Below, piece after piece: positions 1 through 26,728 of a stretch of DNA of 26,728 nt. Numbering within the stretch: position 1 is the first letter of the stretch; each line of letters opens with the position of its first letter. The notes below the pieces were generated by a model, which worked only from the letters and a program-made list of their open reading frames with translations, was not told where the DNA came from and searched no databases. Source of the stretch: Nanobdellota archaeon. Its GTDB lineage: Archaea; Aenigmatarchaeota; Aenigmatarchaeia; QMZP01. The stretch spans positions 1 through 26,728 of the forward strand of contig JBDRJQ010000008.1 in NCBI GenBank assembly GCA_043814765.1, written 5' to 3'. A program made the position numbers and the translations under genes.

Positions 1-1
1 C

Positions 2-760
2 AGCAATAACGGCGGCTTATACAAAATCAGCCCTGTCGGAAGCATTGTTTGGATATATCCGACTGGGAGCGTATACTGCTCCTCGCCATTAATTGACGAT
101 GATGGCGTTGTATACATCGGAAGCAGTGACTCTTACTTTTACGCTGTCAATTCAGACGGTAGTTTGAAGTGGAAGTTTCTGGCAGGAGATGTAATATGGT
201 CTTCACCTTCCATGGGGTTTGACGGCACAATCTATATCGGATGCAACGACGGTTTCCTTTACGCCTTGACTCCTGACGGTGAAGAGGTTTGGAAATTTCC
301 AACAGGAGGAGTAATTCTGTCTGCTTCCAGTGTGGCTGATGACGGCACAATCTACACCCCCAGTGAAGACGGCTATCTTTACGCTGTCAATCCTAACGGC
401 ACGGAAAAATGGAAGTATAAAACCGGAGCGGCAATCTATTACTCTTCGCCTGCAATCGCCACTGACGGGACCGTTTATATCGGAGGCGAGGATGGATATA
501 TGCATGCTGTTAATCCTGATGGCACAGAAAGTTGGGTGTTTAATGCAGGATTGCGTATTCGCTCATCCCCGATAATAGGCGCTGACGGAACTGTTTATTT
601 CGGTTCTGACAACCATTTCATCTATGCGCTGGATTCAGACGGAAGCTTGAAATGGAGCTATGGAACCGGACACAATGTTCGTGGTTCTGGAGCCATATCA
701 TCAGAGGGAGCGCTGTACTTTCCTTCTTATGACGGCAATCTTTACGATTTCAGTGATTAA
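2..760 (+). CDS. PQQ-like/BamB-type beta-propeller repeat protein, 5'-truncated by the window edge
   Basis: The frame is open from position 2 (SNNGGLYKISPVGSIVWIY...), so the TTG at 164 is not the start. Tandem ~40-aa blades SSPxIxxDGTIYxGxxDGxLYAxxxDGxxKW. Stop TAA at 758-760. Confidence 0.85.
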   Translation, partial: SNNGGLYKISPVGSIVWIYPTGSVYCSSPLIDDDGVVYIGSSDSYFYAVNSDGSLKWKFLAGDVIWSSPSMGFDGTIYIGCNDGFLYALTPDGEEVWKFPTGGVILSASSVADDGTIYTPSEDGYLYAVNPNGTEKWKYKTGAAIYYSSPAIATDGTVYIGGEDGYMHAVNPDGTESWVFNAGLRIRSSPIIGADGTVYFGSDNHFIYALDSDGSLKWSYGTGHNVRGSGAISSEGALYFPSYDGNLYDFSD

Positions 761-775
761 CGCTAATCAATTCAA

Positions 776-810
776 AAACAACACCCCGACAAGTTCGGAG
801 GTTTTTGTTT
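776..810 (+). terminator. Hairpin plus T-tract, intrinsic-terminator-like
   Basis: AAACAACACCCCGA-CAAGT-TCGGAGGTTTTTGTTT, an imperfect stem with T-rich 3' side just after the propeller gene stop. Confidence 0.5.
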
Positions 811-854
811 AGTACTGTCAACTAGTGGGGATAATAAAATAAAACCACACACAA

Positions 855-870
855 ACAAACCTTTATATCT
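855..870 (+). promoter_or_regulatory. BRE/TATA promoter, probably giving a leaderless mRNA
   Basis: AAAC-C-TTTATAT with the TATA starting 29 nt before ATG 891, and no SD motif. Confidence 0.55.
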
Positions 871-890
871 TTCTCTTTAAAATAACCTTT

Positions 891-2366
891 ATGAAAGTAC
901 TTCTGCTCAATCCATCATCGCAGTACAGCGAAGCTGTGGTCAGGGATACTCTTTATGGTTGCTGGTGCAAAGGCAGAGCCAACTATATGTGGCCTCCCAT
1001 GGGACTAGCGTATATTGCAGCAGTACTTGAGGAATCAGGGTTTAAACCAGATATATTTGATGCCCTTGCTCTAGGCGTGAACTATAACGATATGCAAAAA
1101 GAAGTTGAGCAAAAGAAACCAGATATCATTATCATCAACACAGCAACAATTACTTTTGGTGAAGATTTAGTTACGCTAGAAAAAATAAAGGAAGCTGTTC
1201 CTAATGTCAAAACTGTGATGTTAGGCACGCACACTTCTGCTATGCCTCAACAGTGTGCAAAAGAAAAAGCAATAGATTTCCTTATTCTCGGCGAGCCTGA
1301 TTATATTGTTAGAGATCTTGTCGATGCAATTGACAAAGGCAAGGATTTGAACGATGTAAAAGGTATAGCTTTTGAAAGGGATGGTAAGGTTACAATAACA
1401 CATCCTGCTCCTATGATAGAAGATTTGGATGCAATGCCGTTTCCAGCAAGACATCTGATAACAAAAGAAGGCAACTACTTCAACCCGTTTGCAAAGAAGA
1501 TGCCCTACACAACTTCCCTGTCATCACGCGGCTGTCCATTTAAGTGTATATACTGCAGTTCCACCACACTCTATGGTGATATATACAGGGCCAGAAGCGC
1601 AGAGAATGTTGTTGATGAAATAGAATTGATAATTAAACAGGGATTCAAAGAAATTTTTTACCGTGACGAAACGCTTACTTTTGACAAGAACAGAACAGCA
1701 AAAATTTGCGATTTGATAAAAGAACGCAATTTAGACATCTCTTGGATGTGCAATAGCAGAGTTGATACAGTTACACCAGAGCTTCTGATAAAAATGAAAA
1801 AAGCAGGCTGCCATATGGTAAAATATGGTGTAGAATCAGGAGACCAGCAAATTCTTAATAACCTTGTAAAAGGCACAACGGTTGAAGGAATAAGAAATGC
1901 ATTCAAATGGACAAGAGATGCCAAGATGTCAACAGTAGCTCATTTCATGTTTGGTTCACCAGGCGAAACAGTGGATAGCATGAACAAGAGCATTGCACTC
2001 GCAAAGGAGATAAAAACGGATTATGCTTCCTTTAACATAACAACTCCTTATCCAGGCACAGTTTTATTCGACAAATATATTGGAAAGGTAGAGAACTGGG
2101 ATTCATGGAGTTTGAAGAAATCTTTAGAGAGCGGACAGTTTAACGAGAAATTCAGTATAGCCAGCAAGAAAGAAATAGAAGAAGCTTTTGCTAGAGCTTA
2201 CAAGGAATTTTACTACAGACCATCATACATTGCAAAAAGACTTGTAAAATCAAATCCAAGCGAAATTCTAAGGATAGCTAAAGCAGCACTTCCATTTTTA
2301 AAATTCACAAGAGGAGCAGATAGTCATGAAAGAGAAGCTAGTGGCGACAATACCGGCGTACAATGA
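891..2366 (+). CDS. Cobalamin-binding radical SAM protein (BchE/HpnJ-like superfamily)
   Basis: N-terminal B12-binding region (PPMGLAYIAAVL...GTHTSAMP...GEPD), SRGCPFKCIYC CxxxCxxC motif, GVESGDQ, FMFGSPGET, TPYPGT. Confidence 0.9.
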   Translation: MKVLLLNPSSQYSEAVVRDTLYGCWCKGRANYMWPPMGLAYIAAVLEESGFKPDIFDALALGVNYNDMQKEVEQKKPDIIIINTATITFGEDLVTLEKIKEAVPNVKTVMLGTHTSAMPQQCAKEKAIDFLILGEPDYIVRDLVDAIDKGKDLNDVKGIAFERDGKVTITHPAPMIEDLDAMPFPARHLITKEGNYFNPFAKKMPYTTSLSSRGCPFKCIYCSSTTLYGDIYRARSAENVVDEIELIIKQGFKEIFYRDETLTFDKNRTAKICDLIKERNLDISWMCNSRVDTVTPELLIKMKKAGCHMVKYGVESGDQQILNNLVKGTTVEGIRNAFKWTRDAKMSTVAHFMFGSPGETVDSMNKSIALAKEIKTDYASFNITTPYPGTVLFDKYIGKVENWDSWSLKKSLESGQFNEKFSIASKKEIEEAFARAYKEFYYRPSYIAKRLVKSNPSEILRIAKAALPFLKFTRGADSHEREASGDNTGVQ

Positions 2367-3012
2367 AGAGAGTAAAATAGGAGAAGTTGTAAAGGGATGC
2401 TTCAAATACTGCAAAGAAGTTGTAGTAATAGATGATGGCTCTAAGGACGCTACTGCAAAAGTAGCTAAAAAAGCAGGCGCCAAGGTTTTTAGAAACAACC
2501 CAAATATGGGTGTCGGTTACACTGTTAGAAGATGTTATGAAGAAGCGCTTAAACTCAATCCTGATATAATTGTAAACCTAGATGGCGACGGTCAGCACAA
2601 TCCAGACGAGATACCAGCAATGATAGCTCCTCTATTAAAAGAAAATATAGATTTTGTTATAGGTTCAAGAAGATTGGGCAAGAATGCAGAAACTTCTTTC
2701 ATACGCAACTATGGAAACAAATACTTCTCATTTCTGATATCGCTAATGATTAAACAGAGAATAACAGATTCACAGAGTGGTTATCGTGCAATAAAGGCTG
2801 ACAAACTGAAAAAACTTGATTTAAGAGAGAAATACACTAACCGACAGGAAATGATAGTGCTTGCAAGAAAAAAAGGAATTAAGATGAAGGAAATCCCTAT
2901 TTTTGTTGAAAAAAGGGGTCATGGCAAGTCGTTTATAGGAAATTTCAGGAAAAAACTGTATTTCCTGACAAAAGTAACTTTTATTATATTCAAGACAAGA
3001 TTTCTTAGATAA
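2326..3012 (+). CDS. Glycosyltransferase family 2, DPM1-like (polyprenol-phosphate glycosyltransferase)
   Basis: IPAYNEE, VIDDGSKDAT, LDGDGQHNP, GSR, ITDSQSGYRA motifs. Confidence 0.92.
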   Translation: MKEKLVATIPAYNEESKIGEVVKGCFKYCKEVVVIDDGSKDATAKVAKKAGAKVFRNNPNMGVGYTVRRCYEEALKLNPDIIVNLDGDGQHNPDEIPAMIAPLLKENIDFVIGSRRLGKNAETSFIRNYGNKYFSFLISLMIKQRITDSQSGYRAIKADKLKKLDLREKYTNRQEMIVLARKKGIKMKEIPIFVEKRGHGKSFIGNFRKKLYFLTKVTFIIFKTRFLR

Positions 3013-3014
3013 TT

Positions 3015-4517
3015 ATGAATTTCAAAGAGCTCTTGCATAGTAAGAAACTTTTACTGGTGTTAATCCTTATTCTAGCCATCAGTCTTCGTTTCTACAACAT
3101 AACCAACATAGGAGTTGATCAATGGGATGAAGGAGAGTACATAGATGCAGGAGAATCCATTCTAGAAGGCAAATTCCAGTGGGCAGGCGTTGGTTTGAAA
3201 CCATTACACAACGCATTTCTGGCTGCAGGATTGTTTATTTTTGGCAATTATGATTTTGCAGGCTTCGCTGTTGTAGCTATATTCGGAGTGCTAACTGTTC
3301 TTCTTGTCTACTATTTAGGCAAGAGGTTTTTCGACGTAAAAACAGGACTGTTAGCTGCGTTTATCTTAGCTATTACAGAATACCATGTTTACTTTTCCAG
3401 AACACTCTATTCTGATGTGCTAGCAACATTCTTCTTCAGTGCAACCATTCTACTGTACTATTTGAGCATCAAAAAAGGAGGTTACATCTATCCTATTTTA
3501 ACAGCGATTTTAATTGGCCTGTCTTTCATGGTTAGGATAAACATGGTCGTGGTTCTTTTTGTGGTAATGTTATCTGAAATAGTTTTTGCCATAAAAGACA
3601 AAGCCTTTACAAACAAGAAACTTTTCAAAAAAAGGCTCCTCAGATTTTTGATAATAGTTCTAATATCAGGCGCAATAATGTTTTCTGTTTACAGCGCTTA
3701 CAGTGTCTTGGCTCCACCAGGATTGTTTGATATTCAGTTTGGCGTAAATACAGGAAATGTTACTGATTCTGGGTTAGCTAACACAACTTTCTATCTTGAG
3801 CAATTGGTAATTCTTGGTTCACCTATACTATTGCTAGCGTTTTTACTAGGACTCTACAGTGCTTTTGAATCAAGAAAAGATGGGGATATTATACTCTTGA
3901 TATGGGCATTATCAATACTGCTTTTCTTTAGCTTCTATGGTTTCAAGAGGTATAGAATATTTTTAATAGCATTACCAGCTGTGACAATACTCGCAGCACG
4001 AGGCTTGTTTTTAGTGAAAAAGAAATTAGGTAAATATGGAAAGAGTTTGTTTACTGTCCTAGTAATATTCCTAGCATTTACCAGCATGTATGCTGTTTAT
4101 GACACTTTAACATCCAGCGCAACATCCTACAGAGAAGCAGCTGAATTTGTTCGTTCTGATGGAGGACAAGGGGTTATAGTACCGCAGTTAGGCATATTCC
4201 AATACTACTCTGATGAGAAACCACTACCACCATTCCTCTTTGATAATCTTAATAACAGCAATTCTAAACTACTGGAACTCTATGAAGAAGGATACTCTCA
4301 TGTTATAATTGACTATCGCGCTCTTCGCTACAATGAACTTGCACATGAAATTGTAAACGCAGCAGAACCTATGGCAAAGTTTAATAACTTGGATGCACTC
4401 TATGATCCTACTATTATAGGACCAATTGATTATCAGGAATTTGATGATCTGAGAAAACAGGAAATATACCAATACGTGTACGTTTACAGACTAGCTGATA
4501 TAATAGAAACAATTTAA
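3015..4517 (+). CDS. ArnT/PMT-like (GT83/GT39) multi-pass membrane glycosyltransferase
   Basis: LRF...WDEGEY luminal motif after TM1, KPLH, HVYFSRTLYSD, many hydrophobic helices, RYRIFL, C-terminal extracellular domain. Confidence 0.85.
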   Translation: MNFKELLHSKKLLLVLILILAISLRFYNITNIGVDQWDEGEYIDAGESILEGKFQWAGVGLKPLHNAFLAAGLFIFGNYDFAGFAVVAIFGVLTVLLVYYLGKRFFDVKTGLLAAFILAITEYHVYFSRTLYSDVLATFFFSATILLYYLSIKKGGYIYPILTAILIGLSFMVRINMVVVLFVVMLSEIVFAIKDKAFTNKKLFKKRLLRFLIIVLISGAIMFSVYSAYSVLAPPGLFDIQFGVNTGNVTDSGLANTTFYLEQLVILGSPILLLAFLLGLYSAFESRKDGDIILLIWALSILLFFSFYGFKRYRIFLIALPAVTILAARGLFLVKKKLGKYGKSLFTVLVIFLAFTSMYAVYDTLTSSATSYREAAEFVRSDGGQGVIVPQLGIFQYYSDEKPLPPFLFDNLNNSNSKLLELYEEGYSHVIIDYRALRYNELAHEIVNAAEPMAKFNNLDALYDPTIIGPIDYQEFDDLRKQEIYQYVYVYRLADIIETI

Positions 4518-4552
4518 AAATAATGATCAATGGAATTATAGGAAGTGAATGA

Positions 4553-5224
4553 ATGGTAGACTCTAGAAAGTATTTCAAGGATGTTGAATCATGGGACGGA
4601 GCATACGAAGGCAAACATGGAAATGATTTGCTAACAAAAATTGCCAACAAAACAATCAGAAAAAACATTCTGCTAAAAAGAAAAAAAACAGTGTTTGATA
4701 TGATACAACCAGTAAAAGACAAAACTGTGGTTGATGTTGGTTGTGGCAGTGGAAGATTCAGTTTTGATATAATGGATGCCGGAGCCAAATCAGTTACAGG
4801 TTTGGACTGTAACAAGCCCATGATAGATTATGCTAACAGTTTGAAGACAAAAAGTGTACATTCCCAGAAAATGGAATTCATAGTAGATGATGCAAGCACT
4901 TATAAAATAAAATCAGATGTTGCGATGTTAATAGGAGTGGTTGGTTATTACAAAGACTACCGTGAATTACTAAACAACGTAACCAATAACAAACACGAGT
5001 TCATAATGTTTGATTTTCTAACAAATGAAGACAAGGGTGTGAAAACAAAAATAATTAATTCTATGGTTTCCTCTTGGGCTAAGGTTAGAAGTTTAGAGGT
5101 ATACAAGCACAGTAAAAAGGACATTATCAGCTACATGAAAAGCAAAAACTACGGTTTAGTTAATGAAAACAACGAGTTAGCAGGAACGTTATTAAAGTTT
5201 AAACTAAGTACTAAAGGAGTTTGA
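4553..5224 (+). CDS. Class I SAM-dependent methyltransferase
   Basis: Motif I VVDVGCGSG, motif II VTGLD, FIVDDA. Confidence 0.85.
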   Translation: MVDSRKYFKDVESWDGAYEGKHGNDLLTKIANKTIRKNILLKRKKTVFDMIQPVKDKTVVDVGCGSGRFSFDIMDAGAKSVTGLDCNKPMIDYANSLKTKSVHSQKMEFIVDDASTYKIKSDVAMLIGVVGYYKDYRELLNNVTNNKHEFIMFDFLTNEDKGVKTKIINSMVSSWAKVRSLEVYKHSKKDIISYMKSKNYGLVNENNELAGTLLKFKLSTKGV

Positions 5225-6115
5225 ATGAAATACGCGAACATAAACATTGATATGGATACATTATACGAAGATTTGAATATTCATGTTTCTGCTGCTGAAA
5301 GGGATAAACTAATCAAATTATCATATGATAAGGTTTTACCGAATGTGTTGGATTTTTTTGAGAATAAAAAAATAAAAACCACCTTTGTTGTTATAGGAAG
5401 AGATGCTAAGCTTGTTCCAAAGCATATTAAAAAAATCTCAGACCAAGGACATGAAATTGCCAATCACAGTTTTAATCACATAAGAAATTTCACTGGACTA
5501 AAACCAAAGGAAATTCACAGTGAAATATCCAAGTGCAATGAAGCTATTCATAAAATCACTGGTGTTAAATGCAATGGGTTTAGAGCGCCCTGTTATAATG
5601 TTAATTCAGATGTTTTGAAGATAATATCAAAGAACAACCTGACTTACGATATGTCTATTGTAAATTCTTTCCTTTACCAAATGCTAAAAAAATCGTATAA
5701 AATGACTATGAAAAATAAGGAATATGTTACAGATACTCAAAGAATGTCTGTTCCAAAAAGACCATACAAAGAACATGGTATAGTTGCATTCCCTATATCA
5801 AATTCCAAGATATTTTCATTGCCATTCATAACAGGCTTGCATTTGAATATGGGCAAGAGACTCTCAAAAACAATAACAAAAGATTATATGAATAACCCAT
5901 TTCTTAACATAAATGCACATTTAATGGAATTTATGGACGTTAGAGATTTCCAGAAAATCAACATGAAAAACTTTGTTGTTGCACCAAAACTTGTAAAAAT
6001 GGATTACAGAAAAGAATATTTCTATAAACTGGTTGATCGCCTAAAAAAGAAGAATTTTAAAATTTTAAGAATGGATGATATAATAAGCTCGCCTGATTTA
6101 ATAAAAACCTTTTAA
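5225..6115 (+). CDS. Polysaccharide deacetylase (NodB/CE4 family)
   Basis: NIDMD, TTFVVIG, GHEIANHSFNH metal-binding motif, GFRAP, YDMS. Confidence 0.85.
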   Translation: MKYANINIDMDTLYEDLNIHVSAAERDKLIKLSYDKVLPNVLDFFENKKIKTTFVVIGRDAKLVPKHIKKISDQGHEIANHSFNHIRNFTGLKPKEIHSEISKCNEAIHKITGVKCNGFRAPCYNVNSDVLKIISKNNLTYDMSIVNSFLYQMLKKSYKMTMKNKEYVTDTQRMSVPKRPYKEHGIVAFPISNSKIFSLPFITGLHLNMGKRLSKTITKDYMNNPFLNINAHLMEFMDVRDFQKINMKNFVVAPKLVKMDYRKEYFYKLVDRLKKKNFKILRMDDIISSPDLIKTF

Positions 6116-6137
6116 AACTACTACCTAATTTCTAGAT

Positions 6138-7067
6138 ATGATTGTGCTGGTTACTGGTTGTGCTGGATTTATTGGCTCGCATATAGCAGAACGCTTACTC
6201 GTAGAAGGCCATGAAGTTATAGGCATAGATAATTTCGATCCTTATTACTCTCACGAGCTGAAAAAACAAAACCTGAAAGAACTGCAAAAATATAAAAGCT
6301 TCAAGTTCTTGCATGGATCAATTTTAGACAAAGAGCTTTTAAGAACAATCAAAGACGTGGAAATCGTAAATCACCAAGCAGCTATAGCTGGTGTTAGAAA
6401 TTCCATAGAAAATCCTGTAAAATATGTTGACATAAACGTTATGGGAACAGTTAACCTTTTAGAACAATTCAGAAACGCTGAAAGGTTTGTTTTTGCATCA
6501 TCATCTTCAGTTTACGGCGAGGTTCCTGAAAGCGATCTTCCTGTTAAAGAAAAGAGAGAGCCTGCTCCAATAGCTCCGTACGGACTCTCAAAAGTGCATG
6601 CAGAACAGCTGTGTGAAATGTTTAGAGAGATATACGGTTTAAAAACAGCATCGCTGAGATATTTCACTGTTTATGGTCCTAGACAAAGACCAGATGAAGC
6701 CATGTGCAAATTCATAACTAGCATACTGAAAGGAGAGCCGATAGAGATATATGGTGATGGAGAACAGACTCGAGACTTCACTTACGTAAAGGATGTCGTT
6801 GAAGCAAATATGTTGGCAATGAAAAGAGGTGAAGGAATATTCAACATAGGAAGCAACAACAGAATCAGTGTTAACAGCCTTGTTAATCTTTTAGCATCCA
6901 TAGTTGCTAAAAACATAGAAACCAAACGCTCAGGTAAACAAACAGGAGATGTTTTACATACGCAAGCAGACATCACAAAAGCCAAGGAGATTTTAGGTTA
7001 TATCCCACGATATGGTATAGAGCAAGGATTAAAAGAACACATGGATTGGTTAAGAACTAGAGTTTGA
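6138..7067 (+). CDS. NAD-dependent nucleotide-sugar epimerase/dehydratase (extended SDR; GalE/UDP-GlcA epimerase-like)
   Basis: VTGCAGFIGS, HQAAIAGVRNS, ASSSSVYG, YGLSK, LRYFTVYGPRQRPD, GDGEQTRDFTYV. TATA TTTTAAAA lies 28 nt upstream. Confidence 0.92.
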   Translation: MIVLVTGCAGFIGSHIAERLLVEGHEVIGIDNFDPYYSHELKKQNLKELQKYKSFKFLHGSILDKELLRTIKDVEIVNHQAAIAGVRNSIENPVKYVDINVMGTVNLLEQFRNAERFVFASSSSVYGEVPESDLPVKEKREPAPIAPYGLSKVHAEQLCEMFREIYGLKTASLRYFTVYGPRQRPDEAMCKFITSILKGEPIEIYGDGEQTRDFTYVKDVVEANMLAMKRGEGIFNIGSNNRISVNSLVNLLASIVAKNIETKRSGKQTGDVLHTQADITKAKEILGYIPRYGIEQGLKEHMDWLRTRV

Positions 7068-7811
7068 TTCCCATTCCAGTTTATCTGCCATTTTTATTGA
7101 CTCGAATGTTCCAATGTCATATCTCTGTCCTTTGAAAACATAACCATACATTGGATAACCAGCTTTTCTCATTAGCTCCAAAGAATCTGTGAACTGCAGC
7201 TCGTTGTTTGCACCAGGCGTTGTTTTTTCTATGAACTCGAAAATCTTCGAGCTGACGATTATCATTCCTGCTATATTATAGAAAACCCCATTTGATTTGT
7301 ATTGCTCTGCCTGCTCCCATGTCGGTTTTTCTATCATACCGAGTACTTGGTTATTCTCATTTATTTTTACGACACCAAATCTTCTAGGATCATCAATTGG
7401 ATGCAGAACCAATGTTGCTGCAGCCTTTTTCTCTTCATGAAATTTCAAAACATCTTTCATTATGCTAGTGGGTTTGAAGTAATTATCACCATATGAAACA
7501 ACAAAATCTTCATCTTTGCCTATCCAGTCTTTTGCCTGATGAATTGCATGTGCAATACCCTTTTGCTCTTCCTGCACTCTGTAATAAGCATTAATTCCAA
7601 AGGACTCTCCAGAGCCAATATAATCTAAAATGGCTCCTTTTTTCCAGCCTGTTACAATTAGAATGTCCTTTATGCCTCCTTCTTTTAGCCCGTCTATTAC
7701 GTGCTCTATGACAGGTTTTGTCCCAACTCTTATCATTTCCTTAGGGATTGACCTGGTTAAGGGTTCCAGCCTGGTTCCCTTGCCTGCAGCAGGTATCACA
7801 GCTTTTATCAT
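7050..7811 (-). CDS. Sugar-1-phosphate nucleotidyltransferase (G1P uridylyl/thymidylyltransferase-like)
   Basis: AVIPAAGKGTRLEPLTRSIPKEM, YGDN, IEKP, DIGT. Start reassigned to ATG 7811, immediately after the ugd stop. Confidence 0.9.
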   Translation of the reverse strand: MIKAVIPAAGKGTRLEPLTRSIPKEMIRVGTKPVIEHVIDGLKEGGIKDILIVTGWKKGAILDYIGSGESFGINAYYRVQEEQKGIAHAIHQAKDWIGKDEDFVVSYGDNYFKPTSIMKDVLKFHEEKKAAATLVLHPIDDPRRFGVVKINENNQVLGMIEKPTWEQAEQYKSNGVFYNIAGMIIVSSKIFEFIEKTTPGANNELQFTDSLELMRKAGYPMYGYVFKGQRYDIGTFESIKMADKLEWESNSSS

Positions 7812-7812
7812 A

Positions 7813-9090
7813 CTACCAGCAAACTCCTTCAAAGTCTTTTACATAATCTGGATTAAGAACCTTTCTGCCCTCTATAATTACGCGGTTCTTCATTAAATTA
7901 AAGTCTTCATCTTTTAATTCTTTAAATTCATCCCATTCTGTCAGTATGAGACATCCATCCGCATTTTTTAATGCTTCCTGCGGGCTTGCATTGAATTCTA
8001 TATTATCAAATATTTTTTTGATGTTGGTCATGGCTTTTGGGTCGTAAACAGAAATCCGAGTTCCTTTTTCATTCAATTTTGCAATTATATCAATTGCCGG
8101 AGACTCTCTAACATCATCGGTTCCTGGTTTAAAACTGAGACCAAGGATAGTTATTTTTTTGTCTTTCAGTTCCATTTTGCTCTCTAACAATTCAATTATT
8201 TTCATTCTCTGCTCCTTATTGCTGTCGAGTACTTGGCTCAAAATCTTTGCGTCGTGACCCAGCTCCTTGGATCGCGCGACTAGCGCGGCGACATCCTTCG
8301 GGAAGCATGAGCCTCCAAACCCAACACCCGCATCGAGGAACTTCTCTGAAACGCGGCTGTCCATGCCGACAATCTTCATAACATCATAAACATCAGTGCC
8401 AAGCTTCTTGCAGACATTTCCAATCTCGTTGGCAAAACCAATCTTTGTCGCAAGCAGCGCGTTGGACGCGTATTTTGCCAGCTCCGCAGTCTTTGTGTTG
8501 GTTCGAACGAAGGGGCATGTGTGATTTGAATATACCTCAACCAAGGCGTCGCCGGACTTCTTGTCATGCTCTCCTATGACAATTCTATCAGGATTTTCAC
8601 TATCATAAATTGCGTGACCCTCTCTAAGGAATTCCGGATTCATGCAGACACCGAAATCCTCTCCAACTTTCTTTCCAGATGCTTCTTCTAAAATAGGTAT
8701 AACAACTTCTTCTGTTGTTCCTGGTATAACAGTAGATTTTACAACAAAAACGTAATAGTCTTTATTTTTTATCTTCTCTCCTATGCTCTTTGTTGCATTT
8801 TTTACATACTCAAGATTTATGCTGCCATCATCTCTGGAAGGTGTCGGAACACACAAAAAACAGATGTCAGAATTCTGTATGGCGTAATTCAAATCAGTTG
8901 TAGCCTCTAAATTAACCCCTTCAAGATATTCCTTTAGTTTAGGTTCAAATATTGAAGGCTCCTTTCGCCTTATAGATTCAACTCTTTTCTCATCAACATC
9001 CACGCAGATGACGTTATGACCCTGTTTTGCTAGAACAACAGCTGTGACCAAACCAACGTACCCAGAACCTATAATACTGATATTCATCAT
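7813..9090 (-). CDS. ugd: UDP-glucose 6-dehydrogenase
   Basis: IIGSGYVG, CVPTP, KSTVIPGT, MNPEFLREG, GFGGSCFPKD catalytic Cys, GLSFKPGTDDVRESP. Confidence 0.93.
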   Translation of the reverse strand: MMNISIIGSGYVGLVTAVVLAKQGHNVICVDVDEKRVESIRRKEPSIFEPKLKEYLEGVNLEATTDLNYAIQNSDICFLCVPTPSRDDGSINLEYVKNATKSIGEKIKNKDYYVFVVKSTVIPGTTEEVVIPILEEASGKKVGEDFGVCMNPEFLREGHAIYDSENPDRIVIGEHDKKSGDALVEVYSNHTCPFVRTNTKTAELAKYASNALLATKIGFANEIGNVCKKLGTDVYDVMKIVGMDSRVSEKFLDAGVGFGGSCFPKDVAALVARSKELGHDAKILSQVLDSNKEQRMKIIELLESKMELKDKKITILGLSFKPGTDDVRESPAIDIIAKLNEKGTRISVYDPKAMTNIKKIFDNIEFNASPQEALKNADGCLILTEWDEFKELKDEDFNLMKNRVIIEGRKVLNPDYVKDFEGVCW

Positions 9091-9147
9091 ACCACTGTTA
9101 GGATATTGAAGTGCATATATTTAAAAAGGAGTTGTTTAATACAAGAT

Positions 9148-9864
9148 ATGGATAAGCTAAACACCGCAATTGTTTTGTGTGGAGGAAAAGGTACCAGGCT
9201 AAGACCTTTAACTTTTGATATTCCCAAGTCTTTAATCCCATTACAGGGTAAAACAGTTCTAGAGCATGTTATCGATTTATTCAAAAAATTTGATATCACA
9301 AACATAATTCTTTGTGTTGGACACATGAAAGAGCAGATAAAAAATCACATGGGAGATGGTTCTATGTTTGGTGTAAACATCACATACGTTGAAGAGGACG
9401 AACCTCTTGGCACAGCAGGTCCACTAAAGCTAATGAAAAATCAAGGTAAGCTACCGCGAGAGCCTTTCATTTACTGCAACGGAGACGAGCTGAAGGAACT
9501 GGACCTAGAAGCAATGCTGGAGTTGCATAAACAAAACAACGCTATGGCAACTATTGCTCTCACTTCTGTTGACAATCCAAGCAACTATGGTGTTGCTAAT
9601 CTTGATGGCAATAAGATCTTGGAATTTTTAGAGAAACCAGAGAACCCACCAAGCAATAAAATTAATTCTGGTTTGTATATTCTAACGCCAGAAGTTGCTG
9701 AACTTGTCAGAGAAGGTTTTTGCATGGTAGAGAAGGACATCTTCCCAAAAATAGCCGCTTCAGGGCGCTTATTCGGCTTCCCATTCAACGGACAATGGTT
9801 CGATACAGGAACTCCCGAAAGATATGAAAAAGCAATTAAAGAGTGGAAGCCAATTATTAATTAA
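9148..9864 (+). CDS. NDP-sugar nucleotidyltransferase (mannose-1-phosphate guanylyltransferase-like)
   Basis: LCGGKGTRLRPLT..PK, EPLGTAG, NGD, FLEKP, INSGLY, WFDTGTPE. Start ATG 9148 has a TATA (TTTAAAA) 28 nt upstream. Confidence 0.88.
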   Translation: MDKLNTAIVLCGGKGTRLRPLTFDIPKSLIPLQGKTVLEHVIDLFKKFDITNIILCVGHMKEQIKNHMGDGSMFGVNITYVEEDEPLGTAGPLKLMKNQGKLPREPFIYCNGDELKELDLEAMLELHKQNNAMATIALTSVDNPSNYGVANLDGNKILEFLEKPENPPSNKINSGLYILTPEVAELVREGFCMVEKDIFPKIAASGRLFGFPFNGQWFDTGTPERYEKAIKEWKPIIN

Positions 9865-10580
9865 TGAAAGCAATCGCTCTTATTTCGAGTATAATTTTTA
9901 TAGCAGTAACAGTTGCAGCTATTGGTGTAATCTATTACACTGGCATGCCTATTATACAAAAATTACAGGCTGCTGCGACTATTGAAAGCATGCGCGGCAC
10001 GATGTCCGAGCTTGACAGACTTGTTCAAGAAGTAGCATCTGAAGGAAAGGGTTCTAAGAGAACATTAAACCTAAAACTGGACAAAGGAACCATATATGTA
10101 AACGGAACTGAAGACGTTATTAACTGGTATTATGAAACAAATGCAGAAGTTATATCGCCAAGAACGTATCAGCGTTTCGGTAACATGATTATCGGAGCAA
10201 ATATGGAAACTAACGCAACAGAAGGATCTTTTAGCGGGACGCCAGCTTATGTTTTAACAAACGAACACCTGAAGGTCTTTTTCAAGAGGTTTGGTGGACC
10301 AACCAACGCAACAACATATAACACAAGCGAAATTCTTTTAGGAGTTTACAATAAGGACATGGGTGCATGGATGCCTCTTGATTATCTTAAAATAATGATA
10401 GACAACCAGACATCTTCGGAAAATGGAACAGGTTACACAGCAATACATGATACTGGAAAATTCCTTTCATATGGCATTGTAACAGCCTATATGAATTCCA
10501 CATATTTAGAATATCACATAAACTTTACACTAGAGTCTGGAGCAGACTTCTTTGAGATAGAGGTTGGCAAGAATGAATAG
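9864..10580 (+). CDS. Pilin-like secreted protein with putative class III signal peptide
   Basis: MKA|IALISSIIFIAVTVAAIGVIYY hydrophobic N-terminus, GxGSKR motif, 8 N-x-S/T sequons. TAATG overlap with the upstream gene. Confidence 0.6.
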   Translation: MKAIALISSIIFIAVTVAAIGVIYYTGMPIIQKLQAAATIESMRGTMSELDRLVQEVASEGKGSKRTLNLKLDKGTIYVNGTEDVINWYYETNAEVISPRTYQRFGNMIIGANMETNATEGSFSGTPAYVLTNEHLKVFFKRFGGPTNATTYNTSEILLGVYNKDMGAWMPLDYLKIMIDNQTSSENGTGYTAIHDTGKFLSYGIVTAYMNSTYLEYHINFTLESGADFFEIEVGKNE

Positions 10581-11061
10581 AAAGGCAATATCACCGTTAA
10601 TATCAACTGTTATTATTATGGGTATGGTTTTAACCATAGCAACTTTTATTGTGCCTTGGGCATATGATCTAGCGGTTAGCACATCCAACACTACTGCCAC
10701 GGAAACTGAATACCAAATTAAATGCCAGAATGCAGGATATGATTTTGATACCAGTTATGGTACGTATGGCATAGCTAGCAATTTTACTGGTTCAGAAGGG
10801 GTGGATTCACTTAGTGTTAAAGTAACAAACACGGGAACAATAAACCTGTACAACTTTTCAATTGAAGTGTACTTGAATACTTCTGACATATTTGAATTTG
10901 ATGTTAACTCAACTTATCAAAAAACACCAAGCAATCCGTTAAAACCAGGAAGAACAGCAGTTCTTCATGCAATTGTTAATGTTGATATAAACGGTACTAT
11001 AACAAAGGTGCGGGTCATCAACGAAGTTTGCAGACAGCGCATACCAGAGCAGAATTTGTAA
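10573..11061 (+). CDS. Archaeal type IV pilin/archaellin-like protein
   Basis: MNRKA|ISPLISTVIIMGMVL class III signal peptide, VTNTGTINL and LKPG Ig-like motifs, 6 sequons. Start reassigned to ATG 10573. Confidence 0.75.
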   Translation: MNRKAISPLISTVIIMGMVLTIATFIVPWAYDLAVSTSNTTATETEYQIKCQNAGYDFDTSYGTYGIASNFTGSEGVDSLSVKVTNTGTINLYNFSIEVYLNTSDIFEFDVNSTYQKTPSNPLKPGRTAVLHAIVNVDINGTITKVRVINEVCRQRIPEQNL

Positions 11062-11074
11062 AATATACGTGTTG

Positions 11075-11093
11075 TATAACTATGTTATAAATA
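11075..11093 (+). promoter_or_regulatory. Inverted repeat TATAAC-TAT-GTTATA overlapping a TATA box (TTATAAATA)
   Basis: Seen directly. The TATA begins about 31 nt before ATG 11116. Confidence 0.45.
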
Positions 11094-11115
11094 CAGATTC
11101 AGACAAATTAATACT

Positions 11116-12441
11116 ATGGAAAACCTCTTCAGTGAATCATTTTTGAACAATCCAGATTTCATGCTTACAAATCTCGCTGACGATAGCGATATCGATAACG
11201 TTAATGATACTGATAATGAAACAAACGTTTTTTCTAAAGATAAAGTAAAAACGACAGAAGATAGGCTTAAAGAAATCAATGAAAAGCTTGAAGAGCTTAG
11301 AAACCTTCAGCTTCTAAATCAGCTGGATGTAATAAACCTAAAAAATCAGATAGAGGTTAAGAGACTAGTTACTACTGGAATGTCTCAATTAGATCAGACA
11401 AGACTAAGCAATCTCATAAAGCTATCAAAAGACTCAAAAGAACTTGAAAAAATAAGAATAATCGCAATAGAGCTTCAAAATCTAAAAGATATTGTAAACA
11501 AAAAAAACGTTGGCGGTGCTAAAACAAATCTTGATTCTGTTGAAAAAGAAATAGACATTATTGAAAAGAGACTAAACAACTTGGAAACAAAACCCTCTAT
11601 AAAGCACTCATCACCACGAAAAGATGTGCATGTAGAAGCAAAGACAGAAGCAATAGACATTAAAAATTCTTTGAACATGTTAACAGAGAGGATATCTAAG
11701 CTGGAAACAGATATTTCCAGTAAAAGGCCGCCTAACCTTAAACCAGTAACGCTTTCTATTGATAGTCCTAATGATAAAATGAAGGTTAATTCATTACTTT
11801 CAGAAATGGGTTCACTAAAAGGACATCTGGACATTTTAACACAAAAAGTGAATGCAATGAAGCCTTCTATTATTACAAAGGAAGAGGTCTCTGTACCCAC
11901 TACTTTTCAGAATAAAATAGAAGAGCTCAACGAAAAGATAAACGCATTGAGCAAAGGCTCTAGGGTAGTGCTTAAACCGCTTAAGATGAAGAGTAAAAAT
12001 GTTTCTGAAAATGAGTTAAGAGACATTATAAGCAAAGTAGATGATATGCATGACGAAATAAATCAGGTTCTAAAAATAACAAAACTGGATGAAGTTGAAA
12101 AAATGATAAAAAGGAACAGAGAAATAGAAAAGAGGCTGAAAAAACTTATTGCAGAAATGCATGGCATAAAGCTTATACATCCTCTAAAAGAGTATAAAAA
12201 GGAACCAGACGCCGAATTAAAAAAGAACATAAAAAAACTAGAGAAGAAAATACATGACGTTTTGAAAAAATCAAAACCGCTTAAAGAAAGTGCAAAGATA
12301 AAACATATGGAAAATAAAATAAACCATCTCGAAGACGAAGTAGAGAACTTCAAAAAGAGTTTTAAAAAACAGAAAATCGTTCGTAAAAAGATGGTAAGCG
12401 GATTAAGAAAAAAAATTATTAAGTTATCCAGAACATACTAA
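11116..12441 (+). CDS. Hypothetical Lys/Glu-rich coiled-coil protein
   Basis: 441-aa ORF with heptad-like segments separated by Pro-containing linkers. No recognisable catalytic motif. Confidence 0.7.
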   Translation: MENLFSESFLNNPDFMLTNLADDSDIDNVNDTDNETNVFSKDKVKTTEDRLKEINEKLEELRNLQLLNQLDVINLKNQIEVKRLVTTGMSQLDQTRLSNLIKLSKDSKELEKIRIIAIELQNLKDIVNKKNVGGAKTNLDSVEKEIDIIEKRLNNLETKPSIKHSSPRKDVHVEAKTEAIDIKNSLNMLTERISKLETDISSKRPPNLKPVTLSIDSPNDKMKVNSLLSEMGSLKGHLDILTQKVNAMKPSIITKEEVSVPTTFQNKIEELNEKINALSKGSRVVLKPLKMKSKNVSENELRDIISKVDDMHDEINQVLKITKLDEVEKMIKRNREIEKRLKKLIAEMHGIKLIHPLKEYKKEPDAELKKNIKKLEKKIHDVLKKSKPLKESAKIKHMENKINHLEDEVENFKKSFKKQKIVRKKMVSGLRKKIIKLSRTY

Positions 12442-12457
12442 GATTAGAGTGATATGA

Positions 12458-13078
12458 ATGGTAAAAACAAAGAAAAAAACTGCTGTGAAAATAAAAGTCT
12501 TGCAGGGCAAACCCAAGAATTTTGACGAGCTGATAAAAGCTACCAAAATCAATACCAGCAACATTAAAATAATTCATGATGATATTGAGAAAAGATTAAA
12601 GGAAATTTTATCTACCCAATCAAAAATTATGGACTATATCGCTTTTACACGCAGCTATAAGAAAAAATTAGACAGGCTAGAAGACGTTGTTGAAAAACTA
12701 GAAAAGAAATTTGATCACACAGACAAAATATCAGAATCCAGTGTCAAAGGAATACAGAAAGATATCAGCAAAGAGTTTGATCACATAAACTCTATTTTTG
12801 TTGACGAAGTGAACAAAATAAAAAAGAAAACAGACGGAATAGGGCTTGATATTGGTATTATGAGAGAGCGCATAGGCGATTTAAAGATAGTGGAAGAAAA
12901 CATGAAAGAATTGGATATAAAGACTCTGAGAAGGGATATTGAAATACTCAAAACCAAGAACGAATGGGTTGAAGACCGAATAGGGGAGATAAACACGATA
13001 ACACTTGAAGAAAAGATATCACTTCTTGAAAGAAGAATTAAATCTATGAAGTTCGCATCTCCTCTCATTTTAGAGTGA
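12458..13078 (+). CDS. Hypothetical coiled-coil protein
   Basis: 206-aa ORF, GAGTGAT RBS upstream, heptad pattern, C-terminal SPLILE. Confidence 0.7.
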   Translation: MVKTKKKTAVKIKVLQGKPKNFDELIKATKINTSNIKIIHDDIEKRLKEILSTQSKIMDYIAFTRSYKKKLDRLEDVVEKLEKKFDHTDKISESSVKGIQKDISKEFDHINSIFVDEVNKIKKKTDGIGLDIGIMRERIGDLKIVEENMKELDIKTLRRDIEILKTKNEWVEDRIGEINTITLEEKISLLERRIKSMKFASPLILE

Positions 13079-13130
13079 TTGTGCTTCAAATCAACTTTTA
13101 TTAATAAATGTTATCTTATAATGGGGAATT

Positions 13131-14441
13131 ATGGGGTTTCTAGATAAACTCAGAAAAAAGGACAGAAAAGAGGAAGTTATAGAGGTACCGATTGAAAAGG
13201 TAAGGATAGAAGAGCTTACTGACTGGTTAAACTCAATTTTTGAAGTTACAGTTTTACATGAAAAATCCAAGACATTTTATGAAAATATAATGGCTTCATT
13301 TGCAGAGATAAAGATTCTTAACGAAAAACTAATGGAAGCTGAACTTGAGAGCGGGGAAAAAATCTACACCTCTGCAAACATGGTTAAAGATACCTTTGTT
13401 AACAAGACTCGCAGCATTGTAAGCTCTTTAGGATTCCCTGAAAAACCAGAGCAGAAGATTAACTACAATTTTATATCAATTTTCTATTCATCTGTTTTAA
13501 AATCAATAAAAGAAATACAATCGCTTTCGCCTAAACAACTTATTTTATTATCCAATTATTTCAAATCAGAAGCAAGACCCGTAATGGAAAAGATAAAGAG
13601 TGCTAATGACAGCATCAAAGATTTGGGCTCATTCCTTGCTTCTGAAGGAAAGGGAATGAGATTATTGGAAAACATTAACTCAAAAATTGATGATTACAAT
13701 AATTTGATTCAAGAACTGAATGCGCTGGAACAGTCAAAAAAAGAAATTAACGAAAAAATAGAAGCAATAGAGAAATCTGATATAGATACCGAAATAAGCT
13801 CACTTAAGCAAACATCTCGTTGGAAAGAGTTTGAATTGCTTGAAAAGGAATTAAAAACAAAGCATGAAAAAACATCTGATGTTGAACATAACATCAAAGA
13901 GCAGTTATCTGTTCTGGAGAAACCGCTTATGAAGATAGAGTACCTAATATCCAGAAACCTGATTGATTTTCCTATAGATCAAGCAATAGTTCAGGGATTT
14001 TCATTAAAACCATTTGAAGCCTTTATCAAAGACAGCGGAGATGATTCTTTAAAGAAATTAATAGAAGAACTTAGCAAAATGGTTAGCGATAAAAAACTAT
14101 CCTTAAAGGAGAAGGAAAAACAGAAGATTAAAGAATTGCATAAGGCACTAAATGGTAGCCTCAAAGAGCTTAGAGACATATATTTTAACTCAAAACAAAA
14201 CAACCTAGAAAAAAAATCCAAAATAGTGGAATATTCTGATATAATTGAAAAAAACAAAATACTTGAGGAACGCTTAACAAAAGAAAGAGAAGAGTCATTC
14301 AAGCTTAAGAGCGATATAAAACAGACAGACAAAAGCATATCAGAGACTAAGGAAAGAATTTCCAACCTGAAGAAGGAAACAGAAGCCAGTGTATATGAAG
14401 ATATCGGAAAAAGGATAGAGCTTATAGCTAATGGTTATTAA
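13131..14441 (+). CDS. Hypothetical coiled-coil protein
   Basis: 436-aa ORF with MGFLDKLRKK N-terminus and long helical heptad regions. No Walker motifs. Confidence 0.72.
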   Translation: MGFLDKLRKKDRKEEVIEVPIEKVRIEELTDWLNSIFEVTVLHEKSKTFYENIMASFAEIKILNEKLMEAELESGEKIYTSANMVKDTFVNKTRSIVSSLGFPEKPEQKINYNFISIFYSSVLKSIKEIQSLSPKQLILLSNYFKSEARPVMEKIKSANDSIKDLGSFLASEGKGMRLLENINSKIDDYNNLIQELNALEQSKKEINEKIEAIEKSDIDTEISSLKQTSRWKEFELLEKELKTKHEKTSDVEHNIKEQLSVLEKPLMKIEYLISRNLIDFPIDQAIVQGFSLKPFEAFIKDSGDDSLKKLIEELSKMVSDKKLSLKEKEKQKIKELHKALNGSLKELRDIYFNSKQNNLEKKSKIVEYSDIIEKNKILEERLTKEREESFKLKSDIKQTDKSISETKERISNLKKETEASVYEDIGKRIELIANGY

Positions 14442-14491
14442 ACTAAAGCTTTTATATAATTCATACAATATTAGCTAAAAAGAGCGATATT

Positions 14492-14779
14492 ATGAGTAAA
14501 ACATCAAAGGGTTCAAGAACAGGAACTAGGAGCAAACTTAGACAAATTAAGAGAGCTAAGTTCAAAAGCGAAACCTTTCTAAAGGAGTTTAAGAAGGATG
14601 ACATAGTTGTGATAAAAATAGAGCCTTCATCCCATAAAGGTATGCCGTTCCCTAAAATGAATGGAAAGATAGGTAAAATAGTTGGAAAAAGAGGCAATTC
14701 CTACATAATTAACGTTTTAATCGGAAAAACTCAAAAAAGTGTGATAGCAAAACCTGAGCACATAAAGCCGATATATTAG
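14492..14779 (+). CDS. rpl21e: 50S ribosomal protein L21e
   Basis: SKGSRTGTRSKL, VVIKIEPSSHKGMP..GKIGKIVGKRG, PEHIKP. Conserved linkage with rpoF and DUF655. Confidence 0.95.
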   Translation: MSKTSKGSRTGTRSKLRQIKRAKFKSETFLKEFKKDDIVVIKIEPSSHKGMPFPKMNGKIGKIVGKRGNSYIINVLIGKTQKSVIAKPEHIKPIY

Positions 14780-14828
14780 TAGCCTATAATATTATTATAT
14801 AATTACAAATTCGATTGCGGAGGATTGT

Positions 14829-15155
14829 ATGGAAATAATTGAAGAAAATAATGTATCATGGAGCTACGCTAAAAAAATACTAGAAAAAAAAGCAAAAGAG
14901 AAGGAAATTGGCTATGAACAAAAGAATGCTCTAGAGCACTTGAAAAAATTCTCAAAGATTATTGCAAAAAACGAAGATGAACTTATAAGCAGTCTTAAAA
15001 AAATTGAAATTTTAAAAGATAATCATATAATTGGTATAGTTAGCATGCTTCCGCAAACAGAAGAAGAAGTAAGAGTTCTTTTTGCTAAAGAGGTTATAAA
15101 CCTATCTGAAGAAGATAGAAAAAAAATAGCAAAAACAGTAAAAAAATACTCATAG
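14829..15155 (+). CDS. rpoF: DNA-directed RNA polymerase subunit F (Rpo4)
   Basis: GYEQKNALEHLKKFSK, IVSMLPQTEEEVRVLF. Located between rpl21e and DUF655. Confidence 0.9.
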   Translation: MEIIEENNVSWSYAKKILEKKAKEKEIGYEQKNALEHLKKFSKIIAKNEDELISSLKKIEILKDNHIIGIVSMLPQTEEEVRVLFAKEVINLSEEDRKKIAKTVKKYS

Positions 15156-15206
15156 CATCATAAAAGATTTAAGACAAGATACTAATTTTTTAAAAGTGGT
15201 GATATT

Positions 15207-15791
15207 ATGGAAAAGAGGCCAATTAAAAAAGACGAGTGGGCAATAGTGCTAGACTTCTTATCTCATGGTCACCACGCTATGGAGAGAACCCAGCCAGTGG
15301 CACAGGTTGTGGGTGAAATATACTTTTCTTTACTGGAAGTTATAGTGAGAGACGATGTATCATTGGAGATAGATGAAAGAGTGTATATTGGAGATGGAAA
15401 GAGAGATAAAATCAAATACATAAGAGGACGGTTAGAATTTGATAAACTTACAGTCTCTGCAAAAGAAGAGCTTTCAGATATAGTAACTAATGTTGTTAAA
15501 AAGAATCCAGAAAGATTTATTAACTTTTACAATAATGCTGGACAGGTAACTACCCGATTTCACCAGCTAGAACTTCTTCCAGGCATAGGTAAAAAGCATC
15601 TTTGGGCCATAATAGATGAAAGGAAGAAGAAACCTTTCGAGTCCTTTGAGAATCTTAAGAAAAGAGTTCCACTTCTTCCGGATCCAGAAAAAACAATTGT
15701 AAAAAGGATAATGGAAGAGTTTTTGGATAAAGACAAATACAGGATATTCGTTCCAAAATTTGAAAAGCAAGACAATTATAGAAGAAGATAA
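15207..15791 (+). CDS. DUF655 family putative RNA-binding protein (HhH)
   Basis: AIVLDFL, AQVVGE.YFSLLE, VYIGDGKRDK, HQLELLPGIGKK, PFESFE. GGTGAT RBS. Confidence 0.9.
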   Translation: MEKRPIKKDEWAIVLDFLSHGHHAMERTQPVAQVVGEIYFSLLEVIVRDDVSLEIDERVYIGDGKRDKIKYIRGRLEFDKLTVSAKEELSDIVTNVVKKNPERFINFYNNAGQVTTRFHQLELLPGIGKKHLWAIIDERKKKPFESFENLKKRVPLLPDPEKTIVKRIMEEFLDKDKYRIFVPKFEKQDNYRRR

Positions 15792-15819
15792 ACCCTTTAA
15801 GAAAAGGTTCAATTCAAAA
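15788..15819 (+). repeat. REP-like hairpin element, copy A
   Basis: ATAAACCCTTTAAGAAAAGGTTCAATTCAAAA. By-eye alignment gives 27/33 identity to the tRNA-Pro intron copy. Confidence 0.6.
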
Positions 15820-15851
15820 AAACAGATTTAACCAAAAAGGAGGGAATGTGA

Positions 15852-16283
15852 ATGTTAGTAAGCGAAATAATGAACAGTGACATAAAGACCATAAAATCTT
15901 CTGATACTGTTCAAAAAGCTGCAAAATTAATGAACAAGTACAGAATAGGCGGGCTTATAGTAACTAAGAAAGATGGTCTAGAAGGCATAATCACAGAAAG
16001 AGACATAATGACAGGATTAGTTGCACTGGCAAAAGATGCTTCAAAAGTTCAAGTAAAGGAAATAATGCGCACAGATATTATTGTCGTTGAAGAAAACAGA
16101 ACAGTAGAAGACGCAGCTAATATTATGCTGGAAGCCAACGTGAAAAAACTGCCTGTTGTGAGGGGAAAAGAGCTCGTTGGTATAGTTACGTCAACAGACA
16201 TACTCGCTGCTCAACCAAAACAAATGGAAATCATGAGCGATATTCTTGTTTTTCCAAAGAAAGATAGGCCTGTTGCGGGCTAA
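15852..16283 (+). CDS. CBS domain pair protein
   Basis: VSEIM, AAKLM..RIGGLIV, GIITERDI, VKEIM, KKLPVV..LVGIVTSTDI. AGGAGG RBS. Confidence 0.92.
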   Translation: MLVSEIMNSDIKTIKSSDTVQKAAKLMNKYRIGGLIVTKKDGLEGIITERDIMTGLVALAKDASKVQVKEIMRTDIIVVEENRTVEDAANIMLEANVKKLPVVRGKELVGIVTSTDILAAQPKQMEIMSDILVFPKKDRPVAG

Positions 16284-16348
16284 TTAAAAAGTATTTATTA
16301 AGATTCGGTATCATATAACACTATATCGATTGCATCAATTAACTGTAT

Positions 16349-16520
16349 GGGCCCGTAGCTCAGTTTGGCCTAGAGCGCCTGTCTTATATGACTTCTAAGC
16401 GTTCAGCTTAGATCAGCGCTAGGTTAGCAGGAGGTCCTGGGTTCGAAAGCAACCCTTTTTAAGGTGAGCAGGCAAAAGGTCTGCACCCCAAAATGGCTGC
16501 GGAGACTCCCAGCGGGCCCA
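16349..16520 (+). tRNA. tRNA-Ile(UAU) with two introns: 37/38 (16389-16425, 37 nt) and 59/60 (16448-16506, 59 nt)
   Basis: Acceptor GGGCCCG/CGGGCCC plus A73; D-stem GCTC/GAGC; anticodon stem CCTGT/GCAGG with loop CT-TAT-A|A; T-stem CTGGG/CCCAG with loop TTCGAA|T. Intron 1 BHB helix CTTA/TAGG. Intron 2 has a relaxed BHB (TTCG/GGAG, one mismatch). No encoded CCA. Confidence 0.88.
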
Positions 16521-16560
16521 TTTTACTACTAAAAACGAACTAAAAACCGACAATAAGCGT

Positions 16561-16572
16561 AAGTTTTATATA
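16561..16572 (+). promoter_or_regulatory. TATA box upstream of the thermosome gene
   Basis: AAG-TTTTATATA. GAGGTGAT RBS at about 16656 before ATG 16667. Confidence 0.5.
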
Positions 16573-16585
16573 CCCTAAGCACAAC

Positions 16586-16627
16586 TCTTATAAGTCTAAA
16601 CAGTAATCTTATAAGTCTAAACAGTAA
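16586..16627. repeat. Perfect 21-bp tandem duplication TCTTATAAGTCTAAACAGTAA x2
   Basis: Copies at 16586-16606 and 16607-16627. Confidence 0.9.
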
Positions 16628-16666
16628 TAGATGGCATAATGATTGTATAATTAATGAGGTGATATT

Positions 16667-18325
16667 ATGACAAATCCCATGATTGCTAACATTGGCGGAC
16701 AGCCAGTATTGATACTCTCTGAAGGAACTATGAGAAGCAAAGGAAGGGAAGCACAGAGAAATAATATAGCTGCAGCTAAGGCAGTTGCAGACGCCGTAAG
16801 AACTACTTTAGGTCCAAAAGGCATGGACAAAATGCTTGTTGATTCTCTTGGCGACATTGTTATAACGAATGACGGAGCAACAATTCTTGATGAGATGCAG
16901 ATAGAACATCCTGCTGCAAAAATGATGGTAGAGGTTGCCAAAACACAAGACAAGTCTGTTGGTGATGGAACAACTACAGCCGTCGTTTTGGCCGGCGAGT
17001 TCTTGAAGAAAGCAGGTGACCTGCTTGATCAGGAAATTCATCCCACTGTTATCACAAAAGGATTCAGGATGGCAAAGGAAAAAGCACTAGAGGTCTTAGA
17101 TTCAATTGCACAAAATGTTAACATAAAGGATGAAAAAACTCTATTGAACATTGCAAAAACTGCAATGACAGGAAAATCAGCAGATAGAGCTTCTGATGTT
17201 CTTGCAAAACTTTCAGTGGATGCTGTAAAGAAAGTTGCAGAAGAAAATGATGGTAAAATAGAAATAGATAATGATAACATAAAAATCGAAAAGAAATCTG
17301 GCGGATCAATGTCAGATACAACTTTGATAGAAGGTGTTTTAGTCGATAAAGAAGTTGTTCATTCTGGAATGCCAAAAAAATTAAAAAGCGCAAAAATAGC
17401 TTTGTTAGACTTTGCTCTTGAAGTAAAATCTCTAGAAAGCGATGCTAAAATACAGATAAACGACCCTTCACAAATGCAAGCATTCCTTGACGAAGAAGAG
17501 AGAATGCTAAAATCAATGACAGACAAAGTTGTAAAAACAGGAACAAATGTTGTTTTCTGTCAGAAAGGCATAGACGACACTGTTCAGCATTATCTTGCAA
17601 AAGCAGGCATAATGGCAGCAAGAAGAGTAAAGAAATCAGACATGGAAATGCTCGCAAAAGCAACAGGCGCAAAGATTGTTAGCAACGTAAATGAGTTATC
17701 AAAAGAAGATCTTGGTAATGCAGGTCTTGTTCGTGAAAGCAAGGTCTCTGGTGACGACATGATTTTTGTTGAAAAATGTCAGTCTCCAAAAGCAGTTACA
17801 ATTCTGATAAGAGGTGGAACAGAGCACGTTGTTGACGAAGTTGATCGTGCAATGCAGGACGCTGTAAAAGGTCTTATAGCAGCCCTTGAAATCGGTAAAG
17901 TAGTTGCTGGTGGAGGCAGCCCAGAAATGGCTATTGCAAAAGAGCTAAGAAAATATGCAGAGTCATTTAGTGGCAGAGAACAGCTTGCAGTGAATGCATT
18001 TGCAGAGGCAATGGAAATTATTCCAAGAAGCCTTGCTGAAAATGCTGGTATTGATCCAATAGACACACTTACAAGTCTAAGATCAGAGCATGATAAAGGA
18101 AACAGAGAGCATGGTCTTGACGTGTTTACTGGTGAAATCAAAAACATGTCAGAATTGGGCGTTATTGAGCCTCTGAAAATTAAAACACAGGCAATAAAAT
18201 CTGCTTCAGAAGCAACAGAAATGATACTCAGAATCGATGACATTATATCAGGCAGCACAAAAGAAGGTCCTGGCGGTATGCATGGCGGTATGCCAGGCGG
18301 AATGCCTCCTGGTATGGGCATGTAA
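16667..18325 (+). CDS. thsA: Thermosome subunit (group II chaperonin)
   Basis: [45 protein letters not shown]-terminal GGMPGGM tail. Subunit letter not determinable. Confidence 0.97.
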
Positions 18326-18353
18326 TAAGCTTTTAAAAAAAGCTTAACCAAAA
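18325..18353 (+). repeat. REP-like hairpin element, copy B
   Basis: ATAAGCTTTTAAAAAAAGCTTAACCAAAA. The stem has AAGC/GCTT in place of AACC/GGTT, a compensatory change. Confidence 0.6.
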
Positions 18354-18357
18354 CCCT

Positions 18358-18390
18358 TTTTAGGATTAAACCCTTTTCTAAAGGGTTTAC
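18358..18390 (-). repeat. REP-like hairpin element, copy C (inverted relative to B)
   Basis: Reverse complement reads GTAAACCCTTTAGAAAAGGGTTTAATCCTAAAA. Confidence 0.65.
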
Positions 18391-18420
18391 TATAAATGAT
18401 TCCTTGAACAAATAATTAAT

Positions 18421-18882
18421 ATGGAAACTGAGGAATTTGAGCTGGTTCCAACATCGCCAACAAAGAGATTGGAAAGGAGGCTTTCCAAGCTTGAGAAGGT
18501 GGACAATTCTTCTGATATAAAAAAACTGACAGATCATATACTGGATCTTATTTCTTCAAATCAAACCATAATCGAGAGGATGGTTGAATCCAATGACAGG
18601 CTTAGAAATGATATTTCAAAACTGCCTGAGAAGATGGATGAGATGCTGGATGAAATGAAAAATTCTTTCAGGAGAATGAAATCACAGGATATAAGCGAGA
18701 TGCCAGCTGATTCTCTAGACGTTCTATTACGACAGATGAGAGAGCTTATAGAGCACAATAAAAAACATGTAAAGATTAGCAGAGTATCTGCTGAACAATT
18801 ATACGAAATAAACAAAAGATTAAAGAGAATATATCTTCACAACACTCTCTCAGAAAGAAAGGTTGATTTGAACATAAAGTGA
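18421..18882 (+). CDS. Hypothetical coiled-coil protein
   Basis: 153-aa ORF (EEFELVPTSP..RLERRLSKLE) with heptads. TATAAAT lies 30 nt upstream. Confidence 0.7.
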   Translation: METEEFELVPTSPTKRLERRLSKLEKVDNSSDIKKLTDHILDLISSNQTIIERMVESNDRLRNDISKLPEKMDEMLDEMKNSFRRMKSQDISEMPADSLDVLLRQMRELIEHNKKHVKISRVSAEQLYEINKRLKRIYLHNTLSERKVDLNIK

Positions 18883-18886
18883 TAAC

Positions 18887-19312
18887 ATGAAAGGTGTGAC
18901 AGCAATAATAGCAATTTTAGTTTTGTTAATAATAACAGTTACTGCTACAGGAGCTGGTTGGTTATCATTACAGTCAGCTTTTATCAATTCAGAAAACATA
19001 ATAGAGTTTGAAATATTATCTGAAAGCATTCAATGCAGTGATGGAACAATGAGTGCTGAAATCATAAACACAGGAAAAATACCATTTACTAATGACGTAT
19101 TTATTTCTGCCGAAATTAAAAATTTAGATAGCAGTTATGATGATTCCTGCTATAGCTGTTTAAAATTAAAATCCCCGTTAGAAGAAAATCAAAAAACAGT
19201 TTTCTTTATATGGGATTGTCCCAACACTAATCAGCAAAGCTGTTCAGCAGGAACTTACATAATCTCTTTTAAAACGAAATATAAAACAATAGAAAAACTT
19301 GTAACATGTTGA
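18887..19312 (+). CDS. Archaeal pilin-like protein (class III signal peptide), Cys-rich C-terminal domain
   Basis: MKG|VTAIIAILVLLIITV, IINTGK, six Cys, GTYIISF. Confidence 0.7.
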   Translation: MKGVTAIIAILVLLIITVTATGAGWLSLQSAFINSENIIEFEILSESIQCSDGTMSAEIINTGKIPFTNDVFISAEIKNLDSSYDDSCYSCLKLKSPLEENQKTVFFIWDCPNTNQQSCSAGTYIISFKTKYKTIEKLVTC

Positions 19313-19324
19313 TATTTTTTCAAT

Positions 19325-19348
19325 AACGTTATATATAACGTTGTTATA
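19325..19348. promoter_or_regulatory. Overlapping palindromes AACGTTATATATAACGTT (19325-19342) and TATAAC-GTT-GTTATA (19334-19348) upstream of the ATP-grasp operon
   Basis: Perfect 18-bp palindrome seen directly. BRE/TATA AAACCTTTTTAAT follows at 19358-19370. Confidence 0.55.
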
Positions 19349-19391
19349 TACCAAAATAAACCTTTTTAATCCTTTAGTTAATTTCTTGGTT

Positions 19392-20309
19392 ATGGATTTA
19401 TGTATTATTGGGCAGGAAAAGAGTGAATGTAACCTTAAGCTTCTGGAAGAGGCTAAGAAGAAGTTTGATTCAGTGTTTTTCGTTTCTGTGGATGGAATAG
19501 GAATAGGATTGTCTAAGGAATTCTCTATATCTTACAGATCCACGAACATACTGAAATTCGGTGCTGTTTTACCTAGAATACCAAAACAGTATTATTCATA
19601 TTCTTATCAGCTGTTATCATTATTCCCTTCCAATACCTTCATGCCTATAAAGCCAATAAGCTTTCTGCTTGCGGATGAAAGATTCTTCTTGCTTACTGTG
19701 CTAAGAAAGAGAAATATACCGACAACAAACATGTATTCAGCACGCTCCACAAAGGCTTCTTACAGGCTTCTTAGCGATGCATCTTATCCAATTATAGTTC
19801 GTTCTCTTCAAAAAAAATCCGGTGTAATTGTCAATAACGAAAAAGAGGCAAGAAACATTATAGAAACATTCAACACACTGAAGCAGCCTATACTCATAGA
19901 GGATACAATAAAAGATATGATTTCTCTTTATGTTGCAGCACCAGGCATAATAGCTGCAGTTAAAAAGAAGACAAAAGAAAGAGATGTGGTTTTTTCTTCT
20001 GGTGAAATGAAAAAATACAGTCCTACCATAGAAGAAACGCATCTGGCTATTGAAGCAGCCCAGGCAGTTGATGCTAACATAGCAAGAGTCGATATAAGCA
20101 CAAACGGAGAACCGAAAGTGGTTAACATAGAACTCAACTTTAACATAACAAAACCAACGAAAATAACCGGCATTAACATAGCAGAAAAAATAATAGAATC
20201 TGTATATGAAAATTATAAGGAATATCTAGAGAGACCAATGCTTTTCAAGTTCTTTGATGACGCCAAATCCGTTGTTAAGGACGCTCTTAAGACAAAACAA
20301 GTTTTATAA
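19392..20309 (+). CDS. RimK/LysX-like ATP-grasp protein, divergent
   Basis: AVLPRIP, IPTT, YPIIVR, PILIEDTI, ARVDI..GEPKVVNIELN follow the RimK layout. The GSxGxGV loop and EVN motif are altered. Start ATG 19392 lies 29 nt after the TATA. Confidence 0.72.
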   Translation: MDLCIIGQEKSECNLKLLEEAKKKFDSVFFVSVDGIGIGLSKEFSISYRSTNILKFGAVLPRIPKQYYSYSYQLLSLFPSNTFMPIKPISFLLADERFFLLTVLRKRNIPTTNMYSARSTKASYRLLSDASYPIIVRSLQKKSGVIVNNEKEARNIIETFNTLKQPILIEDTIKDMISLYVAAPGIIAAVKKKTKERDVVFSSGEMKKYSPTIEETHLAIEAAQAVDANIARVDISTNGEPKVVNIELNFNITKPTKITGINIAEKIIESVYENYKEYLERPMLFKFFDDAKSVVKDALKTKQVL

Positions 20310-20332
20310 GATTTACGTAACAAACTGATACT

Positions 20333-21181
20333 ATGGCTCTAAATATGACAGTGGACTTTCAGGCTATGGCATCCGATGCCGTGGTATTTTTCGCGAATTT
20401 GACGCCCAAGTATATAATTCCGAATCTGAAGCTAATAGCGCAGGTACTGATAATTCTACTTTTCGCTTACATTGTTGGTCGCATATTCAAGATACTAACA
20501 GTTAAACTGCTCAGCATAATTGGCCTGAGAAGAAGCAGCGTAAGGAGCATGACTGACAACGTGCTGAAGGCTATTGGTTATAAGGGCACTGTAGTCGATA
20601 TAATAGGAGATTTAGTAAAATGGTTCGTTTACATAATATTCATTGGTTTGATCATAGAGATATTAGGTCTGCCACAACTGTTCGCCGTATTCAATGCAGT
20701 AGCATTCTTTATACCCAGAGTAATAGGAGCAATACTGATTATAGTGATAGGTTTCTTGATATCAGATTTCATGGGAGGAGCCTTTGGTGAAGCAGCAAAG
20801 AAGTTCTTTAATGATGATTTCCTAGCCTCAATATCAGGCGGTCTAGTGAAATATTCGATAGCTATAATAGTAATCATAATGGGGCTTGCCATAATAGGCA
20901 TTGATACAATGGCACTCCTAATACTATTCGCCTTTACTTTGCTAGGAGCTGTTGTCATATTCACACTGGGAATGAAAGACATGTTTCCAAACTTTACAGC
21001 AGGAGTTCATCTAAAGAAATCATTAAAGATTGGTGAACATATCAAGGTAGGAGAACATTCAGGTATTGTAGAAAAAATAGATTTGGTTTCTGTAACCTTG
21101 GATAATGCCGGCAAAAAAATAAGCATTCCAAACGTAACCCTCGTTAACAATCCAGTTGAAAGAAAAATCAAACAAAATTAA
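20333..21181 (+). CDS. Small-conductance mechanosensitive channel (MscS family, CmpX-like TM repeats)
   Basis: Repeated TM hairpins (FIPRVIGAILIIVIG), LGMKDMFPNFTAG, GEHIKVGEHSGIVEKI, ISIPN. Confidence 0.85.
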   Translation: MALNMTVDFQAMASDAVVFFANLTPKYIIPNLKLIAQVLIILLFAYIVGRIFKILTVKLLSIIGLRRSSVRSMTDNVLKAIGYKGTVVDIIGDLVKWFVYIIFIGLIIEILGLPQLFAVFNAVAFFIPRVIGAILIIVIGFLISDFMGGAFGEAAKKFFNDDFLASISGGLVKYSIAIIVIIMGLAIIGIDTMALLILFAFTLLGAVVIFTLGMKDMFPNFTAGVHLKKSLKIGEHIKVGEHSGIVEKIDLVSVTLDNAGKKISIPNVTLVNNPVERKIKQN

Positions 21182-21193
21182 AAAGGTGTTTGC

Positions 21194-22087
21194 ATGCAGA
21201 TTACTATTAGAAAAGGCTTTATAGTTGCTGATTCAAATAAGCCAGGACCAACCTATGTTGCTCCGCATGCTGCAGGAGCATTCTACAAGCTTTGGGATAA
21301 CCAAGATCATGGAACACATTATGTTGCCTTTAAGCTGGCAGAAACTGGAGGCAAGGCATTAATATCAACCATAACCAGAGAAAGAAATTTGGGTATTGAT
21401 TTTTTCCGTCAGGAACCAACTGAAACTCTGGCTCTGGAAAACTATGAAAAATTTGCAAACGATCCATCAAAAAGCACCATAAATTACAGAAAAAAATATG
21501 CATGGGTTGCAAGGGACAGTGAAGAGCATTTCTTCAAGAGCAGGTTATACAACAATTTCTGGACAGAAACAAAAAATACGAACGGGCCTGTTTTATTTAT
21601 CCACAGACAGTTCCTAAATCCTATAAGACATCCAAGCTTGCTGGACGTAGTGCCTTTTAATTTTGAGACAGAAACAAAAGAATCGATAGCACATCTTAAC
21701 GAAAGATATTTCAATCTTTTCAGGAGTCTTTTCCCATTCTACAAAGAGATGTTCTCTTTCAAAAGCAGATGGATACAGTTCAAGTATGAACTTGAACGCA
21801 CAGCAGATCCGAAGATAGAACTGTTTGAAGGCAAGAAGCCGCTAATAGCCAGAAGAATAAAGAAGTTCGATGAAAAAACCATAAAGCAGCCTTACCTGGA
21901 AATAACATACAAAAAAAACTTCAAGGGAACGGTGATTAAAAATATAATTAAAAAGGACTTCCTTTCTATGAATGTTCCAATACTGCATTTGGAAATATCT
22001 GAATTCTTGTCAAAAAGATTCCCAGAAATAGCCATCCATATTATTAGGAATCTTTTAGCTGATATAGAAGCCGACAGAAAGAAATAA
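21194..22087 (+). CDS. Hypothetical protein, possibly N-formylglutamate amidohydrolase-like Zn hydrolase fold
   Basis: Motif order YVAPHA..QDHGT..STITRE...IDFFR..LFIH..LHLEIS parallels FGase PH..D..SR...DxNR..H..E. AGGTG RBS. Confidence 0.5.
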   Translation: MQITIRKGFIVADSNKPGPTYVAPHAAGAFYKLWDNQDHGTHYVAFKLAETGGKALISTITRERNLGIDFFRQEPTETLALENYEKFANDPSKSTINYRKKYAWVARDSEEHFFKSRLYNNFWTETKNTNGPVLFIHRQFLNPIRHPSLLDVVPFNFETETKESIAHLNERYFNLFRSLFPFYKEMFSFKSRWIQFKYELERTADPKIELFEGKKPLIARRIKKFDEKTIKQPYLEITYKKNFKGTVIKNIIKKDFLSMNVPILHLEISEFLSKRFPEIAIHIIRNLLADIEADRKK

Positions 22088-22112
22088 GAGCTTAAACATC
22101 TGATATTCATTA

Positions 22113-22988
22113 ATGAAAATAACAGATTGCATCGGAAAGAAAGAATTTATCACAATAATAGAATTTCTGCCTCCTCAATACCCTAATCTGGATAAACTGG
22201 AAGGTCATGTACGTTCTATACAGGATTACACCCAATTCATAAGTTTGACATCAAAACCAGGCGCTCTAAATTCTTTATATGTAGCAGGATTGCTTGAATT
22301 AGGCAGAGGGATAAAAACAAATTTCATTCCTCATATAACACTAAGAGAATTTGGAAACAGCCATGAAATGGTATGCAGCCTTATCATGGCATCGGCAACA
22401 GCTGGCATAGACAACTTGTTTGTTATGAGCGGAGACTCTTTTAGTACGAATGAAAGTGTTTATAATTACACATCTGAGCTCGTAAAATTTATAAGCGATA
22501 TGAATGAAGGTACGAGCCCTTATCTGAAAAAGAAAGTTGAGCCAACGAATTTTTGCATAGGCGTTGTGGCAAGCCAATACAGAGACAGAAAAACAGAGCT
22601 TAGAGTTTTGGAAGCAAAAAAAGAAGCAGGGGCGGAATATGCAATATTGCAGATGTGTTTTGATCCGCATGCTCCAGATGAATACAGTTATAAATTGTTT
22701 TGTGAAGAATTGCAAAATTATTTAGGATGCGATTTTCCTGTTATAGCGGGGATTCCAATACCTGATAAAAGCACAATAGATTTTGCTGAAGGCTCAGCGG
22801 AATCAGATCCGATTTACATGCCTGAAATAGTGAAAAAAAGAATTCTTCAATCCGCAGATGATAAACTTGAGCGCATAGAGATAGCAAGGGAAATTCTCGA
22901 CTATTTCAGAAGCAAAACAGATGTGCCTGGCGTGGACATATTCTCAAGAGGAAGCGTAAAGCTCGCTAAAGAAGTTCTGAAAGAATAA
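22113..22988 (+). CDS. metF: Methylenetetrahydrofolate reductase-like flavoprotein
   Basis: IEFLPP, PHITLRE, GIDNLFVMSGD, FCIGVVA, KKEAGAEYAILQMCFD, PVIAGI, PGVDIFS. Confidence 0.78.
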   Translation: MKITDCIGKKEFITIIEFLPPQYPNLDKLEGHVRSIQDYTQFISLTSKPGALNSLYVAGLLELGRGIKTNFIPHITLREFGNSHEMVCSLIMASATAGIDNLFVMSGDSFSTNESVYNYTSELVKFISDMNEGTSPYLKKKVEPTNFCIGVVASQYRDRKTELRVLEAKKEAGAEYAILQMCFDPHAPDEYSYKLFCEELQNYLGCDFPVIAGIPIPDKSTIDFAEGSAESDPIYMPEIVKKRILQSADDKLERIEIAREILDYFRSKTDVPGVDIFSRGSVKLAKEVLKE

Positions 22989-22990
22989 AA

Positions 22991-23104
22991 CGGACCCGGA
23001 GGGATTCGAACCCACGACCCCCAGATTTCTTCATAGGCATTAGCCTCGAAACTTCTAAATGCAGTTTAGAAGTCTGGTGCTCTATCCAGCTGAGCTACGG
23101 GCCC
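22991..23104 (-). tRNA. tRNA-Arg(UCU) with a 40-nt canonical 37/38 intron (23027-23066)
   Basis: GGGCCCG/CGGGTCC plus G73; D-loop A20; stem CCAGA/TCTGG with loop CT-TCT-A|A; BHB helix CTTC/GAAG with bulge AA|A; T-loop TTCGAAT; T-stem has one T.T mismatch. Followed by a T-tract. Confidence 0.92.
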
Positions 23105-23190
23105 ATGCAGTTAACTGATGCAATTGATATAAGCCGTTAACTGTTATGGTATAATAATAAAATACAAAATCATTAATAAATACAACTGTA

Positions 23191-23327
23191 GGGGCTATGG
23201 TGTAGTTTGGTCTAGCATCTCAGGCTGGGGGCCTGGTGACCCCGGTTCAAAATAAACCTTTTCTAAAAAAGGTTTAATCCAAAAGAAGGCTGAAGCCTTT
23301 CATGGTATGAAAATCCGGGTAGCCCCA
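23191..23327 (+). tRNA. tRNA-Pro(GGG) with a 62-nt intron at 59/60 (23252-23313)
   Basis: GGGGCTA/TAGCCCC plus A73; stem TCAGG/CCTGG with loop CT-GGG-GG; T-stem CCCGG/CCGGG; BHB helix TTCA/TGAA with bulges AA|A and AA|T. Confidence 0.92.
23252..23284 (+). repeat. REP-like hairpin element, copy D (inside the tRNA-Pro intron)
   Basis: ATAAACCTTTTCTAAAAAAGGTTTAATCCAAAA, beginning at the first intron base. Confidence 0.65.
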
Positions 23328-23361
23328 TCATATTTAAATCGTTTAGAATCTTTTATTTGAT

Positions 23362-23577
23362 ATGACAATAAATATTGAGAGGGATCAAACCTATAATCAA
23401 AAAGAGCTTGAGAAATTGGGAGCAGTATCCAGCGATGGAGAGCAATTCAGTGGTTATTATTTTTTGCATACTAAAGAGGGTGATCTGGTGTTTGAACCGC
23501 TTGGTAACGGTTTGTATGGCCTAAGAACTGACAAAAGAAAACCGTGGGTAGAACCAAAACCTTTGGAATTCTACTAA
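23362..23577 (+). CDS. Small hypothetical protein (71 aa)
   Basis: ATG with TTTAAAT 29 nt upstream and protein-like composition. Stop overlaps the lysS stop. Confidence 0.55.
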   Translation: MTINIERDQTYNQKELEKLGAVSSDGEQFSGYYFLHTKEGDLVFEPLGNGLYGLRTDKRKPWVEPKPLEFY

Positions 23578-25136
23578 ATTTTTTCCAGCAATTTCTTTAC
23601 TTTCTCCTTTCCTATTACCATTATGAATGCAGCTAGACGCGGTCCTCTTTCGTTTCCAAGCAGAACTAAATAGGCAGCCTTAAAGAAATCTACTAGGTTT
23701 ATGTTATTGTCTTTAGAAACATTGAAACAAAGGTTCTTAACGTCTTCCTCTGTTTTTACATCATCCAATTTCTTTGCAAAATCTCTCAATGCTTTTTTCT
23801 GTTTACCTTTTAATTTATCCAAGACTTCCTTTGAGACAGAATTTTGAAGTATTGCTTTGTGCTGTTCAGGAGCATAATTTTCAATCCAAAATTTCGCTCT
23901 TTTTAGAATCGCAAGGTATCTATTCATGTTTGATTTATTCAAACCAGGAATACTTTTCACTGCTTTTTCTGGATCGCTGTATTTTGTTATCAGGGTTACA
24001 CATTCCCTGAAACCAGGCTGCATAGGCATCTCCTTTGCCGGTTTTTCTATAAGGCTCATTTCATAGACCCTAGACCAGTGCGCTTTGTCTCTGTCAGGAA
24101 CCTTTTCCTTTCCATAATATATCCTTTCACCTTTGTAAAAATCTTCGTAAAACTTGAAAACATCTTCGTCAAAACTGAAGTAGAATTCTTTCAGTGGTTT
24201 TGTTCCAGCAAAGAAAAATCTAACTACTTCAGGCGTATAAACTTTCAGGACATCCGCCAGTGTTATCACATTACCCAAAGAAGAAGACATCTTGCCTCCG
24301 ACTCCTTTTATTGTTACAAAGTCATACATCAGGTATACTGGAGCATCCCTGTTCCAGACAGTTTTTAATATTACCTTTCCTGCATCATAGGATCCTCCAG
24401 GAGCAGAATGATCTTTTCCGCCTGGCTCAAAATCCACTTTTTCGTAGTCCCATCTCATTGGCCAGTCAACACGCCACTGGAGCTTTGCAATGCCATTCTT
24501 CCTAAAGTCAAATGTTTCTTTATGACCGCATTTGCACTCATAAGTCAACGCGTAATTACCATCCCAATCAGTTACCTTTGTCTCTTCCTTGTTGCATTTA
24601 GAACAATAAACCCTAACAGGATGCCAGTCCTTCTCTAATGGCTCCTTTCTGAACTTGTTCAAAATCTTTCTTATGGCATCCATATTCTCCAAAACCTTTT
24701 TGATACCACTGGAGTAAGCGCACTTACCATACATTTTACTCTGTCTTATGAATTCTGGATTAACACCAACATGTGGTAAATGCTCTTCTGCATTTTTTTC
24801 AAAATGTTCTGCATATGTCTTATGGCATCCCCAGGGATCCGGTATTTCAGAAATTGATTTAAACAAGTATTTTTCCATCTCTTTCTGTTTTGGTATATTT
24901 TTTGGGACTTTTCTTATTCTGTCAAAATCATCCCAAGAATAGATAAAGCGAACCTCTTTACCAAGATCTTTCAAGGCTCTTGCAACAATATCCACTGTGA
25001 ATATTTCTCTGCAATTGCCAATATGTACAGTTCCAGAAGGAGTTATTCCAGCTGCGCAGACGTATTTCTTCTTGTTACCTTTTTCTTTTATTATCCTTCT
25101 TGCAGCCTGGTCCGCCCAGAACATTGATTCCTTCAT
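23574..25136 (-). CDS. lysS: Lysyl-tRNA synthetase, class I
   Basis: FWAD, GITPSGTVHIGN, WRVDWPMRW, EPGGKDH, KMSSSLGN, GPRL. Confidence 0.97.
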   Translation of the reverse strand: MKESMFWADQAARRIIKEKGNKKKYVCAAGITPSGTVHIGNCREIFTVDIVARALKDLGKEVRFIYSWDDFDRIRKVPKNIPKQKEMEKYLFKSISEIPDPWGCHKTYAEHFEKNAEEHLPHVGVNPEFIRQSKMYGKCAYSSGIKKVLENMDAIRKILNKFRKEPLEKDWHPVRVYCSKCNKEETKVTDWDGNYALTYECKCGHKETFDFRKNGIAKLQWRVDWPMRWDYEKVDFEPGGKDHSAPGGSYDAGKVILKTVWNRDAPVYLMYDFVTIKGVGGKMSSSLGNVITLADVLKVYTPEVVRFFFAGTKPLKEFYFSFDEDVFKFYEDFYKGERIYYGKEKVPDRDKAHWSRVYEMSLIEKPAKEMPMQPGFRECVTLITKYSDPEKAVKSIPGLNKSNMNRYLAILKRAKFWIENYAPEQHKAILQNSVSKEVLDKLKGKQKKALRDFAKKLDDVKTEEDVKNLCFNVSKDNNINLVDFFKAAYLVLLGNERGPRLAAFIMVIGKEKVKKLLEKI

Positions 25137-25237
25137 GTCATTTCCTCGATTATATCTGATTATTGAGTTTAGACAACTTCAATTTATTGTTTTAAGTCGT
25201 CTGTTATTATATTCAATCCCTAAAATTAAAAAGATGC

Positions 25238-25939
25238 TCAGATATCAAGTTCCATAAGATTTGGGTTATCTTCGCCGAAAATTTGCTTAAGTTCTTCAGT
25301 TGAAGGAGCCTTTGGTTTAGGTTTGACCTTCTTCTGTTTCGGTTCATCTGCGTATTCTGGTTCATCGTCAGAACTCTTCTTAGGAGCTTGCGAACCGATT
25401 CCGATGCCTTCAGAAGTCTTTTTTTCTAATGACTTCTCAACAGCGTCAGAGAGCACCTTTTTTACCTTTGTTCTCTCTTCACCAAAATACCTTTCAAATT
25501 CCTGTGTCAAAATAATCTTCTTGGTTCTGCCTTCTCTCTCAGTTCTTATCAGACCCATTCTTACAAGTTTTTTGAGATAAGCATAAGCTTTGTTGCCCTG
25601 GATTTTTATTATGTCGGCCTGTTTTATTGGCTCCTTGTATATGATTAATGCAAGCGTTCTCTTGCATCCTTCAGGCATGTCAGAGTAGGGCGTTAAATGA
25701 GCAACCCTGGGAAGAATATCGCTTCTTACCTGCATCTCCCATCCGTCTCTTCCTGAGATTATTTCTATTCCTTTCTCTTCGTATTCTTTCTTTAGCTCGT
25801 TCAGAATCTCTTTAACATATCCCAGAGAATTGATGCCTGTTATGGTTCCTAGCTCGTCAAGCATTAATGGACCGTTGGAAATGAATAGAGCTGCTTCAAT
25901 GATTTTTTTATGTGCATTGCTCTTAACATCTTTTGCCAT
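25238..25939 (-). CDS. scpB: SMC-Scp complex subunit ScpB
   Basis: IIEAALF, RTLALIIYKEPIKQADIIKIQG, LTQEFERYFG. Adjacent to scpA. Confidence 0.93.
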   Translation of the reverse strand: MAKDVKSNAHKKIIEAALFISNGPLMLDELGTITGINSLGYVKEILNELKKEYEEKGIEIISGRDGWEMQVRSDILPRVAHLTPYSDMPEGCKRTLALIIYKEPIKQADIIKIQGNKAYAYLKKLVRMGLIRTEREGRTKKIILTQEFERYFGEERTKVKKVLSDAVEKSLEKKTSEGIGIGSQAPKKSSDDEPEYADEPKQKKVKPKPKAPSTEELKQIFGEDNPNLMELDI

Positions 25940-25975
25940 ATCATCACTATTATATTCTTTTGGATAAAAAGTTTC

Positions 25976-26680
25976 TTATCTTTTTTTGATAAAAATTTCA
26001 TCAAACGCTTCCTTTTGCGTGCACTCTATTTTTTTCTGATGATCAAGATAAACCATCGGAAGGAAGTGGTTTACAATTTCATCCCTGTCCCATTTGACTA
26101 CAATATCACTGAATTTTGTTTCCTTGTTTTTTAGTTTTTTCAGGACAATATCTATCTTTTTGTAAAGCTCATCAATTCTTTCTGATATATGGTTCTCCTT
26201 TAATGCTATCTGACCCCTTCTCCTAGTATGTTTCCTCTCTCTTTTTTCCTGAGCTTTCATCACTTTTCTAAGCGCCATAACAAGCTCTGAAAGAACAACC
26301 TTTCTGTGAGGTTGTCTCTTGTTAGGAACCGTTATTGCGTTCATGTCAAAACCGTTGCCGTTTAGCAAGCCTGATTCGCTCTGTATTTCTGTTAGCTCGC
26401 CTTCTTCTCCAGGTTCACAGTCTTCTGGCAGAGAAACCATTGCCTCTAGGAAGTCCAAATGATCAGACTTCATTCTGAGAAGAACAGCTGCTATGATGAC
26501 ATACTTGGCAGGTATGTTGAAGTCAAGCTTCTCAATCTTGTTCATGTAAGAAACAAAAATCCCTGACAGCATGGATATGTCCAGATTCCATGGATCAAGG
26601 CCTTCCCAAGCAATAATCTTATACAACGCCTGCTCCCAAGAGTAATCAGAAGTTATCAAATCAACAATCTTATTTTCCAT
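25976..26680 (-). CDS. scpA: Segregation/condensation protein A (kleisin)
   Basis: LDPWNLDI, AAVLLRMKS, LSELVMAL, FLPMVYL, QKEAFDEIFI. Confidence 0.92.
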   Translation of the reverse strand: MENKIVDLITSDYSWEQALYKIIAWEGLDPWNLDISMLSGIFVSYMNKIEKLDFNIPAKYVIIAAVLLRMKSDHLDFLEAMVSLPEDCEPGEEGELTEIQSESGLLNGNGFDMNAITVPNKRQPHRKVVLSELVMALRKVMKAQEKRERKHTRRRGQIALKENHISERIDELYKKIDIVLKKLKNKETKFSDIVVKWDRDEIVNHFLPMVYLDHQKKIECTQKEAFDEIFIKKR

Positions 26681-26728
26681 AATAGGTTATTATATGTACG
26701 AAGAAGTTTTTATAGAAATGATTTTTAT

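What the first reader, a model, noticed from the sequence alone, without database searches (positions are those of the whole stretch)
23252..23313. A dispersed REP-like hairpin element forms the 5' half of a T-loop tRNA intron
Seen: the tRNA-Pro 59/60 intron starts exactly with ATAAACCTTTTCTAAAAAAGGTTTAATCCAAAA. The same hairpin plus asymmetric YCAAAA tail occurs intergenically at 15788-15819 (+), 18325-18353 (+) and 18358-18390 (-). Stems covary between copies (AACC/GGTT, AAGC/GCTT, AACCC/GGGTT). A degenerate, loop-expanded version (AACCCTTTT...AAAAGGT...CCCCAAAA) lies in the 59/60 intron of tRNA-Ile. Inference: a miniature non-autonomous element either seeds or invades non-canonical tRNA introns, where the splicing endonuclease makes it harmless. 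Alternatively, excised introns have spread to gene 3' ends. I know of no described link of this kind.
Basis: partly seen in the sequence, partly recalled or inferred. Interest (0 to 1): 0.8.

Follow-up and report, generated by a model that had tools for sequence, protein, structure and literature searches.

The report
Mobile hairpin module shared by tRNA introns
A small folded sequence that forms the core of many tRNA introns in this tiny archaeon is also found freshly inserted just after the stop codons of ordinary genes, which gives a rare concrete lead on how archaeal tRNA introns spread.

Summary
The tRNA-Pro(GGG) T-loop intron (23252-23313) begins with a 10-bp hairpin (H1) plus an AUCCAAAA tail, and related copies lie at 15787-15829(+) and 18338-18391(-). 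The copy at 18325-18353(+) is weaker. Chance is excluded: 46 profile hits of 14 bits or more in the genome, none in 10 shuffles.

It is more than a hairpin. The unit is H1, a linker and a second covarying hairpin (H2). My model finds 30 loci in this 0.86-Mb DPANN (probably Aenigmatarchaeota) genome. Fifteen are in tRNA introns (8 T-loop, 7 anticodon-loop) and 15 are elsewhere. Seven of those 15 start on a same-strand stop codon.

The module occurs in 54 of 101 related genomes, mostly in tRNA introns. In introns H1 starts 1-2 nt after the 5' cut of a bulge-helix-bulge motif.

Outside tRNAs the copies are lineage-specific insertions. Two ribosomal-operon junctions carry 31-34-nt inserts here that 29-32 relatives lack, and the congener has two inserts that this genome lacks.

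Introns of different tRNA types are 81-98% identical, while their exons are 54-84% identical. I found no Y1/RAYT transposase, reverse transcriptase or TnpB.

Best reading: a mobile, structured intron family. The mobilising mechanism and the direction of spread are unresolved.

The parts
23191..23327 (+). tRNA-Pro(GGG) gene interrupted in the T-loop (position 59/60)
   Evidence: ARAGORN calls tRNA-Pro(ggg) after in-silico removal of the intron. The fold shows a cloverleaf plus a bulge-helix-bulge motif. Rfam and ARAGORN miss the unspliced gene.
23252..23313 (+). 62-nt bulge-helix-bulge intron of the H1-linker-H2 family
   Evidence: The scan gives an outer helix of 5 bp (the T-stem), a central helix UUCA/UGAA, bulges AA|A and AA|U, and an inner helix of only 2 bp. 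The fold agrees.
23253..23276 (+). H1: 10-bp hairpin (5' arm 23253-23262, loop 23263-23266, 3' arm 23267-23276) starting 1 nt after the 5' splice site
   Evidence: Covariation across copies is shown.
23277..23284 (+). Linker AUCCAAAA. Its CCA is predicted to pair with UGG at 23304-23306 and so close H2.
   Evidence: MFE fold. The tail is conserved in almost all copies.
23285..23301 (+). H2: second hairpin with a 3-bp base, a bulged U, a 3-bp covarying top and a 4-nt loop
   Evidence: Alignments and reading of copies. H2 columns pair less well in the model-fitted alignment because of length variation.
23302..23313 (+). 3' segment of the intron. UGAA (23308-23311) pairs with T-loop nucleotides 54-57 to form the central 4-bp helix. 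AA (23312-23313) lies in the 3' bulge.
15787..15829 (+). H1 plus tail copy. Its first bases are the stop codon of ORF 15207-15791, and it lies 23 nt before the next ORF.
   Evidence: R1 E = 4e-4. ORF context. The syntenic intergenic region in G001 is longer, aligns poorly and shows no such hairpin.
18325..18353 (+). Divergent H1 plus tail copy (AAGC stem) starting at the thermosome stop codon
   Evidence: Hairpin regex only; R1 and nhmmer do not find it. Absent at the same site in G001.
18338..18391 (-). H1 plus tail copy in the opposite orientation, tail to tail with the previous one
   Evidence: R1 E = 3e-4. Absent in G001. R1 found no copy downstream of the thermosome gene in the 80 related thermosome loci fetched.
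16349..16520 (+). tRNA-Ile(UAU) with an anticodon-loop intron and a T-loop intron
   Evidence: ARAGORN calls tRNA-Ile(tat) with a canonical intron after removal of the T-loop interval. The exons are almost identical in G001, with one T-loop difference.
16448..16506 (+). T-loop intron of the sister type ('family 2'): H1-like arms with an expanded loop, an ACCCCAAAA tail and no clear H2. Boundaries are read by eye and uncertain by 1-2 nt.
   Evidence: Four more family-2 T-loop introns occur in the genome. G001 has the standard module at this position.
7806..7816 (-). Empty site: the gene junction where congener G001 carries an H1 plus tail insert (approximate coordinates)
   Evidence: Pairwise alignment of G001 locus L134 with window 7730-7880.

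Best explanation
The hairpin is the 5' part of a roughly 50-nt structured module: H1 hairpin, AUCCAAAA linker, H2 hairpin. This module defines a family of bulge-helix-bulge (BHB) tRNA introns in this DPANN archaeon (probably Aenigmatarchaeota) and its order.

In a tRNA gene the module sits 1-2 nt after the 5' cut. The intron's own 3' end pairs with four loop nucleotides of the exon. The T-stem or the anticodon stem supplies the outer helix. The host splicing endonuclease can therefore excise it, and the tRNA is unharmed. This step is inferred from structure. The endonuclease gene is present, but splicing itself was not observed.

The same module, or only H1 plus tail, has also been inserted at other places. 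Most are directly after stop codons and in the orientation of the upstream gene. There no BHB forms, so the copy stays in the transcript as an intercistronic or 3' hairpin.

I read the family as a mobile (copy-and-paste) element. Its copies persist in two kinds of site. In tRNA loops splicing neutralises them. In the few bases between a stop codon and the next ribosome-binding site, an insertion is tolerated.

The mobilising activity is unknown. Whether spread runs from introns to gene ends or the reverse is also unknown.
For: Shown:
1. Thirty curated R1 loci in the genome (33 rows at E<=1e-3, minus 2 opposite-strand echoes and 1 coding repeat). Fifteen are in tRNA introns and 15 elsewhere.
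2. In 12 of the 15 intron copies the BHB scan puts the 5' cut 0-2 nt into the R1 match, which is 0-2 nt before the H1 stem. These are 7 T-loop and 5 anticodon-loop copies. The inner helix is only 0-2 bp, and the Pro fold agrees. The other three are the Thr(UGU) T-loop copy and two anticodon-loop copies.
3. Introns of different isotypes are 81-98% identical, excluding the longer Val intron. Their flanking exon parts are 54-84% identical.
4. Filled and empty sites. At the rpl23|rpl2 junction a 34-nt insert is present here. It is absent in 29 relatives shown and in 3 more. At the rpl30|rpl15 junction a 31-nt insert is present here and absent in 29 relatives. G001 has a 71-nt full module and an H1 plus tail insert where this genome is empty. 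The thermosome 3' hairpins are absent in G001.
5. Non-intron copies are nearly identical to particular intron copies, including a shared stem imperfection: 31/32 to the Asn intron, 31/32 to the Pro(UGG) intron and 30/32 to the Ser(GGA) intron. Two non-intron copies are 32/32 to each other.
6. Seven of the 15 non-intron loci start within -4 to +1 nt of a same-strand stop codon. One abuts the 3' end of tRNA-Ser(GCU). Five weaker hits also sit on stops.
7. tRNA-Pro genes of the family vary at the T-loop site. Among 17 genes, 5 have an intron with an H1-like hairpin, 5 have another or a tiny intron, 6 have no T-loop intron and 1 is unclear.
8. The endonuclease gene is present.

Inferred: mobility as a process, tolerance by splicing, and selection for the stop-codon position.
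Against: No mobilising enzyme was found. Y1 transposase, reverse transcriptase and TnpB searches were negative or sub-threshold. The genome is only 88% complete, so absence is not shown.

No target-site duplication or consistent target motif is evident at the four filled sites.

The module is old and structurally conserved across families. That also fits a host function under purifying selection. Several intron positions appear vertically inherited: Ile, Thr(UGU), Cys and Pro(UGG) are shared between G000 and G001.

The insert boundaries rest on alignments to genomes that are about 70% identical or less, and on my own crude ORF calls. Three intron copies gave no BHB hit near H1 under my strict criteria. 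There are no expression data.
Confidence: 0.62

Rival explanations
1. It is a functional RNA motif rather than a selfish element. H1 plus tail would be the binding or processing site of a host factor, for example a 3'-end stabiliser or an intercistronic processing signal. The motif would be kept in tRNA introns because it helps the pre-tRNA fold or present the splice sites. Copies would be recruited by selection, and mobility would be incidental.
For: The module is found in 54 of 101 related genomes across several families. Compensatory changes preserve H1. H1 has a fixed position next to the 5' bulge in 12 of the 15 intron copies. The linker is predicted to pair with the 3' part of the intron. 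Most non-intron copies are co-oriented with the upstream gene and sit on its stop codon. Two stand-alone loci with promoter-like and terminator-like flanks begin with the module.
Against: Copies at gene ends are not conserved at orthologous sites: rpl2, rpl15 and thermosome. tRNA-Pro genes work without the intron or with tiny hairpin-less introns in relatives, so H1 is not needed for splicing or for tRNA function. Near-identity between non-intron and intron copies, including loops and a stem imperfection, points to copying.
Confidence: 0.2
2. It is an archaeal counterpart of REP elements or IS200/IS605-derived miniature elements. A single-strand DNA hairpin would be mobilised by an HUH (Y1, RAYT-type) transposase encoded elsewhere.
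For: The element is a short, hairpin-forming, oriented, multi-copy sequence at gene ends. No target-site duplication is seen at filled sites, as expected for that transposition chemistry from general knowledge. Y1 transposases exist in some relatives.
Against: No Y1_Tnp match in this genome or in G001. Across the 101 genomes, 13 of 54 element-positive and 7 of 47 element-negative carry one. The high-copy genomes G000, G001, G005, G044, G049 and G019 have none. No TnpB was found over the family cut-off. The conserved 5' GTAG of bacterial REPs (recalled, not from a call) is not present.
Confidence: 0.08
3. The hairpins are transcription terminators: palindromes with a T-run on either strand. Their similarity to intron hairpins would be convergence in AT-rich DNA.
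For: Copies lie directly after stop codons and once directly after a tRNA 3' end. In G001 a T-rich tract occupies the thermosome 3' site where this genome has hairpins.
Against: Several gene-end copies have only T3-T4 (15787, 18338, C33, C36), no longer than the runs in intron copies. Two lie inside ribosomal-protein operons 13-16 nt before the next start. The same T-run inside tRNA introns would abort tRNA synthesis. The conserved A-rich tail and H2 are unexplained by this reading. Shuffles give no such hits.
Confidence: 0.07
4. It is chance resemblance among AT-rich hairpins.
For: The genome is about 37% G+C, and A/T-run hairpins are easy to form.
Against: There are 0 hits of 14 bits or more in 10 dinucleotide shuffles against 46 in the real genome. 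The window pattern expectation is 0.00. The tail and H2 are conserved across genomes.
Confidence: 0.01

Closest known systems
Transposed tRNA-intron families of Thermoproteales (Fujishima et al. 2010). I saw this only as passages in the review PMC4090602 and in section 2.5 of preprint 10.64898/2026.10.13.758758.
   Same: Introns with very similar sequence sit in different tRNA isotypes, at both canonical and non-canonical positions. They are more alike than their host genes. The mechanism is unknown in both cases.
   Different: The lineage differs (DPANN, not Thermoproteales). This family has a defined, covarying two-hairpin structure found across several families of an order. The same sequence also occurs outside tRNA genes as lineage-specific insertions at stop codons. 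Neither the passages I read nor my searches turned up a report of that.
Archaeal non-canonical BHB introns at tRNA position 59/60 (general knowledge, recalled)
   Same: The intron lies in the T-loop. The T-stem acts as the outer helix, with a 4-bp central helix and two 3-nt bulges. The endonuclease gene is present.
   Different: The inner helix is nearly absent (0-2 bp). A self-contained hairpin (H1) starts right after the 5' bulge. The interior is a conserved module rather than arbitrary sequence.
Bacterial REP elements with RAYT transposases
   Same: Short imperfect palindromes, tens of copies, at gene 3' ends, oriented, with compensatory stem changes.
   Different: No RAYT/Y1 gene here and no association in relatives. 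The host is an archaeon. Half of the copies are inside tRNA introns. There is an A-rich tail and a second hairpin.
IS200/IS605-derived palindrome-associated miniature elements and MITEs (general knowledge, recalled)
   Same: Non-autonomous, hairpin-bearing insertions of defined length, with filled and empty sites between relatives.
   Different: The element is only 31-71 nt. No terminal inverted repeats beyond the hairpin itself and no target-site duplication were seen. No TnpA or TnpB was found.
Transposon-derived introns of eukaryotes ('introners'). I saw only the search listing of PMC11282704.
   Same: A mobile element becomes an intron because it brings or completes the splice signals.
   Different: Those are spliceosomal introns in protein genes of eukaryotes. 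Here the splicing is protein-enzyme BHB splicing of tRNAs in an archaeon.

Membership tests
Archaeal BHB tRNA intron | Exons reconstitute a cloverleaf tRNA when the interval is removed | tested here: met
   ARAGORN calls tRNA-Pro(ggg) in 63 boundary variants. tRNA-Ile(tat) and tRNA-Ser(gga) likewise.
Archaeal BHB tRNA intron | Two 3-nt bulges separated by a 4-bp helix at the exon-intron junctions, with flanking helices | tested here: met
   Outer helix 5 bp, central UUCA/UGAA 4 bp, bulges AA|A and AA|U, inner helix 2 bp. The MFE fold shows the same. Twelve of the 15 intron copies give a hit at the expected place, and 3 do not under my strict criteria.
Archaeal BHB tRNA intron | Splicing endonuclease encoded by the genome | tested here: met
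   PF01974 match at C37:39348-39605, E = 1.4e-21. The ORF is at least 396 aa, with an N-terminal and a catalytic domain.
Archaeal BHB tRNA intron | The intron is actually excised from the transcript | not testable with these tools
   No sequencing run was listed for this DNA.
Transposed intron family (Thermoproteales type) | Introns in different isoacceptors are more similar than their host tRNAs | tested here: met
   Intron identity is 81-98% among Pro, Leu and Ser. The flanking exon parts are 54-84% identical.
Transposed intron family (Thermoproteales type) | Members at both canonical and non-canonical positions | tested here: met
   Eight T-loop and 7 anticodon-loop copies. D-loop and variable-region copies occur in relatives, read by eye.
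REP/RAYT system | Cognate Y1 (RAYT) transposase gene in the genome | tested here: not met
   PF01797 has no match in G000 (88% complete) or G001. In relatives 13 of 54 element-positive and 7 of 47 element-negative genomes have one.
REP/RAYT system | Short imperfect palindromes, multi-copy, extragenic | tested here: met
   Fifteen non-intron loci. Half of all loci, however, are inside tRNA genes.
REP/RAYT system | Conserved GTAG-type tetranucleotide 5' of the hairpin (feature recalled, not from a call) | tested here: not met
   The 5' flank is UA/AG followed by AAACC.
MITE | Target-site duplication flanking the insert | tested here: not met
   None is evident at the rpl2 and rpl15 inserts. A possible 3-4-nt repeat at one G001 insert is ambiguous.
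MITE | Related autonomous element with a transposase | tested here: not met
   No Y1, RT or TnpB. Other transposase families were not searched.
Intrinsic or oligo-T terminator | T-run long enough to terminate, placed at the end of transcription units | tested here: inconclusive
   The T-runs are T3-T6. Several copies lie inside operons. No 3'-end data.

The most novel reading that the evidence does not exclude
The H1-linker-H2 module is the vehicle by which new BHB introns arise in this lineage. It would be a tiny mobile element, carrying no gene of its own, that moves between tRNA loops and stop-codon-proximal sites. Nearly all copies are co-oriented with the host transcript. That raises the possibility that it moves at the RNA level, by reversal of endonuclease and ligase splicing into transcripts followed by copying back into DNA, or by an undescribed DNA activity. 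Insertion into the near-palindromic T-loop sequence would need only one or two changes to complete a BHB motif. If so, this would be the first identified donor and route for archaeal tRNA intron gain.
Probability: 0.3. Interest if true: 0.9.

Novelty: new variant of a known kind. Interest (0 to 1): 0.75.

Why it matters
How archaeal tRNA introns arrive is an open question. The 2014 review says the transposition mechanism is unknown (PMC4090602, passages). A 2026 preprint on Asgard archaea tested copying, mobile elements and reverse transcription, and concluded that the route remains open (section 2.5).

Here one sequence family is seen in both states: as spliceable introns in many tRNAs, and as fresh insertions at non-tRNA sites with empty alleles in relatives. 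That makes intron gain experimentally and population-genetically testable in one lineage.

It also matters for annotation. Standard tRNA finders miss these genes: ARAGORN and Rfam both miss tRNA-Pro and tRNA-Ile in this window. DPANN genomes may therefore look tRNA-poor when they are not.

Tried and rejected
- Sequencing runs. None was listed for window 15000-24000, so no RNA holder was listed. Splicing, circular introns and 3' ends could not be examined.
- Rfam. No family matches the module or the non-tRNA loci above chance.
- Viral contigs. No exact match to an H1 plus tail pattern. The metagenome scan was not used.
- BHB motifs around non-tRNA copies. Hits occur at the rate of shuffled flanks, which give at least one hit in 21-77% of shuffles per locus. 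None is consistently at the H1 boundary. I therefore dropped the idea that gene-end copies are spliced out of mRNAs.
- Promoter idea. I considered the H1 3' arm plus tail as a BRE/TATA promoter. I dropped it because the conserved tail is not TATA-like and varies to GC-rich forms in relatives.
- tRNA-like minihelix idea. I considered a hairpin plus NCCA. The tail is not strictly CCA; variants include UCAAAA, GCAAAA and GCGAAA.
- C/D-box or H/ACA guide RNA. No box motifs are in consistent positions (reading).
- The search for the G001 ortholog of the tRNA-Val and tRNA-Ser(CGA) introns gave no clear ortholog.
- One multi-intron tRNA (the Leu gene at C29:68256) could not be confirmed by ARAGORN after removal of a single interval. 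It is counted as a tRNA on its T-arm, acceptor end and BHB.

Full report
**What is at the coordinates.** Window 23191-23327 is a tRNA-Pro(GGG) gene that ARAGORN and Rfam miss as it stands. When the interval around 23252-23313 is removed in a script, ARAGORN calls tRNA-Pro(ggg) in 63 boundary variants. A scan for the bulge-helix-bulge (BHB) geometry finds one solution with the T-stem as outer helix (5 bp). T-loop nucleotides 54-57 (UUCA) pair with UGAA at 23308-23311 to form the 4-bp central helix. The bulges are AA|A and AA|U, and the intron is 62 nt, 23252-23313. The minimum-free-energy fold of 23191-23330 reproduces this. It places a 10-bp hairpin (H1, 23253-23276) one nucleotide after the 5' cut, followed by a second hairpin (H2, 23285-23301). 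H2 is closed by pairing of the linker's CCA with UGG further downstream (z = -3.1).

**The other window copies.** The copies at 15787-15829(+) and 18338-18391(-) are recovered by my covariance model R1 at E of about 3-4e-4 for the whole genome. The copy at 18325-18353(+) has a different stem (AAGC/GCUU) and was recovered only by a hairpin regex. The first and third begin on the stop codons of ORF 15207-15791 and of the thermosome gene 16667-18325. The second lies antisense, tail to tail with the third. tRNA-Ile(UAU) (16349-16520) has an anticodon-loop intron and a T-loop intron with H1-like arms, an expanded loop and an ACCCCAAAA tail.

**More than chance.** An nhmmer profile of H1 plus tail gives 46 hits of 14 bits or more in the 859-kb genome. 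It gives none in ten dinucleotide-preserving shuffles, whose best score was 13.8 bits. The profile came from 17 copies of this genome, so those match by construction. The window's intergenic copies were not among the seeds.

**The unit and its census.** Alignment of copies shows a larger unit: H1, a linker (consensus AUCCAAAA) and H2. H2 has a GGA/UCC-type base, a bulged U, a covarying top and a 4-nt loop.

- R1 gives 33 rows at E<=1e-3 in the genome. I dropped two opposite-strand echoes of the palindromic H1 and one match inside a coding repeat, which leaves 30 loci.
- Fifteen loci are in tRNA introns.
  - Eight are in the T-loop: Pro GGG, Pro UGG, Leu CAG, a second Leu, Ser UGA, Ser CGA, Thr UGU and Val GAC.
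  - Seven are in the anticodon loop: Ala, Asn, Cys, Ser CGA, Ser GGA, Pro UGG and one that the BHB geometry reads as Thr GGU.
- Two tRNAs (Ser CGA and Pro UGG) carry the module twice.
- A separate pattern scan for T-loop introns gave 21 candidates. By eye, 12 have tRNA flanks. Adding two known cases that the pattern missed gives 14 T-loop introns: 8 with the module, 5 with the sister 'family 2' form (including tRNA-Ile) and 1 with neither.

**Position in introns.** In 12 of the 15 intron copies the BHB scan puts the 5' cut 0-2 nt into the R1 match, which is 0-2 nt before the H1 stem. The conventional inner helix is only 0-2 bp. H1 thus abuts the 5' bulge. Three copies (Ala, Ser GGA, and the anticodon-loop intron of Pro UGG) gave no hit under my strict criteria. 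For Thr UGU no hit lay at the expected place.

**Distribution.** The nearest thermosome loci carry titles of Candidatus Aenigmatarchaeota MAGs. One, at 80% identity, is titled Nanoarchaeota, so this is a DPANN archaeon.

- R1 finds matches at E<=1e-3 in 54 of 101 related genomes, counting this one. By coded family the counts are f1 26/46, f2 18/23, f4 5/5, f3 1/1 and f6 1/14. There are only two weak hits among the other families of the class, and up to 18 matches per genome.
- In the 19 best loci from other genomes the module lies mostly in tRNA introns of the T-loop, anticodon loop and D-loop region, read by eye. A few lie after protein genes.
- H1 stems differ between genomes by compensatory changes such as AAACC/GGUUU, AAGCC/GGCUU and AAGCU/AGCUU. 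On 51 distinct copies 87% of cells pair. There are 62 double-change cells against 21 in shuffles, and 0 of 500 shuffles reach that value. The alignment was fitted to the model, and H2 aligns poorly because of insertions.

**Evidence for copying between tRNAs.** The 61-62-nt T-loop introns of Pro, Leu and Ser genes are 81-98% identical. The flanking exon parts are 54-84% identical. For example, Pro GGG against Ser CGA is 92% for the introns and 64% for the exons. In congener G001 (about 70% nucleotide identity in synteny) several things differ. The tRNA-Ile T-loop intron holds a standard H1-linker-H2 with a large insertion in H2, where this genome has the family-2 form. The tRNA-Pro(UGG) T-loop intron has a different sequence with a non-consensus hairpin.

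Among 17 tRNA-Pro genes from the family:
- 10 have a T-loop intron, and 5 of those carry an H1-like hairpin;
- 6 have no T-loop intron;
- 1 is unclear.

The intron and its cargo are therefore dispensable and turn over.

**Evidence for insertion outside tRNAs.**

(a) Between rpl23 and rpl2 this genome has a 34-nt H1 plus tail directly after the stop codon. The 29 relatives of the order shown, and G001, G005 and G030, go from stop codon to ribosome-binding site in a few bases, or have another arrangement. None has the hairpin.

(b) Between rpl30 and rpl15 a 31-nt H1 plus tail follows the stop codon here. None of 29 relatives has it. In the closest-matching junctions the flanks on both sides of the insert are otherwise nearly the same.

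(c) G001 has a 71-nt full module between two genes where this genome (C16, about position 5930) has none. G001 also has an H1 plus tail at a gene junction that is empty in this window, at about 7810.

(d) The two thermosome 3' hairpins are absent in G001. R1 found no copy after the thermosome gene in the 80 related loci.

(e) Two other G001 sites align with degenerate or altered hairpins here, which suggests decay.

No target-site duplication is evident at these sites.

**Identity to intron copies.** Each non-intron copy has a close intron match. The best cases are 31/32 to the Asn intron (sharing its imperfect stem), 31/32 to Pro UGG and 30/32 to Ser GGA. Two gene-end copies are 32/32 to each other.

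**Context of the non-intron loci.** Seven of the 15 start within -4 to +1 nt of a same-strand stop codon, by my own crude ORF caller. One abuts the 3' end of tRNA-Ser(GCU). Five weaker R1 hits also sit on stops. At least two are antisense to their neighbours. BHB motifs around non-tRNA copies occur no more often than with shuffled flanks. These copies are probably not spliced.

**Mobilising enzyme.** I found no match to Y1 transposase (PF01797) or reverse transcriptase (PF00078), and only a sub-threshold match to the TnpB zinc-ribbon domain. The genome is 88% complete, so absence is not shown. Y1 transposases occur in 20 of the 101 relatives, but in 13 of 54 element-positive and 7 of 47 element-negative genomes. 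They are missing from the genomes with the most copies. A splicing endonuclease of at least 396 aa is encoded.

**Interpretation.**

- Shown: the module, its structure, its fixed place in BHB introns, its spread over an order, its higher similarity than host exons, and filled and empty sites outside tRNAs.
- Inferred: it is a mobile element tolerated where it is spliced out (tRNA loops) or where a short insert does no harm (between a stop codon and the next ribosome-binding site). Selection or RNA-level integration would explain the orientation bias.
- Not resolved: the direction of spread, the enzyme, and whether the RNA has a host function. Deep structural conservation keeps a functional reading alive.
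- The terminator reading fits poorly. T-runs are short, some copies lie inside operons, and the same hairpin lies inside tRNA introns.

**Comparison with print.** Related intron families shared among tRNAs are described for Thermoproteales, with the mechanism unknown (passages of PMC4090602). A 2026 preprint found no general route of arrival in Asgard archaea (abstract and section 2.5). My four searches turned up no report of a conserved two-hairpin intron module in DPANN, or of intron-family sequences inserted at gene ends. The Fujishima 2010 paper itself and all supplements were not seen.

Noticed in passing
window 22991-23104 (-): tRNA-Arg(UCU) with a 40-nt canonical intron lies back to back with tRNA-Pro. 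Its intron has an H2-like hairpin but no H1.
   Followed up: partly
window 16326-16348 (+) and 23105-23130 (-): Nearly the same 25-nt motif (ATCAATTGCATCA.TTAACTG.ATG) lies directly upstream of tRNA-Ile and tRNA-Arg. It is probably a shared promoter or leader element. G001 has a related but interrupted version upstream of tRNA-Ile.
   Followed up: partly
G000 C20:30768-30900 (+) and C20:33863-33730 (-) (loci L016, L013): Two stand-alone loci, not in any tRNA I could detect, begin with H1-linker-H2. They end in a hairpin of the GACGACU...AGUCGUC type followed by a T-run, and AT-rich promoter-like sequence lies about 40 nt upstream. They may be small RNA genes built on the module. One shares an expanded H2 with the tRNA-Val intron.
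   Followed up: partly
G000 C29:45571-45743, C31:5442-5300, C20:26747-26646 (loci L158-L160): Long versions of the element: an H1 variant, then a conserved insert of about 50 to 130 nt with its own hairpins, then the linker, with H2 following in two of the three. At least one starts on a stop codon. No Rfam match.
   Followed up: partly
G000 C37:21750-21795, C37:9462-9506, C28:35377-35429; G001 locus L131: H1 plus tail look-alikes lie in frame inside lysine- and glutamate-rich protein segments (reading ...EPLEKVQPKK...). In G001 one lies in the N-terminal extension of a translation GTPase. These are either coincidence of composition or in-frame insertions.
   Followed up: no
G000 C37:38712-39900 (locus L163): The tRNA splicing endonuclease is a single ORF of at least 396 aa. 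It has an N-terminal domain, one strong catalytic domain and a weak second one, so it is a fused multi-unit form. I did not determine its type.
   Followed up: partly
G000 C20 loci above; G001 upstream of tRNA-Ile and downstream of tRNA-Pro(UGG): A second recurrent hairpin family (GACGACUAUA...UAUAGUCGUC) lies next to tRNA and small-RNA loci in both genomes.
   Followed up: no
window 16349-16520: The genome encodes a tRNA-Ile with anticodon UAU. As I recall, this is uncommon in archaea. Its exons are almost identical in G001, with one T-loop difference, while both introns differ.
   Followed up: partly
G000 C35:29100-29560 (locus L005): tRNA-Ser(CGA), with two module-bearing introns, and tRNA-Val(GAC), with a 107-nt module intron, lie within 450 bp. 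That makes three copies of the module in one short stretch.
   Followed up: partly
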